64,000 nucleotides of DNA from Promethearchaeota archaeon (GTDB lineage Archaea; Asgardarchaeota; Lokiarchaeia; Sigyniarchaeales; SOKP01), in the NCBI GenBank assembly GCA_019057795.1, contig JAHLWS010000011.1, positions 1-64,000 on the forward strand, written 5' to 3'. Below are positions 1 to 64,000 of the stretch, in pieces. Below the pieces are notes generated by a model. It searched no databases. It was not told the DNA's origin and saw only the letters and a list, made by a program, of their open reading frames with translations. Each line of letters starts with the position of its first letter. Within the stretch, counting starts at the first letter, position 1. The position numbers were made by a program, and so were the translations under genes.

Positions 1-177
1 AACTGTATCAAACGCAGTTCGGGATGCGAACGGTTGAAACTCTGGAGATGAGACTTAAACACTATCTTGAGTGCCCTTTTATCATAGTTCCAAGCGTTTT
101 GGAAGAATTAAAAAGTTAGCTATTATTCAAAGATCATACTCATTTTTAAAAAAGAAAAAGAAAAGTTGATTTAATTC

Positions 178-1455
178 TTACTTTATTTCAGCTAAGTCTA
201 CGCCTTTAGTCTCCTTTATAAAAAAATATCCTAAGGGAATTATTCCAAGATTTACTAATACAAAAATAAGAAAAGTAGCACCTAAACCGAATACTAGAAT
301 GGTTAAACTGCTCAATAACAATCCAATAGTTGTACCAATACCCCCTATTAAGCTTCTAAATCCGAGGCCAGTTCCTCTTTTATCAGTTGGCACCAATTCT
401 AACGTAATGAGCCTAATCACGCCCCATAACCCCCAAAAAGCGATATGACTTAAAGCGTAGCCCATAAAGACAATTAGAAACGCACTTTGAGTACTTGTCG
501 CGCCAAATACCCATATAATTACTGATATTGGCAATAAGCACGCCCATAGGTATAATAATGGCCTCCTTCCAATCCTATCAGCTAGTAATCCGTTTATTAG
601 GTATGCAATCATTACTGTGAATATTGTTAAAAAGAAGATAATAGTTACCAGAGTCTGAGAAATTGTTCCCATATCAGCAATATATTTTTCAAATAATCCT
701 ATGAATAGATTTGAAAACCCAAACAAAAAAGAAATGATTAAGATTATTATATAAGGTTTGGAATCATCTATTTGAAAAAGTGATTTTATATCTCCAATAA
801 AGTTTCGAGATTTTTGCTCCTTATTTTCTTTCATTAACTGAAACTTTGAAGATTCTTTAAGGGTGAAATAAATTACAAAGCTTAATGGAATTCCTAAAAT
901 TATCGGAAATAAGGTCATTCCTCTCCAATTAGGGTTTACATCTGTTATAAAAATAAAACGACAGATTACCATTATTATAGCCCCTATTAATCCAGCCATT
1001 AATATGATATTCGAATTAAAAGCTCGTTTATTTGTTTTTGACTCTTCATTAATAATAATCAGCCAAATATCGCTCATAAAGAAAAAGTTCAAGAAAAACC
1101 CAAAAAATACGTACATTACATAATTAACAGATAAAAACATACCTAACGACGCGACACTCATCCCAACAACGGTAATCGCCAACATTAATTTCCTACCAAC
1201 TATATCTACTAAATATTGATTGAAAAATAGAAAATACATTCCTATCGATGTTATACTCCCTGCCAAGGCTATAGTAGAATTAGCTTCATTTGGTGGTAAT
1301 CCACCTAAAAATTCAGCCACAATCAAAGAAGGAATTGAACCGGGATAAATAGTACTATATGTATCAAGTATTTGAACGAGCATCAAGACAAATATTAGAT
1401 ATTTAAAGTAAGATTTTGACCTATTACTTAGATTCTCGTTATTTTTTTCAGTCAT
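178..1455 (-). CDS. Major facilitator superfamily transporter
   Basis: About 12 hydrophobic segments; MFS motif A twice (LVDIVGRK, LADRIGRR); ends in the sugar-porter-like KETKG motif. Confidence 0.85.
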   Translation of the reverse strand: MTEKNNENLSNRSKSYFKYLIFVLMLVQILDTYSTIYPGSIPSLIVAEFLGGLPPNEANSTIALAGSITSIGMYFLFFNQYLVDIVGRKLMLAITVVGMSVASLGMFLSVNYVMYVFFGFFLNFFFMSDIWLIIINEESKTNKRAFNSNIILMAGLIGAIIMVICRFIFITDVNPNWRGMTLFPIILGIPLSFVIYFTLKESSKFQLMKENKEQKSRNFIGDIKSLFQIDDSKPYIIILIISFLFGFSNLFIGLFEKYIADMGTISQTLVTIIFFLTIFTVMIAYLINGLLADRIGRRPLLYLWACLLPISVIIWVFGATSTQSAFLIVFMGYALSHIAFWGLWGVIRLITLELVPTDKRGTGLGFRSLIGGIGTTIGLLLSSLTILVFGLGATFLIFVLVNLGIIPLGYFFIKETKGVDLAEIK

Positions 1456-1601
1456 TTTATCTCAATTTTAATTGTCAATTTTTTTAAAATAAGTTGTTAA
1501 AAATAGATTTGGACTTATTTATTAATAAATGTATAGGATTAAAGTGTCCATCAAAATATTTTTCTCAAAAAATTAAAGCTTAATACTTATAAAAAATAGG
1601 A

Positions 1602-2684
1602 CTATAAAATATTATAAAAGAATGTCATAATTATTCCGCAAAAAATAGGATTTAGAATATTATCGTCTATCTTTAAACTTAATAAATCGATTATTAAAAA
1701 TACAATCCCGCCACTTAAAGATATTACAATTACTTTAAAAGGCAATAAAGCAGGCTCAAACACAAATAACGCAAATAAACTTACACTAAACGAAGCTAAA
1801 AACCCTGCAACATATCCAATTATGGTTTTATTGCTGTTTTTGGGGAAGTGGTGCTTTCCAAAAGCAACTCCTACAAGAGAGGCAAATCCGTCCCCTATAC
1901 TAGTTATTAACGCAGCTGCTGCAAAAATTCCAAACGGCAGAAAAAGTAATAGCACCATTGATAAAATTAACATACCTGTTTTTGTAAACTCGTAGATTTC
2001 ATTACGCCTTAAAGCCTTTATTAACAGATTTGACAGACTATCCGGCAATAGATGATATATATTCCGATTTTCAAATATATAGGATAAGCGAATTAAATCC
2101 AAAGCAGCAAATAAAATTACCCCCGCATAACCAATTGTTAGAATTAAAAACATCCCATAATCATGCCCTGAAATGCCCCACACTTGATCTGCGTGCAATA
2201 CACCCTCCCATATGTGGACTGAAAAATTATATAATATAATTATTACTCCAGCAGGAAGTAAATGAAACAATTTTCTGTGAAAATCGGTTCTCAAGGAATA
2301 GGATTTGTTATTATTCTGCTTTATGTTAGTTAATTCGTATTTTTCGAGAAATTTTGCGAGCGTGCGATTTTGTTTGAGGTACGGTCTATCTTTTAACACG
2401 ACACGATGCTGATATATTAATATTGAAAATATTAATAAGAGAGAAAAAATACAAATAATACTCATGGAAAACGACTGGTGGAATCTTACATGTTCATTAT
2501 CTTCCATATAAAAAAAGGGGTACATAATTCCGGTAACAATCCATAATAAAACAACGATAAATGAATTGTAAAAATTATGCTCCTTAGGAAACATTCTTTT
2601 TAATTTAATGGCGTAAAATAATTGACTAAGTCCCATTACAATAAATAAAATCGTTATGGGCAATGTGATTATTGTAAAAACCAT
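1602..2684 (-). CDS. CTP-dependent polyprenol/phytol/dolichol (DGK1-like) kinase family membrane protein
   Basis: RKLFH, GDGFASLVG..FGK, KTIIG and DDNILNP motifs; multiple TM helices. Confidence 0.75.
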   Translation of the reverse strand: MVFTIITLPITILFIVMGLSQLFYAIKLKRMFPKEHNFYNSFIVVLLWIVTGIMYPFFYMEDNEHVRFHQSFSMSIICIFSLLLIFSILIYQHRVVLKDRPYLKQNRTLAKFLEKYELTNIKQNNNKSYSLRTDFHRKLFHLLPAGVIIILYNFSVHIWEGVLHADQVWGISGHDYGMFLILTIGYAGVILFAALDLIRLSYIFENRNIYHLLPDSLSNLLIKALRRNEIYEFTKTGMLILSMVLLLFLPFGIFAAAALITSIGDGFASLVGVAFGKHHFPKNSNKTIIGYVAGFLASFSVSLFALFVFEPALLPFKVIVISLSGGIVFLIIDLLSLKIDDNILNPIFCGIIMTFFYNIL

Positions 2685-2749
2685 GGTATTCTAGATAAAA
2701 AATAATCGATATAAAAAATAATTTGTGGAATTAGTTTAAGTTAAAATTT

Positions 2750-3259
2750 TTATCCTCCTCCGATGGGAGGAAAAATTGCGATTGTATCTTTATCTTTAAT
2801 AACTAAATTTCTGTCGTATCGAGGTAAGCCATTAACCATGAAAATTAATTTCTTTTCCTCATTAGGAATCTTAACTTTTTTCAAGACAGATTTAATTGTA
2901 CTTCCTTCAGGAATTTCAATAACTGATTTAGGAACGCCGTATTTTCTTAAGTTTGCAAAGAGTTTAACTGTTACATAAATAGAATTAAGGTGTGGTATTT
3001 CGACGAACATTAACGCCATTTTCTTAGGGAACAAGCCTACCCGATCTCCATCTCTGACTTCTTTCCCGGGTCCACAATACTGGCCATTTACAAAAATATG
3101 GCTAATTTCGTTACCTTCAATATTGAATTTGTCAAGAATATCAAGGATAGTATGTATCTCATTACCTTCAATGTTTAATGTAATAGGGAACCCTTTCTCT
3201 AAATCGGTATCTTTTACTTTTTCCCTCAAATTTCCATATAACTTTATCAAAATCGACAT
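2750..3259 (-). CDS. Tandem double MoaD/ThiS (SAMP-like ubiquitin-fold) protein
   Basis: Two similar halves (IKLYGNLRE..FVNG..DGDRVGLFP and VKLFANLRK..MVNG..DKDTIAIFPPIGGG); C-terminal di-glycine on the second half only. Confidence 0.8.
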   Translation of the reverse strand: MSILIKLYGNLREKVKDTDLEKGFPITLNIEGNEIHTILDILDKFNIEGNEISHIFVNGQYCGPGKEVRDGDRVGLFPKKMALMFVEIPHLNSIYVTVKLFANLRKYGVPKSVIEIPEGSTIKSVLKKVKIPNEEKKLIFMVNGLPRYDRNLVIKDKDTIAIFPPIGGG

Positions 3260-3363
3260 CTTGTTAGCGTACCCATTAAATCAACAAGTAAAATAAGATA
3301 AAAACGTTAGCTTTATGTTTTAAAAGAAAATATTAAAAATTAAAATTGAAAAATAAAACTTTT

Positions 3364-3651
3364 TTATAAGCCTAATAATAAAATTTGATCTATAAAATCA
3401 TGAACTTTTTTCAAGTTCTCTTCTCCAAGCGATTTGTCTACTTGGAGTTTTAGATCCAAAATTGTACTCAAAGCTTGTACTACTGTGTTTTGTACGGAGC
3501 TATTAAATTGACTCTTTGTTTGGTTTTGTTCCTTAAAATATTCAACTCGATTCAACATTGCGTCTTGATATTCTTTTGCCATATCTGTTTTTAACGAGAC
3601 TAGCTTACGCAGCTTTAACCCATCTTTAGTTTCAACAATTTCATCAACCAT
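3364..3651 (-). CDS. Hypothetical helical protein, co-oriented and 19 bp downstream of the radical SAM gene
   Basis: 95-aa ORF with GGTGA Shine-Dalgarno motif 7 nt before the ATG. Confidence 0.65.
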   Translation of the reverse strand: MVDEIVETKDGLKLRKLVSLKTDMAKEYQDAMLNRVEYFKEQNQTKSQFNSSVQNTVVQALSTILDLKLQVDKSLGEENLKKVHDFIDQILLLGL

Positions 3652-3670
3652 CTTTTTGTCACCTAGTTTT

Positions 3671-5404
3671 TTATTCCTCCTTTTTTATTCCTCCGTTTTG
3701 AGCCACTTCTTGTTGAATTACGTCTTTTAATTGTCCCGTGGTTGTATCGAATTCTTCCCTAACTTTTTGGGTAACATTTTTTGCTACTTGTTTTTCAATG
3801 CTCTCCCGGTGTAATGTATTCATAGTACAAAATGGAATCTCTTTAATGGTCCCATCCGGCATTGCTACTCCAAAATGAACGATACATCTTTTTGTTCTTT
3901 CAATATCCATGTTATAAGCATCCTGGAAGTGCATGCTGGAAAGCAATAGCGTACCATGTGTGAACGAACTAATGCTTTCCCAATCGGCGTTCATAAGCAG
4001 ACGGGAGAACATCTCCATAAGTTTACCCGGTTTTTTCGTATATTGTAGCATCCCAAGTAGAAATCTTGCTCTAAGTTGCGTTTTGTCAAGAAATTCTAAA
4101 CCACTATCTAAAGTTTTACCGGCATCTCCTAATAAGTTTTCAAAGAATTTAATGGGTTGTTTCTCTCTGTGCTTCACTTTTTCCCAGAATCGATTAGCAA
4201 AGTCGATTATATTTAATGGGTCAAAGTAGTCCATTATTGGAACCATCTCGCTAGTGTCAGGATCGACCACTAGATATGTTGCAAATCCACAATCAGGATG
4301 ACAGGTGAACTCTATAGGTTCAACATCAGAAAGATATGCGACAATTCTACCAAATTCCACGATAGTTGTTAATGGATACCAAGCTTCGTCCATCCTAATT
4401 TTACCACCGGTCTGATTTTCGATTTCTTGGATGACATCTGCGTTTGTAATTCTTAACTCTTGCATCTCTTCTGACGAAATTCTACCACACAAAGAAACCG
4501 GTTGGAACGTAATTCCACGTATAACATCAATATTATCAAGAGAAAATTGGATTATGTTGCCTACTTCAATGTCCGTGATCCCCCTAACAATTGTAGCTAC
4601 TAAATTAATGGACGATAGACCAGCTTTTCGGCAATTTTCAACAACCCGCATTTTATATGGCATTAAGTTTTTTATCCCACGAGTCTTCTCGTAAGTTGCG
4701 TTATTTATGCCATCAAATTGAAGATATAGAGTGTCTAAACCCATTTCGAAAACTTTTTTAGTCCATTCAAGTCCACCTTTTTTACGGCTAAATCCGTAGC
4801 CGTTGGTAGCAACGATTACCTCTTTAAAACCGTGGTCTTTAGCCATTTTACAAATCTCAGGAAAATCCTTTCTTACAGTAGGTTCTCCGCCGGTGAACAT
4901 TATAGCTGGTGCAGGCAAAGGCTTGCTTCTAAAATGTTTCATAATTCTGTCGATCTCTTCTAATGAAGGTTCCACTAAATAACCTGATTTCTGTACGTTA
5001 GCATAGCAGAAGTTGCAGTTGAAATTGCATCGATTAGTCAAGTCAATTAAAGCCAGGGAGCATGTTGATAGATGTTCTGTGCAAAGACCACAGTTATAAG
5101 GACATCCTCTTGGATCTTCAGGTGAACAATCTGCTGGATTGGCCTCTCCGTTCTTCTCAAACTGCCAAACGACATTTCCATCTTTGTCTTTCTTTTGATA
5201 GTGAGTCCATTTGTAATATTTTGCGTTTGAGCTTATTAGATCCTTGAAATCACCGTGTTCAGGGCATGATTTACACATATATATTTGCCCGTCATCTTCT
5301 TCTTGAATTACTGCCGGTATCCGTTCTAGACACTCTGGACATACGCTGACAGTCTTTCTAAAATATTTTTCATTTAAATAATCTGTTCCATCTAAATGGT
5401 ACAT
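3671..5404 (-). CDS. tes: Radical SAM tetraether lipid synthase (Tes / GDGT-MAS, MJ0619-like)
   Basis: N-terminal CPEC...CPEHG metal site, CPYNCGLC..H cluster, radical SAM CNFNCNFC, internal CHPDC, C-terminal RC..H...IPFC..N. Confidence 0.8.
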   Translation of the reverse strand: MYHLDGTDYLNEKYFRKTVSVCPECLERIPAVIQEEDDGQIYMCKSCPEHGDFKDLISSNAKYYKWTHYQKKDKDGNVVWQFEKNGEANPADCSPEDPRGCPYNCGLCTEHLSTCSLALIDLTNRCNFNCNFCYANVQKSGYLVEPSLEEIDRIMKHFRSKPLPAPAIMFTGGEPTVRKDFPEICKMAKDHGFKEVIVATNGYGFSRKKGGLEWTKKVFEMGLDTLYLQFDGINNATYEKTRGIKNLMPYKMRVVENCRKAGLSSINLVATIVRGITDIEVGNIIQFSLDNIDVIRGITFQPVSLCGRISSEEMQELRITNADVIQEIENQTGGKIRMDEAWYPLTTIVEFGRIVAYLSDVEPIEFTCHPDCGFATYLVVDPDTSEMVPIMDYFDPLNIIDFANRFWEKVKHREKQPIKFFENLLGDAGKTLDSGLEFLDKTQLRARFLLGMLQYTKKPGKLMEMFSRLLMNADWESISSFTHGTLLLSSMHFQDAYNMDIERTKRCIVHFGVAMPDGTIKEIPFCTMNTLHRESIEKQVAKNVTQKVREEFDTTTGQLKDVIQQEVAQNGGIKKEE

Positions 5405-5627
5405 TTAAATTTACACCAATTTAAGAATACTAATTGAACAAAAATTGGATTTAGGTTATTTAAATAAAATCAGATTTTTAATATTCCCTTCAATCTTATT
5501 AATAATCTTAAAGTTAGTAATAAGTTTTAAAAACTTAGATCGTAGCCCCTTCAGCTATTTTATTAGATGTATTTAGAAATAGAAAAGCTTATTCAAATTC
5601 TGTTCTTACAAAATTATTTTAATGAGA

Positions 5628-7016
5628 TTAAGAATATTTTTTCGTTAGTGAGTTAGTCAACTCTCTTAATTTTTTAGAAATTTTTAATTTAAAAACATGA
5701 TTTTCATCTAATGTTTTGTATTCGTCTGGTAATTTTTTAATATTCTTCAGATAGTACTGTTGAATTTCCATTAATTGGGGTATCTTGCTAATTAAGATTC
5801 CTTTTTCCATCATTGGAATTAATAGAGCCTCTGAATTCGGTGGCGCATCGTCGTCGTCTAACATTAAAATGTCTTCTTTGAATACTCCTTGCTCGTTATA
5901 AATCCTGTAAATTTGTTTCTTTCCGGGGTAAGTTAATTTTTCTTCGCTTATTTTAATTTTAGGTCGACCATTATATTCTATTAGCTTGTACACGCCTGCA
6001 ATAGTTGGATCGTCCCTAGATGTTGTTAATTCGGTTCCCACGCCAAATGCATCAATAGGAGTGTTGTTATCAATAATTTGTTTAATCTTATACTCGTTTA
6101 AATCAGAACTTGCAACGATTATAACTTCTTTACAACCATTTTCGTCTAAAATCTTGCGAACTTTTTTTGCGTGCTCAATGAGATCACCTGAGTCTATTCT
6201 TACCCCTTTTATGTTGTTCTCGTATTTACACGCGGTTTTTGCTGCTTTTTCGGTGTCGTAAGTATCAATTAAAAGTATTGAGTTCTTCCCATAAATTTTG
6301 TAATATAAATCGAAACTCTCTTTCTCATCATCAAATCGTTGGACAAAACTGTGAGCCATTGTTCCGCTAGATTTAATATCCAACTCGAGGTCGGCAACCA
6401 CGTTACTCGTACCGTTAAAACCTGCTATATAGCTAGCTCTTGCCGCGTAAACACCTGCGAGAGGACTGTGAGATCTTCTAGTACCGAATTCAAGAAGAAC
6501 CTTATCTTGAGCAACAGTTTTTATTCGAGACGCTTTAGAGGCCACAATAGTTTGGTAATTAATGATATTCAACAAATATGTTTCTGCTAATTGAGCGTGG
6601 AACATAGGCCCTTGAACTTTCATAATGGGCTCTTGGGGGAAGAAAAAATTCCCTTCTTTCATTGCCCACACATCTAATTTAAACTTGAAGTTAGGCAAAT
6701 AATCGTCAAAAAAGCTGGAATCGATGTTTTTAAAAACTTCTTTTTGTCTCAAGAAATTAATTGTCTTTTCAGTAAATCTGGCGTTTTTTAAGTAATAAAT
6801 CGCTTGTTCTAAACCGGCGAAAATTAAGTAATTGCGATTTTTAGGATATTTTCTAATAAAAAGATCAAAAACTGCGATATCGTTTTCATCATTTCTACTA
6901 TTCTCTAAATTATCTTGATAATAAGCTGCCCCCATAGTTAATTGATAAAAGTCTGTAGCAAGGACCAAGTTAATATCGTTTATAAAACCAGATTTTGGCT
7001 CTCTCATTATTTTCAT
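5628..7016 (-). CDS. pncB: Nicotinate phosphoribosyltransferase
   Basis: TDFYQLTM, EFGTRR, GTMAHS, LIDTYD, RIDSGD, FGVGT, YKL motifs. Confidence 0.95.
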   Translation of the reverse strand: MKIMREPKSGFINDINLVLATDFYQLTMGAAYYQDNLENSRNDENDIAVFDLFIRKYPKNRNYLIFAGLEQAIYYLKNARFTEKTINFLRQKEVFKNIDSSFFDDYLPNFKFKLDVWAMKEGNFFFPQEPIMKVQGPMFHAQLAETYLLNIINYQTIVASKASRIKTVAQDKVLLEFGTRRSHSPLAGVYAARASYIAGFNGTSNVVADLELDIKSSGTMAHSFVQRFDDEKESFDLYYKIYGKNSILLIDTYDTEKAAKTACKYENNIKGVRIDSGDLIEHAKKVRKILDENGCKEVIIVASSDLNEYKIKQIIDNNTPIDAFGVGTELTTSRDDPTIAGVYKLIEYNGRPKIKISEEKLTYPGKKQIYRIYNEQGVFKEDILMLDDDDAPPNSEALLIPMMEKGILISKIPQLMEIQQYYLKNIKKLPDEYKTLDENHVFKLKISKKLRELTNSLTKKYS

Positions 7017-7022
7017 CTTAAA

Positions 7023-7988
7023 TTAAATTTTTGAAAGTTTGGTAACTCTTTTCAAAATTAAACCCCAAAAATTATCTTTTTTTACGCCGCCACTGCATGT
7101 TATTTTATCTCCGACCTTAAATTCAACCTTCTCGTAAGCATTATCGCTGACCCTTATTTTTAACTCATTGACCTTAATAGTATCCTCTTCGTGATAATCC
7201 TTAGTTTTCTTTAATTGAGGTCCAATTTTCACATCTTTTAGAGAAACTATATAGTAAATAGTTACATTACCTTGAAAATCAGATTCTCTTTCCAAAATTT
7301 CAGTAATCTCCCCTTTATAAACTGTGATTCTACTGTTGAGATATTTCAACAACGAATAATCGGCTGAACTTTCGTCAACCATGCTTAAAGCTTTTCCTGA
7401 CCCCTTAGTTTTATCTCCGGAAGTTGTTGTCGTAGAAATTTTTATCGTTACGATTTTTTTTTCGAAATCTTTTGGTAAGACAGTTAATTTCCAATCTGAT
7501 AATTTAAAATAATTTTCTTTGAGCGAAAAGATTAAACCGACCCAAAAGTGACTACAAAGCCCCATATTTGAGCCTATTCTACAATCGCAGTCGCGTTCAG
7601 GGTCGCCAATATTTTCTGGCGTTATAGATAAATAGGATGAAACCTCCCAGTTAAAGCCCTTGAATAACAATTCGATTTCGTGGTTTTTTTCATTAACTAT
7701 CTTTATAGCATTTATTGTTTCGCGATAGTTACCATTTATTATTTTGATTGCTATCTGAATTTCGTTCGAAATAATTTCTAACTCTTTTTGCTCCACTAAT
7801 TCTTTAAGTTCTTCTTCTGCTAACGAATCAAGTATGAAACCAACTAGCTCTGTTTTTTTGAGTTTTGAATACCCTTTTAATTCAAAATCCCTGCACATTT
7901 GCTTCAAGTCGTTAACGTTTAAAGATTGAAGTAAATAATTCAAATAAATTTTATCGTCTAATTTTTTGCTCAAAATTTTCCTACTCAA
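7023..7988 (-). CDS. SAP/Rho-N-like + SWIM zinc finger + OB-fold-like protein
   Basis: N-terminal LKQMCRDFELKGYSKLKKTELV helix-extension-helix; CDC-x8-CSH SWIM motif; beta-rich C-terminus with VGDKITCSG. Confidence 0.6.
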   Translation of the reverse strand: MSRKILSKKLDDKIYLNYLLQSLNVNDLKQMCRDFELKGYSKLKKTELVGFILDSLAEEELKELVEQKELEIISNEIQIAIKIINGNYRETINAIKIVNEKNHEIELLFKGFNWEVSSYLSITPENIGDPERDCDCRIGSNMGLCSHFWVGLIFSLKENYFKLSDWKLTVLPKDFEKKIVTIKISTTTTSGDKTKGSGKALSMVDESSADYSLLKYLNSRITVYKGEITEILERESDFQGNVTIYYIVSLKDVKIGPQLKKTKDYHEEDTIKVNELKIRVSDNAYEKVEFKVGDKITCSGGVKKDNFWGLILKRVTKLSKI

Positions 7989-8022
7989 TTTATTATTAGT
8001 TATTTCTATGTTGTCTGATTAA

Positions 8023-8143
8023 TTTTAATTTCCCTTTATTTATAAATTCCTAAAAATATCTCTATTTTATCTGTAAATTTACAGCCTCTCATTGCTGTAA
8101 AATTCAATAGAATAAAAATTAATTTCATGAAGGGAAATTAAAA
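8023..8143. repeat. Nested inverted repeats forming a long imperfect hairpin
   Basis: TTTTAATTTCCCTT (8023-8036) pairs with AAGGGAAATTAAAA (8130-8143); TCTATT pairs with AATAGA; TTTACAGC (8078-8085) pairs with GCTGTAAA (8094-8101); palindrome CTGTAAATTTACAG at 8071-8084. Confidence 0.55.
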
Positions 8144-8560
8144 ATAACATGTTATCTTTCAATAAATCATATTTTCTTATTTAATTGTGATTATCTAAAT
8201 ACTATTATTACTTAGTTTTTAGCTTAAATTAATGAAAAAAGAACATTTAATTAAATTAATATTTAATATTGATTGATGAAATATAAAAAACTATCTTTAT
8301 CCCAAAATTTCATTTCCAGTTTAGAAAAAGAGGAATTATTAAAATTATTTTTATTATCGAAAAAAGAAAAACTAATTATCAAATTCTTTAATTGATTACT
8401 GATTTCTTACAGAGATCAAAAACGAAAAAGTGGGAAAACTTTCGGAAAATAAGTTTTTCATAACTTTACGCTTAGGAATACAACCATAACATTTAAAAAT
8501 AAACATATCCATTAATGATCTAATCAAGTTTTATTTGTATAGAAAAGTATTTAATTAAAA

Positions 8561-8782
8561 GTGATAGTAAAAATGAGTGATAGTACACCAGAATATTTGA
8601 AATTCTTTGGTGAAATTAAATTCGCAGAAGAGAAAAGTTTAAGCGCAAGCGATTTTGAAAGCTCTCTTAAGAGTTATTTTTCGAAAGAGAAAAGACTTCC
8701 ACAAGGGCGCTATAAATTTGCTGAACTTAACAATTCTAGTATTAAGGATTTCGAAGATTCCTTCTATAGTTATTTTGAATAA
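8561..8782 (+). CDS. Small hypothetical protein (likely ATG start at 8573); may be a remnant
   Basis: Coding-like composition in an otherwise very AT-rich gap. Confidence 0.45.
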   Translation: MIVKMSDSTPEYLKFFGEIKFAEEKSLSASDFESSLKSYFSKEKRLPQGRYKFAELNNSSIKDFEDSFYSYFE

Positions 8783-8841
8783 AGAATTAAAGATTTTTTT
8801 TAAAATTCTCTTTATATTTTAATTTTTATTTATATTCTCAT

Positions 8842-9075
8842 TTATTTCATCATTTGATACTCGTTATCAAAAACCTTATTTACTAATTGGCAGCCCCTAT
8901 TATCGTTATTTTCAGAACTAAACAAACAACGAGTTTTAATATCCCCTTTTTTGTTAGAGTATTTCATACAACCCCAACACTGACCCTTTGCGAGGCTAAA
9001 CTTTTTTTTGCGGTTACGTTCTCTTATTAATTCACAGATTTCTAAAGCTATATCTTCGGGAATAATTTCTTTCAT
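8842..9075 (-). CDS. Small Cys-rich hypothetical protein
   Basis: C, CWGC, C, C pattern; AGGTGA Shine-Dalgarno motif upstream. Confidence 0.65.
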   Translation of the reverse strand: MKEIIPEDIALEICELIRERNRKKKFSLAKGQCWGCMKYSNKKGDIKTRCLFSSENNDNRGCQLVNKVFDNEYQMMK

Positions 9076-9257
9076 TAATTATTTCACCTATTTTAACTTG
9101 ATTTGTTAAAGTATTATTTAAGACTAAATAAAAATTCATTAGTCTGAAAATTGTGTATAATAATTGTAATTTTAAATATAAGGCTTTAATTTATAATCAA
9201 AGAAAATCAATTGAAATTAAAGTACTTGTTAAAAGATAATTATTTTGGTCAAATATT

Positions 9258-10103
9258 ATGGAATTATTTAGTATTGGCGAGGAGAATTTCGTCGAAACGA
9301 ACGGTGTAAAACTCCATACAGTTATAATCGGGGAAGGTGAGCCTTTAATCTTGCTTCACGGATTTCCAGATTTTTGGTTTGGTTGGAAAAACGTAATTCT
9401 TGGGCTCAAAAAGGATTATAGGCTAATTATCCCTGATATGCGCGGCTATAACTTATCTGACAAACCTGAAGGCGTTAATAATTATAAAATGGAAGTTTTA
9501 GTTGAGGATATTAAAGGATTAATTGAGACTTTAAACTTAGGTGGCGTTTTTCTTGCAGGACACGATTGGGGCGGCGTAGTAGCGTGGGCATTCGCTGAAA
9601 AATATCCGAAATTATTACGAAAGTTAGCAATTTTAAATGCTCCTCACATGAAGATATTCCAAGAAAGGTTGCGTTCAGATAAAAAACAACAAAAAGCTAG
9701 TTTTTACATCTTTGAATTTCTTAAACCCGATGGAGAAAAATTTCTTTTTAAGGACGATTTTAAGTGGTTAAAATTCGCCGTTTTTGAAGGGTTGATAAAT
9801 AAAAAAGGTTTTACTGATTTTGACAAGAAAAAATATTTAGAAGCGTGGGCAAAACCAGGCGCAATTTTAGGAGGGGTGAATTATTACAGAGCTAACGTAA
9901 GTTTTAGCGATTGGACAGGGAAAATAACAGTCCCCACTTTAGTCATCCATGGAATGAAAGATATAGCCGTGTTACCGTCGGTCTTGGATGGACTACCTGA
10001 TTATGTAGCCAACCTAAAAATTGTCCGTGCTGAAAATTCTTCACATTGGGTTATGCACGATGAGCCCGAGTTAATTATTTCATCATTTAAAGAATTTTTC
10101 TAA
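9258..10103 (+). CDS. Alpha/beta hydrolase, epoxide hydrolase-like
   Basis: HGFP oxyanion motif, PDMRGYN, GHDWGG nucleophile, NYYR, C-terminal SHW. Confidence 0.9.
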   Translation: MELFSIGEENFVETNGVKLHTVIIGEGEPLILLHGFPDFWFGWKNVILGLKKDYRLIIPDMRGYNLSDKPEGVNNYKMEVLVEDIKGLIETLNLGGVFLAGHDWGGVVAWAFAEKYPKLLRKLAILNAPHMKIFQERLRSDKKQQKASFYIFEFLKPDGEKFLFKDDFKWLKFAVFEGLINKKGFTDFDKKKYLEAWAKPGAILGGVNYYRANVSFSDWTGKITVPTLVIHGMKDIAVLPSVLDGLPDYVANLKIVRAENSSHWVMHDEPELIISSFKEFF

Positions 10104-10286
10104 TTTTTTGCCGCTTAATCTTCACTTCAATTACTTAAATTTAATTTTGATAAAACTAATCTTTTATAATGTCCATTAATGTTTCAATATTTCGATTTAA
10201 TATAACAAAAAGCATAGATTTAAATGTTTATGTTTTTTGTTAAAAAATATAAGATAAAGGTTATTATATTATATTAATAGAAAAAC

Positions 10287-10745
10287 TTGAATTTTAATAA
10301 CATGTCAGAAAAAGAAGCTTGGGCTTATCAACTTGATTGGTTGAATATTATTCATCTTATGGGTTTAGATTCAATCTACCAAATCCCAGAACATAAGAGA
10401 GAAAAGGTAGTAAAGAAATTGACTAAACTATATGATACAGAATTGTTATTATCTTTTACACCTAGTGAATTGGACGAATTAGTAGCAAATGAGTTAAATA
10501 TCCTTATGAAAAAGGAATTAATTTTGCACGAGAGACAGAAAAAGAAAATTGAAAAGCAATTAAGAAGTCAAATGGGGCCTTTAAGAAAAGGAATAATCCC
10601 AATCGATATGAACGACTTAAAAGATTTAGATCCAAAAGATATAATGAAATTTTTCTCTAAAAAGCTAATGGGAAAAGAAGACGACGATGATAACGACGAT
10701 GACAACGATACGAATGTAGACGACAAAACGGGATATTATATATAA
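10287..10745 (+). CDS. Hypothetical protein with acidic tail and C-terminal GYYI (HbYX-like)
   Basis: 152-aa ORF; Asp-rich tail EDDDDNDDDNDTNVDDK ending GYYI. Confidence 0.65.
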   Translation: MNFNNMSEKEAWAYQLDWLNIIHLMGLDSIYQIPEHKREKVVKKLTKLYDTELLLSFTPSELDELVANELNILMKKELILHERQKKKIEKQLRSQMGPLRKGIIPIDMNDLKDLDPKDIMKFFSKKLMGKEDDDDNDDDNDTNVDDKTGYYI

Positions 10746-10774
10746 ACTAATTTAATTAATATTTAAAAATAAAG

Positions 10775-12364
10775 TTAATAAATTTTAAATTTTAACCATT
10801 TTAATTCTACTTTTTTAGCCTTCCTGTAAAATAGGGCAAATGTTAGATAAACTATTGATGACCAAATTATCCAAGATAGGGCTTGATAATTATCTATGTT
10901 TAAGAGATAATTAATAAATTCTTCTACGATGTAAAGCCCTGAATCGTTCGAATCTCCGGGAAATTTGAAAGTTTCAGAAAAAAACTGAATGGCGACAGCT
11001 TCATGTGTATTATGCTTTAAGTTTTTGAAAATATTTTCAATCGTTTTATTATTTGGAAGATCTAATTTTAATTTGATAAAAGTGTTTAAGTCTTCATTAG
11101 TGTGAATGTCAGACCCCGCTATACAAATTAAATTGTTATCTAAGCAAAATTGACGTATCTGCGTATACTTGCTATATCCACCACTATTGATGATTTCAAA
11201 CCCATCGACGCCCCAATCGCGCAATTGTTCAAGGGAATATGGCGCTCCAGACCCGTCTTGGTAATTATAATGGTTTACCGTTATAAAACCACCGTTAGCT
11301 TTTACATAACTTATTAAATCAGAGGCATTCATCGCTTTAGGTCCTCCTGGTGTATAAGATTCGAGAGGTACTAATTCTTCTTCTATCCCAAAGTAATTCA
11401 TATGAATTTCTGGATCTGTTTCGTGATTTGTCCATTCTTCTGCCATCCAGACTGTAAAATCCAGTCCATTTTTCTCAACAAATTCTCGAGCTGCTAAAGC
11501 CCCTCTTATGTTATCGTGATCGGAAAATGCCGCTCCAGAAATCCCGTGTTCAATGTACCATAAAACTCTCTCTTCGGGAGTAAGCCAACCATCAGAAAAG
11601 GTCGTGTGGACATGAAAGTCAAACAAAAACTCGTCGTCGTCAAGAGGTGTAATTGGGATTATTTTATGCGTTGGAAATTGAATTGACAATAAAATAACAT
11701 TAGAACCAAGCAATAGAAATAAAATTCCGGCAAAATAAACAAATTCTTTCTTCAAATTCGCGGTAATTTTTCTATTTCCTTTTTCTATTTTAGCAGCAAA
11801 ATTAAATTTAAGCCTTGGATGGAATAATTTTAAAAGAGATACCCCCGCTTTAATTGAAATTAATATAACCCCAAAGTGTATTCCAATTTGAACCGGGACC
11901 ATAAAGTATCTATTAACAAAGAAAAATCCTTGAATTAAGTATCCTACTAGTACTATTATTAGAATTGCTACAAGCGTTATAGCAAAGACTTTAAACGAAA
12001 AATAAATGAAATCTGTTAACAAATGTTTTAAATGGTTGTATTTGCTTGAATTTAATTTGCCCGATTTTCTTAAGAACACATAAATAACGCGTAGAATAGG
12101 GTATATTATTAAATACAGGAAAAGCCAAGTGAATCGGTATTCTAAAATAAAAGCAATTGCTGCAAAGGGTTCAAAAATATACCTTAAAAATGGCAAAAAG
12201 CTAAAATAATCAGAAGAAACATCGCTTTGACCAAGAGCATTGTAAAAAACTACTTCCCTACGACTAAATATTGCTAACAAAACTAAAATAATAATCCAAA
12301 TTGAAAAGAACAGAGTTCCTATTGAAAATATTTTATTTTTATAAAATAGGGTCTTTAAACGCAT
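10775..12364 (-). CDS. Membrane-anchored PHP-domain phosphoesterase
   Basis: N-terminal TM bundle; DFHVHTTFSDG, SDHD, NH and GSDIH PHP motifs; C-terminal TM helix. Confidence 0.85.
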   Translation of the reverse strand: MRLKTLFYKNKIFSIGTLFFSIWIIILVLLAIFSRREVVFYNALGQSDVSSDYFSFLPFLRYIFEPFAAIAFILEYRFTWLFLYLIIYPILRVIYVFLRKSGKLNSSKYNHLKHLLTDFIYFSFKVFAITLVAILIIVLVGYLIQGFFFVNRYFMVPVQIGIHFGVILISIKAGVSLLKLFHPRLKFNFAAKIEKGNRKITANLKKEFVYFAGILFLLLGSNVILLSIQFPTHKIIPITPLDDDEFLFDFHVHTTFSDGWLTPEERVLWYIEHGISGAAFSDHDNIRGALAAREFVEKNGLDFTVWMAEEWTNHETDPEIHMNYFGIEEELVPLESYTPGGPKAMNASDLISYVKANGGFITVNHYNYQDGSGAPYSLEQLRDWGVDGFEIINSGGYSKYTQIRQFCLDNNLICIAGSDIHTNEDLNTFIKLKLDLPNNKTIENIFKNLKHNTHEAVAIQFFSETFKFPGDSNDSGLYIVEEFINYLLNIDNYQALSWIIWSSIVYLTFALFYRKAKKVELKWLKFKIY

Positions 12365-12461
12365 AATTATAAATTTGCTTTTATCCTTTAAAATATTTTT
12401 AATTAATTTAATAGCTCTTCAAAGTTTTCTCGTTAAAGGAATTATTATATAAAAAGTAATT

Positions 12462-13655
12462 TTAAACAAAAGCGTCTATTGTTTTTAGAAAATTTGAAAA
12501 CTTTTGATAAATTCTAACATCTACTACAGGTAGATTTTCGCATAATAATTTCGATAATTCTTTTTCTTTAATTTTACCTTTAGTAAAAGGTCTTCGACCT
12601 TTTAGTGTAAGAAGAAGCACAGGAATTTGAACATTAGAAGGCTCTAAATCAAAATAGCTAATTGTACTTAAAGATTTTCTTAATTCCTGAGTAATATAGG
12701 CATACAATTTTTCTTTGTCCTTAAATTGCCTTTGAAAATAAATACATTCCCATCGGAATGTCCTATTAGATAACTGAATTTTCTTAACTTTTTTGATATA
12801 TTTATCTTCTTTCGAAATTGAAACTAGAAATATACCCCGATTGAACGAAAAATCTATGGTACACGCCGATTCAGAAGATCCCGGGTTATAAACCCAATCA
12901 TCTAAAACAAACTGCAAATGGTAATGCCCAAGTGCCAAATAATTTACTCTATCTTTCAAGGGAATAAGTTTCTCGTAGCGTACTCCTGGTACTCTTTTCA
13001 TTTGTCCCTCAATACCAAAATGCTGTAGAAGAATATGGAAATAACCGTCATCTTTTACTATTCCTTCCTTTATTTTTAATAGTTCGTCCTCGGGGTTTTC
13101 TCCTAGATATCCCGTACCATAAATCATCGCATTTTTTATTTGGATTTTACCCCCTTTTCTTGTTTGGAAATTATAAATCTTAAACATTTCTTCAGGTGCG
13201 CCATCTAATTCCGCGTCAAGTAATATAATTAACCCTAAACTGGCCAGTAGCTTTAACCACGATTGTCCACGCTTTTTGAACCTAACACCCCTTGAAAACT
13301 TTCGAATATCGTGGTTTCCTTCAATTGCTATTATTAAAATTTGGTTTTTCGAGACTTTTTTGAAACTCGTCAGGAGATTGACTATTTTAGTTAATTTCCC
13401 AGGTAGCATTTCTAAGGATGTAAAAACATCTCCCCCCAATAACAAAAAATCCACTCGATGAATAACTGCTAAAGATAAAATTTCATCAAGAGCAAAAATA
13501 AAATCGTTCGCACGATAATCGTTACGATATTGGTGACTGCCTAGATGAATGTCGCTAGCGTGGATAAACTTGATTGAGTGATTATAACCATATTGATTTT
13601 TTGTTAGATGCTCTAGATTTGTTTCAAATACTTTGGCACTCGTCATTAACATCAA
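12462..13655 (-). CDS. Mre11/SbcD-family metallophosphoesterase nuclease (no rad50 adjacent)
   Basis: DIHLG, GGD, GNHD, ALGHYH and NPGS motifs. Confidence 0.85.
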   Translation of the reverse strand: MMLMTSAKVFETNLEHLTKNQYGYNHSIKFIHASDIHLGSHQYRNDYRANDFIFALDEILSLAVIHRVDFLLLGGDVFTSLEMLPGKLTKIVNLLTSFKKVSKNQILIIAIEGNHDIRKFSRGVRFKKRGQSWLKLLASLGLIILLDAELDGAPEEMFKIYNFQTRKGGKIQIKNAMIYGTGYLGENPEDELLKIKEGIVKDDGYFHILLQHFGIEGQMKRVPGVRYEKLIPLKDRVNYLALGHYHLQFVLDDWVYNPGSSESACTIDFSFNRGIFLVSISKEDKYIKKVKKIQLSNRTFRWECIYFQRQFKDKEKLYAYITQELRKSLSTISYFDLEPSNVQIPVLLLTLKGRRPFTKGKIKEKELSKLLCENLPVVDVRIYQKFSNFLKTIDAFV

Positions 13656-13753
13656 TTAAAAGACATTATTTTACAATAAGAATTGAATGTCAATAAAAAT
13701 ATATAAACCAGAAAGGGCTATAGAAACAGTAAAAAAAGAGGAATAACTTTATT

Positions 13754-15013
13754 TCAAGTAAAATACAGCTTCTCTTTTAAAGAACTATTTACTTGTTTAA
13801 GCAGTTGCCGTTTAACTCCACTGTCGAACTCATATTGTTTCGTATCTAAAAAATCCTCAAGCAATTCCCTATTTAAGTTTGGATATTCGTTATTTTTTAT
13901 CCAGTTAATTATTTCGTCTATTAATTTACCATCTCCACCACCAATAAAAGGGGGTAAGTAAAAATCTGCGATTATTTTAGATGAATAGAGCGTTCTAACG
14001 TATAAGCCTTTATGCTCTAAATTACGATATAAATGAGGTACTTTTTCCGAAAGAGTATCTATTACAATGTTTTTGCCTGCTTTTTGGATTTTTTTGTATA
14101 ACGGAATCCATTCCTCTGATCCTTGTGGTTGCCGACCTGCTCCTGATACCCACTGGATACCTGTCAGATGTGAGATTGATAAAAAATCGTCTAAAAACGG
14201 GATTTGATAAGGACCATCCATATGATAAATAGCGTAATCCATATGTTCGATTTGGGTAATTATATCTGGTAACGCAAATCTTTTAAACCATTTTGGGTTA
14301 AGCATCGCGATAAAATCACATTGGACGGGGTACCAACTTTTCCTACACCAGACATTTAGCCAAGCATTGAAGCCTTTGCAATCCTTCTTAATTATTCCAT
14401 AGAGCTTATCGTAGATTTTTATTAACTTTTCAAGAATAATTTCTCGGCAAGTGTCTATTATGTGTGGATTACGTTTCATAGTTAGTAAAAGATTAGTTGG
14501 CCCTAAGAACGAGGAAAGAATATCTAAAACACCTCCTAGATCTGTAATTGAAACCTGGTAATTTTCTTTCGCTCTATTCACAGCATACTCCGTGATTCTA
14601 AGAATCCTCGAATACCATTCGTTATTCTGATTTAATTTTATGTTTTCAAGTAGAGATATTATTTCTTCTGGTTTGGTTGGGCGACTAAACCAAATAGTTT
14701 CAGATTGAAATTTCGGTTCAACGCCAAAAATAGCCGCAACTATGCCCGGTCCGTAATTTGGAAAATAAGAAGGTATTGCTTCTCCACCATAAAAAGTTTT
14801 TTCGGCATTTTTCTCAAAACTATTAAGAGCTTCCTCGATACCCTCTGGGTTTTTTGCTAACTTCCAATCTTGCCCCAAGGCATCTAAATAACCTCCAATG
14901 GCAGCCCTTTTCTTCGAATAATAATACGATATAACCGGACGATCAATTACCTCGTGATCCCACCACGCATCCATTCGTTCTTTCGATTCTTCGATATCCT
15001 CTTTTAATAACAT
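13754..15013 (-). CDS. Uroporphyrinogen decarboxylase / MtaA-like TIM-barrel protein (putative methyltransferase)
   Basis: DRP, NYGPG, TDLGGVLDIL, QCDF, YHMDG and GIQW motifs. Confidence 0.65.
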   Translation of the reverse strand: MLLKEDIEESKERMDAWWDHEVIDRPVISYYYSKKRAAIGGYLDALGQDWKLAKNPEGIEEALNSFEKNAEKTFYGGEAIPSYFPNYGPGIVAAIFGVEPKFQSETIWFSRPTKPEEIISLLENIKLNQNNEWYSRILRITEYAVNRAKENYQVSITDLGGVLDILSSFLGPTNLLLTMKRNPHIIDTCREIILEKLIKIYDKLYGIIKKDCKGFNAWLNVWCRKSWYPVQCDFIAMLNPKWFKRFALPDIITQIEHMDYAIYHMDGPYQIPFLDDFLSISHLTGIQWVSGAGRQPQGSEEWIPLYKKIQKAGKNIVIDTLSEKVPHLYRNLEHKGLYVRTLYSSKIIADFYLPPFIGGGDGKLIDEIINWIKNNEYPNLNRELLEDFLDTKQYEFDSGVKRQLLKQVNSSLKEKLYFT

Positions 15014-15113
15014 AATAATAAACCAATCGTCAAATTGAATTATTTATATGGCAAAATTATTAATCTTTTTTGAATTATTCGAATTATTTTATTGCGATAA
15101 ATAATTAATTAGA

Positions 15114-15695
15114 ATGAAGCACGTTAAAGAAATACGGTACGAAACAGGCGTAATTCACGGAAGATTCCAAATACTCCACAACGATCATGTGAAATTTCTC
15201 CTAGCTGGAAAAAAACTATGTAATCATTTAATCGTGGGAATCACCAATCCTGACCCTACCCTAACTAAAGTCCACGATTCAAATCCTCATCGCAGTACGC
15301 TTATCGCTAACCCTTTGACTTACTATGAACGCTATGTAATGGTAAGAGAAACTTTATTAGAAAAAGGTTTAGAATTGTCAGAATTCTCTATTGTACCGTT
15401 CCCCATAAATGTACCTGAGTTATTAAAATATTACGTTCCCTTGGATGTGGCATTTTTCCTCTCGATTTACGACGATTGGGGGCGACAAAAGAAAAAATAC
15501 TTAGAATCTTTAGGGTTGAGAGTTCATGTTCTATGGGAAGTACCGTTAGAGGAAAAGGGGTTGAGTGGAAGCGATATTCGCGATTCAATGCTAAAAGGAG
15601 AATCTTGGGAAAATTTATTGCCCACCACTGTAGTCAAACTCATGAAAAAATGGAATATAATAAACCGAATCAATCAATTAAGCGAGAATATATAA
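15114..15695 (+). CDS. Nicotinamide/nicotinate-nucleotide adenylyltransferase (NadM-like)
   Basis: GRFQILHNDH (HxxH), NPLTYYER and SGSDIR motifs. Confidence 0.85.
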   Translation: MKHVKEIRYETGVIHGRFQILHNDHVKFLLAGKKLCNHLIVGITNPDPTLTKVHDSNPHRSTLIANPLTYYERYVMVRETLLEKGLELSEFSIVPFPINVPELLKYYVPLDVAFFLSIYDDWGRQKKKYLESLGLRVHVLWEVPLEEKGLSGSDIRDSMLKGESWENLLPTTVVKLMKKWNIINRINQLSENI

Positions 15696-16081
15696 TATTT
15701 TTAAATGAAAATATAAAAAAGTAGAAATAAAATAGAATTACACTGTAATTAAGAATCATCGCACCAAGCAGATCACCGAATAAGATTTTTTTTCTTTCTG
15801 TCCTTAGGCTCAAATTCTTTTTTTAAAGGATTTAGCTTAAATTTAGATTTGAAAATTAAAATAGTAACTTAATTTATTACAATAAAGATAATATTGATAT
15901 TATTAAGTGAATCTAAAAAATAATTTTTTATAATTGGTAGCTCTAAACGAGTTTTTATTAAAAAGTAACCAATGGCTCGAATACTTAGTAGAAATTATTC
16001 GCAAATAAGCTAAGAAATAATATATATGAGAATGAATCCAAATTGAAAGAAATTATAGTCAGATTAAAGAAAGGAATTTTT

Positions 16082-17038
16082 ATGAATAAAATACTAATAT
16101 TAGGAATTGTACTAGGAGCTTTATTTTGGATTACTGAAGCTACAATGGATACTTTTGTATTTTATTCTGAAGGAAATTTAATCCAACACTTATTTTTCAC
16201 TAATGCTCATGAAATATGGATGCGCTTGATGGTTATTTTATTCATCGTAGCTTTCAGTGTTTATTCTCAAATTATTTTTAATAAAGTTAAAACAAATGAA
16301 CAAAAATTAAAAGAATCAGAAAAAAGCTATCGTGAGGCTTATAATCGTGCAGAATTTTACAAGGATTTATTCACTCACGACATCAATAACATTTTACAAA
16401 ATATATTATCTGGAATACAACTTAGCGAAAATTATATAGGTGACCCAAAAAATGTTGAAAAATTAAAAAAATATAATAATATTATCAAAGATCAAATCAA
16501 GAGAGGGGCAAAATTAGTTTCTAACATTCGCAATATTTCGAAACTTGAAGAAACCGAAATACCGATTAAAAGGATCGAAATTTGTAGTACTTTAGAGAAG
16601 TCAATTACATATGTTGAAAATGCGTATCAAGATAGAAATATTGATATTCAAGTTGATTCTATCGGTAAAAATCTCTATGTTCAAGCTAATGAATTTTTAG
16701 ATGATTTATTCGAAAATATATTGGTTAACGCAATAAAATATAACGAAAATCCGACTGTGGAAATCCTCGTAAAGATTTCCAAAGAGAAAAAGGAAAGCTT
16801 AAATTATCTTAAAATGGAATTTATAGATAATGGCATAGGAATCAACGATTCTAAAAAGAGCTTGATATTTCAAAGAGGGAATAGGGAAGAAACAAGCGTT
16901 CACGGAATGGGTTTAGGATTGTCGCTTGTAAAAAAAATTATTGAAACCTATAATGGAAAAATATGGGTCGAGGATAGAGTTAAGGGAGACCGTACAAAAG
17001 GAAGTAACTTTATTATTTTAATTCCAGAGGCGGGATAA
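16082..17038 (+). CDS. Membrane-bound sensor histidine kinase
   Basis: Two TM helices; H-box THDINN; N-box NAIKY; DNGIG; GMGLGL; ATG at 16082 (ORF track extends to TTG 16043). Confidence 0.9.
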   Translation: MNKILILGIVLGALFWITEATMDTFVFYSEGNLIQHLFFTNAHEIWMRLMVILFIVAFSVYSQIIFNKVKTNEQKLKESEKSYREAYNRAEFYKDLFTHDINNILQNILSGIQLSENYIGDPKNVEKLKKYNNIIKDQIKRGAKLVSNIRNISKLEETEIPIKRIEICSTLEKSITYVENAYQDRNIDIQVDSIGKNLYVQANEFLDDLFENILVNAIKYNENPTVEILVKISKEKKESLNYLKMEFIDNGIGINDSKKSLIFQRGNREETSVHGMGLGLSLVKKIIETYNGKIWVEDRVKGDRTKGSNFIILIPEAG

Positions 17039-17042
17039 ATCG

Positions 17043-17225
17043 GCTAAATTGTTCATTGTTGAGTATGATCCTGCTACTCAATATTTTTATCAGGAAGTTT
17101 TACCAGCTTATGGTTATGAGATTGCAAGTATCGTTAACGATGGAGAAAAAGCCGTTTCCATGTTCAAATCGTTTTCGGAAAAACTAAAAGTAATTTTAAT
17201 TGATCATCGAATGCCTAGTAAATAG
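17043..17225 (+). pseudogene. Truncated response-regulator receiver domain
   Basis: Translates AKLFIVEYDPATQYFYQEVLPAYGYEIASIVNDGEKAVSMFKSFSEKLKVILIDHRMPSK*: the N-terminal half of a REC domain, ending just after D-x-x-MP; no clear start codon. Confidence 0.75.
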
Positions 17226-17282
17226 TAATAAAATTTTAAAATTTCAATAAATAAAAAATAAAAATAAAGTAGAATAAGTTTC

Positions 17283-18692
17283 TTATTTCTTCTTGCGTTT
17301 AGGTTCAATTTTCTTAATAATAATTGCCTCGGCGTGGATTTTACAGTTCTTCAAGATGATCTTGAATCCACCTGCGCCACCTACTCCAGGAATAGTCATC
17401 CCAACAGTTCCCATTGGAACCATCGCGCCTTCTGCTTCCCATTCTTCTTCCTCTTCCTCCTCTTCCGCTAACGCCTCTGCCCACGTTTCGACTATGGGAT
17501 GGTTAACATCCTGTAACCATTGCTTTAATGCGTTAATATCCGTAACTTCTTCTTCAGTTGCGATTTTAGGCAAAAGGTCTTTCGGAAGGAACTCGCCAAC
17601 GCGGTCTTTTACTCCCTTGTTCATCCACACGATAGTCTCAATTCCACCATCGTATTGCTGGTATTTCGGTGACACGATGTACTGGATGCTGATACCGTTA
17701 AAACCGGGCATCTGCTTGCCCCCGCCAGTTTGATTTGCCATCGCGGTGAACGGAAGCCCGTTAATTGCTACGTCGCCGTAGTTTCGATCTACAATTCCGT
17801 GTCCGTTTACTTCAGGGATGTAAAAATCGATAGCTTCGAAACAACCGCACGATGTATGTGGGAATTCCATGCCCGAAAATAGATAAATTCTATCAATTTC
17901 TCCTAACGAACGTTTCTTGATCATCTCATTAATACCGGTATATTCGCCAGCAAGTTTGTTTAAGCATTCGCCTGGGGGAATTTCGAATAAAGGTCCCTTA
18001 GGATCGACTTTCGCAGCTGCCCTTGCATCGAACCAATTAATTGAACCGCATAAACTTGTTCTGTCAGGTGTAATGCAACACGCGTGAGTCGGTGCGAAGG
18101 ATTGGCATAATACGCATCCATAGAACATATCCACATCATCATCGTGTATTGTTCTGGCTCTCTCGTCTCTTTTATCGTAAACTCCCATTGCCATCTCATA
18201 AGTTCTTTCAATTTCTTTTTCATTTGTATAAAAAGTGACTTGAGCTTGTTCGATGATCGGTAGTTCAGCTTTGTAAAGTCTAATAAGAACTGTTCCTAGT
18301 AGTTGAAACGAATTGAAGCCCTTCTCCACTGCAGTCTTAGAGATTCTTAGCCAGTTTGTATATCTCTGGTTAAGGTGCATAATTCCGTTGACGAAATTGC
18401 AGAATTCATGAATCCTTCTTTCAAAAACGGCTTCTAAATCCACTTCTAATTCTGGTCCGGCGACCTCTACTAATATTCCGATTGGATGGGTTGATCCTTC
18501 TTCCATGTCTTTTAAATCGGGTCCATGGATTGTTACTTGACCATCTTTAATCTCTTTTTTAGAAATCACTCTGCAAAGTTCAAAATGTTTTTCCATTTTG
18601 GGCCCGCCTAATTCTACATACATTTGTTTTGCCCTAATACGTTCACCTTCGTATACAGGTCCAATTGGAACAGGAATATCTTCAAAACTCAT
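17283..18692 (-). CDS. cdhC: Acetyl-CoA decarbonylase/synthase beta subunit (acetyl-CoA synthase)
   Basis: YEGERIR, ERRIH, CVLCQSFAPTHAC, LCG, HTSCGCFE; acidic linker and archaeal C-terminal KIILKN..IHAE. Confidence 0.95.
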   Translation of the reverse strand: MSFEDIPVPIGPVYEGERIRAKQMYVELGGPKMEKHFELCRVISKKEIKDGQVTIHGPDLKDMEEGSTHPIGILVEVAGPELEVDLEAVFERRIHEFCNFVNGIMHLNQRYTNWLRISKTAVEKGFNSFQLLGTVLIRLYKAELPIIEQAQVTFYTNEKEIERTYEMAMGVYDKRDERARTIHDDDVDMFYGCVLCQSFAPTHACCITPDRTSLCGSINWFDARAAAKVDPKGPLFEIPPGECLNKLAGEYTGINEMIKKRSLGEIDRIYLFSGMEFPHTSCGCFEAIDFYIPEVNGHGIVDRNYGDVAINGLPFTAMANQTGGGKQMPGFNGISIQYIVSPKYQQYDGGIETIVWMNKGVKDRVGEFLPKDLLPKIATEEEVTDINALKQWLQDVNHPIVETWAEALAEEEEEEEEWEAEGAMVPMGTVGMTIPGVGGAGGFKIILKNCKIHAEAIIIKKIEPKRKKK

Positions 18693-18731
18693 ATTGTAAT
18701 TCTCCTCTTAGTATTTTTCCTTTTTTAATTT

Positions 18732-19262
18732 TTATAAATTTTCAATTAATTTTTCTAAAAATTCTTTCCAATCGTTGTCGCTAAAATTTGGAAGACTAAA
18801 TCGAGCGTTAGGATGTGAATATTTATCCAGTTCAACGGTTCGCAGGTGATTTTGAAAGTTCTTTAATCGACTTAAAGTCTGACTTACGTAGTAGACAATA
18901 TGTCCACCAAAAATAGCCATTCTATATTGTCCTTTGCCATCTAAGCCTTTCCAATCTTTATCTACTAGTCTACCTGTAATATTAATCAACGACATATCCC
19001 ATAATTTATCGTCTGGAATTTTACCTTTTACGTACTTGTATGTATGACCCGTAGTAAGGACGTGACAATCTAGTTTCTTTGCTATTTCAATAAAATAGTC
19101 AGCAACTTTCTTTCCATCAAGTTCCCAAGTTAAAGACTCTGAGCCTATGACAAAAAGCTTCTTTTTATCGTCCTTCAAGAAGTTTGCCATGACTTTTGGG
19201 TCAAAAACGGTCGTCCCTTGTTCCGGTCCCGGAATATTGGCTTTTTGATACGGTCTTGTCAT
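18732..19262 (-). CDS. cdhB: CO dehydrogenase/ACS epsilon subunit
   Basis: ANIPGP, W.GLDGKGQY, YYVSQTLSRLKNF, PNARFSLPN; probable start ATG 19262; directly upstream of cdhC. Confidence 0.9.
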   Translation of the reverse strand: MTRPYQKANIPGPEQGTTVFDPKVMANFLKDDKKKLFVIGSESLTWELDGKKVADYFIEIAKKLDCHVLTTGHTYKYVKGKIPDDKLWDMSLINITGRLVDKDWKGLDGKGQYRMAIFGGHIVYYVSQTLSRLKNFQNHLRTVELDKYSHPNARFSLPNFSDNDWKEFLEKLIENL

Positions 19263-19415
19263 ATTTACATCAATTTCCTCTGTTAAAGATTTTAGCTGTA
19301 AGTTTAAAATAATTACTATATTTTTATTTATTAAGCGTATTTTAAAAAAGTTGGTTTTATTTAAATTGACCAAATTTATATGTATAAACATTAGAATTAA
19401 AGTGAAATATTAGAC

Positions 19416-19715
19416 ATGTGCGAGTTTAAGATTATAAAGAAAAACGATGGCTCCCAGATATTAGAAGATATTGTAGTTTTATCGTATAACGAAGATAGTG
19501 AATTAATATTCAAAGATGTGATCGGAATGGGGGAAATATTAGAATCAGCCCTCATTTTAGATGTTAACACGTTAAATCAAACATGCATCGTACTGGAACA
19601 TCCTCTTATTAGGAGATTTATTGATATAATTCAAAAAGTTAATAATAAAACAATTTCCAAATCCGAAATTGAAAGTTTCGAAAAGCAATTAGACGATCTC
19701 AAAAAGAACCTTTGA
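19416..19715 (+). CDS. CooT-family nickel-binding protein
   Basis: N-terminal MC motif, ILEDIV, DVIG; divergent from cdhBC. Confidence 0.75.
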   Translation: MCEFKIIKKNDGSQILEDIVVLSYNEDSELIFKDVIGMGEILESALILDVNTLNQTCIVLEHPLIRRFIDIIQKVNNKTISKSEIESFEKQLDDLKKNL

Positions 19716-19768
19716 TTAGTACAAACATTCCCACACGCGTTAATTTTTAAATTAGTGAATCTTCTTAT

Positions 19769-19936
19769 ATGAGTATGGAAGCAAGATTTTATGAAGAAGT
19801 AGATGATTTATATATTACCATATAGTACTGTTTCTTGTTTACGTATTTAAGTAATCCAACTTCAAATAGTATTTATCAAAAAAGAGGTTATAGACCTGTT
19901 ATTGACGAAAATCACCATAAATTTTTAACAAAATAG
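19769..19936 (+). pseudogene. Internally deleted GNAT acetyltransferase remnant
   Basis: One frame reads MSMEARFYEEVDDLYITI*YCFLFTYLSNPTSNSIYQKRGYRPVIDENHHKFLTK*; LFT..SNPTSN.IYQK.GY is a GNAT C-terminal motif. Confidence 0.7.
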
Positions 19937-19956
19937 TATTTTGTTAAGGGGATATT

Positions 19957-21645
19957 TTATGGGGCGTCCCAGCCTCCATTTATTCTAGCATTATCGATAT
20001 CTGCTTGAATACGCTCTCTTAAAGTCACATAATCTGTTTTTGCTACACGATTTAAAGGAAATTCGTCAAGAAAAACAACCAGTGAAGGTCTTTTAAACGC
20101 GGCCATTCCTTTACAATGTTTCATAACTTGTTTTTCTGTTAACTTTTCTCCTTCCTTCAATTTAATGTATGCAACGATACCTTCTGAAAAAACCTCATGT
20201 TTTGCTCCTATAACGCCAACAAACTCAATTTGTGGTAATTCTCCGATAAAAACCTCTACTTCAGGTGGGAAAACTTGATATCCTTTTGGTTTAATAAGAA
20301 ATTTTCTCCGACCTGCTAGATGGAGCCAATCTTTATTATCCTTAAACCCCATATCCCCTGTGTATAATATTCCATCGATAGAAATGGTATTTCGAGTAGC
20401 TTCTTCATTGTTAAAGTATCCCACAAATAATTGTGGTCCAGAATAACAAATCTCTCCAATTTCACCATTAGCCAATTCTTCTCCTGCTGTTCCATCTTCT
20501 TTCATTTGACTTCGAATTGTAAGAGGTGTTATGGGATAATCGTGTCCTAAGCTTTCTAAAATATCGTCAACTGTACCATCTAAAGGAGTATAACTGCAAA
20601 AACCAGAGACTTCGGTTAAACCTAGACCAGATCCAAATTTAGGCGCCATGCTCGAAAGTTTTTCTAGAAATGGACGGTCAACTGACTGTCCTCCATAAAT
20701 AGCATATTTTAACGAACTCAGATCGTAGTTATTGTAATTTGGTAATCGCCATTCCATAACGAACAATGCAGGTATTTGACCAAAAATCGTGACTTTATAT
20801 TTTTGAATGGCGTCCAGAGTATTTGCGGGATTAAAGATATGTAAAACAACACATGTGCCTCCTTTAAACAAAGTCGTCATAAGTTGCTCGGTGGTTCCGC
20901 CTACATGAGAGGGTGGAAGGTTAACAAGCATGAGATCATCATCTTCTACATGAATCCCTTTGGCTAAGCACAAATTTTGGCAAGTAATACCTATATTTGT
21001 TATCATTGCTGGTTTTGGAAATCCAGTGCTTCCAGTTGTAAAAATTATTAAAATAGGATCTTTATCGTCAACCTTAGAACATTCTTCCAAAAAATCCTTC
21101 ATAGTATCTGGATTTTTAATTGCTTCTATATATTCATTTTTTGCTTCCTCTGCAATTTGAAAAGCAGGAATAATTCCATTCCGATACTTATCATCCGGGG
21201 TGCTAAACTGCACGACATATTTTAACCATGTAATTTCTTTTTTAATAGCTGCTCCAATCATTCCAAAATTTGCCGCTGATGTTTTTCCTAAATGGCAATA
21301 CATTTTTGCTTTCTCTTTTAACAATTCCAAATTTCTCATGATTTCTGTTGGCTTTAAGCGTAAGTCTAAAGGAGTCCACATTACCCCGAGCTTAGCGCAA
21401 GCGTAACCTAATACAATATGTTCATAGAGAAAAGGTAAAGATGTTACGAGTATATCTCCTTTTCTAAATCCCATATTATATAGTTTTAACGCCATTGCCA
21501 TGATATTAACATTAAATTCTTTGTAAGTAACTTGTTTTTCAGTATCATATATAATTAAAGCTATTTTATCTGGAGTTTCTTTCGCCCATTTTTCGATTAC
21601 TCCACAAATAGTGTGAGGATATTTATTAAATTCTTCCCAAGACAT
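19957..21645 (-). CDS. Acyl-CoA synthetase (AMP-forming)
   Basis: FTTGSTGFPK, GLGLTE, YTGDMG, PLNRVAK motifs. Confidence 0.9.
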   Translation of the reverse strand: MSWEEFNKYPHTICGVIEKWAKETPDKIALIIYDTEKQVTYKEFNVNIMAMALKLYNMGFRKGDILVTSLPFLYEHIVLGYACAKLGVMWTPLDLRLKPTEIMRNLELLKEKAKMYCHLGKTSAANFGMIGAAIKKEITWLKYVVQFSTPDDKYRNGIIPAFQIAEEAKNEYIEAIKNPDTMKDFLEECSKVDDKDPILIIFTTGSTGFPKPAMITNIGITCQNLCLAKGIHVEDDDLMLVNLPPSHVGGTTEQLMTTLFKGGTCVVLHIFNPANTLDAIQKYKVTIFGQIPALFVMEWRLPNYNNYDLSSLKYAIYGGQSVDRPFLEKLSSMAPKFGSGLGLTEVSGFCSYTPLDGTVDDILESLGHDYPITPLTIRSQMKEDGTAGEELANGEIGEICYSGPQLFVGYFNNEEATRNTISIDGILYTGDMGFKDNKDWLHLAGRRKFLIKPKGYQVFPPEVEVFIGELPQIEFVGVIGAKHEVFSEGIVAYIKLKEGEKLTEKQVMKHCKGMAAFKRPSLVVFLDEFPLNRVAKTDYVTLRERIQADIDNARINGGWDAP

Positions 21646-21792
21646 TTATTATCATTTCTCATTTATATTTCAAGATATAATAATATAATTTTAGTTCATT
21701 ATTGCTATAAAATTATTCTATTATTGAGAATAAAATTTGGCATACAATGCAAAAAGAAAGCTTTTTAGGTTAAATAGGAAGCATTATTTCGC

Positions 21793-22569
21793 CTATTCAA
21801 ATTTCTTTCGAAAATCTAAGATAAATTTTTTTTTATCTTCGTGTTCATACCACCCAGAAGCAATTTTTTCTATTTCATATGCATCCTTATAAGATTTATC
21901 AAGGAAATGATTGCTGCATAGTTTAATCGCGTTCAATACAGTTTGATTTTTTGAAAAGAGAAAACTCGCTTTTTTCATAGATTCTCCGATTAATTCCTCT
22001 CTACTATCTACAATCTCATCAATTAACCCGATTTCTAAAGCTTTTTCCGCGCTTACTTTTTCACCAAACATAAGCATCTTTTTCGTCCATGGAATCCCAA
22101 TAATCTTTGAAAATAATACTACACAACCGGTACCTGGGAAGATTCCAGAGAGTATTTCTGGCAATTGAAAAAAACTATCTTTAACAGCGATTCGATAATC
22201 GCAACATATTGAGAACACAACGCCTTCGCCCAGCGTTCTACCATTTATAGCACAAATAACCGGTTTTCCGTTAAATAACAATTTACAAATATCTGCAGCA
22301 GTACCTTCGAGATCTCTAACAGCTGCATGATCACTACCATCAATATCATCTAAATCCATTCCTGTGCTGAAAGAAGAGCCGCTGTTTGTTAAAATTAAAC
22401 CTCTAATTTTATCGTTGTTTTGGCAGTATTCAATCGCTTTTTTTAAATATCTTAATTGCTCAATAGTAAAAGCGTTCGATCGATGAACTCTATTGAGTGT
22501 AATCGTGCCAAACCTTTTTTTTACAGAAAAATCAATATTCTCTCCAAAATCTAAATTATTAATAGACAT
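21793..22569 (-). CDS. Enoyl-CoA hydratase/isomerase family protein
   Basis: FSTGMDL, KPVICAING, PE..G, ALEIGLID. Confidence 0.9.
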   Translation of the reverse strand: MSINNLDFGENIDFSVKKRFGTITLNRVHRSNAFTIEQLRYLKKAIEYCQNNDKIRGLILTNSGSSFSTGMDLDDIDGSDHAAVRDLEGTAADICKLLFNGKPVICAINGRTLGEGVVFSICCDYRIAVKDSFFQLPEILSGIFPGTGCVVLFSKIIGIPWTKKMLMFGEKVSAEKALEIGLIDEIVDSREELIGESMKKASFLFSKNQTVLNAIKLCSNHFLDKSYKDAYEIEKIASGWYEHEDKKKFILDFRKKFE

Positions 22570-22660
22570 AAATAAAATTTATTTTCTTTCAATAAAAAGT
22601 AATTATTATTAAAAATCCCCTCTAACTAATAATAAGAATAATTTTAAATAGCTGAATAAA

Positions 22661-23605
22661 ATGGAACTTGATAAAATAAAACGCATATTGGTTGTAGGTG
22701 CTGGCACGATGGGACACGCCATTGCACAAGTCTATGCTACTGCCGGGTTTGAAGTGGATCTTGTAGATTTAAATCAAGAGGTTCTTGATAATGCCATGAA
22801 TAAGATTAAATCAAACCTTTCTTTGTTGGTAGAGTATAAGCATGTAAAAAGTGGTGAAATTTCAAATATTTTGAATCGTATCCATCCATCTACCGATTTA
22901 AAAGTTGCTGCCCAAAATTGCGATTTAGTTTTAGAAGCAGTTTCTGAAGATCGTAACGTAAAGCGAGATGTTTTTTCTCAATTAAATGAATTCTGCTCTG
23001 AAGATATTATTTTAGCAAGCAATACTTCTGAATTAAATATATTCAACGTCGCAAAAGTTAAAAATCCGAAACGCTTGGTAATCCACCATTGGTTTCATCC
23101 GCCATACATTATTCCTTTAGTTGAAATAGTAGCTGGGCGTAAAACTTCTTCTGAAGTCATCGATATTTCGTTTAATCTTCTGAAGTCAATTGGTAAAAAA
23201 CCTCTAATCTTAAAAAAGTTCACGAATGCTTTTGTTGTTAATAAAATCCAGCAAGCAATTAATTCTGCGGTCTTTTCTCTTTTAATAAAAGGCATAGCTT
23301 CTCCAGAAGAAATTGACATGGCAATTAAGAACAGTTTAGGCGTACGTTTGCCGTTTGCTGGAGTAGTACAAAATCTTGATTTTGTAGGACTCGATGTTGT
23401 ATATGATATTATCAAGAATATGGGCGGCTTGGATCTCGTGCTACTTAGGGAGAAAGTGAAGAATGGGCAATTAGGTGCTAAAACATCAAAAGGTTTTTAC
23501 GATTACCAAGGTCGAACTGAAGAAGAAATCCTTACTAAGAGGGATAAACTCTATTTGCAAATGCTCGAATTTCTTAAACAAAAGAACGCATTTGAACCAA
23601 TTTAA
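22661..23605 (+). CDS. 3-hydroxyacyl-CoA dehydrogenase
   Basis: GAGTMG Rossmann motif, EAVSE, ASNTS, H.F.PP, D.VGLD, GAKTSKGFY. Confidence 0.92.
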   Translation: MELDKIKRILVVGAGTMGHAIAQVYATAGFEVDLVDLNQEVLDNAMNKIKSNLSLLVEYKHVKSGEISNILNRIHPSTDLKVAAQNCDLVLEAVSEDRNVKRDVFSQLNEFCSEDIILASNTSELNIFNVAKVKNPKRLVIHHWFHPPYIIPLVEIVAGRKTSSEVIDISFNLLKSIGKKPLILKKFTNAFVVNKIQQAINSAVFSLLIKGIASPEEIDMAIKNSLGVRLPFAGVVQNLDFVGLDVVYDIIKNMGGLDLVLLREKVKNGQLGAKTSKGFYDYQGRTEEEILTKRDKLYLQMLEFLKQKNAFEPI

Positions 23606-23667
23606 AGAAAAACAATAATTTTCACTTAATAAAAAAATTATAATATTGAAATTGTAATGAATTTAAA

Positions 23668-25785
23668 ATGCCTAAAACACTAGATGCTTTTATCGAGGAT
23701 AAAAATACCAATTTAATTAGAAAAAGGGATTTAAAAAGATCTTCAAATCTAAAAAAAGAATTCAATGAAATCAATCAACACCTTTATGCAAAATTAAAAC
23801 ACACGGAAACTGATACAAGAGCTCGTTCAAAAGAAATTTTAAAACTAATTTTATGTAAGTTAGTTGATGAAATAAGTAATTCTTTACCTAATTCTATCAT
23901 GTCGTTTAGCATTGGACAGGACGAAACAGAGAAAGAATTATTCGATCGGCTTCAGAAATTCTTTAAGGAGAATCTAAAAGATAAATATAAGAATCTCATT
24001 GATGAAAATGAAAGAATCAATTTAAACAAAGAGTTGGTCTTTTTAATTGTTGAAAAATTACAAAGAATATCTCTTCTTGAATCTTCTAAAGATGTTTTGG
24101 CCGATACTTTTGAGATATTTGTAAGTAGATTATTAAAAGAAGAAGGAGGGCAATTCTTTACTCCCGCGAGTATAATTAAATTTATGGTGCGCTATTTAAA
24201 TCCCGAAACGGATTCTAAGATTATAGATCCTGCGTGTGGACATGGTGGTTTTCTATTAGAATGCAAAGACCTCTTATGGTCAAAAATTGAACAGAAATAC
24301 GGAGCTCAAATAGATATTATAAAAAAAAAGGAAATAGAAGTTATATCCGATCTCTATGGAATTGATAAGGATTCATATCTAGCAAAAATCTGTAATTTAT
24401 ACCTAGATATAATAAGTCAGGGTAAATCTAATATATTTTGCGATGATTCTCTGGATCCTAATAACTATAGTAAAGAAACCTCAGATGCAATAAAAAATAA
24501 ACATTTCAATTTTGTGGTTACTAATCCCCCTTTTGGCGCAAAAATACCCGTTGATAATAAGGAACTTTTAAAAAAGTATGCTTTAGCACATAAGTGGGAC
24601 TATAAAGATAATTTATGGGTTAAGCAAAATAAGTTAGTTAAAAAGCAACCACCTCAGATTCTATTTATAGAAAGATGTGTACAACTATTAAAAGACGGTG
24701 GAAAATTAGGAATTGTTTTACCAGAAGGCCTTTTTGGAAATCCTTCAAATAGATATATCTGGGAGTATTTACGGAGTAAAGGTAAGATAATAGGAATTAT
24801 TAGTTTAGATCAGAACACATTTCAGCCTTACACTTGTAATAAAACTAGTATTCTCTTCTTTCAAAAATTAAAAAATATTCCCAAGAATTATAAAATTGAT
24901 TTTGGAATTGTTGACAATGTTGGCCACGATAAAGATGGAAAAGTTTTGTATAAATTAAATAAGGATGGCAGTAGAAAATATGATAAGAGTAAAAATCCGA
25001 TTGTCAATAATGAATTAATTAATTTACACCTTAAAATTAATGAAAGTGCTGAATTCAGCTACTTAGAAGACCAAAAAGTTTTCAAATTAAGTTTAAATCA
25101 GATAAAAAACAATATATTCATACCTAACTATTACACAGGCGTAGAAAAAACTCTTAAATCTTTAGAAAATAATAAGGACTTTCAATTGGTATCTATAGGT
25201 GGATTAGTTAAAAAAGGAATAATCTACACAAAAAATAAAGGATACTTACCAAGAGGAGACGAAATTGGCTCACATGTTTATGGTTTAGGCGATATTCCGT
25301 TTATCCGAACTAGCGAAATTAATAATTGGGAAGTCGATCTAAATTCACATAAAAAGACTTCCAACGAAGTATACGACCAATTTAAAGATAAACAGAATAT
25401 TGAAATTGGAGACATTCTGTTAGTAAAGGATGGCGGTCCAAATCTAATTGGAAATACGGCATTTATTACTGAGTTAGATACAAGAATTATTATCCAGAGC
25501 CACATATTTCAGATAAAAACTCTTAAAAATAACGAGAATATTGATTCTTACCTTTTATTATACCTTCTAAATCTTGACATTGTTCAAAAGCAAATAAAAG
25601 CAATAACCTTCGTTCAAGGCACTATTGCTACAATTGGTAATAGAATAATGGATGTAATTTTGCCAATTCCCTCTGAGATTAATAAAAACAAGGAAATTTC
25701 AAAATATATTAAAGAAATTATTGATAATAAAACAGAAATAAGAAAGAAAATAAATAGACTCTCTATTAACTATTTCAGTGATTAA
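23668..25785 (+). CDS. N6-adenine DNA methyltransferase fused to an HsdS-like target recognition domain; no nuclease seen
   Basis: GQFFTP, DPACGHGGFL (motif I), NPPFG (motif IV), LGIVLPEG; C-terminal IPFIRTSEI...GDILLVKDG..IG TRD. Confidence 0.85.
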   Translation: MPKTLDAFIEDKNTNLIRKRDLKRSSNLKKEFNEINQHLYAKLKHTETDTRARSKEILKLILCKLVDEISNSLPNSIMSFSIGQDETEKELFDRLQKFFKENLKDKYKNLIDENERINLNKELVFLIVEKLQRISLLESSKDVLADTFEIFVSRLLKEEGGQFFTPASIIKFMVRYLNPETDSKIIDPACGHGGFLLECKDLLWSKIEQKYGAQIDIIKKKEIEVISDLYGIDKDSYLAKICNLYLDIISQGKSNIFCDDSLDPNNYSKETSDAIKNKHFNFVVTNPPFGAKIPVDNKELLKKYALAHKWDYKDNLWVKQNKLVKKQPPQILFIERCVQLLKDGGKLGIVLPEGLFGNPSNRYIWEYLRSKGKIIGIISLDQNTFQPYTCNKTSILFFQKLKNIPKNYKIDFGIVDNVGHDKDGKVLYKLNKDGSRKYDKSKNPIVNNELINLHLKINESAEFSYLEDQKVFKLSLNQIKNNIFIPNYYTGVEKTLKSLENNKDFQLVSIGGLVKKGIIYTKNKGYLPRGDEIGSHVYGLGDIPFIRTSEINNWEVDLNSHKKTSNEVYDQFKDKQNIEIGDILLVKDGGPNLIGNTAFITELDTRIIIQSHIFQIKTLKNNENIDSYLLLYLLNLDIVQKQIKAITFVQGTIATIGNRIMDVILPIPSEINKNKEISKYIKEIIDNKTEIRKKINRLSINYFSD

Positions 25786-26230
25786 AATGAAGATAGAACT
25801 TTTTACTATGCGATACTACCACGAAATTATTGATCTTTGGAAAAGAACAGGAATAGAAATAAGCTCATCAGACACACGAGACGAGATAGCAAGGATTCTA
25901 AAACGAAACCCTGATCTATTTTTAATTGGTAAGGAAAACGAAAAAGTTATAGCCGTAGTAATGGGGGCTTTTGATGGAAGAAGGGGTTATGTGCACCATC
26001 TTGCTATAGATCCAGATTATCAAAAAAAAAAGTATGGCAAAATGATGATGGACGAATTAATTGAGAAGTTTCAAATAAAAAAAGTACACAAAGTTCACTT
26101 ATTTATCGAGAAAAATAATAAAGAAGTAGTAGATTTTTATAGGAAATTAGGATGGGAAGTTAGAGATGATTTAATTATGATGAGCTTTGTCCCGGATAAA
26201 AGATTATATAAAAGAGACATTGAAATTTAA
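25778..26230 (+). CDS. GNAT acetyltransferase (YpeA-like)
   Basis: DGRRGYVHHLAIDPDYQKKKYG and N..VVDFYRKLGW. Confidence 0.9.
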   Translation: MIKMKIELFTMRYYHEIIDLWKRTGIEISSSDTRDEIARILKRNPDLFLIGKENEKVIAVVMGAFDGRRGYVHHLAIDPDYQKKKYGKMMMDELIEKFQIKKVHKVHLFIEKNNKEVVDFYRKLGWEVRDDLIMMSFVPDKRLYKRDIEI

Positions 26231-26474
26231 AATTTCTATTTTTTAACCATCATCATACTTTTTTTTAGATTATAATACATAAGTTTTCTTATTTCCTTTT
26301 TTATCGTAGATGAAAAATAAATTATCCAGACTTGTTTGAACTTATTGATAAATACACATAAATAGTTAAAAAAGAGGAGAAATAAAAGCTAAACTCCTTA
26401 ATTTTTTTTTACTTTATTTATAGTTAAATAGAAATCTAAGAAAAGTTTAAATATTTTGACGAAAATGTTAGTAT

Positions 26475-26999
26475 ATGAATGAAACTGCTGATTTACCATG
26501 GACTAAAAAAGATATTTGGCTAAATCTAATTGCGATAATTGTTTTAATGGGATTAGCTACCTATATGATTTTTGTAAAATCTTGGGTATTGTTGATTATT
26601 TATTGGTTAATTTGGATTCTTTATTTTACTGTTGGTCGATATGTCACCTGCCATCATTGTGATTTTTTAGGTAAAGCTTGTTGTTCTTGGTGTATGGGGA
26701 AAATAGGAGGTAAACTATATAAACGCTCAGAAAAAAAAAATTTTGTAGAAAACGGAATGTGGAAAGTTTTTGTTTTTGCGTTATCGTTCTTGTTTATTGC
26801 CGAGCTTTTACCCATTATTCTGTATTTATATGAATTATTCACTAATGGTCTTAATCTTCTTGATTGGTTGCTGTTAATCATATATTTTATAATATTTATA
26901 GTTATGAATGCGATTCATTTAACTTTTGGATGTAACAGATGCCCTACTGTAGATTGCCCTTTTAATAGAAAAAAGAAAAAAACGGGATCGGTGCAATAA
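26475..26999 (+). CDS. Four-TM membrane protein with Cys clusters
   Basis: CHHC...GKACC and CNRC....CP motifs flanking TM pairs. Confidence 0.7.
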   Translation: MNETADLPWTKKDIWLNLIAIIVLMGLATYMIFVKSWVLLIIYWLIWILYFTVGRYVTCHHCDFLGKACCSWCMGKIGGKLYKRSEKKNFVENGMWKVFVFALSFLFIAELLPIILYLYELFTNGLNLLDWLLLIIYFIIFIVMNAIHLTFGCNRCPTVDCPFNRKKKKTGSVQ

Positions 27000-27058
27000 C
27001 TAACGAGAATTAATTGATAACTCTTTCTATATATAATTATTCAATTATATATATTTCT

Positions 27059-27142
27059 TTCAAATACCCTCGAATAATTGAAATCATACCAGAGTTGCCA
27101 AAATCCGTAGTGGGTAAAATTTTAAGAAGAGAACTTCGATAA
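27059..27142 (+). pseudogene. 3'-end remnant of an acyl-CoA ligase gene
   Basis: Translates FKYPRIIEIIPELPKSVVGKILRRELR*; compare YEIPKIWEFREELPLTMVGKILKKALR at the end of 52447-54156. Confidence 0.8.
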
Positions 27143-27211
27143 TAATTAAAAAAACATATTTTATTCCTTCTTTTTCGTCAATATTAGATAATAAAAAAAA
27201 AAGATTAATTT

Positions 27212-28243
27212 TTAAACAGAAATTTCTCTTTTCTTCAGACTCAATATACCAAACAGTAAAAGTAAAGCAGCAATTAAAATCCAAATTAATAAAGAAAACA
27301 CTGGTAAATAATAATTAGTTTTTTCTAAACCTCCAAGATTTATATTCTGATCTGGATCTATTGTTGAAGTCATACTATATACTCCTGTTATCGTTGCAAA
27401 CCACGTTTGCCAACTTATAGAAGGTGGAACGGCATTCAATGTTTCAACGAATAAAATAAACACATTTCCTAAATGGTAACCAAGATCAAAATGATATAAT
27501 TGAAATATGACATAGAATTGACCAGTTAATGTTCTAATTAGAAAAAATGCGATATAAGAAATTATAGTAATAAAAATTATCAATATCGATGCTGATCTTG
27601 CCTTTTTGAATATTGAGGAAAATGCCATTGTTATACTAGTAAATAGAAACAATATAAATAAGCTATAGATATATAGAGCAGTCAAGAATGGTATTAAACT
27701 AATAAAATGATCAATATTACCGGATTTTGCAAATACTCCGATCCATCCTATCAGAAAAATAGAAAAAAAACTTAAAAGCATTCCGTAGAGATATACTGCC
27801 ATATATTTACCAATAAATATTTTTATTCGGCTGATAGGTTTACTTATTAATAGCAACATTGTTCCTGATTTAACTTCTTCAGCAATAAGAGCTGCTCCAG
27901 AAGTTCCAATAATTATAGTGTAAACCAAACCTAAGGTCCAAAAAAATGCAGGGAAGATTAAGGCAAAACCGATTATTGTAGCAGCATGATCAGGTGATAT
28001 CAAACCAAAATCTACCGGTGTTGGAAGTATAACAAAAATCAATGGAAATATTAATATTGCAATCAACGTTATAATGATTTTTTTTAAAGAAGTTATATCT
28101 AGAAATGTCTTCTTTATTATAATTGCTGTTCTCTTGAAAATATTCTTAGAAAGCCAAGTCTTTACAGGTTGTATTACTTTTAAGTTCAATTTCTCAAAAC
28201 TAGATTTTATCTTTCCCGCTGTGTTTTCAATCTTGTTTTTCAT
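27212..28243 (-). CDS. ABC-2 type transporter permease
   Basis: IAEEVKSGTMLLLISKPISR..IFIGKY motif; 6+ TM helices; C-terminal KKREI. Confidence 0.88.
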   Translation of the reverse strand: MKNKIENTAGKIKSSFEKLNLKVIQPVKTWLSKNIFKRTAIIIKKTFLDITSLKKIIITLIAILIFPLIFVILPTPVDFGLISPDHAATIIGFALIFPAFFWTLGLVYTIIIGTSGAALIAEEVKSGTMLLLISKPISRIKIFIGKYMAVYLYGMLLSFFSIFLIGWIGVFAKSGNIDHFISLIPFLTALYIYSLFILFLFTSITMAFSSIFKKARSASILIIFITIISYIAFFLIRTLTGQFYVIFQLYHFDLGYHLGNVFILFVETLNAVPPSISWQTWFATITGVYSMTSTIDPDQNINLGGLEKTNYYLPVFSLLIWILIAALLLLFGILSLKKREISV

Positions 28244-29205
28244 TTTTTGTTCCCCCTCTCTTTTGTCATAATTTCCATAAAAATATCTTGTAATGATAAT
28301 TCAGGTTGATAAAAACTATATAATTTAGCCTTATTCTTAAGTAGCATCTGAGGTAAGCTATCACGAAGCTTTTCAGCATCTTTAGGAATAATATGAATTT
28401 TTCCATCTATATCATCAATACGAGCTTTTAAGATATACTTTTTATCCTCCAATTGACTTACGAATTTTTTGTTCATATTAGTATCTAAAATATATAAATT
28501 GCTTATAAAGCTCTTTTTAATATTACTGATAGAATCCGAAATTACAATCTTACCATTATCTATCATTGTTACATCCTCACACATTTGCTCAATTTCAGAT
28601 AAAATATGACTTGAAACAAACACACTTACTCTATCTGATAATTCTTTTATTTTTTTAACCACATCAGCTCTTCCTATTGGATCTAAGTTAGCTGTAGGCT
28701 CATCAAGGATTAACACTTTAGGTTCATGTATTAAGGATGCCGCAATACCGACTTTTTGTTTCTCTCCTCCAGAATAGGTGCCTATCTCTCTGTTCCTAGC
28801 ATGAAAAAGATTAAAAAACTCTAGAAGTTGTTGAGCCTTTAATCTAGCTTCTTTTTTTTGCAATCCTCCTAATTGTCCCATATATATTAAATATTCTTCT
28901 CCAGTCATATCTTCATAAAAAACAGGATCTTGGGGTAAAAAACCAATCAATTGTTTAGCTGCAACTGAACCTGCTTTTAGATCTCTTATTTTAGCACCCC
29001 CCTCAGTTATAGAAATAGCCCCAACCAACATACTAATCGTAGTAGTTTTTCCAGCTCCATTTGGACCTAAGAATCCATGAATTCCTGGTTTCACTCGAAG
29101 ATCAATCTTTGATACAGCCTCTATTGCTTCATTTCCTTTTCCATAGATTTTTGTTAATTTATCACTCCAAATTTCATGATTAGTTTTTGAATCTTTCTTG
29201 ATCAT
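28240..29205 (-). CDS. ABC-2 type transporter ATP-binding protein
   Basis: GPNGAGKT, YSGGE, LILDEPT, SSH. Confidence 0.93.
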   Translation of the reverse strand: MIKKDSKTNHEIWSDKLTKIYGKGNEAIEAVSKIDLRVKPGIHGFLGPNGAGKTTTISMLVGAISITEGGAKIRDLKAGSVAAKQLIGFLPQDPVFYEDMTGEEYLIYMGQLGGLQKKEARLKAQQLLEFFNLFHARNREIGTYSGGEKQKVGIAASLIHEPKVLILDEPTANLDPIGRADVVKKIKELSDRVSVFVSSHILSEIEQMCEDVTMIDNGKIVISDSISNIKKSFISNLYILDTNMNKKFVSQLEDKKYILKARIDDIDGKIHIIPKDAEKLRDSLPQMLLKNKAKLYSFYQPELSLQDIFMEIMTKERGNKK

Positions 29206-32200
29206 TTACTTTTTACCTCCTTCACTAATTTTTTTGTCTATTAAAATCATCTCTAATTGTTTCTTCCTATATCGTCGGTAATATATGTAAACCCCAACTA
29301 AAGCACCAAGAAACACGAAAGTTAATATTGAATGAATTAGATTAGATGGCACTAATACTTTGATGGTACTAACAGTTAAAATTAAGCCACTCTTATCACG
29401 CATAATAACGCTAATATCTTTCCAACCCGAACTAAGAGAAACTTGTACGCTTTTAGCAGTTGTAATACCTTGACTAACACCGTTTATTAATACTTCAAAG
29501 TAATCATATAGTGAATCGGTCTCCCACTCAATATTGAAATTATTAGAAATCATCGATTCTCTATTTTTAGGATTTAAAATCTGAATGTTAAATTTAGAAT
29601 TTATGCAATATAATAATTCTCCACTAGCGATTAATAGTTCCTTGCTTCCATCTTCGTTTAAATCAACAATTGGAAATATTGAATTAATATCCATATTAAA
29701 TCTATAAAGAATTGTCTGATTGAATATATCCCGAATTTCTGATATCGGAAATGCTTCATAGTACTCATAAAATTGCTCTGTTATTTTTCTGTAACCATTA
29801 TGCTCGATAAAAATCTCGTCATATCCGTCTCCATTAATATCTTCAATTTTTTCTATGTTTAAGACAAATTCATAGGAGTAAGTGGCATAAGGGTTCAAGC
29901 AACTAGCAGATTCTAGTACCCATTTATAATTAGTTAATTCGATTGGTTCATTTTCATTACTATTTAAAATATCATAGAAATTGATATAAGAATGTTTACA
30001 GCCGGAACTATCAGATTGTATTCCTATTATTGCTTCAGAGGTTCCATCATTAGTAATATCTCCGATTGAAGTAAAGGGCATTTTAAGTTTATCTGATTCA
30101 TCAATATCGTCGTTTATATTAGTATCATCGAAAATTTCTTTAAATAAAATAACAGGATTAGAATCACCAGAATTACCGCTAAATATTTTACATTCCATTT
30201 CATAAGTATAATAATATTCTTCTATTGTTTCTGATCTATATATACCAACATGATCAAGGAAATCATCACCATTGAAATCTTCATGGGAAATTAGTAATAG
30301 ATAACCTGCACCTTCTAAACCAAAGTCAATCTTTCCTATATTACTCTCCGCAGCATAGATAGCTGATTTCAAATTTTCTGTTGGGATTTTACATACTGTT
30401 GAACGGCTATTAATATCAATAATTCGAATATTGGTTAAAGATGAAGAGAAATAACTCCCCATTTCGTATTCTAATTCTACTTCCAAATATTCATATTCTC
30501 CTACAATAATTCCTATTTTTCCATCTTTCGATATTTTTGTTTTTCCAGGAAATTCATAAGGTGTAGAATCATAATATTCTTCTGTTGGAAAGTTTGGAAT
30601 CTCTACCCAGGAATAGTTAATTAATACTTTAGAATCCGAATAATTTTCAAAATGAGATATTTGAGAATCCCAATAAGGATCACTTATTAATTTATGAGAA
30701 CATTTAGATGTATTTCCGAATTGGAAGATTCCAGTTAATAACCAGTTATTTAGACTATTATTTAATGGTAAAACCCGTACATTTTCATGTGGAATAAATG
30801 TTTGATTAAGACTCCATTTAGTATAAGCCTCTTTGCTTTTTAGATCAAAAAGGCGGATTCTTGTACTCCATGTATTAGGCGTATATATATCGTCGCTTTC
30901 AATACCAATTATAGCAATTAAATCCAAATATTGATCATTAGTTCCGTTAACAACCTCAAAGTCTTGAATTTCTAAATTTAGTAGATTACTTTTGTCCCAA
31001 GCATCACTAGCATATTTCCATGTATAATATCTATCGTATTCATTGTTAAATAAACCCCAATAAAATGCTGCAAGACCAAAATCATTAATTGTCACATTAA
31101 ATGGGTTCTTACCATTTGTGATATTCAAACGAATTTGAATATTTTTATTTGCATCCACGAAATTCGATAATGTAGTTTTATTCTCATAATCAAATTCAAT
31201 AAAATCATCAGCGTCGTCTGTTCCACGTGTAATTACCCACATATGATCATCCTGAAAATCAGAATTATCTAAATCAAAATAATCAAAAGATGTTCTTCTT
31301 GGCGATTTAAAATCACCTTTAAGATCACGATATGTGTGATTATTCCAAGTTGGTGTTGAACTCCAGTTGCATAAAACCCATTTGTTATTATATACATCAA
31401 AAATTTCATAAGTAAAATTGTACCAACTAGGAGAAGAAGTATTTACCATTAGACTAGTTTGCATTTTAAGAGCAGATAATCGTTCAATTTGGGAAAGTGG
31501 ATACTCCATAGATCCCAATAAATCATCATCAAGTAAATTTACTGGAATTGTTAAGTCCATTATCGCTCTCCATGAAGAAGTTTCTACCTCTTCAGCTTTA
31601 ATAGTATAATTTCCTTCATCATCCAATAAATCAGCTAAGCTATCGGAAAAAGTACCGTTTATAGGTACAATACTACTTGCTTGCGCTAATGACGAATAAT
31701 TCCATGGGTTTCCCCCCACCCCACCCCACTGAATATCAAAATTATTAACCCAAGTATCATCTATTTCACCATTAATTCTATTATATATATGATTTTCAGA
31801 GGAAGATATCTCGACTGGTTCTATATAAGTCCCACTGTATTCATATTCGCGATAAAATTTATATGGAAAATCTATCATAGGAGTACTCCAAATAATATTT
31901 CCATCAGAACCATCAATAACTAAAACTTTAGTATATTTAGTTAAGAGAGACCTATATATCATTTCTTTATATGAATCAATTGTTCCAATCCCTATTAGAC
32001 TTTTTATATGTTCCGAAACATCGGAAGGTATTTCTGAGGGAATAATCCATGCCCCATAATCATCAATATCATCATCACCAGTAATATCCCCCACATTTTT
32101 TAAGTCCCTTAGTCCCTTATAATATTCTGGTGAAGGGATATTTAACGACCATATTATATTTCCCGTTCTTGCATCAATTGTATATAATTCAACTATGATG

Positions 32201-33984
32201 GTTGGTTTTTCTGTAGTTTGAGACGGGATTCCATTATCATCTGAACTAATCCAATCTGGTTCAAAATCACTTTTTTGCATTATTAGGAAATCGTTAAATC
32301 CATCATCATTTAAATCATTGGTCTCAGTTATCTCTATTTCAGATGCCTCTTGAGTTCTCACCCAAAGGGTATCATTATTTTTACAATCAATACATAAATA
32401 GCGACCATTTGCAGTAATAGCAAATAAATCATCCACACCATCACTATTAAGATCACCCACATTCAAGAAATAATGTCCTTTCTTACTTCCACTATAAGAC
32501 GATACACTCTCATATTGACCAGGATCTTCATAAACAACCACTGGATCAACTGACTTTTCATCATCAATGTGATATCGATTAATTAATGCTGTGAGATATT
32601 CACCATAATAATCTTCATATGAATAATAATAAATATAAATATCAGAATCTACTTTAATTATTTCTGGATAAGAACTGAGAAAAAAGCTACTATAAGTCCA
32701 GTTTAGACTACGGGTGATGTTTATCTTATTTATTTCGGATAAGGGATTTATATTAAATATTTTACCTTGAATTATTTTTGCTTGTGAATCATAACCTGAA
32801 GAATAATCGAGATCAGATGCGATTGAAATGTACTCTTTAATCCCATCATTATTAATATCAGGAATTTCGTAAATTTTTATTCCAGATTTCATAAATATTC
32901 TTTTTACTGATGAATATGGAGATGTTGGGTAAGTACCATAATATGAATCTGTAGTACTACTTAAATTAAAACAAACATCATCATCAAGAAGACGACCATT
33001 CTTTCCAGAAATTAATCGTAAATATCCATCGTCAGAAGCTATTAAAATATCATTAATCTCATCATTATTAATATCTCCAACATCCTTTATATCATCGATA
33101 GAATTGGGTATAGTTACAGGAGTAAGACCCGTCATGCCATAAACTAGCTTTACTGTTCCTTCTACTGTAAAAGTCCAATGTTTGCTTCCATCTTGAGAAT
33201 CAAATGCAATTAATTTACCTTCTTCTGAACCGGCAATAATAGTTTCAGCTCCGTTACCATTTATATCTTCTACTACTTCTAATTTCCAAACATCATTGGT
33301 AAAGTCATGATCATTCATCCATACTTTATTTCCAGACTTTCCATTTACAACGATTAATCTATGCCACGAAGAAATTACGATTTCTGATATATCATCATCA
33401 TTTATATCATTAATTAATTTGATATCCCATGAATATGGAATAAAATTTTGTGCTTGATACGTCTCAGTACTAATACCTTCGATTGTGGGCTTAAACTTCC
33501 ATATTTCTGACCCATTATTAGAAGAAATTGCGATTAAATTTGGATGTTCTTGAAAATAAGTAATAAGTACAATATCATCCTGATTATCACCTGAAATATC
33601 TTCAATAATTTCAAAATCAATTACGGGTCCAAAAGTTCTATAACTCATAATTATAAAACCATCTAATGTAATTGTAGCAATACCTCCATCAGTTCCAACG
33701 ATAATTAATGGGGGTCCTCCTTCTGTAAAATTGACTAATCTAGGTTGCATTGCTGCTCCAGAACCAGGAAGCCCTTTACCAAGTTTCCATATAATTGAAT
33801 CTTCTCCAGAATCCTCAGCTTGAGTCTTAGGTTTGTTTGAGAAATCATTAATAAATAGGTTACTGGGGATGAAATTGATTATAGGCAAACTTAAGATAAT
33901 AATTAAAGCTGTAATTGAATATATTTTATATCGAAGTTTTAAGTCAGTTCTTCTTTTCATTTTTATTTTCACACTAGATTTCAT
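29206..33984 (-). CDS. Large cell-surface protein with FG-GAP/PQQ-type beta-propeller repeats
   Basis: N-terminal signal/TM helix; about 12 D-[ILF]-[NTS]-x-D-G/D-x-x-[DE] loops; repeated G..IW blades; C-terminal TM helix followed by YRRYRKK. Confidence 0.8.
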   Translation of the reverse strand: MKSSVKIKMKRRTDLKLRYKIYSITALIIILSLPIINFIPSNLFINDFSNKPKTQAEDSGEDSIIWKLGKGLPGSGAAMQPRLVNFTEGGPPLIIVGTDGGIATITLDGFIIMSYRTFGPVIDFEIIEDISGDNQDDIVLITYFQEHPNLIAISSNNGSEIWKFKPTIEGISTETYQAQNFIPYSWDIKLINDINDDDISEIVISSWHRLIVVNGKSGNKVWMNDHDFTNDVWKLEVVEDINGNGAETIIAGSEEGKLIAFDSQDGSKHWTFTVEGTVKLVYGMTGLTPVTIPNSIDDIKDVGDINNDEINDILIASDDGYLRLISGKNGRLLDDDVCFNLSSTTDSYYGTYPTSPYSSVKRIFMKSGIKIYEIPDINNDGIKEYISIASDLDYSSGYDSQAKIIQGKIFNINPLSEINKINITRSLNWTYSSFFLSSYPEIIKVDSDIYIYYYSYEDYYGEYLTALINRYHIDDEKSVDPVVVYEDPGQYESVSSYSGSKKGHYFLNVGDLNSDGVDDLFAITANGRYLCIDCKNNDTLWVRTQEASEIEITETNDLNDDGFNDFLIMQKSDFEPDWISSDDNGIPSQTTEKPTIIVELYTIDARTGNIIWSLNIPSPEYYKGLRDLKNVGDITGDDDIDDYGAWIIPSEIPSDVSEHIKSLIGIGTIDSYKEMIYRSLLTKYTKVLVIDGSDGNIIWSTPMIDFPYKFYREYEYSGTYIEPVEISSSENHIYNRINGEIDDTWVNNFDIQWGGVGGNPWNYSSLAQASSIVPINGTFSDSLADLLDDEGNYTIKAEEVETSSWRAIMDLTIPVNLLDDDLLGSMEYPLSQIERLSALKMQTSLMVNTSSPSWYNFTYEIFDVYNNKWVLCNWSSTPTWNNHTYRDLKGDFKSPRRTSFDYFDLDNSDFQDDHMWVITRGTDDADDFIEFDYENKTTLSNFVDANKNIQIRLNITNGKNPFNVTINDFGLAAFYWGLFNNEYDRYYTWKYASDAWDKSNLLNLEIQDFEVVNGTNDQYLDLIAIIGIESDDIYTPNTWSTRIRLFDLKSKEAYTKWSLNQTFIPHENVRVLPLNNSLNNWLLTGIFQFGNTSKCSHKLISDPYWDSQISHFENYSDSKVLINYSWVEIPNFPTEEYYDSTPYEFPGKTKISKDGKIGIIVGEYEYLEVELEYEMGSYFSSSLTNIRIIDINSRSTVCKIPTENLKSAIYAAESNIGKIDFGLEGAGYLLLISHEDFNGDDFLDHVGIYRSETIEEYYYTYEMECKIFSGNSGDSNPVILFKEIFDDTNINDDIDESDKLKMPFTSIGDITNDGTSEAIIGIQSDSSGCKHSYINFYDILNSNENEPIELTNYKWVLESASCLNPYATYSYEFVLNIEKIEDINGDGYDEIFIEHNGYRKITEQFYEYYEAFPISEIRDIFNQTILYRFNMDINSIFPIVDLNEDGSKELLIASGELLYCINSKFNIQILNPKNRESMISNNFNIEWETDSLYDYFEVLINGVSQGITTAKSVQVSLSSGWKDISVIMRDKSGLILTVSTIKVLVPSNLIHSILTFVFLGALVGVYIYYRRYRKKQLEMILIDKKISEGGKK

Positions 33985-34157
33985 TATTATAATTTATTTT
34001 AGAAGTTTTAAAAAGTTGAATTAAACCTTATTTATTCATTATACTTACTTACTATTTAATAATTTCCTTCTTTATAACAAAAATTTAGAATATCGAACAT
34101 TAAGAGCGATTATATAGAAGAAAAACGCTAATAGAAATCAAATTTTGATTAAGACTT

Positions 34158-34415
34158 TTATTGGCTATTACGAAATGGAACTAATCTAATTGCCTTATTA
34201 GGACATCTATGGTAACATACAGAACAACCCCCACAATAAGATTCAGTTATAATTGTTATAGCTTTTCCCTCGGCGTTAAATTTTCTAATATTGAGTGGAC
34301 AATATATTACGCAAGTTCCACATGATTTACACTTAGATAATTCTGTTATTGCTTTATAAGATAATTTAGATAATTCTCTGATTTTTTTTTGTAATTTAGG
34401 TGAGGCTGTTTTCAT
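34158..34415 (-). CDS. 2[4Fe-4S] ferredoxin
   Basis: CKSCGTCVIYCP and CGGCSVCYHRCP. Confidence 0.88.
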   Translation of the reverse strand: MKTASPKLQKKIRELSKLSYKAITELSKCKSCGTCVIYCPLNIRKFNAEGKAITIITESYCGGCSVCYHRCPNKAIRLVPFRNSQ

Positions 34416-34485
34416 TATTTAAAAAAATAAATTATTGTTCAAAAAGAGTTTGAAAAAAAAAATTGTGGATTTTTTCACGAAGTTT

Positions 34486-35508
34486 TTAAGAGATATTAGC
34501 ACACAATTTCTTTAATATTTTTTCTGCTTCGTTTGAGAAACTGGTAATTATATCCCCAACATCCATTATCGAGTCAATAAGACCACATGTTTGCCCTACT
34601 GGAATAGCTCCATTATCCACATCTCCTTGAGTGTATACGATTTCGTATCGATGAAGATCTTCCATAAATCCATCCAGATCAATCGCTAATTCTTGAGCAA
34701 TTTTTTCTTCTTTTGTCATAAGCGCTCCATGTTCTAAACAGTATTTATTTTTCAATAATCTTATTGGTCCAAACCCACCTGTAGTAAGCAATGTATCTCG
34801 AGCTGTCGCAGGAGGGATTAAAGCTTTATAATTAGGATGGAATTCGCTTTCACTAGATGCTATAAATCGCGTTCCCATAGCAACAGCATCCGCCCCCATA
34901 GCTAATCCCGCAGCTACGCCTTCTGGACTTGCAATACCCCCACAAGCAATTAATGGTTTTTCGGGGTATTTTTGGGCAACCTGTGTAACCAGAACTAATG
35001 TAGTAATCCCTTCATAACTTTGATGACCGCCCCCTTCCGTACCAGTAGCAACAACACCATCGCATCCTGCAGCATATACTTTATCAACTAACCATAAAGC
35101 TGGAGCGACGTGATAATGCATGATATGAGGTGCCTTTTGTTTTAATATTTTACTAGCATTTCGTGCACCTCCAGCACTTGTTAGCAAATAAATTAACTGT
35201 TCGCGAATTTTTGGATTTGTATTACTCAATTGAGCAATTTTTCTTAACATAATCTTATGATCCGTCTGAACGCGAGCAGTTCGAATATTAACGCCGAATG
35301 GTTTATCTGTATGTTCAATTACATAATCTAACTGCTTCATCATATCTTTTATCGAATTTTTTCCTTGTAAAGTTGCGTGACTTACAACTCCAAGTCCTCC
35401 CGCCTCAGAAACAGCGATAGATAATTCGGTCGTGTAGAATGGACCCATCGGAGCGCTAAATATTGGATATTTTATCCCAAATGATTCTGTTATTTTAGTT
35501 TTAATCAT
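34486..35508 (-). CDS. Nitronate monooxygenase / FabK-like FMN oxidoreductase
   Basis: APMG, AVSEAGGLG, KPFGVN, EGGGH, GGIA, MGTRF. Confidence 0.9.
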   Translation of the reverse strand: MIKTKITESFGIKYPIFSAPMGPFYTTELSIAVSEAGGLGVVSHATLQGKNSIKDMMKQLDYVIEHTDKPFGVNIRTARVQTDHKIMLRKIAQLSNTNPKIREQLIYLLTSAGGARNASKILKQKAPHIMHYHVAPALWLVDKVYAAGCDGVVATGTEGGGHQSYEGITTLVLVTQVAQKYPEKPLIACGGIASPEGVAAGLAMGADAVAMGTRFIASSESEFHPNYKALIPPATARDTLLTTGGFGPIRLLKNKYCLEHGALMTKEEKIAQELAIDLDGFMEDLHRYEIVYTQGDVDNGAIPVGQTCGLIDSIMDVGDIITSFSNEAEKILKKLCANIS

Positions 35509-35743
35509 ATTTGATTTATTCCTATTTTTAAAATTATGATAGTTAATAATACTTTTTTGCGATTAAAAAAGATATTCTTCTTAAGTTTCAATAAAAAAAA
35601 AAATCAGTTTATCTTCTTTTTTAACAATAAAAAAGCTATCTAAATTAAATTTATAGAATCAAAAGTTTTGTATTAAAAATAATAAAACTTAATATAAACA
35701 ATAAAAAGATGCTTGAATCTGAACATTAACAGGTTTATTAAAA

Positions 35744-36229
35744 CTATTTTTCTAAGTGTTCGGTTTTAGAAGCAATGATGTTTGTAATACTTCCATTGGG
35801 AGTTAAATTAGAGTATTCCACCCTTATTTCCTCTTTTGTATATTTTTCAATCATAGCTGCCATGACCATAGCCATTGGACACACCCCTTTAGTACCTGCA
35901 ACTTTATGAGCAGATCTTGCCATGAAACAATTATCCAAGGAAAAAACATACGAACCATCAGGTCTTTTCTTAAGAGAAGCGTTGTCAACTAATAGAGAAG
36001 TTTTTAATAACTCTACAAACCTTTTTCCAAAATCTTCAATATTTTCTCCTACTATTGGCTCAATACCCAATTTTTCAGCTATTTCCATAGACTCTTTTAT
36101 TGCGGGAAAAATATAATCATTAAATCCAATTTTTCCTAAAGTCTCATCAATACCGTGTTGAAGAGTAAAAACCCCCACGTGAAATAAACCCGTGATAAAT
36201 CCAAACTCCTTTGGCATCATTTTATCCAT
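35744..36229 (-). CDS. V4R / methanogen-output-domain-like (H-NOX/Bet3 clan) protein
   Basis: Helical N-terminal half, then strand-C(FMA)-x-CPM..MAAMIE pattern typical of V4R-type domains. Confidence 0.55.
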   Translation of the reverse strand: MDKMMPKEFGFITGLFHVGVFTLQHGIDETLGKIGFNDYIFPAIKESMEIAEKLGIEPIVGENIEDFGKRFVELLKTSLLVDNASLKKRPDGSYVFSLDNCFMARSAHKVAGTKGVCPMAMVMAAMIEKYTKEEIRVEYSNLTPNGSITNIIASKTEHLEK

Positions 36230-36275
36230 TAATTTACGCTTTAATCCTATTTTTTTTCACCTTTAAATTTCTTAA

Positions 36276-36593
36276 TTATACATTATTCCATACACTATTA
36301 AATATTTCTTCAGTTTTTTCTATAATCATCTTATGTTCTATTACTTTTGTCATAGGAAATAAGACCATTATATATTTATGTTCCCTTTTTGAGATTGAAA
36401 TCAATTTATTTTCTGAAGAAATAACAATGCTATTTACCTCACCAGCTTCAAATTCATTTGAAAATTTTTTGACTAAATTTATTAACATTCCTCCAATTGC
36501 AATTTGACGTGGCGAAGAATACTTAGGAGGAACTTCGGAAAAAACAACTTTTCCTTGTATTTCATCAAATACAATAATTCCTTCTGCTTGCAC
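36276..36593 (-). CDS. Roadblock/longin-like small domain protein, paralogous to the C-terminal half of 37226-38041
   Basis: QAEGIIVFDE..YSSPRQIAIGGMLIN..GEVNSIVISSE..SKRE aligns with QSEGVILFDE..YSSRKQISMSGMLIN..GDVNCILISSE..SKRD; GGAGG SD motif upstream. Confidence 0.65.
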   Translation of the reverse strand: MQAEGIIVFDEIQGKVVFSEVPPKYSSPRQIAIGGMLINLVKKFSNEFEAGEVNSIVISSENKLISISKREHKYIMVLFPMTKVIEHKMIIEKTEEIFNSVWNNV

Positions 36594-36657
36594 TTTATTT
36601 TTTAGTTCCTCCAGTTAATTTTAAATTAATTTAATAAATATTTATCGAAGTATAATC

Positions 36658-37215
36658 TTATAAATTACTTTTATATTTTTCATATAATACTCTAATTATT
36701 TTTTGGAACGCTTCGGTCACCCCTTGATTTGTTTTCGCAGAAGTTCGAAAAACTCCAATAAAGTTCTTCTCTTTAATGAAGTTTTGAATATATGTGTCAT
36801 CTAACTTATCTTCATTAATTAAATCTACTTTATTTGCAAAAATAATAATAGGAATATCACCACAACTCTGTTTAAGGTCCTTATACCAATCAACAATGTG
36901 ATTGAGACTTTCTTCACCAAGATCATTTTCTTCGAGGGAATAAACAATAATTGCAGCTTTACTTTCTTCATAAAAATCAGAACGTAAAAATTCAAATTCC
37001 TTTTGACCAGCAATATCCCAAAAATATAATTTACATTCATCTCCATTTATTTTCTCATCATAAAAAGAAAATTGGGCGCCTATAGTAGATATATAATCTT
37101 CCTCAAAAGTACCATGAGTATACTTTTTAATTAGAGATGTTTTTCCAACTCCTCCATCTCCAATTACAGTTATTTTAAATACAAATTTTAAATGTGTATC
37201 ATTCATTAGTTTCAA
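36658..37215 (-). CDS. Rab-like small GTPase
   Basis: G1 GDGGVGKT, G2 STIG, G3 WDIAGQ, G4 NKVD, G5 TSAK; no C-terminal Cys prenylation motif. Confidence 0.95.
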   Translation of the reverse strand: MKLMNDTHLKFVFKITVIGDGGVGKTSLIKKYTHGTFEEDYISTIGAQFSFYDEKINGDECKLYFWDIAGQKEFEFLRSDFYEESKAAIIVYSLEENDLGEESLNHIVDWYKDLKQSCGDIPIIIFANKVDLINEDKLDDTYIQNFIKEKNFIGVFRTSAKTNQGVTEAFQKIIRVLYEKYKSNL

Positions 37216-37225
37216 TCAAATCCAT

Positions 37226-38041
37226 TTATTTTAATAATTCAATCTTTAACATTTTCAAAACGTCATCTAAAATTTCTTCAGTTTTTTCCACAATTATATT
37301 AAGTTCAATATTTTTTGTTTTGGAAAATAAAACAATTATGTAAATATAATCTCTTTTCGAGACACAAATCCACCGATACTCTGAAGAGATTAATATACAA
37401 TTTACATCTCCTCCTTGATATTCATATGATAATTTTTTAGCAAAATTTATTAACATTCCACTCATCGAAATTTGTTTTCTAGATGAATATTCTTCTGGAA
37501 CTTTAGCAAAAAGAATTTTTTCTTGGTTTTCGTCAAATAGAATTACTCCTTCGGATTGCACCTTATAGCCAAACTCTTCTAATAAACCTTCAATAAGCGG
37601 TTGTTCCATGAACTGTAATATGTAATTGTTAAAATCTGAGAAGACGGTTATATTTCCATTACGAATAGGGATGTGATCTTGATATACTTCTAAAAATTTA
37701 TTTGATATTTTGTTTAGAATGTAAACAATTACTTGATTTGGTAGATCGTCATAGCATTGTATACAAAAAGTTATATTCTCGAAGTTATTATAAAATAATT
37801 TATGACCACTCATTATTAAGGATTTAACTACCGTACCTGGAATTAATTTCTCACCAAACTTCTTAATAGCTGTGAAAAATCCAGACACTATATTTTCATC
37901 CAAATTTTCAGGTTTTATGCCACAACTTGTCAAACAAACCCCTGCGTTATCATAAATATAAATTGATTCAACATAATTTTCTATTGCTTTTTTTTCTTCT
38001 AACAACTCACCCTTATCCGCACTCATACTTCTATCACCCAT
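37226..38041 (-). CDS. Two-domain longin + roadblock/longin-like protein
   Basis: IYIYDNAGVCL..IVSGFFTAIKKFG..LNKISNKFLEVY..F..F longin pattern, then a second domain duplicated in 36276-36593. Confidence 0.7.
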   Translation of the reverse strand: MGDRSMSADKGELLEEKKAIENYVESIYIYDNAGVCLTSCGIKPENLDENIVSGFFTAIKKFGEKLIPGTVVKSLIMSGHKLFYNNFENITFCIQCYDDLPNQVIVYILNKISNKFLEVYQDHIPIRNGNITVFSDFNNYILQFMEQPLIEGLLEEFGYKVQSEGVILFDENQEKILFAKVPEEYSSRKQISMSGMLINFAKKLSYEYQGGDVNCILISSEYRWICVSKRDYIYIIVLFSKTKNIELNIIVEKTEEILDDVLKMLKIELLK

Positions 38042-38054
38042 TTCTCTTTAAATT

Positions 38055-38306
38055 TTAAGAGTTATCTATTTTATTTTTTTTAAAACCATCAATATGAGAT
38101 TTTAATTTAGAATTTTCAGCTTGGCATTGGTTTAATTGTTCTTGTAATTTTTGGTTTTCTATAACAGTTTTATTCGCGTTTAGCAAGGTTTGATATAATT
38201 GATTCTTAGCCTTCTTTAAATCCTTTTCCAAAGTCTTTACATACTGATCCTTATCAGATACATATGGCCATTCCTCTGTCATTGAATTTCCCTTCTGAAT
38301 TTTCAT
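38055..38306 (-). CDS. Small coiled-coil protein
   Basis: Heptad-rich LEKDLKKAKNQL...LQEQLNQCQAENSKLK; 13 bp from the next gene. Confidence 0.65.
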   Translation of the reverse strand: MKIQKGNSMTEEWPYVSDKDQYVKTLEKDLKKAKNQLYQTLLNANKTVIENQKLQEQLNQCQAENSKLKSHIDGFKKNKIDNS

Positions 38307-38367
38307 ATTCTTTTTTTACTTTTCTGTGATCTTACTATTAATACATAATTATTTCAATATATAATAT

Positions 38368-39054
38368 TTATTTTTGAGATGCTTTTTCTGCTTTAGGTGG
38401 TCGAGTGAAATAACCAATAGTACCACAATTCTTACACTTTTGAGAATTGTCATCTTGAAAGACCATAGTTTTATTGAAACAAGTAGGGCAAATGAAGAGT
38501 ACTTCTTCTATCTTTTCCTCAGGAAATTCTACAATCATATCTATATTAGGAACTATTGGTGTTGTAATACAATACATACAAAAACACCTTTTTTTAGTAG
38601 CTTCAAGAACCTCATCTAATTTTTCTATAGGTGCGTCACTCTCAACAAATATTTCAAGTTTATAGTTCTCTACAGCAGCAATTCCATCCTCAATCCCAAA
38701 TCCAGTAGTTAAATCAATATCTGCAACTATTCTGATATCAAGTTTTTTCAATTCAATTCCCGCCATTGCAGACCATTTAGCAAAAGCTGCAGAAAAGCAT
38801 CCACAAAAACCAGCCATACAATAATGAACAGGATGTACTGCAGTTCCTCCTCCTCCAAGGATTATTGTTTCATCCGTTTGTACAGTAATTTCCCCAGCTC
38901 TTTCTGTTTTCAGTTTGGTTTCGAATTGTGGTCCATATCCTACGTCTAATCTCCATCTACCTTTTACTTCTAAGGTTTTTTTACATTTGGACCGGTCTTT
39001 TCTATATTCTTCTTGTACCTTTTTGAAACCGTCTAGATCAATTCTATTAAGCAT
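38368..39054 (-). CDS. OsmC/Ohr-family protein with C-terminal zinc ribbon
   Basis: DE..LGG.GTA.HP..Y.MAG..GC, second Cys in KRC; C-terminal CPTC...CKNC. Confidence 0.8.
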   Translation of the reverse strand: MLNRIDLDGFKKVQEEYRKDRSKCKKTLEVKGRWRLDVGYGPQFETKLKTERAGEITVQTDETIILGGGGTAVHPVHYCMAGFCGCFSAAFAKWSAMAGIELKKLDIRIVADIDLTTGFGIEDGIAAVENYKLEIFVESDAPIEKLDEVLEATKKRCFCMYCITTPIVPNIDMIVEFPEEKIEEVLFICPTCFNKTMVFQDDNSQKCKNCGTIGYFTRPPKAEKASQK

Positions 39055-39371
39055 TAAGGATCTCCAATAAACTTATTACTAAGTTTAATATTAAATTGGT
39101 TAAACTCTAATATAAAGATATTTACCTTTTCGTCATTTTATACAAGAATGTCCAATTAAATAGACTAAATTTTATATTTTTAATATAAATCTATTAACCT
39201 TTTTGTCATTTTCGAACAATCTAATTTACAAAAATGCAAATAATAATAATAAATATAGAAATCTCTTCAATTTTTTATCAGTTATTTGAGGAATTAAAAT
39301 TTAATTAGGAATCTACCAATTAATTAATCACAATAAAAAATTTTAAATAAAATTATATCAAAATGATAAGA

Positions 39372-39440
39372 ATGAAAAAAGTAGCTATTATTGGAGTTGG
39401 AATTACTCCTTTTAAAGCAATAGTACTTTTTTGCTATTAA
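39372..39440 (+). pseudogene. Orphan 5' end of a thiolase gene (diverged duplicate of 42856-42900)
   Basis: MKKVAIIGVGITPFKA(IVLFCY*) versus KKVAILGVGITPFRA; differences mostly synonymous. Confidence 0.85.
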
Positions 39441-39505
39441 AAAAGACATTCTTATTAAGTTTAAATAAAAAAAGAAATCGAAATATATTTCATCAATTTT
39501 ATTAT

Positions 39506-39775
39506 TTAAGTGAATTTCTGATGTAACCCTTTTATAAAATCATCTATTTCCTTTAAGTTTTTAATGCTGTTATCGTAAGCCACCTTCCCGCATTCATCTT
39601 CTAAGTCAAAATAGGACTTAATACGCCCTTTTTCCATAATAGTTAACATTGATTTTAGGAAGATTGAGAATTTTGGTTGATATTTACTAATTTCTTTTGC
39701 AAATGCAACGGATTCTGAGTCTATTTTATCGAGTGGAAAAATTCTAGTAGGGAAATTAATAGCCCCTATATCTTC
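39506..39775 (-). pseudogene. 3' remnant of a probable crotonase-family gene
   Basis: Open frame of 89 codons: EDIGAINFPTRIFPLDKIDSESVAFAKEISKYQP...FDLEDE...DDFIKGLHQKFT*; resembles the C-terminal third of 21793-22569. Confidence 0.55.
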
Positions 39776-39819
39776 TTAGAAGAATTAATTAATTTTATTT
39801 CAAATATTAAAATTTAAAA

Positions 39820-40101
39820 GTGAATATAATGAGTTATCTTAAAAATGGATATGATATAATTGACGATGTTATTTTAAAAGAGAAGAAACAAAAAAGAGAA
39901 GTTAAAAATTTAATTGATCATATGATTTCTGCAATAGAAACTGATACAATAGATGATTATTTCTATTCTGATTATCAAAAATTAAATAAATTAATTGTAA
40001 AAGTGAAATGGAAAGAGAGAGATAAGGAATATAAAGAAAAATATATAAGAATTAGGGAATTTCATAAAAAACATCAGGGAGATGGAGCTATTCTTATCTA
40101 A
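39820..40101 (+). CDS. Hypothetical protein or gene remnant
   Basis: 93-aa charged ORF, no motif recognised. Confidence 0.45.
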   Translation: MNIMSYLKNGYDIIDDVILKEKKQKREVKNLIDHMISAIETDTIDDYFYSDYQKLNKLIVKVKWKERDKEYKEKYIRIREFHKKHQGDGAILI

Positions 40102-40529
40102 ATTAAGGTTTATTCCAATTATTATTTATTAAAGATATTTAATTACCCCTTTAAAGTGTTAAATTTTCCACATTAATTGGTATATAGAAAAGGGTTAAAT
40201 ATAGGTAAAAGTTAAAAGAAATATAGTGTGAAAAATATAGTTTTATGTCAAATTTTCATTAATCTTATGTATATGAAGAAGAGAATCAAGAGTAAAGGAT
40301 TTACATTAAATATTCAATTTAATAGATGAAACTCTTAAATGTGGTGTAAGAGATAAGTTATTATAATGGATTTTTAATATTATAGAAAAAGTAATTGCTA
40401 GTAGGAAATTAAAAATTTTATTTAAAAAACAATAAAAACATAAAAATATTTGTGATGGATGGGTATATACACCTGAAATTATTTAAAAAAATCTTTTTCT
40501 TTTAAATAGAATCGTCAAGAATAAAGTGT

Positions 40530-42737
40530 ATGATCGAAGACGATATCAATTCAAACCAATGCAGATTTTGCAACTCGTCATTTTCAGTCGACATTCTCAA
40601 AAAAATAAAAGATGATAGGAACGATGTCTACTGCGAAAATTGTGGCGATTTAATAAAAAGAGTTCAAAACAAATATAATTTTAATCCTACCAAAATTATT
40701 GAAAAAACCTCTAATACTAATACCAATACCAATACCAATGATACGCCTACTAAACCTCAAAAAGATTTAGAAAGCAATCCTGACGCTTTGCATTACCCAA
40801 TTGGCCGTATTTTTTACGACACCGATTTTCCACTAATCTTTAAGAGCAATTTCATCATTGTATTTTCTCGCCTTATTTATTTTCATGCAATACATTTAGA
40901 GCGCAAAGGGCAAATCGAGCTTGGGAGTTTGGAAATACCTGAAAATACCATTAACAACATCTTTATGTCTATAAGGCACATTCAGAATAAGCGAATTAAG
41001 TCTAGTTTCCTAAATAACCTCCATGAGATTTCTAAGGAGGAATTTGAACGCAATCTAAAACAATTACAGGCTAAAATTCAATCGAATCGCGAGTATCGGG
41101 AAGATTTCATCGTTTACTCGCGGTGGTTAATTAAGAGAGTGCTTATGATTGTCTCAGAAAAGAAACCTAATGATCAACTTACCAAATTTGAACGAACTAT
41201 TCTTACCGATATAAAAAAGCTTAACCTTGATAACTTTAAAGTAATTTCAAAACCTAAAAAAACTACTTATGAAAAATATGTTGAACTTGGCAAAACTCGA
41301 GAAGATCTAGAATTTGACATGACTCGAGAAGAATTTAAAAAATTATTGCAAAATAGAGATTCTATAAGACCTAGTCACCTAAAATATAGGTGGAGATGTA
41401 CTAGATTTGGTCACACATGGGATTGTACATATCATAACATTAAGGTAGGAACAAGATGTCCTCAGTGTCCTCAAAGAAATTCAATCACATATGAAGATTA
41501 TTTAACTCTAATAGAAATGAGAGAAGATATATATATTGGTATGACTCGCGTAGAATTTTATAATGCAGTAGTTAATCGCGGAAATATCAACCCAAGTGAA
41601 ATAAAACTAAAATGGAAATGCTCTAAAAAAAATCATACATGGCAAGCTAGTTACCGCGACATTCGAAACGGTTATGGATGTACTCGTTGTCCTAAAGGCT
41701 CTAAAGTGATTACTTATAAAAAATGTATCGAATTAGGTAATACTCGAGATGAATTATATTTGGATATGACCAAAGAAGAATTTAATAATGCTATCGAGGA
41801 AAGGGGCTCACTTAGACCAAGTTCAGTTAAATTAAGATGGAAATGCGTTAAATTTAGTCATACATGGAATACTAGTTATCAACAGATATATATAGGTAAA
41901 GGTTGTCCACAATGTTTCTCTACATCATACGAGAAATGCATTGTATTAGCCGAATCTAGAGATGATCTGAATTTTGATATGACGCGGGAGGAATTTTCGA
42001 ACGCTATCAATGAACGAGGATCAAAAACTCCAAATGCTGTCCAACTAAGATGGCGTTGTCTGATTAATTTTTCTCATAATTGGCCTGCAAGTTATAATCA
42101 CATAAGTAAGGGAAGTGGATGTCCGTTCTGCGGGGAAAAAGTTAAAATAATAGGTGAACAAATTCATTACATCTTAGAATATTTAAGCATTAAATATTTA
42201 AAAATAAAAGGTTGCCAAGCAAAACATGAAGTAGAAGTTACCCCTAAACGTAAATATAGAATCGATTTAATGATTGAAAGAAATAATAAGTTTATTGATA
42301 ATATAGAAAGAAACCAATGTATTGTAGAAATTCCCGAGTATATAAAGAAAGTTGCAATTGACTTTACTTTTTCTTTAGACTCTGACAAAATTCTTAAAAA
42401 ATGTTCTAAAAAATATCAAAATTCTGAGCGATTTTTATTGATAATCTTAATTCGAGAACAGAAGGATAATAATGCGAAGGAATTCCAGCAGCAAATAATT
42501 AATTCCAATAACATTCGAAATAAAGATAATATCAAAATTATAAATTATAAGGATTTCTTAAGGTTTATGGATTTAACTCCTGGAATGGATAAATGGAGGG
42601 CATTGACAAAAACAGAAAAAAAAATACTCTCGAAGTTTATCTGGGTTAGAGATCTAGCAATGAGTTCAATTGAATTTGATTTTGTTTTTGATGAATTAAT
42701 AGAAGCCGGCAAACACTACAGAAATTTATTAAAATGA
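40530..42737 (+). CDS. Zinc-ribbon + four treble-clef (DUF4379-like) zinc-finger repeats + putative PD-(D/E)XK nuclease domain
   Basis: N-terminal CRFC/CENC; four ~70-aa repeats T/SY....R.D....MT..EF......P......W.C....H.W...Y..I..G..C..C (about 41265-42130); C-terminal E.EV....RIDL.IE...AIDFT. Confidence 0.65.
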   Translation: MIEDDINSNQCRFCNSSFSVDILKKIKDDRNDVYCENCGDLIKRVQNKYNFNPTKIIEKTSNTNTNTNTNDTPTKPQKDLESNPDALHYPIGRIFYDTDFPLIFKSNFIIVFSRLIYFHAIHLERKGQIELGSLEIPENTINNIFMSIRHIQNKRIKSSFLNNLHEISKEEFERNLKQLQAKIQSNREYREDFIVYSRWLIKRVLMIVSEKKPNDQLTKFERTILTDIKKLNLDNFKVISKPKKTTYEKYVELGKTREDLEFDMTREEFKKLLQNRDSIRPSHLKYRWRCTRFGHTWDCTYHNIKVGTRCPQCPQRNSITYEDYLTLIEMREDIYIGMTRVEFYNAVVNRGNINPSEIKLKWKCSKKNHTWQASYRDIRNGYGCTRCPKGSKVITYKKCIELGNTRDELYLDMTKEEFNNAIEERGSLRPSSVKLRWKCVKFSHTWNTSYQQIYIGKGCPQCFSTSYEKCIVLAESRDDLNFDMTREEFSNAINERGSKTPNAVQLRWRCLINFSHNWPASYNHISKGSGCPFCGEKVKIIGEQIHYILEYLSIKYLKIKGCQAKHEVEVTPKRKYRIDLMIERNNKFIDNIERNQCIVEIPEYIKKVAIDFTFSLDSDKILKKCSKKYQNSERFLLIILIREQKDNNAKEFQQQIINSNNIRNKDNIKIINYKDFLRFMDLTPGMDKWRALTKTEKKILSKFIWVRDLAMSSIEFDFVFDELIEAGKHYRNLLK

Positions 42738-42849
42738 AGCCTAAACCTCCTTTTTGTAAAAATTATTAAATAATATAACTTATCTAATAGCAATTATAAA
42801 TAGCAAATTACGATTAAGAAAAAATTTTAAAAAATATTGGTGAAAAAAA

Positions 42850-44139
42850 ATTAAGAAAAAAGTAGCAATACTAGGTGTTGGTATAACTCCTTTTCGAGCG
42901 CGTTATTTGGATAAAACCTATTTCGAGCTTGCTTATGACGCGACTAAGCTCGCTTTGGAAGACGCAAACAAAAATGGGGCTGAAATAACTCATAAGGATT
43001 TAGAGTCTACTGTTTACGGTATTTACAACGAATTATTCGAACGACAATTCATGCCGGACATTTTTATAAACTCGTATATAGGAATGAACAACAAACCAGG
43101 AACTCGAATCGCTTCGGGGGGCGCTACGGGAGGATATACCGTGAGAATGGCCTACGCGGAAGTTGCTTCAGGTCTATCAGATCTATGCCTTTGCCTTGGC
43201 GTAGAGAAATGCAACGATTGCTATGACGAAAAAACGGGTACGACAACACCAGAGGTTTTGAATGCCATCGCTTATTCTGCTGATATGACTTATGAGTATC
43301 CAATGGGCATGATGGCAGCATCTTCATATGTTAGCATGGTAAATGCACACTTTGAAGAATTCGGTAATCCAACTGAAGATCAAATGGCATATGTTAGCAT
43401 GAAAAATCACGGAAATGCTATGTTAAACCCAATAGCACAATCCCCTATGAAGATATCTCTTGATGATGTCCTCTTCTCCAGAATAATATGTCATCCCTTT
43501 AAATTGTTAGATTGTTGTCTTTATTCAGAAGCTTCGGCAGCTTTAATATTAGCAAGCGAAGAAAAAGTAAAAGAACTTAAAATTGAGAAGCCAATTTGGA
43601 TAACTGGCGTAGGTGCTGCGAATACAGATTGTTTTATCGGTAACCGGGAAGAAATAGGACGGTTATATTCTAATATTTACGCAGCAAAGGCAGCTTATAA
43701 AATGGCGGGATTGGATTATAATAAGATCAAAGAGCAAATAGATTTGGCTGAGCTTCACGATGCCTTCTCTGGACATTACTTGTCATAAAGACAATTTGCC
43801 AGTCAAGAAGTCATTAGCTATGAAGAACTCGGTTTTGTATCTTTTGGAGAAGGAGGTCCATGGATTGAAAAATCATTTGAAAAACCTGGAGAAGGACCTT
43901 GGTTAGATGGAGAACTCCCGTGTTGTCCTTCAGGTGGATTGATAGGTTGTGGACATGCTGTTGGTGCTACGGGAATTATGAGCACTGGAGAGGCTACTCT
44001 TCAATTAAGAGGGGAAGCAGGTAAACATCAAGTAACTATTGAAAAAGGACGAGCTATATCTCATTCTATTGGAGGTCCTGGTGCCGCCTATGCTGCGGTA
44101 ATAGTAATGACAAACGAGGAGGGGTTGAAAAAACCATGA
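42850..44139 (+). CDS. SCP2/Ltp-type thiolase-fold protein, split by a 30-nt BHB intron (predicted 419 aa after splicing)
   Basis: ORFs 42907-43788 and 43939-44139 are one reading frame with a single TAA (43786-43788); N-terminal KKVAILGVGITPF, GVEK, NP.AQ, HDAF, PSGG..GCGHAVGATG; start is ATT at 42850 after a GGTGA SD motif (or GTG 42840 with a 1-nt slip). Confidence 0.85.
43775..43804 (+). other. Putative bulge-helix-bulge (tRNA-type) intron in mRNA
   Basis: CTTCT(43764-68) pairs with AGAAG(43806-10); CTGG(43769-72) pairs with CCAG(43799-802); bulges ACA(43773-75) and TCA(43803-05); inner hairpin TTGTC-ATAAA-GACAA; excision gives GGA CAA GAA (G-Q-E) and removes the stop. Confidence 0.85.
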
Positions 44140-44636
44140 GCGAAGAATTTCGATCACATGAAATTAGGGATAAAATTCTAATAGAATATAAGTATACTAT
44201 GGGCGGGCAATCAAAATTCTTCATAGAATTAATGAATAATAAGAAGATATTAGGAACCAAATGCAAGAAGTGTGGTAAAGTATGGATGCCTCCAAGAATT
44301 AACTGCTCAGAGTGCTATGAAGATACCGATTGGATTGAGCTCCTCCATGCTGGTACGATTCAAATCAGCACGATAGTGTGGTATGGGGCCGCTGAATTTA
44401 TTCAAAATGTCCCCTATGGTTGTGCATTTATTAAATTAGATGAAGCAGATACATCATTGTTTCAAGGTGTATTTTCAGAAAATTTAGTCCCTTCAAAAAT
44501 TAAAAAAGGTCAAAGGGTTAAAGCAGTGTTTAAAAAGAGGGAGGACCGAGAAGGGAGAATGACAGATTTTTTCTTTGTTCCCGAAGATGAGTGGGAAAGA
44601 TGGATTAATAAACCAGAATTTGAAGGTGGTGAGTAA
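44136..44636 (+). CDS. DUF35 (zinc ribbon + OB-fold) thiolase partner protein
   Basis: GTKCKKCGKVWMPPRINCSEC; IKLDEAD; ATGA overlap with the thiolase stop codon. Confidence 0.9.
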   Translation: MSEEFRSHEIRDKILIEYKYTMGGQSKFFIELMNNKKILGTKCKKCGKVWMPPRINCSECYEDTDWIELLHAGTIQISTIVWYGAAEFIQNVPYGCAFIKLDEADTSLFQGVFSENLVPSKIKKGQRVKAVFKKREDREGRMTDFFFVPEDEWERWINKPEFEGGE

Positions 44637-44638
44637 AA

Positions 44639-45010
44639 TTGGGTATTGCAAGTGAAAGTTTAAGTAAAATTGTTGAAAATATGAGCGGGAACGCAAAAGT
44701 TGAGGCTGTTTTTGTTACTAATATTAGTGGCAAAGAAGTTGATTGGGATATGATTTTCCAATTTAACTTGGATAACGAGGATTCTTTTTATCTTAAGGTA
44801 AAAGGAAGAAAGGCTGAACTGATTAATGGAACCGCTTCAGATCCTAACATAATTATGACGGGAGATAATAACGCAATTGTAAAAATCTGCAATGGTAAGG
44901 GAGATTTCACTCATGCGATTAGTAGAGAACAAATAAAAGTTACAAAAGGAAAAATTATTGACGTAATACGCCTAACTCGAGCAATAACCCTTGTTTTGAA
45001 AACTAAATAA
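44639..45010 (+). CDS. SCP2 sterol-carrier domain protein
   Basis: FQFNL..FYL.V......G...P.I.M......I..G......A.....KV..G pattern; in a thiolase-DUF35 operon. Confidence 0.8.
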   Translation: MGIASESLSKIVENMSGNAKVEAVFVTNISGKEVDWDMIFQFNLDNEDSFYLKVKGRKAELINGTASDPNIIMTGDNNAIVKICNGKGDFTHAISREQIKVTKGKIIDVIRLTRAITLVLKTK

Positions 45011-45022
45011 TTTTTTTTTTTA
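44894..45022 (+). repeat. Direct repeat copy 1 (3' end of the SCP2 gene plus T-run terminator)
   Basis: Matches 48467-48591; last ~33 coding nt plus T-run are identical. Confidence 0.9.
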
Positions 45023-45361
45023 TTAATTTAAAAATAGTCTTAAAGAAGGAGTATTCATTATATTTTTAGGTTCAAGCGATGATTTCTAAGACAGATTTAA
45101 CTTTAGTAAAAATTTAAAAGTGCTTTTGAGGTTTTTAGATATTTACGAAAAATAGTGGAACAATTTATGAATTAATGTTTTATTACATTTTGTTGATCAA
45201 TATTACAAAATTAATTATTAAAAATAATATATATTATTTCCATAATAATCGATATCTTTATATATTATCTGAGGAACATATTGCAATGTAATTACTTAGA
45301 ATTTATAAAAAATTGTAATCCTATAATTAATAAAAAATAAAAATAAAAAGTTGATTGTTGA

Positions 45362-46162
45362 ATGAAAAGAGAAATTGCAATAGTAGGAATGATCGTCTGC
45401 ATAGTGGTAGGGTTACTTGTCGGTTGGTTTATACCTGGACTTTTTATAGCTCCAACACCTACTCCGTTAATCGATCAAATTAAAACGCGAGGTTATATAA
45501 TTGTTGGAACTAGTGCTGATTACCCACCTTTCGAGAATAAAACCTATCCTGCTGGCGAGATCGTAGGATTTGACATTGATGTATCACAGCTGATTGCGGA
45601 TGAGCTTGGTGTTACCCTCGAAATGACAGACATGGACTTTGACTCTCTGATTGGTGCTTGTAGAGCAGGTACGATCGACATGATTGCAGCCGCAATGACA
45701 TACAACGCAGAACGTGCAAAACAACTCGCCCCCTCTAGTACTTACATTTTTGTACGTCAAGTTGTGATTGTAAAAAATAGTTCATCACTCACAACAATAA
45801 CAAGTTTAGACGATCTTGTGGGAAAGGATGTTGGTTGCCAATCGGGCACCGTAATGCAAACTGAGTTGGACGATATCACCGGAATTAATGTCTTCGCATA
45901 CGCTAGTGTTGATATCCTTATTCAAACACTAGATGCTGGAGGTATAGACGCAGCGTACGTAGATGGGCCAATTTATGATGCCTGGGCGGATACGATTGAT
46001 CTCAGGATTATCTATAGTTCAGGAGAAGAGCCTTTAGCGCTATGGTGCAAACAAGGGGAACAAGCACTGCTGTACGAGATCAATAAGGTCATATTTGAAA
46101 GCTATCAAGATGGATCAATGTATACCCTTATAAATAAGTGGTTTGGTAATGTAACAGCGTAA
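45362..46162 (+). CDS. Polar amino acid ABC transporter substrate-binding protein
   Basis: VGTSADYPPFE, GFDIDV, D.DFDSLI, ERAK; N-terminal TM anchor. Confidence 0.92.
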   Translation: MKREIAIVGMIVCIVVGLLVGWFIPGLFIAPTPTPLIDQIKTRGYIIVGTSADYPPFENKTYPAGEIVGFDIDVSQLIADELGVTLEMTDMDFDSLIGACRAGTIDMIAAAMTYNAERAKQLAPSSTYIFVRQVVIVKNSSSLTTITSLDDLVGKDVGCQSGTVMQTELDDITGINVFAYASVDILIQTLDAGGIDAAYVDGPIYDAWADTIDLRIIYSSGEEPLALWCKQGEQALLYEINKVIFESYQDGSMYTLINKWFGNVTA

Positions 46163-46175
46163 TAGGACGAGTTAT

Positions 46176-46853
46176 ATGCCAGACCTCTTTGATATTTTTT
46201 TTTATATTATTATTCAAGGATTGCCTAAAACATTATTGCTCACTGCCCTAGGTCTATTTGGGGGGTTCATGCTGGGTATATCACTGGCACTAATGCGTGT
46301 TATCGGCAGTAAAGAACTCACCTGGTTAGCAAGCGGTTATGAAAAACTGTTACGCGGCATCCCTATTCTGGTTTTAATCTATATCTTCGCTTTCGGAATA
46401 CCGGGCATATTTTGGTACATAGATCTACTTGATAGGCCACTTGCCAGTGTAATTTTAGCGCTTGCTCTTCGCAGTGGTGCATATCAATCTCAGATTTTTC
46501 GTGGAGCTATTCTATCCGTGAATCCAGGACAGATGGATGCTGCTCGTGCATTGGGTATGAGTAGGTTCCAAGCTTTTCGACATATTATAATGCCCCAAGC
46601 CTTACGGCTGGCGGTGCCTAGCTGGTCCAATGAGTATGCGGTAGTCATCAAGGACTCATCCTTTGCTTATGGGGTTGGAATCGTTGAGATGACCAAAGCG
46701 GCGTATGATCTTGGTGTAGGTTTCCAAGAACTTTGGGCTTTATCTTTGGGTGTTGTCGCGATTCTATACTTTTTATTTACATATCCAGTGGCAAGGGTAT
46801 TTGGTGAACGGCAATCAAAGAAACTTAAAAAATTGGGAATGGGAGGTGGCTAA
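46176..46853 (+). CDS. Polar amino acid ABC transporter permease
   Basis: [33 protein letters not shown]. Confidence 0.92.
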
Positions 46854-46855
46854 AT

Positions 46856-47647
46856 ATGGGTGAAAATGTATTACGCGTAGTTGATTTGTGGAAGTCATAT
46901 GAAGATTTGCATGTTCTTAAGGGTGTTTCATTCGAGTTAGCACAACGAGAGGTCAAGGTCGTTTTTGGACCTAGTGGCTCTGGTAAAAGTACACTGCTTC
47001 GTTGTATCAATATGTTAGATCCCCCCGATAAGGGTGAGGTGTATCTCTCTGGACAAAATCTAATGGAACCAGGAGTCAATATTAATGCAATGAGAACGAG
47101 AATCGGCATGGTATTTCAACATTTTAACCTATTTTCTCACCTTAAAGCGATAGATAATGTAAGTATAGGTCTTCGCCGGGTGAAAGGGTTACCGAAGGAA
47201 GAGGCTCGAGAAAAGGCATTTAAGGCTTTACAAAGTGTGAAATTATCGGAATGGGCTGATCATTACCCTGCTCAACTCTCTGGTGGCCAACAACAACGTG
47301 TGGGTATTGCACGTGCTTTGGTCATGGAACCAGATTTAATACTATTTGACGAACCCACTTCTGCTTTAGATCCTGAACTGATTGGGGAGGTGCTTCAAGT
47401 AATGCTGGAACTTGCCAAAGCAGGTACAACGATGGTAGTTGTCACTCACGAACTCGGATTTGCTAGAGCCGTCTCATCAGAAATGATCTACCTTGATGAA
47501 GGAGTCATCATTGAACGTGGTACACCAGAACATTTCTTTACTTCTCCTAAATCCGAACGGGTAAAGCGCTTTCTCAGCCAACTCAATATTTTATACGGTG
47601 GGCATGAAAAACTTTTAGAACTTTCAAATAAGGAGAAAAGCGAGTGA
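46856..47647 (+). CDS. Polar amino acid ABC transporter ATP-binding protein (GlnQ-like)
   Basis: [43 protein letters not shown]. Confidence 0.95.
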
Positions 47648-48393
47648 TGTTCCAAGTTCTTCCTACGCAAATTGAGGAAATTCTTACCATTCTGGAATAC
47701 TGGGATCATATCTTATCAGGTTTCTTATTAACCATGTGGTTGTATGGATTAGCTATTACAATGGGTTTTTTCTTTGGCCTTTCTTTAGCTATTCTCCGCC
47801 AATATGGAGGGTCAATTTTCTCACGTATTGCTACTGGATATATCGAACTTGTACGTGGTACACCTTTGCTCGTACAATTATTACTTTTATACTTTCTTCC
47901 TTATAGCCTAAATATCCCCATTGGGAGGTGGAGTTTCTCAACCAACTTCATAATTCTAGATAAGGATATAACAATCATCCTCATAGATTACCGAACTTTA
48001 GTAGGCATCCTTGCATTAGGTCTTAATAGCTCAGCTTATCAAGCTGAATATTTCCGTGGAGCCATCATGTCAATTGGTACTGGGCAATTAATGGCCGCAC
48101 AATCGCTTGGTATGTCTCGCCTTTCGGGAATACGCCATATTTTATTACCGCAAGCTTTACGTCGTGTTATCCCTGCATGGTCCAATGAAGCAGCTTATCT
48201 TCCGAAGTATACCGTCATTGTCTATTTCATTGGAGTGGAGGAATTATTTGCCAAAGCACATTATATCGTTGCCCAGGAATTTATCTCACTTGCTACATAC
48301 ATCATTATTGCTTTGATCTTTCTAGTTATGATCACAATTATCTCCAAAGTACTAGATATTATACATAAACGGACAGGGATTCCGGGGTTGTAA
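47644..48393 (+). CDS. Polar amino acid ABC transporter permease
   Basis: [32 protein letters not shown]. Confidence 0.92.
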
Positions 48394-48466
48394 TCTATCC
48401 AATAATTTCTGTATTATTAAACAGAGAATTTGAATATAAACTTTTTTTTAATTAAAAATTATAATA

Positions 48467-48591
48467 GGAAAGGTGATTTCCTCATGCGATTAGTAGAGAA
48501 GAAATAAAAGTAACAAAAGGAAAAATCATTGATGTAATACTCCTAACACGAGCAATAACCCTTGTTTTGAAAACTAAATAATTTTTTTTTT
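48467..48591 (+). repeat. Direct repeat copy 2: orphan diverged 3' end of an SCP2 gene
   Basis: Encodes HAISREEIKVTKGKIIDVILLTRAITLVLKTK* versus HAISREQIKVTKGKIIDVIRLTRAITLVLKTK*; a 1-nt deletion and several synonymous changes. Confidence 0.9.
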
Positions 48592-48708
48592 CTTATTCTT
48601 TTATAATTTTAATTTAATTATAACTGACTATTAATCTAATGAATTATATGATCAATAGTTATGGTTTGAATAAGGTGAAATATATAAAATAGACCGTGAA
48701 AATGTTTA

Positions 48709-49818
48709 TTAAAAAAATAAGTCTTCAGTAATAGTTTCTGTATATTTAAATAACTTCTCTCTCGGAAACTTTATTGTTTGGTCTTGAATAATATTCTTAA
48801 ATAAGAGTTCAAATTTATCAACAAATTCTTTTAGTATTACTTTTGGATAATTTAAATCTTCTTTTATATACAATACTCCAGACAGAATTTCACCAGAATA
48901 TATCATTACTATTTGATTTGGTTTCTTTATAATTGAAACATCTTTATTATTTACCGTTCCGATTAATTCTTTAAGCATTTCATTAACAATAGAAATTGCT
49001 GCTGAAATTAAATTTTCGCTAATTAATTCTTTTTTCTTCTTTAAAATTTTATGATAAAACAGATTCCAGCCTTATTAATCAAAAATAATGCCTCAATTTT
49101 TTCTTTCCAACCAAATTCAGAAAAATCAGTTAATGTGAAAAAGAAATAAGATAGCATTAATAAAGAAATCAATTGCAAAATATTGCCTATCATTAGACTT
49201 TCAAGTCCGAAGAGAATATTAAATAAATCTGTAGTAAGACCATATCCAATAACCAATAGTGCAATTGCGACGAAAAAAAACAGCCCCCTATACATTAATT
49301 TTTTAAAAAATTTTATTTGAAAATTTATAAAGAAAATCAGAAATGTATACCAAAATCCATAAATTAATTGTTGAGTTAATCTAATATCAATAAAAAATAT
49401 AATCGAAAAAAGTAAAATAAAAATTGATATTATAATTGAATAAAAGTATTTTTTGTAAAAAAAAACATTATATTTTTCAATACAAAAAATTAAGATAAAA
49501 CATGCAATAAGCGATGTAAAATAACCTAAATTTAAAAAAAATATCCGTTCACTTCCATAATTCCATATAAGAAAGGGAGAAATTATAGAATCAGAAGAAT
49601 AGTAGTCCCCCAAAATATAAAATAAATACATTAATGAAAAACCAGAAAATACTGCGAAATATCCAAGATCTTGTAGATTTTTTAAGGTTTTTTTTTTGTT
49701 TTATATATCTAATTAGAAAGACAAGACTTATTTCAAACTCAATAATTACAGATATCCATTCTATTATCAGTAATGGAAACCTCATATCCCCTAATATAGG
49801 GAATTCTAAAAATATCAT
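48709..49818 (-). pseudogene. Multi-TM membrane protein with C-terminal longin-like domain, two frameshifts
   Basis: Three ORF pieces join into one protein (RYIKQ../..KNLQDLGYFAVFSGFSLMYLF... and NKAGIC/YHKILKKKKELISENLISAAISIVNEMLKEL); paralogous to the upstream gene. Confidence 0.75.
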
Positions 49819-49829
49819 TTTAACACCTT

Positions 49830-50986
49830 TTATAATAGAAGATCATCAATAATAACATCAAAATTCTTGAACAACTGTACTTTTTCTTCGAAGTCTTCAA
49901 CATCAATCAATACTTCTTTAAATATATATTCAAACTTCTTTTTAAGAGATTTTAAAAAATAAAGGTTACTATTCAAATCCTTTTTTGTAATTAAAGCATA
50001 AGTTATATTCGAAAAGAAATTCGATCCATATTCTAAAAAAACTAGCGAATCTTCTCGTTTAATTTTATTTATCTTTTCATTTTCAGTATTTGTTATTTCT
50101 GCAATTATCCTATCAATACCGGTTATTCCACCTAAAAATATATCTTCAAAACTTTTTTGAAAGTCTTCATTTTTCTCTTTCAAAATTCTCCCTTCTTGAT
50201 AAATTCCAGAGAAATTGTATTTAAATAAACAATTATTATTATTTTGATTGATTATAAATAAGTTAATAAGATTTTCTTCCCAATTTAGTTCAAAGAAAGC
50301 TGGAAAGCCAAAAATTCCTGATAATATTATGATAAACCCAGCGATAAATGATAATGTGCACAAAAACAATGGAATTGTTGAATTTCCTAAAGGATACAAT
50401 AAATGGATAAAAATCTCTATAAGAAAAAAAAGCGAACCGAAATAGATTATTCCGCCTATTAATATTTGGATAAGATGTTTTTTTATCTTACCTTTAGCCT
50501 TAATAACAAGTCTAATTTGGAAAATACCAACTAATACTAAATATAAAACTATAACAATAATCTTTATAATATAAAAGATTAAAGCATTTGAAGGAATCAA
50601 AATAACTAAAATAATCGGAATAAAAACTAGGATTATCAAAACCTTTACAATGTTTAATTTTATAATTTTCGAAAATTCTTCTGATGTTATAAAGTATAAA
50701 AAAATAATTATTGAAAAAAATATTAGAATATAACCTAATTTGCCCAATATCTCTTTTAAATAGGGGGAAGATATAAAAAATCTATTTATTATTAAAATGA
50801 AAGCACTAATAATAGATAATAGACAAATAGAACCATAGGACAATAAAATTTTATTTAATTGAAGTCTTTCGGCATTGATTTTACGATATCGGTAAAAAAA
50901 AAAATTGCTAACTGAGCCCCTAATATAATATTTGTCAAACAAAGTAAAAATTGAATTTCTCTAATTTCACTCAATTGAAGCAACAT
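49830..50986 (-). pseudogene. Multi-TM membrane protein with C-terminal longin-like domain, one frameshift in a T11 run
   Basis: ATG at 50986 reads MLLQLSEIREIQFLLCLTNIILGAQLAIFFF, then shifts at A11 (50894-50904) into YRYRKINAERL; C-terminus LFIINQ..LGGITGID.II.EI..LK..FE.IF. Confidence 0.65.
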
Positions 50987-51186
50987 TAATTATATCCAAA
51001 ATCTAAAATAATTTAATTCTTATAAATCCAGATTACGATAAAAGAATAACAAAAAGTATTAATAAAATTTTAGTTTTATTTCAAACTCTAGATATTTGGG
51101 TCCAAACTTCTCCATGAGATTCTTCTAAATATTTTTTATTTAGTATGATTCATTATCACATTTTAAATTATATTAAATTGATATTT

Positions 51187-52236
51187 ATGAAAATCGTTGA
51201 TTTACGATCTGATACAGTTACCAAGCCTTCTCCTGAAATGTGGGAATTTATAAAGTCAATGGATAATTCTCAGCTTGGAGATGATGTTATGGGAGAAGAT
51301 TCTACTGTGAATGAGTTAGAAGAAAAAGCTGCAAGAGTTATTGGCAAAGAAGCCGCATTGTTTGTAACTTCAGGAACTCAAGGCAACTTAGTTTCCCTTC
51401 TTTCTCAATCTAAGCCAGGAGACGAAATTCTATTAGAAGAATTAAGTCATATTTATGGAAACGAAGTAGGGAGTGCTGCGCGAATAGGAGGTTTGATGAT
51501 AAGGACATTTCCCTCAGATAGGGGCGTTCCTTCTTTCGAACAACTTCAAGCTTTAATTCGGGATAGAGAAGATATACATGAACCACCAACCACACTTCTA
51601 TGCACGGAGAATACGCATAATTACCATGGAGGCGCAATAGTTGGGGTTGATGTTTTAAAGAGTATGAGGGATTTTATCGATAAAAACGAGTTAAAATTTC
51701 ATTTAGATGGTGCGAGAATTTTTAACGCGGCAGTTGGACTGAATGTTCCAGTAACAGAATTTACTAAACATGTTGATAGCGTAATGTTCTGTCTGTCTAA
51801 AGGACTCTCTTGCCCCGTAGGGTCAATTGTAGCGGGTTCTAAAGAATTCATTTCAAAAGCTAGAAAGTTTCGAAAGATGGTTGGGGGAGGCATGCGTCAA
51901 GCTGGAATTATAGCTGCTTTTGGCCTTCTTGCGTTAGAACCTAAATGGATAAAAAGACTTGATGAGGATCATAAAAATGCTAAAAAACTTGCTCAAGGAT
52001 TAAAGAGCTTCAACTTACCAATAAAGGTACATCCGACTGATACTAATATTGTAATAATTAAAATGTTGGAAAAAGTTAGAATTATTAAGATTATTACAAC
52101 ACTCAATAAGGCTGGGATTTTAGCTTTTAATATCAATAAAGAAAAGATTAGGTTTGTTACTCATTATGGAATCACCGAAGACGATATTAACTACAGTACC
52201 GAACAGATCGGGCTCGTATTAAAAAAATATCTATAA
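51187..52236 (+). CDS. ltaE: Low-specificity L-threonine aldolase
   Basis: DLRSDTVT, GDDV, SGTQGN, ENTHN, HLDGARIFNA, CLSKGL, GGGMRQAG; probable start ATG 51187. Confidence 0.93.
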   Translation: MKIVDLRSDTVTKPSPEMWEFIKSMDNSQLGDDVMGEDSTVNELEEKAARVIGKEAALFVTSGTQGNLVSLLSQSKPGDEILLEELSHIYGNEVGSAARIGGLMIRTFPSDRGVPSFEQLQALIRDREDIHEPPTTLLCTENTHNYHGGAIVGVDVLKSMRDFIDKNELKFHLDGARIFNAAVGLNVPVTEFTKHVDSVMFCLSKGLSCPVGSIVAGSKEFISKARKFRKMVGGGMRQAGIIAAFGLLALEPKWIKRLDEDHKNAKKLAQGLKSFNLPIKVHPTDTNIVIIKMLEKVRIIKIITTLNKAGILAFNINKEKIRFVTHYGITEDDINYSTEQIGLVLKKYL

Positions 52237-52446
52237 TCTTGATGGAATTATAAAATTCAAGATTTTATCAAATTCGTTTCTAAACCTATATTTTTCGTTT
52301 AAAATTGATATTATTCTATCTTCAAAATAAAGAAATTGATTAATTTTTCAATAAAAAAATATCAACTTTTAAAAATAAATGAAGCAAAGTAATTAATTAA
52401 CAAATTCAATTTAAAAAAAATTAAAATAAAAAAGAAGTGAATTTAA

Positions 52447-54156
52447 ATGAGTAAAGAAAAATTTTGGGTAAAATCTTATGATTCTCATGTTTCACCAACC
52501 CTAACCTATCCAACAGAAGATCTTGGAACTATATTAACTGCTGCGATGGAGAAATATTCAGAAAATGTAGGTTTTTATTTCATGGAGCGCACATTCCTTT
52601 TTAAGGAGATATTAGAATATTCTCAGAAATTCGCAACATTTTTACAAAAGAATGGTTTGGAAAAAGGTGATATAGTAGCAATTTGTCTTCCAAATTGTCC
52701 TCAATACCTTTTTTCTGCTTATGGAACATATATAGCGGGAGGTACCGTTTCTGGTTGCTCTCCCCTCTTAAGTCCTAACGAATTATCATATCAATTGGAA
52801 GATTGTGGTGCAAAATTTGTAATTACCATGGATATTGTTTACGAAAAAGTCTTTTCGCAATTTCTAGATAATTTACCGAAGCTTAAGGTTATTGTTCCTA
52901 CGAATATTTCTGAATTTATGGGATTCCCTGGAATTAAGGTGCTTTTGGGTAAATTAATTGGCAAGATACCAAAAGGAAAAATGAAACCATGGCCAAACAA
53001 AACAGTAGTCCCTTTTTTAGACGCTGTAGACACTGATATTGATATAAAAAAAGTGGATATCGATCCAAAAAAGGATTTAGCATTATTACAATATACTGGA
53101 GGAACTACGGGACTTCCTAAAGGGACTGAAATTGTTCACTCAAACTTAGTATCAAACTTACATCAATTCGATACATGGCTCAATAGAGAGAGGGGAAAAG
53201 AAATTCTTATTTCAGGATTCCCATTCTTTCACATAGCTGGATTTTTAATAGGATTATTTTTAAATTATATCGGAGGCGCGCAAATTTTAATTGCAAATCC
53301 AAGAGATACCGATCATATAATTGATGAAATGATCGACAAGAAACCCACTAGCTTTGGAAACGTCCCAACTCTGTTTTTAATGATTCAAAACAATCCAAAA
53401 TCGCATGAAATTCCAGCAGAAGTATTAGATAACATTACGTTGTATGTAAGTGGTGCTGCCCCTTTTCCTCCAGAAGCAATAAGAGAATTTGAAAAACAAT
53501 TCCATACGGAGAATAAGTTTGTTGAAGTATATGGAATGACCGAAACAGCAGTTCTTGTTACCATAAATCCCATGTTTGGAGAAAAAAAGATTGGAACCGT
53601 AGGATTACCCTTACCTGATACAGATATTAAACTTATTGATGTAGAAACTGGCAAAGAAGTAGGAATTGGGGAACCTGGTGAGATATTAATCAAAGGTCCA
53701 CAAGTAGTTAAGCGATATCATAATAAACCTGAAGCAACAGCAAAAACATTTGATAAAGATGGGTACGTACATACTGGTGATGTAGGCGTTTTTGACGAAG
53801 ATGGATACTTAAAAATCGTTGATCGTACTAAAGATATGTTAATTGTTAGTGGTTTTAAAGTGTATAGTGTTCACGTCGAAGAAATAATGACTAAACATCC
53901 TGATATTGCATTACTAGCAATTATTGGTGTTCCAAACCCAGATAGGCCTGGAGCTGAAATTGTTAAGGCAGTTATTCAATTAAAAGAAGGTATTGCTGAA
54001 ACTGAAGAGGTTAAAGAAAGCATAAAGCAGTTCGCAGAGAAAAATCTTTCTAAATACGAGATTCCAAAGATTTGGGAGTTCCGCGAAGAACTTCCATTGA
54101 CAATGGTAGGAAAAATATTGAAAAAAGCGCTTCGAGAAGAAGGAAAATCTGAATAA
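52447..54156 (+). CDS. Long-chain fatty acid-CoA ligase
   Basis: YTGGTTGLPKG, YGMTE, TGD, DRTKDM, GKILK. Confidence 0.93.
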   Translation: MSKEKFWVKSYDSHVSPTLTYPTEDLGTILTAAMEKYSENVGFYFMERTFLFKEILEYSQKFATFLQKNGLEKGDIVAICLPNCPQYLFSAYGTYIAGGTVSGCSPLLSPNELSYQLEDCGAKFVITMDIVYEKVFSQFLDNLPKLKVIVPTNISEFMGFPGIKVLLGKLIGKIPKGKMKPWPNKTVVPFLDAVDTDIDIKKVDIDPKKDLALLQYTGGTTGLPKGTEIVHSNLVSNLHQFDTWLNRERGKEILISGFPFFHIAGFLIGLFLNYIGGAQILIANPRDTDHIIDEMIDKKPTSFGNVPTLFLMIQNNPKSHEIPAEVLDNITLYVSGAAPFPPEAIREFEKQFHTENKFVEVYGMTETAVLVTINPMFGEKKIGTVGLPLPDTDIKLIDVETGKEVGIGEPGEILIKGPQVVKRYHNKPEATAKTFDKDGYVHTGDVGVFDEDGYLKIVDRTKDMLIVSGFKVYSVHVEEIMTKHPDIALLAIIGVPNPDRPGAEIVKAVIQLKEGIAETEEVKESIKQFAEKNLSKYEIPKIWEFREELPLTMVGKILKKALREEGKSE

Positions 54157-54274
54157 TACTATTTAGCAGAAAAAGCTAAAATAATCTTTTTTTTTTTTAA
54201 TTACTAACTAGTTTAAAATATAAATAGACGAAAATTTATTATAAATCTATAACAAAAAGATTCTAGACCTAAAA

Positions 54275-55096
54275 ATGAAAATAGAAGATTTTGAAGACAT
54301 TCTGTATGAGAAGGAAGAAAATGGCATATATACAATCACGATAGATCGACCTGAAAGAAGAAATGCCGTTACTTATGTGTCTTTTTTAGAAATTTATACT
54401 GTTTTAGAAGATATGGAAAAAGATAAGAACGCAAAAGTGCTAATAATAACAGGAAATCCCGAAGGAAATGCCTTTTCATCGGGGGGGTACTTTGAACCGA
54501 ACTATTTTGAGAAGATTCAAAAGGAGATTAGAATGGAAATAGATCTGATGGATATTGCTCAAAAAAAATTATGTATGGCACTCTGGAAGTTTTCTAAACC
54601 TGTTATTGCCGCGGTAAATGGATTGGCTATAGGTGGCGCTATTACAATGCCTTTATCGGGGGCTGATCTAATTTATATGGCCGAAGACGCGTGGTTAGGG
54701 TTTTATTTTTCCAAAAGAGCAATAATCCCCGAGTTTGGTTCCACTTTTATGTTACCATTTTTAGTTGGTTTTCAAAAAGCAAATGAGATTTGTTATTTTG
54801 GCGACAAAATTCCCGCTCAAAAGGCTTATGAACTTGGTCTTGTAAATAAAGTCTTACCTAATGAAGAATTAATACCATATGCTAGAGAACAAGCACTTAA
54901 ATTGATACCGCCTAAGGGGCCATATTTGTCAATTAAGTTAATGAAAAAAACCATGCACGCTTACTTTATTGATATCTTAGATAAAACATTGGATCTAGAA
55001 AATAAGGGATTAAAGAAAGTATTTAGAACAAAAGATTTTAACGAATCGATGATTTCATTAAAGGAAAAAAGAGATCCCGTTTTTATTGGGCGATGA
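54275..55096 (+). CDS. Enoyl-CoA hydratase/isomerase family protein
   Basis: AFSSGG, KPVIAAVNG.AIGG, PEFG, EKRDP.F.G. Confidence 0.9.
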   Translation: MKIEDFEDILYEKEENGIYTITIDRPERRNAVTYVSFLEIYTVLEDMEKDKNAKVLIITGNPEGNAFSSGGYFEPNYFEKIQKEIRMEIDLMDIAQKKLCMALWKFSKPVIAAVNGLAIGGAITMPLSGADLIYMAEDAWLGFYFSKRAIIPEFGSTFMLPFLVGFQKANEICYFGDKIPAQKAYELGLVNKVLPNEELIPYAREQALKLIPPKGPYLSIKLMKKTMHAYFIDILDKTLDLENKGLKKVFRTKDFNESMISLKEKRDPVFIGR

Positions 55097-55160
55097 TTCA
55101 AGGATTTTCTTTTTATTATAAAAACATATCTTTAAAAATTATTCAAATGAATATTTTTTT

Positions 55161-56714
55161 ATGAATAACAATAATTATGATGAAAGCAGAGTAATTTCTA
55201 AATACCCCGTTATAGTAATTGGAGCTGGACTTGGCGGACTTGGTGCTGCATGTCAACTTGTTCTCAGAGGAGAAAAAGTATTGTTACTTGAGAAACACAA
55301 TGTCCCTGGAGGATTTGCTACTTCTTTTGTTAGAGGGCGGTTTGAATTTGAGGGTGCATTGCACGAGTTAAGTGATATTGGAACGAAAAATAATAGAGGC
55401 AGTCTTTATCGATTCTTGGAAAAATTAGGTATAGTTCCAGATAAACTAGAATTTATTCAAGTTCCCGAGTTTTATCGAAGCGTGTTTAGTGATGGTTACG
55501 ATGTAACAATTCCACTTGGAATGGAAGAGTATACTAACAAATTAATTGAATTATTTCCTTCTGAAAAACGAGGGATCGAAGAATTTATAGAAATGTGTAA
55601 AGCTGTTTTGGCTGGTATTCTATTTATTGCTTCTAAAGGTGGAAGATTTACACCACAAGAAGTACTTAAAGAACACCCCTGGATTCCGCGGATTTCGGGC
55701 CTTACATTATCAGAATTATACAAGAAATTTTTTAAAGATGAGAAATTGATGGCTGTTATCTCTCAACTATGGGGGTACATTGGATTACCACCAAACAGAT
55801 TAAATGCTTATACATATATTGCGATGCTCATATTTTATTTAAATTGGGGCGCTGCTTTTCCAATAGGAAGATCACATTCTTTAACAACTTCAATGGTAAA
55901 AGCATTTGAAGAACTAGGTGGTGAAATTAGATATAATGCGTTGGTTGACCGTATTCTCGTGGAAGATGGAAAAGTTAGCGGAGTAAAACTCCTTAATAGG
56001 AGTGTCTATCTTTGTAAGGCAGTTATCTCTAACGTTAATCCAATATGTACAACGATGAAAATGCTTCCTCAAGATGTAGTACCAGATAGTTATAAGAAAA
56101 TGATTTACGCTCCAGAAATTGGTCCCTCTGGTTTTTCTGTTTACATTGGATTAAATGCCTCTTATAAAGATTTAGGATTTACGGCTCACGAAACATTTAT
56201 TAACGATTTATACGATACAAATAAAGCGTTCGAGAATTTCAGAAAATTGGAATCGCCAAAATACATGGTCGCTGCATGTTATAATCACATTTACGAAGAT
56301 ATTTCGCCTCCAGGAACAACTCAATTAGTTTTAACTACTTTACAGATGGGTAAACTTTGGCAAAACATCGCACCTGATCAATATTTCCGCTTAAAGGATA
56401 AGATCGCTGATGGAATGGTATCATTGATCGAAAATACTATTTGTCCTGAAATTCGCGATTATATCGAAGTAGCTGTAGCTGCAACGCCTTTGACATATTA
56501 CCGTTATTCTAAAAACCTAGAGGGTGCCATCTATGGAACCACTCAAGATGTTACAAATGGACCTTTACTACGATTAAAAAGTAGAGGTGCAATTCCAGGT
56601 TTATATCAAGTAGGTGCATGGACTAATTTTGGTGGTGGATTTTCGACTACTATCTTAAGTGGAAGGATAGGAGCAGGTTTATATTTAGGCGATAAAATTA
56701 AAGGGAGGATCTAA
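55161..56714 (+). CDS. Phytoene desaturase / retinol saturase family FAD oxidoreductase
   Basis: GAGLGGL, EKH..PGG..TSF.RG.FEFE, ATPLT..RY....GAIYG, GLYQVG. Confidence 0.88.
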   Translation: MNNNNYDESRVISKYPVIVIGAGLGGLGAACQLVLRGEKVLLLEKHNVPGGFATSFVRGRFEFEGALHELSDIGTKNNRGSLYRFLEKLGIVPDKLEFIQVPEFYRSVFSDGYDVTIPLGMEEYTNKLIELFPSEKRGIEEFIEMCKAVLAGILFIASKGGRFTPQEVLKEHPWIPRISGLTLSELYKKFFKDEKLMAVISQLWGYIGLPPNRLNAYTYIAMLIFYLNWGAAFPIGRSHSLTTSMVKAFEELGGEIRYNALVDRILVEDGKVSGVKLLNRSVYLCKAVISNVNPICTTMKMLPQDVVPDSYKKMIYAPEIGPSGFSVYIGLNASYKDLGFTAHETFINDLYDTNKAFENFRKLESPKYMVAACYNHIYEDISPPGTTQLVLTTLQMGKLWQNIAPDQYFRLKDKIADGMVSLIENTICPEIRDYIEVAVAATPLTYYRYSKNLEGAIYGTTQDVTNGPLLRLKSRGAIPGLYQVGAWTNFGGGFSTTILSGRIGAGLYLGDKIKGRI

Positions 56715-56717
56715 AAA

Positions 56718-57917
56718 ATGGAAAAGGAAATAATGGAAGATGTAAAAAAGTATCAGAAGGCTGAAAAATTAAAAAAACGGCGCGATGAAGTCGAACCTCT
56801 ACCGTGGTATTACGATGGTTTGGAAAATTTATCCAATAGGATTCATCCCGAAAAACAATCTTTACTAGTAACTGATATTGAGCTTCTTTCACATGATACT
56901 AAATTGTTTAGATTTATTTCTGCGAAACCTGACAAACCTTTAGCGCCCTTTCGTGCGGGACAATATGTAGGCCTTACTGTAGAAATTAATGGCGTTCGAA
57001 CCTCGCGTCCGTTTTCTCTTGTCTCATCGCCAAATCAACTCTCCTACTACGAATTAGGCGTTAGAAAGAAAGAAGGCGGTTTTGTTAGCCCTTTTCTTTT
57101 TGAAAATGTAAAAATTGGCGATATTTTTGAAGTAACTGAACCCTTAGGAAATCTCTACTACAATCCCATTTTTCACGGCAAAGATTTAGTATTTATTGCT
57201 GGTGGGTGTGGTATTACACCTTTTATGTCAATGTTAAGAGAAATCTCCGAGAAAAGACTTCCCTTAAACATTTGGTTAATATTCGGAAGTTTAACTGAGA
57301 GAGATATCTTGTTTCGAGGTGAATTAGAAGATATCCAAAAAAGAAGGTCAAATATCAAAATCAAATATATCCTCTCTGAACCAACTCCAGAATGGAAAGG
57401 AGAATGTGGATTTATCTCAAAGGATAAGATATTAAGCGAAATTGTATCAATTGGAAACAAGTACTTTTACATTGTTGGCAATCGTGCTATGTACCAATTC
57501 GTAGATGAAGAATTAAAAGCTCTTGGAGTTCCTAAGCATCGAATATATTACGAGGCATTTGGAGTTCCTGACGACATCACTCGAGTTATGGGGTGGCCTC
57601 GAGAAATTGATGCCTCTAAGAAAATTCAAATTACAGTAGAATTTAGACGCCATGCTTCGAAAGAAAAAATAGTAATTGAAGTCTCATGTATAGAACCGCT
57701 TTTAAATAGTCTAGAACGATCAAAAGAATTGAGAGTCGAAATTGCTAGTGGATGTCGCTCAGGCGAATGTGCTTTCTGTCGAACAAGAATGATTGCGGGC
57801 AAAGTTTTTGTTCCACCAGAGGTGACTATACGGGAGGTTGATAAGGATTTAAGCTATATACATCCATGTATATCTTACCCAATTACAGATATCCATTTAG
57901 ACCTAACTTTAACTTAA
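56718..57917 (+). CDS. FNR-type flavin reductase with C-terminal 2Fe-2S ferredoxin (PaaE/Hcr-like)
   Basis: FRAGQY, RPFSLVS, GG.VS, AGGCGITP, EAF; CRSGECAFC...C. Confidence 0.9.
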   Translation: MEKEIMEDVKKYQKAEKLKKRRDEVEPLPWYYDGLENLSNRIHPEKQSLLVTDIELLSHDTKLFRFISAKPDKPLAPFRAGQYVGLTVEINGVRTSRPFSLVSSPNQLSYYELGVRKKEGGFVSPFLFENVKIGDIFEVTEPLGNLYYNPIFHGKDLVFIAGGCGITPFMSMLREISEKRLPLNIWLIFGSLTERDILFRGELEDIQKRRSNIKIKYILSEPTPEWKGECGFISKDKILSEIVSIGNKYFYIVGNRAMYQFVDEELKALGVPKHRIYYEAFGVPDDITRVMGWPREIDASKKIQITVEFRRHASKEKIVIEVSCIEPLLNSLERSKELRVEIASGCRSGECAFCRTRMIAGKVFVPPEVTIREVDKDLSYIHPCISYPITDIHLDLTLT

Positions 57918-58001
57918 TTTTTTTATTATATAAACTTTAAATAATAAAAAATAACAATTAAAAAAAAAAATCATTAAAAAATAAATAAAAATTTATGAAT
58001 T

Positions 58002-58826
58002 TTACTTCCAACGCCATTTGGGTTTTGTTTTTTGGAGTCTAGCTAAAGCTCCGCCCACAGTATCTTTTGTTTGGAGTAATTGAGAACTAATAAGAGTTTC
58101 TAATTCTAATCCAAAAGCTACATCCTTACCATAACAATCATCAATTAATTTTTTAGCTAAACCAATACCTAATGGACCACTTTCAATAAGCTCATCAGTA
58201 TACTTTTTAATTATCGAGTCTAATTCATCTGGTGTTTTTGCTACTCTGTTCACCACTCTTAAACGGTAAGCTTCATTTCCATCAAATTCTCTCCCAGTTA
58301 AAATGATATCTTTCGCATTTTGAATGCCAGCTAATCTAGTTAACCTTATTGTACCTCCTACATCTGGGTTTATTGACATCTTCGTTTCTAACAAGCTAAA
58401 GATCGCAGAATCTCGACAAAACCGAAAGTCACAAGCTAAAACTAACTCAAACCCCATTCCAAGGCAGTAGCCGTTAATTTTAGCTATTACGGGTTTCTCC
58501 ATTTTTTCAATTTTTGTAAAGACAGTATGTAGTCTAGTATTCATAAAATACCTAAAGTTTCGAGGGATTTTTAAATCTGGAATGACTCCTTCAGGATCTT
58601 TCTCTTGTCCAGTTAAAAAATTTAAATCAATACCAGCACTAAAAATTTCCTCACCACCCGTTATTATAACAACTCTAGTGTTAGTGCGTTCAATTTGATC
58701 CAGTGCTTTTTCAAATGCTACTATCATCTCATAATTCATAGCATTTCTTTTAGCTAATCGGTTAAGAGTAATCGTAGTTATCGTTTTATCTTCGTTTTCT
58801 TCTACTAAAACAATATTATTATCCAC
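58002..58826 (-). CDS. Enoyl-CoA hydratase/isomerase family protein
   Basis: FSAGIDL, KPVIAKINGYCLGMGFEL, PDVGG. Confidence 0.9.
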   Translation of the reverse strand: MDNNIVLVEENEDKTITTITLNRLAKRNAMNYEMIVAFEKALDQIERTNTRVVIITGGEEIFSAGIDLNFLTGQEKDPEGVIPDLKIPRNFRYFMNTRLHTVFTKIEKMEKPVIAKINGYCLGMGFELVLACDFRFCRDSAIFSLLETKMSINPDVGGTIRLTRLAGIQNAKDIILTGREFDGNEAYRLRVVNRVAKTPDELDSIIKKYTDELIESGPLGIGLAKKLIDDCYGKDVAFGLELETLISSQLLQTKDTVGGALARLQKTKPKWRWK

Positions 58827-58911
58827 TTTCTATCACTTTTAAAATTTAATTCATTAACTAATTAATATTATAATAATAATAGAAATAAAAAAAAGTTATA
58901 AATAAATTATC

Positions 58912-59361
58912 TTATATTGGATTGAAATATTCAATATCCAATATTCTTTTTCGCGGCGCCTCTTTAAACACAGCCTCAACTCTCATACCTATTTTCAGTT
59001 TTTTTGGATCGCTTTCATTTATTATGTGCACAAAATCTGTATCTGCACCATCGAGCGTGATAATTCCATAGGCAAAGGGTGGCTCTAAGGGTAACACTGG
59101 TGTTGAGTGTGTGATAACAGTAAATCCTTTAACGGTCCCTTGGTTTCCGACTTCGATCCATTCTTCCATTTTTTCGAAACATTCGAAACAAATCATTTTG
59201 GGAGGAACGTAAACTTTTTTACACTTTGGGCATTTTACACCGAAAATCTTATTGTTTTTTCCAATTTCGGTAATAAATTTTTCAACATAAGCTCCTGCAG
59301 TGTGTTTATAAGGAACTTTGATTCTACCTCTAAATACTTTTTTCTCAATTTCTTGGCTCAT
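58912..59361 (-). CDS. DUF35 (zinc ribbon + OB-fold) protein
   Basis: CPKC..VYVPP...CFEC; LDGADT; IGMRVEAVF. Confidence 0.9.
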   Translation of the reverse strand: MSQEIEKKVFRGRIKVPYKHTAGAYVEKFITEIGKNNKIFGVKCPKCKKVYVPPKMICFECFEKMEEWIEVGNQGTVKGFTVITHSTPVLPLEPPFAYGIITLDGADTDFVHIINESDPKKLKIGMRVEAVFKEAPRKRILDIEYFNPI

Positions 59362-59378
59362 TTTTTATCCCTCCAATT

Positions 59379-59867
59379 TTATTTCTCCTCTTTAATAACT
59401 TTATAATACATAATGTCTCCTATGTTACCTTCTCTTTCTTCTTTGAAAACGGCCTCAACACGTTGTCCAACTTTCATCTTGGTGTAATCTGTTTCGTTAA
59501 TAAAGTGCATTGTATAAGTATCAGCGCCATCCAATTTAAATAGTGCATAACCATATGGAAAGGGGCGCATCCCCCCAGTGTTAGGATCTGTGAAAGGATA
59601 ATTAACTACCGTGAAACCCGCTAAAGTACCTTTAGGGGATAATTCAACCATATCGTCGATAGTCATTTCAACCATGCAATCGGCACAGACTGCTCTTGGT
59701 GGAAAATTGACCTTGCCACATTTTGAGCATTTACTTCCCATTATCTTTTTATTTTCCTTGAGTTCCTCGAAAAATTTAACTGCAAGTTTGCCAATTGAAT
59801 ATCTATACGGTAAGTTAGTCTTCCATTTAATTTCAAACACTTTTTCTTGACCTTTTTTTTTACTCAT
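59379..59867 (-). CDS. DUF35 (zinc ribbon + OB-fold) protein
   Basis: CSKC..FPPRAVCADC; LDGADT; VGQRVEAVF. Confidence 0.9.
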   Translation of the reverse strand: MSKKKGQEKVFEIKWKTNLPYRYSIGKLAVKFFEELKENKKIMGSKCSKCGKVNFPPRAVCADCMVEMTIDDMVELSPKGTLAGFTVVNYPFTDPNTGGMRPFPYGYALFKLDGADTYTMHFINETDYTKMKVGQRVEAVFKEEREGNIGDIMYYKVIKEEK

Positions 59868-59871
59868 ATTA

Positions 59872-61044
59872 TCACCTCAAAGGTTCTTTTCCTAATATTA
59901 GAATTTCAGTCCAAAGGCTTCCGCCAAATCCCATTGCGAGAGCTTTTTCTACATCGGGTACTTGTCTTTTTTCACCTCGCCCCATAACTTGAATTGCAGC
60001 TTCAGCTACTCGCACTAATGCTGTAGCTCCAATAGGATTTGTGCTTAAGACGCCCCCTGAGGGGTTGACAGGAAACTCTCCACTCATTAATGTTATTCCT
60101 TCGTCTAATAATTTTCCGCCTTCACCAGGTTTGCAAAACCCTAACGCTTCAGTCCATGAAAGTTCGCTCCAAGATGTCGGTTCATAGATTTCTGCTACAT
60201 CTAAATCTTTTACAGGATTTTTAATGCCTGCTTTTTTATAAGCTTTCTTAGACGCAAGTGCAGCAGTAGGGAGATCGAACATTGCTTCATCAGTACCAAA
60301 AGTGTAATAGTGGGTAGTTTCTACCGCGTGGAACCAAGCGGGGTTATCGGTTATCTTTTTAGTTTCTTCCTCGTTAGCGTAAATGAGAGCACAAGCGCCT
60401 TCGCTTTGAGGGCAAACATCGTGTAATCTTAAAGGGTACGATATCATTTGAGAACTCATAACGTAATCAATGGTAATATTTGGCATCTGTAAATGTGCAA
60501 ATGGATTATTTGCCGCATTACTTCTATTTTTTACCGTAACTTTTGCTGCTTGTTCTGATGTTATTCCATATTTGGCAGAATACATACCTGCCATAAGGGC
60601 TAGTGGACCGAGAGCACCAGCTAAAGATGGTCTTTCCCATACCGGATCAAATGCTGTTATTATACCGGTAGTAGCTCCACCTTCTTTTAATTTTTCCCAG
60701 CCAACAACTAAAACCTTGTTATAAATTCCTGAGGCAACATTGTGATAACCACATATAGCTAAGGAACTACCAGTTGTGCCACCTGTCGCAACCTTAACTA
60801 CAGGTTTTAAATATCCAGGAGCTCCTTCAATTCCACAGAATAATTCAGAGAAATTGATTCCTTCAAAATGGTCCATATTCCCTATTATTATGGCATCTAT
60901 TTCTTTTGGTTCAAGTTGAGCATCATCAAGAGCCATTTTAACGGCTTCGTATACCATCTCAGGGATATTAACATCTCTTCTCTTACTTCTGAATTTAGTT
61001 TGACCTATACCGACAACGGCCACATCATGTTTTGACATTTTCAT
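59872..61044 (-). CDS. Thiolase-fold protein, Ltp3-like (no catalytic Cys)
   Basis: GIGQTKF..KRRDV, FEG, WEK, AEIYEP.SW.E..W.E.LGF, NPSGGVLS.NPIGA. Confidence 0.85.
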   Translation of the reverse strand: MKMSKHDVAVVGIGQTKFRSKRRDVNIPEMVYEAVKMALDDAQLEPKEIDAIIIGNMDHFEGINFSELFCGIEGAPGYLKPVVKVATGGTTGSSLAICGYHNVASGIYNKVLVVGWEKLKEGGATTGIITAFDPVWERPSLAGALGPLALMAGMYSAKYGITSEQAAKVTVKNRSNAANNPFAHLQMPNITIDYVMSSQMISYPLRLHDVCPQSEGACALIYANEEETKKITDNPAWFHAVETTHYYTFGTDEAMFDLPTAALASKKAYKKAGIKNPVKDLDVAEIYEPTSWSELSWTEALGFCKPGEGGKLLDEGITLMSGEFPVNPSGGVLSTNPIGATALVRVAEAAIQVMGRGEKRQVPDVEKALAMGFGGSLWTEILILGKEPLR

Positions 61045-62183
61045 TCACCTCCGAATATTAATACACAGTTTCCCTGAGAACATATCCCGTTCATGCCATA
61101 AGCTAAACCAGTTTTTGCGTTAGGAACTTGTCTTTTATCTGCCTTACCCTTTAATTGTAACGCAATTTCAGCTACTCTAATTAAACCATTTGCCATTATG
61201 GGATTACTTGATAACACTCCTCCAGAGGGATTTACTGGAATAGAACCATTCATCTTTGTTTCCCCTCCCTCTATAAATTTACCACCTTCTCCAGGAGCGC
61301 ATAACCCTAGTGCTTCGTAAATCATTAATTCGTGAGTACTGAAGTTTTCGCTTACTTCACAAACATCTATTTCTTTAATAGGATCAGTAATACTCGCCAT
61401 TTTATAAGCTTGTTTAGCTGCTAATTCTAAACCTACCAAATCCGTCATGTTCCTATGTCCTAAATAATACGCATCAGTACAACTTCCATAACCTTTAAGC
61501 CAAACAGGTGTATCTGTCATCTTCTTAGCAACATCTTCTTTTGCTAATAGCATAGCCACTGCACCATCTGAGAAAGGAGGAAAATCTAATTCTTTTAAAG
61601 GATGTGCCATCATCTTTGAATTAAGAACATCGCCAATTGTAACTTCTTTCTGTAAATGTGCGTAAGGGTTGTTGAGAGCATTTTTTCGATTTTTAACCAC
61701 AACTCTAGCAGCTTGTTCTTCAGTCACACCGTATTTATTCATATACATGTTTGCCATTAAACCAGCAGATGAAATTTGATCAAGACCTAAGTGCCTTTGA
61801 TAATAAGGATCAAAGATCGAATTGTTTACGAGGTATTGGTTGACTTCAGAGCACTTACAATGTGAAACTACTAGTACTGTATCGAATGACTCTGACAAAA
61901 TTCTCATAGCTCCGTAAATATAGGCGAAAGCACCATCTCCAGAGACTCTAGATTCTGCTTTTCTAACAGACCCTACAGCATCTTGTATAGCCATGTTTGC
62001 GATCGTTCTTCCATCATTAAAATCGTTGGAGCTAGTAATAACACAACCTATATCATCGTTAGTAATTCCTAATTCGTTGTAAAGCTTTTTCACAACTTCA
62101 AAAACAAGTTCGGAGTAAGTTTGATCGATTTTATCTGCTTCGTATTTAGTTTGTGTACATCCAACTATTCCTACTTTATCCAT
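61041..62183 (-). CDS. Thiolase-fold protein, Ltp4-like
   Basis: LYNELGIT..DIG, S.DF.DGR, ES.V..DGA.A, NPSGG.LS.NP.MA.GL.R; probable start ATG 62183. Confidence 0.85.
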   Translation of the reverse strand: MDKVGIVGCTQTKYEADKIDQTYSELVFEVVKKLYNELGITNDDIGCVITSSNDFNDGRTIANMAIQDAVGSVRKAESRVSGDGAFAYIYGAMRILSESFDTVLVVSHCKCSEVNQYLVNNSIFDPYYQRHLGLDQISSAGLMANMYMNKYGVTEEQAARVVVKNRKNALNNPYAHLQKEVTIGDVLNSKMMAHPLKELDFPPFSDGAVAMLLAKEDVAKKMTDTPVWLKGYGSCTDAYYLGHRNMTDLVGLELAAKQAYKMASITDPIKEIDVCEVSENFSTHELMIYEALGLCAPGEGGKFIEGGETKMNGSIPVNPSGGVLSSNPIMANGLIRVAEIALQLKGKADKRQVPNAKTGLAYGMNGICSQGNCVLIFGGE

Positions 62184-62389
62184 ATCTGTTTTTTTCCTTT
62201 GTATTTTATTTAAAATATTTATCAAAAAGCTATAATCATAATTATTGAATTAGGTATAAAAAATTTTCAATAGTATTTTTTGAGAATTACAATATTTTTA
62301 AAATTTAAATAGAAAGATACTTAATTTCTATTCAACTATATATTTTTGATCTTTATTACAATCCATACTTTTAAAAATAGGTATAAAAA

Positions 62390-63289
62390 ATGTCAGAATC
62401 GAACCCAGAAAATAAGTTAGTTATTTCAGCAGCATTAGCTGGTGCAGTTACAACCAAGCAAAATAATCCAAATGTTCCATATACCGCAGAAGAATTTGGA
62501 GATGAAGCGAAAAAATGTTATGATGCGGGTGCTGCGATTGTCCATATCCATGCTCGACATCCCGAAAAAGGTAATCCAACGCATGATTTAGATCTAATAA
62601 AAGCAGTGTTAGATAATATAAAATCAAAAGCACCTGATATAATAATCAATTTAAGTTCAGCAATTAGTACAGTTGCTACTGATAAGCAAAGAATAGCGCC
62701 GGTTCAAACCTTCAAACCACCTTTAGCTTCGTTAAATACTGCGTCCATGAATTTCGCAGTTGGTGATTACAGAACAGGAAAAGTTGGTATGGGAGCAGGA
62801 AATATCTTCGCAAATACATTTAAAACCATTTCGAAATTTGCGAAAGAGATGAAAAAAGCTGGAACTAAACCGGAAATGGAAATTTACGACCTAGGAGGTT
62901 TGTATAATATGCTTTTCCTAAATAGACAAGAAAGCGCATTTACTAAACCACTTCATTTCCAGTTTGTATGGGGCGTGCTTGGAGGAATTCCATTCACACC
63001 AAAGAATTTCGCTTTGATGCTCGATCTAAAGCCTCTAGATGCTACTTGGAGCGTTTGTGGTGTTTCTAAGCAACAATTTCAAGCTGGAATGTGTGCTGCC
63101 GCATGGGGCGGACATATTCGTGTTGGATTAGAGGACAATACTCGTGTTATTTCAGGTGAATTAGCTAAAGGTAGTTACGAGCAAGTAGCTTGGGCTAAAA
63201 AGGTTTCTGAGGCTGCGGGACGAGAAATAGCACAAGGTGAAGAAGCAAGAAAAATATTTCATCTAAAGCAAGAACATGTGTCATTATAA
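62390..63289 (+). CDS. Beta-keto acid cleavage enzyme (Kce/BKACE, DUF849)
   Basis: P.VPYT.EE, AGAAIVHIHAR, ASLN..SMNF, PEMEIYD.G, HIRVGLEDN. Confidence 0.92.
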   Translation: MSESNPENKLVISAALAGAVTTKQNNPNVPYTAEEFGDEAKKCYDAGAAIVHIHARHPEKGNPTHDLDLIKAVLDNIKSKAPDIIINLSSAISTVATDKQRIAPVQTFKPPLASLNTASMNFAVGDYRTGKVGMGAGNIFANTFKTISKFAKEMKKAGTKPEMEIYDLGGLYNMLFLNRQESAFTKPLHFQFVWGVLGGIPFTPKNFALMLDLKPLDATWSVCGVSKQQFQAGMCAAAWGGHIRVGLEDNTRVISGELAKGSYEQVAWAKKVSEAAGREIAQGEEARKIFHLKQEHVSL

Positions 63290-63297
63290 GGATTAGG

Positions 63298-63313
63298 TTG
63301 AGTTTAAACTCAA
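63298..63313. repeat. Perfect 16-bp palindrome between convergent genes (possible terminator or protein-binding site)
   Basis: TTGAGTTTAAACTCAA, followed by a T-run near 63336-63345. Confidence 0.5.
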
Positions 63314-63393
63314 GTTCAATTCTAAACCATTACAATTTTTTTTTTATCATAATATTTTTGTAAAGAATTAAAAAAATAAGAAAATTTTAAAAC

Positions 63394-63993
63394 TTAAAAA
63401 GTAAATCCATCAGGCAATTCCGATTCTGAGGTTCCTTCGGGAACAAATGAAAGATCCATTATAGTATAAGTGGGATTTTTTGTTTGAAAAATGGGTACCA
63501 CGCGTTTTTCTAGTTCAGGTTCTCCTACCGATAGATAACTCATTAAAATTGTAACTACACCATCAAATTCTATGTTAATGAATTTGATTGGTAATTTGAG
63601 CGTATTAAACGCTCCCGATCGATGGGTTATAATGAAGGAATATATTTTGGCGCTATTCTTTGCTTTCTCAGTAAAATCAATTGCAGTCATTTTTCGTAAG
63701 CAATCTGGACAATAAATCCTGAAAGGCATGTAGATTGATCCTTTGAATTCACATTTATCATTATCGCATCTTGTAGCCATCAATTTCCCCTTACTAAGAG
63801 ATTCGAAAAAAATAGCTTCACCACCATAAGAGTGGATATAAGTCATGTCTCTAGGATTTGTAACACCAGCCAATTTTCCTGTGTCTTCGTTAAATATTGG
63901 TCGATTTGCCTCAATGATATGAAATTTTCCTTTTGGTTTGTATCTTCCATTAATTATGGAAACAGAACCTTTTTCTTCTTCAGTTTTAGGCAT
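63394..63993 (-). CDS. DUF35-like zinc ribbon + OB-fold protein
   Basis: HSYGGE..FF..L..GKLMATRC...C....YMP.R.YCPDC. Confidence 0.8.
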   Translation of the reverse strand: MPKTEEEKGSVSIINGRYKPKGKFHIIEANRPIFNEDTGKLAGVTNPRDMTYIHSYGGEAIFFESLSKGKLMATRCDNDKCEFKGSIYMPFRIYCPDCLRKMTAIDFTEKAKNSAKIYSFIITHRSGAFNTLKLPIKFINIEFDGVVTILMSYLSVGEPELEKRVVPIFQTKNPTYTIMDLSFVPEGTSESELPDGFTF

Positions 63994-64000
63994 TTTTTTT

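Follow-up and report, generated by a model that had tools for sequence, protein, structure and literature searches.

A six-gene Lokiarchaeial operon joins an OsmC-linked Rab-like GTPase module with a longin-roadblock/V4R-fold module

Results

Two gene modules merged in one operon

The operon described here, encoded in the window (the whole stretch of 64,000 nucleotides that was analysed), is a merger of two gene modules, a composition that is newly recognized in this work. The first module, M1, comprises the genes of an OsmC-fold protein, a small coiled-coil protein and a Rab-like GTPase, and is also encoded by the cultured Promethearchaeum syntrophicum MK-D1. The second, M2, comprises the genes of a longin-roadblock protein and a V4R-fold protein, which form an adjacent pair across Asgard archaea. 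Six co-oriented open reading frames occupy positions 35744-39054 of the minus strand (Table 1). Starting from the OsmC gene, their products are the OsmC/zinc-ribbon, coiled-coil, longin-roadblock, Rab-like GTPase, single roadblock and V4R-fold proteins, and the successive gaps measure 61, 13, 10, 64 and 46 bp. This order is identical in seven genomes from two Lokiarchaeial genera, the relatives of the window being G233, G177, G239, G247, G236 and G254; the six-gene form is thus patchy, being found in 7 of about 400 genomes of the phylum. The preliminary description of this DNA had called the same six genes with the same coordinates, all of which are borne out by the open reading frames, and the conservation that it expected of the cluster was found in these seven genomes. 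Its view of a single self-contained six-gene unit did not hold, as the two modules, OsmC-coiled coil-GTPase and longin/roadblock-V4R, are each also found apart. No published description of the six-gene operon was found in the literature.

The two M2 genes are adjacent in 19 of 20 re-fetched Asgard loci, and the one exception stops at a contig end. In most Asgard lineages neither a GTPase nor an OsmC gene lies within 8 kb of M2, and M2 alone, flanked by unrelated metabolic genes, is the commonest state in the phylum. Conversely, M1 occurs without M2 in MK-D1 and G241, and therefore neither module requires the other. Where they are joined, four arrangements are seen, one of which has a different M2 paralogue pair (a 370-aa longin protein and a 357-aa multi-TM V4R-like protein) placed divergently beside M1. 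The coiled-coil gene is directly downstream of the OsmC gene in every locus examined, and it is the GTPase gene that changes position. In the window it is located between the longin-roadblock and V4R genes, together with a new copy of the M2 roadblock domain. It lies upstream of the OsmC gene in a Helarchaeota contig (GTPase 74% identical), downstream of the V4R gene in L059, and directly downstream of the coiled-coil gene in MK-D1, G142, G185, G212 and G225.

Table 1. Features of the six-gene operon and its flanks, in order of transcription
Feature	Positions	Strand	Basis or remark
Promoter-like element, two direct copies of ~33 nt each	39100..39212	-	each contains TTTATATTA
OsmC-fold protein, 228 aa	38368..39054	-	extra Cys, C-terminal CxxC...CxxC zinc ribbon; first gene of M1
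Small coiled-coil protein, 83-aa ORF	38055..38306	-	alignment of 12 orthologues
Longin-roadblock protein, 271 aa, whole gene	37226..38041	-	two-domain model
Longin domain, aa 18-146 of 271-aa protein	37604..37990	-	AF2 model, VIA, Pfam Longin
Roadblock domain, aa 147-270 of 271-aa protein	37232..37603	-	VIA, family profile, Pfam Robl_LC7
Rab-like small GTPase, 185 aa from TTG	36658..37215	-	Pfam Ras 5e-40; G1-G5 intact
Stand-alone roadblock protein, 105 aa	36276..36593	-	paralogue of roadblock domain of 271-aa protein
161-aa protein, Bet3/TRAPPC3-V4R-H-NOX fold clan	35744..36229	-	AF2, VIA, unbiased structure search
T-rich stretch after last gene	35565..35707	-	five runs of at least five T, one T11; candidate archaeal terminator region

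The duplicated element upstream of the OsmC gene may serve as promoter, its proximal TATA-like box being 62 nt upstream of the OsmC ATG. Its proximal copy is kept in G233, where the distal copy is reduced to its start; the other relatives have a different conserved A/T box. Five runs of at least five T, including the T11, are present in the 235 nt downstream of the last gene and none in the five internal gaps (194 nt in total). This distribution fits a single transcription unit, of which T-runs are no proof in DNA of 27% G+C.

The M1 proteins

The OsmC protein matches the Pfam OsmC family (3e-13, 50.4 bits for a cut-off of 27.5) and, under that model's cut-off, the NCBIfam OsmC-related (seleno)protein (1e-19). 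Among 12 orthologues C24, C79, C157, C159, C162, C189, C192, C207 and C210 are invariant, including all four Cys of the C-terminal CxxC...CxxC, and C86 is nearly so. C86 aligns with a Cys of the OsmC-like structure 2opl. By its profile and central-helix Cys the protein is assigned to the OsmC/Ohr thiol peroxidase family, with a putative peroxidase activity. In its coiled-coil neighbour an invariant N-terminal E-x-W-P motif precedes a single long helix (12 orthologues), and only sub-threshold matches to coiled-coil families were obtained from Pfam. Translation of this protein likely starts at Met9 (38282), giving about 75 aa.

The GTPase combines all five G motifs, G1 GDGGVGKT (19-26), G2 T44, G3 DIAGQ (67-71), G4 NKVD (128-131) and G5 SAK (159-161), with a Ras-family profile match, as expected of a Rab-like member of the Ras superfamily. 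Met4 (37206) is a more likely start than the TTG. Among solved structures it is closest to Rab35, Rab23 and Rab32 (E 1e-27 to 1e-25), and the MK-D1 orthologue is annotated as 'Rab family GTPase' (QEE17236.1). Two other assignments were rejected. An MglA-type GTPase does not agree with the best 60 solved relatives, all of which are Rab or Ran while MglA structures are in the PDB, nor with the canonical DIAGQ (DxxGQ) at G3. A Rag GTPase, as in Ragulator-Rag, does not agree with a protein of 185 aa that consists of the G domain only, has no C-terminal roadblock, and matches Pfam Gtr1_RagA at 4.6e-7 versus 5e-40 for Ras. The C-terminal prenylation Cys motif of eukaryotic Rabs is absent, since the C-terminal residues are YEKYKSNL and no Cys follows C118; MK-D1 GTPases likewise have no such motif (Tran et al. 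2024, PMC10933270).

The window genome contains 61 small-GTPase matches. The GTPases linked to OsmC and coiled-coil genes form one clade (support 98/99) from which the seven closest same-genome paralogues are excluded, and this clade has been passed down with its genera. The OsmC-linked GTPases thus belong together despite several different gene positions.

The M2 proteins and the split-off roadblock paralogue

The model of the 271-aa protein has two domains. The first (pLDDT 82) shows the longin topology beta-beta-alpha-beta-beta-beta-alpha, with VIA Z scores of 14.8 for VAMP7, 14.7 for TRAPPC4, 14.4 for Fuzzy LD1, 14.3 for Sec22b and 13.1 for Mon1. The longin domains of VAMP7, Sec22b and COPI score equal to those of TRAPP and Mon1, and the Fuzzy and Mon1 values are not above those of SNARE longin domains. 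Pfam Longin matches 20 of the 31 members of the family (best 2e-5) and the window protein itself at 9e-4, under the cut-off. Fold and family profile together identify this domain as a longin domain. The second domain has both the fold, alpha-beta-beta-alpha-beta-beta-beta(-alpha), and the profile of Roadblock/LC7 proteins. It superposes on MK-D1 Roadblock3 (9jue) with Z 16.9 and rmsd 1.9 over 118 aa, on MglB with Z 16.2 and on LAMTOR2 with Z of about 15; the family profile finds 9jue at E 2.4e-4, and Pfam Robl_LC7 matches 25/31 members (best 7e-7). In longin GAPs of the FLCN, NPRL2 and SMCR8 type, strands 1 and 2 flank a GP motif, and an arginine finger is present (PMC12290439). This type was rejected for the 271-aa protein: a near-invariant G34 lacks a conserved adjacent Pro in the window's subfamily, and the family alignment has neither an invariant Arg nor another invariant catalytic residue.

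The 105-aa protein is a copy of the roadblock domain of the two-domain protein, as judged from its 54% identity to residues 161-261 (E 3e-37) and its nested position within the clade of 271-aa-type roadblock domains (support 96/90). Its gene is found in the six-gene arrangement only. About 30 further proteins with this longin type and 18 Pfam roadblock genes are encoded in the window genome.

For the 161-aa protein the AF2 model (pLDDT 85.8, pTM 0.84) superposes on Thor-TRAPPC3 (7yh3) with a VIA Z of 8.1 (139 aa, rmsd 3.6), and on Trs31, TPC6, Bet3, BcsD and the MJ1460 V4R with Z of 6-7.7. In an unbiased structure search of 48,161 chains, the 17 best matches, which extend over the full length, are without exception members of the Bet3/V4R/H-NOX clan (Z 4.9-7.6), and the comparison with the Atlas V4R cluster gave a TM of 0.62. 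These models place the protein in the V4R/Bet3/H-NOX fold clan, with Z values that are middling (about 8 or less). At the sequence level it has no Pfam family: V4R (PF02830) or TRAPP_Bet3 (PF04051) matched none of 108 relatives at E up to 0.01 and none of 30 relatives at E up to 1, and a search of the PDB with the family profile yielded neither Bet3 nor V4R chains. H17, C101, H108 and C117 are invariant, and a conserved in-frame peptide, IGLKRKL, precedes the ATG (to about 36250). Members of the wider family carry this domain in fusion with CBS (9), receiver (3) or HTH domains, an association more suggestive of a sensor than of a structural TRAPP subunit. Paralogues elsewhere are membrane-anchored. 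G000 and ten further profiled Lokiarchaeial genomes have at most one gene of this family each, in the soluble in-operon form, in a TM form, or, in G241, none.

The preliminary description had tentatively proposed a longin protein with a second domain, a stand-alone paralogue of that domain and a V4R-like protein. All three calls withstood the structural and sequence comparisons, the second domain being a roadblock. Its 'TRAPP-like parts' are valid for the fold alone, because neither Pfam V4R nor TRAPP_Bet3 matches any of 108 relatives of the 161-aa protein.

Discussion

A predicted GTPase switch and its alternatives

Asgard genomes encode dozens each of small GTPases, longin proteins and roadblock proteins. 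In this cluster such proteins come as one set: one orthologue group of GTPases retains its OsmC and coiled-coil neighbours and, in several lineages, also longin-roadblock and Bet3/V4R-fold neighbours. The cluster thereby defines candidate partners of an archaeal small GTPase that can be put to the test. The link between GTPase and OsmC protein is unexpected, and we know of no eukaryotic counterpart. Which regulators pair with which GTPases could not be assigned in Asgard archaea because operons rarely hold them (Tran et al. 2024). The core triad is encoded in cultured MK-D1 (QEE17234.1, QEE17236.1), so binding and nucleotide-exchange assays are feasible now.

Beside the observed gene content, folds, synteny and orthology we place a mechanism in which every physical contact and activity is predicted. 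The two merged modules would provide a GTPase switch, a longin/roadblock regulatory platform, a V4R partner of sensor or anchor type and a thiol-redox partner. The longin-roadblock protein would pair through its roadblock domain with the 105-aa paralogue, or with itself, giving a dimeric platform like the GTPase-binding ones of MglB, Ragulator, TRAPP and Mon1-Ccz1. This platform would control the nucleotide state of the GTPase, as GEF or GAP. The V4R-fold protein would be its standing partner, acting as a metal- or ligand-binding sensor or as an anchor, and the OsmC and coiled-coil proteins, the most constant neighbours of the GTPase, may connect it with thiol/peroxide chemistry, as input or as output. 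We consider this reading probable, if only moderately so.

The order of events could also be inverted, the GTP-bound GTPase recruiting a longin/roadblock/V4R scaffold or effector in a Ragulator-like way while its true regulators are encoded elsewhere. M1 without M2 in MK-D1 and G241 is consistent with this, as are the many longin and roadblock proteins of the genome that could act in trans, the lack of a catalytic motif in the longin-roadblock family, and the membrane-anchored V4R-fold paralogues, as expected of a docking site. By analogy, however, roadblock or longin dimers encoded beside a small GTPase would be its regulators: to our knowledge they are GAPs or GEFs in all characterized prokaryotic cases (MglB) and in most eukaryotic ones. 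Recruitment by the GTPase is unlikely, while keeping an appreciable probability.

A stricter reading is that of a proto-TRAPP or tri-longin-type GEF, in which a hetero-oligomer of longin and Bet3-fold proteins, homologous to the TRAPP core or to Mon1-Ccz1-type GEFs, activates the GTPase. With Foldseek the full-length 271-aa model is matched best by BLOC-3, Fuzzy-Inturned and Mon1-Ccz1 (E 2e-7 to 6e-6), Pfam Fuz_longin_1 matches 10/31 family members (best 1.8e-4), and the longin domain superposes well on TRAPPC4. The 161-aa model resembles Thor-TRAPPC3, Trs31 and Bet3 (Z 6-8). Rab23 and Rab32, clients of Fuzzy-Inturned and BLOC-3, are among the best solved relatives of the GTPase. A longin-TRAPPC3 fusion is known from Heimdall (PMC10933270). 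Against this, the rmsd of the full-length matches is 14-18 A, so only individual domains superpose; a tri-longin-domain Rab GEF was rejected for the 271-aa protein, whose model has two domains and not three, the second being a roadblock. The longin domains of VAMP7, Sec22b and COPI match equally well, and the 161-aa family combines sensor-like fusions with the absence of any sequence-level TRAPP_Bet3 or V4R match. We regard such a GEF as distinctly unlikely.

If the longin and Bet3-fold pair does regulate the GTPase, this would bear on the origin of TRAPP and Mon1-Ccz1 type exchange factors. One can speculate that the operon represents an archaeal forerunner of longin/Bet3-type Rab GEFs, where the platform and a Bet3-fold metal or ligand sensor switch a dedicated GTPase upon a thiol/peroxide signal handled by OsmC. 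Bet3/V4R-fold sensing would then predate its structural role in TRAPP; we give this idea a small probability.

The modules could instead be functionally independent, adjacent by chance or hitch-hiking, with longin/roadblock-V4R as a GTPase-independent sensor module. The prevalence of M2 alone among unrelated metabolic genes speaks for this; the tight gaps, the absence of internal T-runs and the four ways of joining, one of them with a divergent and different M2 paralogue pair, speak against it, as does the insertion of the window's GTPase gene between the M2 genes with a fresh roadblock copy. Mere adjacency is very unlikely in our judgement. A conflict or defence system in which longin-like and V4R sensor domains are combined with a GTPase, as proposed for some bacterial MglA-/ParA-based systems, is extremely improbable: the distribution is patchy, the gene order shuffled, and a 2026 preprint ties V4R and profilin/longin-like domains to NTPase-based immune systems (10.64898/2026.10.19.760177), but PADLOC matched 0/6 operon proteins, none of the six products has a nuclease, TIR, protease or other effector domain, and the GTPase clade is inherited along with the genera.

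Comparison with known systems

A known Asgard operon combines the gene of a LAMTOR1-like roadblock protein with those of a Rab-like GTPase and a DENN-domain protein (Liu et al., bioRxiv 10.1101/2020.10.19.343400). Both it and the window operon are conserved Asgard loci with a Rab-like, not Rag-like, GTPase beside roadblock-superfamily proteins, and both are read as candidate GTPase regulators. The window operon differs in having no DENN domain, and its partners are longin-roadblock, single roadblock, V4R/Bet3-fold, OsmC/zinc-ribbon and coiled-coil proteins; it is patchy and missing from most Asgard genomes. OsmC, V4R and TRAPP are not mentioned in Liu et al. (10.1101/2020.10.19.343400).

The nearest solved fold to the 161-aa protein is Thor-TRAPPC3 (PDB 7yh2, 7yh3; Z 7.8-8.1, about 140 aa), to which the family profile, run against the PDB, detects no sequence similarity. 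Thor-TRAPPC3 has a ligand cavity, and its Cys-bound Zn lies close to the sheet and to helix D (Tran et al. 2024, PMC10933270). This site is made of four Cys, whereas the putative site of the 161-aa protein would be H/C/H/C. The same study reports the Heimdall longin-TRAPPC3 fusion as an Asgard link between these folds, which in the window operon takes the form of gene adjacency, and states that MK-D1 GTPase genes generally do not share operons with those for roadblock, longin or TRAPPC3 proteins (PMC10933270).

The tri-longin Rab GEFs Mon1-Ccz1, Fuzzy-Inturned/CPLANE and HPS1-HPS4/BLOC-3 share tandem longin-type domains with the 271-aa protein, and its family has weak Pfam Fuz_longin_1 and Intu_longin_1 matches. 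They act on Rab-type GTPases, and the 271-aa gene adjoins that of a Rab-like GTPase; in place of their second long subunit the operon has just the single-domain roadblock paralogue. The longin and Bet3 folds of the TRAPP core (Bet5/Trs23/Trs20 and Bet3/Trs31/Trs33) are likewise encoded beside a Rab-like GTPase. This likeness is limited to the fold. The operon includes a roadblock domain, which is absent from TRAPP, and the relatives of the 161-aa protein resemble sensor domains. MglA-MglB of Myxococcus and Thermus offers a prokaryotic parallel for a roadblock gene beside a small Ras-superfamily GTPase gene, the roadblock domains superposing as given above; to this pairing the window cluster adds longin, V4R-fold and OsmC partners.

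Operon organization

The six genes are minus-strand open reading frames (see table), and the gaps between them, from gene 1 to gene 6, are 61, 13, 10, 64 and 46 bp, as in the preliminary description, which had given co-oriented genes separated by 10–64 bp. None of these five internal gaps contains a run of five or more T residues. Five such runs, including one T11, are present in the 235 nt downstream of gene 6. Upstream of gene 1, the proximal copy of a promoter-like element with a TTTATATTA box lies 62 nt before the OsmC ATG, with the second copy 73 nt further upstream. T runs found only after gene 6, together with this upstream element, fit transcription of the six genes as one unit, a reading that is only suggestive because the DNA has 27% G+C. 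In the related genome G233 the proximal copy of the element is kept, but of the distal copy just the beginning remains. Another conserved box (AAAACCTCTTA...) takes the place of the TTTATATTA element upstream of the OsmC gene in cultured Promethearchaeum syntrophicum MK-D1 and in the genomes G142, G185 and G239.

Features of the six-gene operon and its upstream region
Feature	Position	Strand	Description
OsmC gene (gene 1)	38368-39054	minus	ORF, 228 aa
Coiled-coil gene (gene 2)	38055-38306	minus	ORF, 83 aa
Longin-roadblock gene (gene 3)	37226-38041	minus	ORF, 271 aa
GTPase gene (gene 4)	36658-37215	minus	ORF, 185 aa
Stand-alone roadblock gene (gene 5)	36276-36593	minus	ORF, 105 aa
V4R-fold gene (gene 6)	35744-36229	minus	ORF, 161 aa
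Promoter-like A/T-rich element, ~33 nt	39100-39212	minus	two direct copies 5' of the OsmC gene; both contain a TTTATATTA box

Downstream of the operon, on the same strand (34158-35508), are a gene of the nitronate monooxygenase family (Pfam NMO, 1.6e-42) and a gene for an 85-aa 2x[4Fe-4S] ferredoxin. ORFs matched in size and strand occupy this place in G233; an additional 217-aa ORF lies between in G177, and opposite-strand genes are found there instead in G239. Further on (29206-33984, minus strand), a 1592-aa ORF probably encodes a large surface protein: its product begins with a signal or anchor, continues with many D/N-rich, beta-propeller-like repeats and ends in a TM helix.

A merger of two modules

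The operon is a merger of two modules, one (M1) consisting of the OsmC, coiled-coil and GTPase genes, the other (M2) of the longin-roadblock and V4R-fold genes. A synteny survey agreed with the expectation that the cluster is conserved, the six-gene order being retained in six further genomes of two genera (G233, G177, G239, G247, G236 and G254). The M2 pair is adjacent at 19 of 20 re-fetched loci across the phylum, the lone exception stopping at a contig end, and at 17 of these loci the neighbouring genes are unrelated, with no OsmC or GTPase orthologue closer than about 8 kb. M2 likewise stands without a nearby OsmC or GTPase gene in one Odinarchaeia contig and one Helarchaeota contig. Conversely, M1 occurs without M2 in MK-D1, where the OsmC protein is QEE17234.1 and the GTPase, annotated as 'Rab family GTPase', is QEE17236.1. 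Where joined, the modules show four arrangements. Besides the order described here, these are GTPase-OsmC-coiled coil-longin/roadblock-V4R in a Helarchaeota contig (GTPase 74% and OsmC 65% identical to those of the window), OsmC-coiled coil-longin/roadblock-V4R-GTPase in a metagenome contig (L059), and, in G185, G212 and G225, OsmC-coiled coil-GTPase with a divergent gene pair. One gene of that pair encodes a longin protein of 370 aa, which hhalign matches to the gene-3 family at 97.6%, and the other a multi-TM protein of 357 aa that carries the gene-6 domain. Close homologs belong to Lokiarchaeota or Promethearchaeota, distant ones to Helarchaeota, Thorarchaeota and Odinarchaeia.

Whatever their position, the 13 GTPases encoded beside an OsmC and a coiled-coil gene form one clade in a maximum-likelihood tree (support 98/99). 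The seven nearest paralogues in the window's genome fall outside this clade, whose support in a second tree is 99/98. A single orthologue group has thus kept the company of the OsmC and coiled-coil genes while the gene order was reshuffled, and this orthology is the strongest evidence here that the three proteins may be functionally linked. Small GTPases account for 61 matches in the genome itself (4.95 Mb, 87 contigs), which also carries 18 roadblock genes recognised by Pfam and some 30 ORFs whose longin domain is of the gene-3 type. Other neighbourhoods combining GTPase and longin/roadblock genes are found in it at C21:78801-84652, C87:100068-100952 and C21:24609-25577; they include a 681-aa longin-domain protein between two close GTPase paralogues, one ORF with both a longin and a GTPase match, and a 536-aa frame that contains a roadblock-GTPase fusion.

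Proteins of the operon

Gene 1 encodes a protein with an OsmC fold (Pfam 3e-13, over the cut-off) and a C-terminal CxxC...CxxC ribbon. Ten of its Cys residues are invariant or nearly so in an alignment of 12 orthologues, and C86 aligns with the helix Cys of the OsmC family in structure 2opl. Frames of about 455 aa with two tandem Cys-rich OsmC domains (58–67% identity to the window's OsmC) and no zinc ribbon, present in other Lokiarchaeial genomes (for example G256:C174:669-1826 and G257:C38:13146-14297), constitute a separate, common family. The gene 2 product is a small coiled-coil protein whose Met9 corresponds to the start of its orthologues, in which an invariant E-x-W-P motif is followed by a single long helix. 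In the gene 4 product, a small GTPase (Pfam Ras 5e-40), the five G motifs are all present, as read initially. Among solved structures its best relatives are Rab35, Rab23 and Rab32, and it lacks a C-terminal Cys.

The gene 3 product is modelled as two domains (pLDDT 82). The first is a predicted longin domain (VIA Z-scores of 14.8 with VAMP7, 14.7 with TRAPPC4 and 14.4 with Fuzzy LD1) and the second a predicted roadblock domain (Z 16.9 and rmsd 1.9 Å with MK-D1 Roadblock3, Z 16.2 with MglB). In Pfam, members of the family match Robl_LC7 (25/31), Longin (20/31) and Fuz_longin_1 (10/31). The earlier reading of a longin followed by a second domain is thus upheld by models and Pfam, and gene 5, which consists of one roadblock domain with 54% identity to domain 2 of gene 3, is indeed the stand-alone paralogue proposed. 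Over its full length, gene 3 is matched best in Foldseek by tri-longin Rab GEFs (BLOC-3, Fuzzy-Inturned and Mon1-Ccz1), at an rmsd of 14–18 Å, which means that the separate domains alone superpose. The family alignment contains neither an invariant Arg nor the GP/Arg signature, a motif of longin GAPs (PMC12290439), and the missing signature argues solely against a GAP of the longin type. In a tree, gene-5 proteins fall inside the clade formed by the gene-3 roadblock domains of the Loki/Hel/Thor/Odin subtype (support 96/90), and they were found only in clusters whose GTPase gene stands between gene 3 and gene 6. From this phylogeny and gene order, the GTPase gene moved in along with a new copy of the gene-3 roadblock domain.

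Gene 6 matches no Pfam or NCBIfam family. Its model (pLDDT 85.8) was compared with 48,161 chains in a fold search independent of Foldseek. All 17 top-scoring chains come from a single fold clan (YslB, Thor-TRAPPC3, Trs31, BcsD, MJ1460 V4R, H-NOX, Bet3, PoxR and DmpR; Z 4.9–7.6), beyond which the scores fall to unrelated partial matches; the best single structural match is Thor-TRAPPC3 (7yh3, Z 8.1 over 139 aa). The initial view of a V4R (Bet3-clan)-like protein therefore stands for the predicted fold but not for the sequence: no link of the family to V4R/Bet3 was detected by phmmer and profile searches of the PDB or by Pfam with 30 and 108 members, the 108 relatives including no match to Pfam V4R or TRAPP_Bet3. 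Thirty relatives all share H17, C101, H108 and C117, and the last three of these residues are conserved in 90% or more of a set of 108 distant relatives. The YxSxR motif of H-NOX-type haem binding was not seen in gene 6.

The family comprises three Asgard subtypes: the soluble form of the window, a form with one N-terminal TM helix, and a form in which the domain ends a protein of roughly 350 aa with several TM helices. A profile search of ten Lokiarchaeial genomes besides the window's own gave at most one member per genome, either the soluble in-operon form, a TM form or none (G241). Only 145 clusters with the domain were obtained from 1.84 billion representatives. Among 108 cluster representatives it is fused to CBS (9), receiver (3) and HTH (several) domains and, with no Pfam V4R/TRAPP_Bet3 match, it seems to behave like an uncharacterized small-molecule or metal sensor domain. 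No fusion with a longin or roadblock domain occurs in the 145 representatives, the sole match being an odd 129-aa fragment (P0227). Three ORFs considered as M2 relatives were rejected for lack of similarity to the gene-3 and gene-6 families: one of 240 aa that precedes a 352-aa TM form in locus L030, and two of 238 and 161 aa that follow the coiled-coil gene in G241. At locus L054 (2686-3875), two unannotated 157-aa genes just before P0239, a distant stand-alone member, may be further paralogues. In the window, an in-frame IGLKRKL (36230-36253, minus strand) directly follows a stop codon just 5' of the gene 6 ATG and matches homolog N-termini (MGLKRKL and similar); none of ATG, GTG and TTG occurs in it, and gene 6 may start at a non-canonical codon.

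Proposed mechanism and comparison with known systems

Roadblock and longin domains form dimers that offer a platform to small GTPases, as in the GAP MglB, Ragulator, the GEFs TRAPP and Mon1-Ccz1, and FLCN-type GAPs. By analogy, the products of genes 3 and 5 would most likely constitute a dimer platform for the gene 4 GTPase, with gene 6 as the platform's putative sensor or anchor partner. The OsmC and coiled-coil proteins would then be the input or the output of the GTPase switch in thiol/peroxide chemistry. Complex prediction for the 271-aa and 161-aa proteins from their own alignments scored 0.02 against a mark of 0.32, which is evidence neither way, and PADLOC matched none of the six proteins.

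The analysis confirms the six-gene cluster as real and conserved, and a published account of it was not found: the library searched contained no publication joining OsmC, Asgard and GTPase, and none citing the MK-D1 accessions QEE17234.1 and QEE17236.1. Liu et al. (10.1101/2020.10.19.343400) described a conserved Asgard operon in which genes for a Rab-like GTPase and a DENN protein accompany that for a LAMTOR1-like roadblock protein, and observed that genes of this kind mostly lie outside conserved neighbourhoods; that operon is separate from the one studied here. Tran et al. (PMC10933270) reported the Thor-TRAPPC3 structure, with Zn held by four Cys and a ligand cavity, modelled a Heimdall longin-TRAPPC3 fusion, and noted that in MK-D1 the GTPase genes do not, as a rule, share operons with genes for roadblock, longin or TRAPPC3 proteins. 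The TRAPP-like parts initially proposed are retained as predicted folds but not beyond, since none of the 108 gene-6 relatives matches Pfam V4R or TRAPP_Bet3, and the likeness of the operon to TRAPP is limited to this modelled fold level. The cluster is a variant on a known theme, that of Asgard GTPases and roadblock-superfamily regulators.

What the first reader, a model, noticed from the sequence alone, without database searches (positions are those of the whole stretch)
43759..43815. Bulge-helix-bulge (tRNA-type) intron in a protein-coding thiolase mRNA of a probable Asgard archaeon
Seen: the thiolase frame reads ...DLAELHDAFSG-HYLS*RQFAS-QEVISYEELGF..., a 10-codon insertion containing the gene's only internal stop. 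The two thiolase paralogues in this window (DVAEIYEPTSWSELSWTEALGF; DVCEVSENFSTHELMIYEALGL) align without gaps to DLAELHDAFSGQEVISYEELGF only if exactly 30 nt are removed. The insert boundaries form a BHB: exon-exon helix CUUCU/AGAAG (extendable by GAUG/CAUU after one mismatch), 4-bp central helix CUGG/CCAG, 3-nt bulges ACA and UCA on opposite strands, and an intron hairpin UUGUC-AUAAA-GACAA. The intron-side helix next to the first bulge is imperfect. Established: archaeal splicing endonuclease (EndA) cuts each BHB bulge after its second nucleotide and RtcB ligates the exons. Applied here (C43774|A, C43804|A), this removes 30 nt and gives in-frame GGA CAA GAA. The best-known archaeal mRNA intron of this type is in crenarchaeal cbf5, and eukaryotic HAC1/XBP1 splicing uses related ligation chemistry. 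Inference: this lipid-catabolic enzyme needs mRNA splicing to be expressed, because the unspliced product lacks the GH catalytic loop. That could be a regulatory switch and points to overlooked mRNA introns in relatives of the eukaryotic host lineage. Caveat: the gene's start codon is also irregular, so it may not be expressed.
Basis: partly seen in the sequence, partly recalled or inferred. Interest (0 to 1): 0.95.

Follow-up and report, generated by a model that had tools for sequence, protein, structure and literature searches.

The report
tRNA-type mini-intron in Asgard protein gene
A 30-base insert carrying a stop codon splits a conserved thiolase-like gene of a Lokiarchaeia (Asgard) archaeon; it has the shape that the archaeal tRNA-splicing enzyme cuts and evolves like an intron that must be removed from the mRNA, something published for only one other archaeal coding sequence (cbf5).

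Summary
Window 43775-43804 is a 30-nt insert with an in-frame TAA in a thiolase-fold gene (42850-44139). It sits in a bulge-helix-bulge (BHB) fold, and the canonical cuts restore frame and the conserved junction.

Comparison argues strongly for an RNA-spliced intron and against a pseudogene:
- Fifteen orthologues of 19 compared lack exactly these 30 nt.
- Twelve distinct intron-bearing sequences, from MAGs and independent metagenomes, keep every helix base.
- Synonymous sites in the exon arms are frozen only where the intron is present.
- The spliced genes evolve at dN/dS 0.03-0.10.
- The intron is far more conserved than four-fold sites.
- Orthologues carry 28-35-nt inserts at seven further positions, most obeying the same cut rule, and one shows compensatory pair changes.
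- The genome encodes two EndA subunits and RtcB.

Not shown: splicing at the RNA level, because no RNA contig bridged the site. The 5' splice site is a relaxed BHB. The gene's start is irregular in this genome. The protein lacks the thiolase nucleophile cysteine, so "lipid-catabolic thiolase" and "regulatory switch" remain guesses.

This scan has reported the same kind of intron on other Asgard DNA. In the papers I could search, only cbf5 has a confirmed coding-sequence intron of this type.

The parts
42839..42852 (+). Start region: GGTGA Shine-Dalgarno-like box (42839-43), GTG (42840-42) out of frame by one, run of seven A (42843-49), and ATT (42850-52) at the aligned start position
   Evidence: The G004 orthologue has six A, so its GTG is in frame. 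An X5 contig matches 42800-42982 with no differences.
42850..43774 (+). Exon 1 of the thiolase-fold gene (308 codons plus one base)
43759..43768 (+). 5' strand of the outer exon-exon helix h (43764-68, plus extension 43759-62)
   Evidence: paired in 12 of 12 distinct sequences
43769..43772 (+). 5' strand of the 4-bp central helix H (exon 1)
43773..43775 (+). 5' bulge; predicted cut between 43774 and 43775
   Evidence: The minimum-energy fold shows it relaxed, as a 1-nt bulge here and as an internal loop in the variants.
43775..43804 (+). 30-nt intron with in-frame TAA at 43786-88 and hairpin 43780-84 / 43790-94 (loop 43785-89)
   Evidence: It is absent, exactly, from 15 orthologues of 19 compared and unique in the genome.
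43799..43802 (+). 3' strand of the central helix H (intron)
43803..43805 (+). 3' bulge; predicted cut between 43804 and 43805
43806..43815 (+). 3' strand of the outer helix h (43806-10, plus extension 43812-15)
43805..44139 (+). Exon 2, including the stop codon
   Evidence: The spliced ORF is 419 aa, the same length as in intron-less orthologues.
44136..44636 (+). Downstream DUF35 / ChsH2-like zinc-ribbon and OB-fold gene, overlapping the thiolase stop
44639..45010 (+). Downstream SCP2-domain gene

Best explanation
Window 43775-43804 is an archaeal endonuclease-type (BHB) intron inside a coding sequence.

Proposed mechanism: the pre-mRNA pairs exon 1 with exon 2 (outer helix) and exon 1 with the 3' end of the intron (4-bp central helix). 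This exposes two bulges four base pairs apart. The heteromeric splicing endonuclease EndA cuts after the second base of each bulge, and RtcB joins the exons. The result is an intact 419-codon frame (junction GGA CAA) that is co-transcribed with the DUF35 and SCP2 genes.

Shown: the motif, the exact intron-less orthologues, selection on frame, intron and pairing exon bases, sister introns, and presence of the enzymes.

Inferred: that cleavage and ligation happen in the cell, and that EndA and RtcB are the agents.
For: 1. Exact presence/absence. Of 19 same-genus orthologues, 4 carry the insert and 15 lack exactly 30 nt, reading Ser-Gly-Gln-Glu across the site.

2. The cut rule gives the right junction. 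In the G004 copy only the canonical cut, or its one-base slide, gives a sense codon. The alignment-based deletion gives a stop.

3. Intact frames under selection. After removal every intron-bearing orthologue has an intact 412-419-aa ORF. dN/dS between intron-bearing genes is 0.03-0.10, like intron-less pairs at 0.03-0.04.

4. The intron is conserved. It is 30/30 identical in three species whose four-fold sites are 69-76% identical, and 27/30 against G004, where four-fold sites are 43-50% identical. P is 1e-4 to 4e-6.

5. Helices are frozen. In 12 distinct intron-bearing sequences, eight metagenome matches among them (two on one contig), all 18 modelled pairs hold in every sequence. Only 5 of 57 BHB columns vary against 39 of 98 flanking columns (P = 1.9e-5). 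The four variable intron sites are all unpaired. Third-codon positions in the exon arms vary at 1 of 9 against 28 of 33 in the flanks (P = 8.5e-5). The exon-arm third positions that could be read in intron-less orthologues (8 of 9) all vary, several among three or four bases.

6. Sister introns. Eighty-five orthologues carry 28-35-nt inserts at eight positions, 21 distinct instances. The canonical BHB rule regenerates a junction peptide matching the intron-less reference in at least 8 of 11 residues in 16 of 21 (identical in most). A mirror-image control motif gives deviating junction residues wherever it passes the same test (9 of 21). One sister intron has four compensatory pairs, with 96.6% of cells paired against 24-46% in slid controls.

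7. Patchy distribution. On the gene tree at least 2-3 gains or precise losses are needed.

8. Duplication. A tandemly duplicated operon keeps the intron in both copies.

9. Enzymes. The genome has two EndA paralogues of 200 and 201 aa, which match the C-terminal and N-terminal halves of a fused EndA model, plus one RtcB. Asgard (alpha-beta)2 EndA carries the loop linked to broad substrate range (PMC5829648).

10. tRNA genes. Aragorn finds only 29 tRNA genes, 16 of them with introns.
Against: - The helix next to the 5' bulge is weak. Minimum-energy folds give a 1-nt bulge (this genome) or a 7x4 internal loop (variants), so the 5' site is a relaxed bulge-helix-loop form, not a strict BHB.
- The helices of this intron never vary, so it offers no covariation of its own.
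- This genome's copy has an out-of-frame GTG and no canonical start before codon 20. By my arithmetic on the pairwise counts, its own branch has a higher dN/dS (about 0.18) than its sisters (0.04-0.12). This particular copy may be weakly expressed or starting to decay.
- A genome-wide motif scan showed no excess of BHB over a mirror-image control among ORF-fusing deletions.
- My homology census found only this intron and one or two weak candidates in this genome. A genome-wide mRNA-splicing load is therefore not shown here by my own tests.
Confidence: 0.83

Rival explanations
1. The gene is a pseudogene. A 30-nt hairpin insertion with a stop inactivated it, and nothing removes the insert.
For: There is an in-frame TAA. 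This genome's copy has an irregular start. Its own branch has a somewhat raised dN/dS (my arithmetic).
Against: dN/dS is 0.03-0.10 across lineages that inherited the insert, and every frame is intact after removal. The insert is conserved far above synonymous sites. Exon bases that pair with it are frozen only in carriers. One orthologue carries four such inserts and still yields an intact 419-aa frame. Both copies of a duplicated operon keep it.
Confidence: 0.05
2. The insert is removed or skipped by a route other than EndA plus RtcB, for example another nuclease-ligase pair or ribosomal bypassing of the 30 nt.
For: No enzyme assay or RNA data were available. The 5' site is not a strict BHB.
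Against: The canonical EndA cut rule predicts the junction here and in 16 of 21 sister instances. For bypassing, matching take-off and landing codons flanking the gap are expected (my knowledge of T4 gene 60); none is present, and the stop lies four codons into the insert. Sister inserts of 28, 29, 31 and 35 nt shift the frame, which fits excision at fixed structural points.
Confidence: 0.08
3. The stop is read through or recoded, and the ten extra residues are part of the protein.
For: The insert length is a multiple of three.
Against: Fifteen orthologues of 19 and both window paralogues lack the ten residues. TAA ends ordinary genes here, for example at 42735-37. Sister inserts are not multiples of three. 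The conservation pattern follows RNA pairing, not codons.
Confidence: 0.02
4. The insert is an assembly or sequencing artefact.
For: None found.
Against: The insert is present in four independent MAGs, eight contigs from independent metagenomes and a contig of run X5 from another study that spans it.
Confidence: 0.01

Closest known systems
BHB intron in the cbf5 pre-mRNA of Crenarchaeota (Watanabe 2002; Yokobori 2009, PMC2738675)
   Same: A short endonuclease-type intron inside a coding sequence. It must be removed to give the protein. It is patchy among relatives, with lineage-specific precise loss. The hosts have hetero-oligomeric EndA.
   Different: The host here is a Lokiarchaeia (Asgard) archaeon and the gene is a metabolic thiolase-fold gene. 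The same gene family carries eight intron positions, with up to four in one gene. cbf5 itself is uninterrupted in this genome. Splicing of cbf5 was shown experimentally; this intron's splicing was not.
Non-canonical tRNA introns of archaea, including the heavily interrupted tRNA genes of Asgard archaea (PMC5829648; preprint 10.64898/2026.10.13.758758)
   Same: The same motif grammar (h, B, H, B, h' and relaxed forms), a comparable size, the same presumed enzymes, and repeated gain and loss.
   Different: The substrate is an mRNA. [quoted passage not shown] That preprint does not mention mRNA.
EndA-processed intron in the 5' UTR of Haloferax volcanii HVO_1309 (PMC7714728)
   Same: A BHB site in an mRNA, cut by the tRNA splicing endonuclease.
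   Different: That intron is 46 nt and lies in an untranslated leader, so it does not interrupt a reading frame. Its cleavage was verified in vitro and as a circular RNA.
HAC1 / XBP1 unconventional mRNA splicing in eukaryotes (my own knowledge; RtcB link cited in the reference list of PMC5829648)
   Same: A very short intron in a coding region, removed by an endonuclease and a tRNA-type ligase without a spliceosome. Removal changes what is translated.
   Different: The nuclease is Ire1, which recognises twin stem-loops, not EndA on a BHB. That splicing is stress-regulated. No regulation is shown here.

Membership tests
Archaeal endonuclease-type (BHB) intron | [quoted passage not shown] | tested here: met
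   The central helix 43769-72 / 43799-802 is flanked by 43773-75 and 43803-05. A mirror-image geometry does not fit.
Archaeal endonuclease-type (BHB) intron | Strict hBHBh' form: stable helices on both outer sides of the bulges | tested here: not met
   The outer helix h is 5 bp, plus 4 more after a mismatch. The inner helix h' beside the 5' bulge is only a U-G pair followed by mismatches. Minimum-energy folds show a 1-nt bulge or an internal loop, which is a relaxed hBH / bulge-helix-loop form.
Archaeal endonuclease-type (BHB) intron | Cuts after the second base of each bulge give the functional product | tested here: met
   This removes 30 nt and gives the junction found in 15 intron-less orthologues. 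In G004 only this register avoids a stop.
Archaeal endonuclease-type (BHB) intron | The host encodes a splicing endonuclease able to cut relaxed motifs, and an RtcB ligase | tested here: met
   Two EndA paralogues match complementary halves of a fused EndA model, and one RtcB is present. The broad specificity of Asgard (alpha-beta)2 EndA is taken from PMC5829648 and was not tested.
Archaeal endonuclease-type (BHB) intron | The structure is maintained by selection | tested here: met
   All 18 pairs hold in 12 of 12 distinct sequences. Variation is confined to unpaired sites, and synonymous sites in the exon arms are frozen only in carriers. The helices are invariant, so this intron shows no covariation. 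A sister intron shows four compensatory pairs.
Archaeal endonuclease-type (BHB) intron | The spliced RNA and the excised (often circular) intron exist in the cell | not testable with these tools
   No RNA contig bridged the site. Raw metatranscriptome reads or RT-PCR are needed.
Thiolase (acetyl-CoA C-acyltransferase) family | Thiolase N- and C-terminal domains | tested here: met
   Pfam Thiolase_C_1 at 1.9e-20 and Thiolase_N at 4.8e-5 (below its cut-off). NCBIfam matches to 'thiolase domain-containing protein' are below their cut-offs. The best solved relatives are archaeal acetoacetyl-CoA thiolases at 1e-43.
Thiolase (acetyl-CoA C-acyltransferase) family | Nucleophilic cysteine in the N-terminal domain | tested here: not met
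   In the phmmer alignments of the intron-less G008 orthologue (L004) to 7YVY and 6ESQ, the cysteine of the 'ACASG' segment aligns with glycine. The window protein has the same residues there. I did not confirm from a paper that this is the catalytic residue.

The most novel reading that the evidence does not exclude
Lokiarchaeia harbour a living population of about 30-nt endonuclease-type introns that enter and leave ordinary protein-coding genes. This one gene family has eight positions, up to four per gene, with repeated precise gain or loss. Expression of such genes would then depend on tRNA-splicing enzymes acting on mRNA, and the introns would impose RNA-structure constraints on codons. 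That would be a protein-gene intron-exon architecture, independent of the spliceosome, in the archaeal lineage closest to eukaryotes.
Probability: 0.55. Interest if true: 0.9.

Novelty: new variant of a known kind. Interest (0 to 1): 0.8.

Why it matters
In the papers I could search, archaeal splicing inside a coding sequence is documented for one gene only, cbf5 of Crenarchaeota. A 2020 paper states this explicitly (PMC7714728).

Here a metabolic gene of an Asgard archaeon, and its orthologues in dozens of MAGs, carry tRNA-type mini-introns at eight positions. They show clear signs of selection for removal. If this is confirmed at the RNA level:
- Gene callers mis-annotate such genes as pseudogenes or split ORFs.
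- EndA and RtcB act as an mRNA-splicing system in relatives of the eukaryotic ancestor.
- Intron gain and loss, and intron-imposed constraints on codons, become directly testable in prokaryotes.

Tried and rejected
RNA evidence. I laid contigs of one metatranscriptome (X20), one doubtful RNA run (X19) and two runs of unknown type. X20 contigs of a 90-95% similar relative cover 43591-43731 and 43855-44125, but none covers 43732-43854. This says nothing either way. An exact search for the spliced junction in JGI metagenome contigs found nothing, while the unspliced form was found in eight contigs. That collection is mostly DNA, so this is also uninformative about splicing.

Genome-wide motif scan of G000. 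I looked for BHB-flanked deletions that fuse two long open frames, against a mirror-image motif. True and mirror counts were equal, for example 405 against 423. Adjacent genes swamp the signal, so the scan was abandoned as a detector.

Motif-free census. I ran tblastn with ORFs from 780 kb of a congener (G008) and 800 kb of a same-order genome (G032) against G000, and the reverse for G008. It recovered this intron, one 31-nt candidate (C78:170203-170217) and one doubtful 33-nt candidate (C49:24232-24264). The sample is too small for a genome-wide count.

Leads from earlier notes:
- uL11 on C73 is interrupted twice, as claimed, but the canonical rule removes 26-27 nt where 28 are needed (and my reading).
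- The hppA HMM match has no stop inside a 738-aa open frame, so that note is neither confirmed nor refuted.

Other checks:
- Rfam has no family at the site.
- There are no flanking direct repeats beyond two bases.
- The intron is not a repeat in the genome.
- I considered a frameshift as the explanation of the start-codon problem. It is a difference in homopolymer length (A7 against A6), reproduced in a second study's contig.

Full report
**What is there.** The window is contig C11 of a 4.95-Mb, 87-contig genome. From 42850 to 44139 on the plus strand lies a thiolase-fold gene with Pfam Thiolase_N and Thiolase_C_1 domains. NCBIfam calls it a 'thiolase domain-containing protein', below cut-off. 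A DUF35/ChsH2-like gene (44136-44636) and an SCP2 gene (44639-45010) follow it. The frame is broken once, by ten extra codons holding a TAA at 43786-88. Two paralogues in the window and an intron-less orthologue align across this point with a single ten-residue gap.

**The RNA motif.** I derived the canonical geometry from the known tRNA case. In that case each bulge lies 3' of its strand of the 4-bp central helix, and the cut falls after the second bulge base.

The sequence fits this geometry:
- outer helix 43764-68 with 43806-10, extendable to 43759-62 with 43812-15
- central helix 43769-72 with 43799-802
- bulges 43773-75 and 43803-05
- an intron hairpin of 5 bp

The cuts remove 43775-43804 and give GGA CAA GAA.

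RNAfold gives -16.7 kcal/mol, z = -2.84. It reproduces the outer helix, the central helix and the 3' bulge. At the 5' site it prefers a 1-nt bulge plus two pairs. In the variants of other genomes it gives a 7x4 internal loop. The 5' site is therefore a relaxed, bulge-helix-loop-like form. Such forms are reported to need the (alpha-beta)2 or epsilon2 endonucleases, and Asgard archaea have the (alpha-beta)2 type with the specificity loop (PMC5829648).

A motif of this strength at a fixed 30-nt spacing occurs at 3.8e-5 of positions in this genome.

**Orthologues.** Among 40 related genomes, the 19 best orthologues were aligned. Four carry the insert (G000, G005, G020, G004) and fifteen lack exactly 30 nt. 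A scan of species-representative genomes gave 80 more loci, nearly all labelled Promethearchaeota or Promethearchaeia, which confirms an Asgard (Lokiarchaeia) origin. A pattern search found the intron in eight further metagenome contigs. One of them holds a tandemly duplicated thiolase-DUF35-SCP2 operon with the intron in both copies.

**Selection.** After the BHB-defined removal, all intron-bearing genes give intact frames of 412-419 codons. dN/dS between intron-bearing genes is 0.03-0.10, the same range as intron-less pairs.

The intron is identical in three species whose four-fold sites are only 69-76% identical. It differs at 3 of 30 sites from G004, where four-fold sites are 43-50% identical (P 1e-4 to 4e-6).

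In 12 distinct intron-bearing sequences:
- All 18 modelled pairs hold in every sequence.
- Only 5 of 57 columns of the BHB region vary, against 39 of 98 flanking columns (P = 1.9e-5).
- The four variable intron sites (43778, 43779, 43797, 43804) are all unpaired.
- Third-codon positions inside the exon arms vary at 1 of 9, against 28 of 33 in the flanks (P = 8.5e-5).
- The exon-arm third positions that could be read in intron-less orthologues (8 of 9) all vary, several among three or four bases.

This last contrast is the strongest single argument. Codons are constrained by RNA pairing only where the intron is present.

**Sister introns.** The same gene carries 28-35-nt inserts at seven other positions in other genomes, 21 distinct instances in all, with up to four in one gene in G004. 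The canonical rule regenerates a junction peptide matching the intron-less reference in at least 8 of 11 residues in 16 of 21 instances, identical in most of them. A mirror-image control passes the same test in 9 of 21, always with deviating junction residues. The other five instances have three of four central pairs or odd bulges.

One sister intron, with four sequences, shows four compensatory pairs and 96.6% of cells paired, against 24-46% in slid controls. Several sister introns are not multiples of three, so read-through cannot explain them.

On a gene tree the present intron needs at least two to three gains or precise losses. The closest intron-less relative, G009, also differs at three synonymous sites right at the junction. 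This could mean replacement by an intron-less allele, but that is speculation.

**Machinery.** The genome has two EndA paralogues of 200 and 201 aa. One matches the C-terminal half and the other the N-terminal half of a fused EndA model, as expected for a catalytic and a structural subunit. It also has one RtcB. Aragorn finds only 29 tRNA genes, 16 with introns. That fits the heavily interrupted tRNA genes described for Asgard archaea (preprint 10.64898/2026.10.13.758758). cbf5 is uninterrupted here.

**What is not shown.** I obtained no RNA-level evidence. My own genome-wide tests did not establish how many other mRNA introns this genome has. First-stage notes of this scan list many candidates in this genome, and follow-up reports describe the same phenomenon in other Asgard genomes. 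Those are unchecked leads. Of the two I looked at, one fitted the canonical rule poorly and one could not be confirmed.

This genome's copy has an out-of-frame GTG (seven A against six in G004) and ATT at the aligned start. By my arithmetic on the counts, its own branch has a dN/dS of about 0.18. Expression of this particular copy is therefore uncertain.

In alignments of the intron-less orthologue L004 to solved archaeal thiolases, glycine stands where they have the cysteine of the 'ACASG' segment, and the window protein has the same residues there. The protein may thus be a thiolase-fold aldolase or scaffold rather than a thiolase.

**Comparison and verdict.** The thing works like the cbf5 pre-mRNA intron and like non-canonical tRNA introns. 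It passes the tests for a relaxed BHB intron and fails only the strict hBHBh' form. In the literature I could search, the only coding-sequence intron of this type confirmed in archaea is cbf5 (PMC2738675, PMC7714728).

I rate it a new variant of a known kind: a new host lineage, a new kind of host gene, many positions in one gene family, and a measurable imprint on codon usage. My confidence that it is spliced at the RNA level by EndA and RtcB is about 0.83.

Noticed in passing
window 42839-42852: The GTG behind the GGTGA box is out of frame because the A run has seven A. The G004 orthologue has six and an in-frame GTG. ATT stands at the aligned start codon, and most orthologues have ATG or TTG there. 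The A7 run is reproduced in a contig of another study.
   Followed up: partly
window about 43105-43131: Glycine stands where solved archaeal thiolases (7YVY, 6ESQ) have the cysteine of their 'ACASG' segment. This was read from alignments of the intron-less orthologue L004; the window protein has the same residues there. The strongly conserved protein may therefore not be a true thiolase. An Ltp2-like aldolase or a scaffold working with the DUF35 partner are possibilities.
   Followed up: partly
L014 (G004:C318) 868-925, 1089-1145, 1449-1603, and an insert between the first two: The G004 orthologue carries four mini-introns of 30, 30, 29 and 30 nt. It still gives an intact 419-aa frame after BHB-rule removal.
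   Followed up: yes
L131, about 5 nt upstream of the position of the present intron: A different 30-nt intron with a 9-bp hairpin sits inside the Ser codon, two codons before the site of the present intron. This short stretch of the gene has been colonised twice by unrelated intron sequences.
   Followed up: partly
L190 (Ga0315553_10000021), reverse strand 5474-9971: The whole thiolase-DUF35-SCP2 operon is tandemly duplicated, and each thiolase carries a variant of the intron. First-stage notes report orphan ends of a second operon copy in this window (39372-39419 and 48467-48591), which may be remnants of such a duplication.
   Followed up: partly
G000:C78:170203-170217 (+): A congener's uninterrupted ORF aligns here with 31 extra nt in G000 and a frame change. 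A BHB-type candidate of exactly 31 nt (central helix 4 bp, h 3 bp, h' 2 bp) joins the two frames.
   Followed up: partly
For the second insert the canonical cut rule removes 26-27 nt where the frame needs 28, so the cut positions or the helix length differ from the textbook case.
   Followed up: partly
whole genome G000: Aragorn finds only 29 tRNA genes in a genome scored 100% complete, and 16 of them have introns. Many tRNA genes are probably too interrupted to be recognised.
   Followed up: no
L109 (DATKTP010000175.1) and L175 (DAOVMD010000455.1): Two contigs with clear orthologues of this Asgard gene, one with the intron, are filed under bacterial MAG names (Deferrimicrobium, Mcinerneyibacteriota). 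These are probably binning errors.
   Followed up: no
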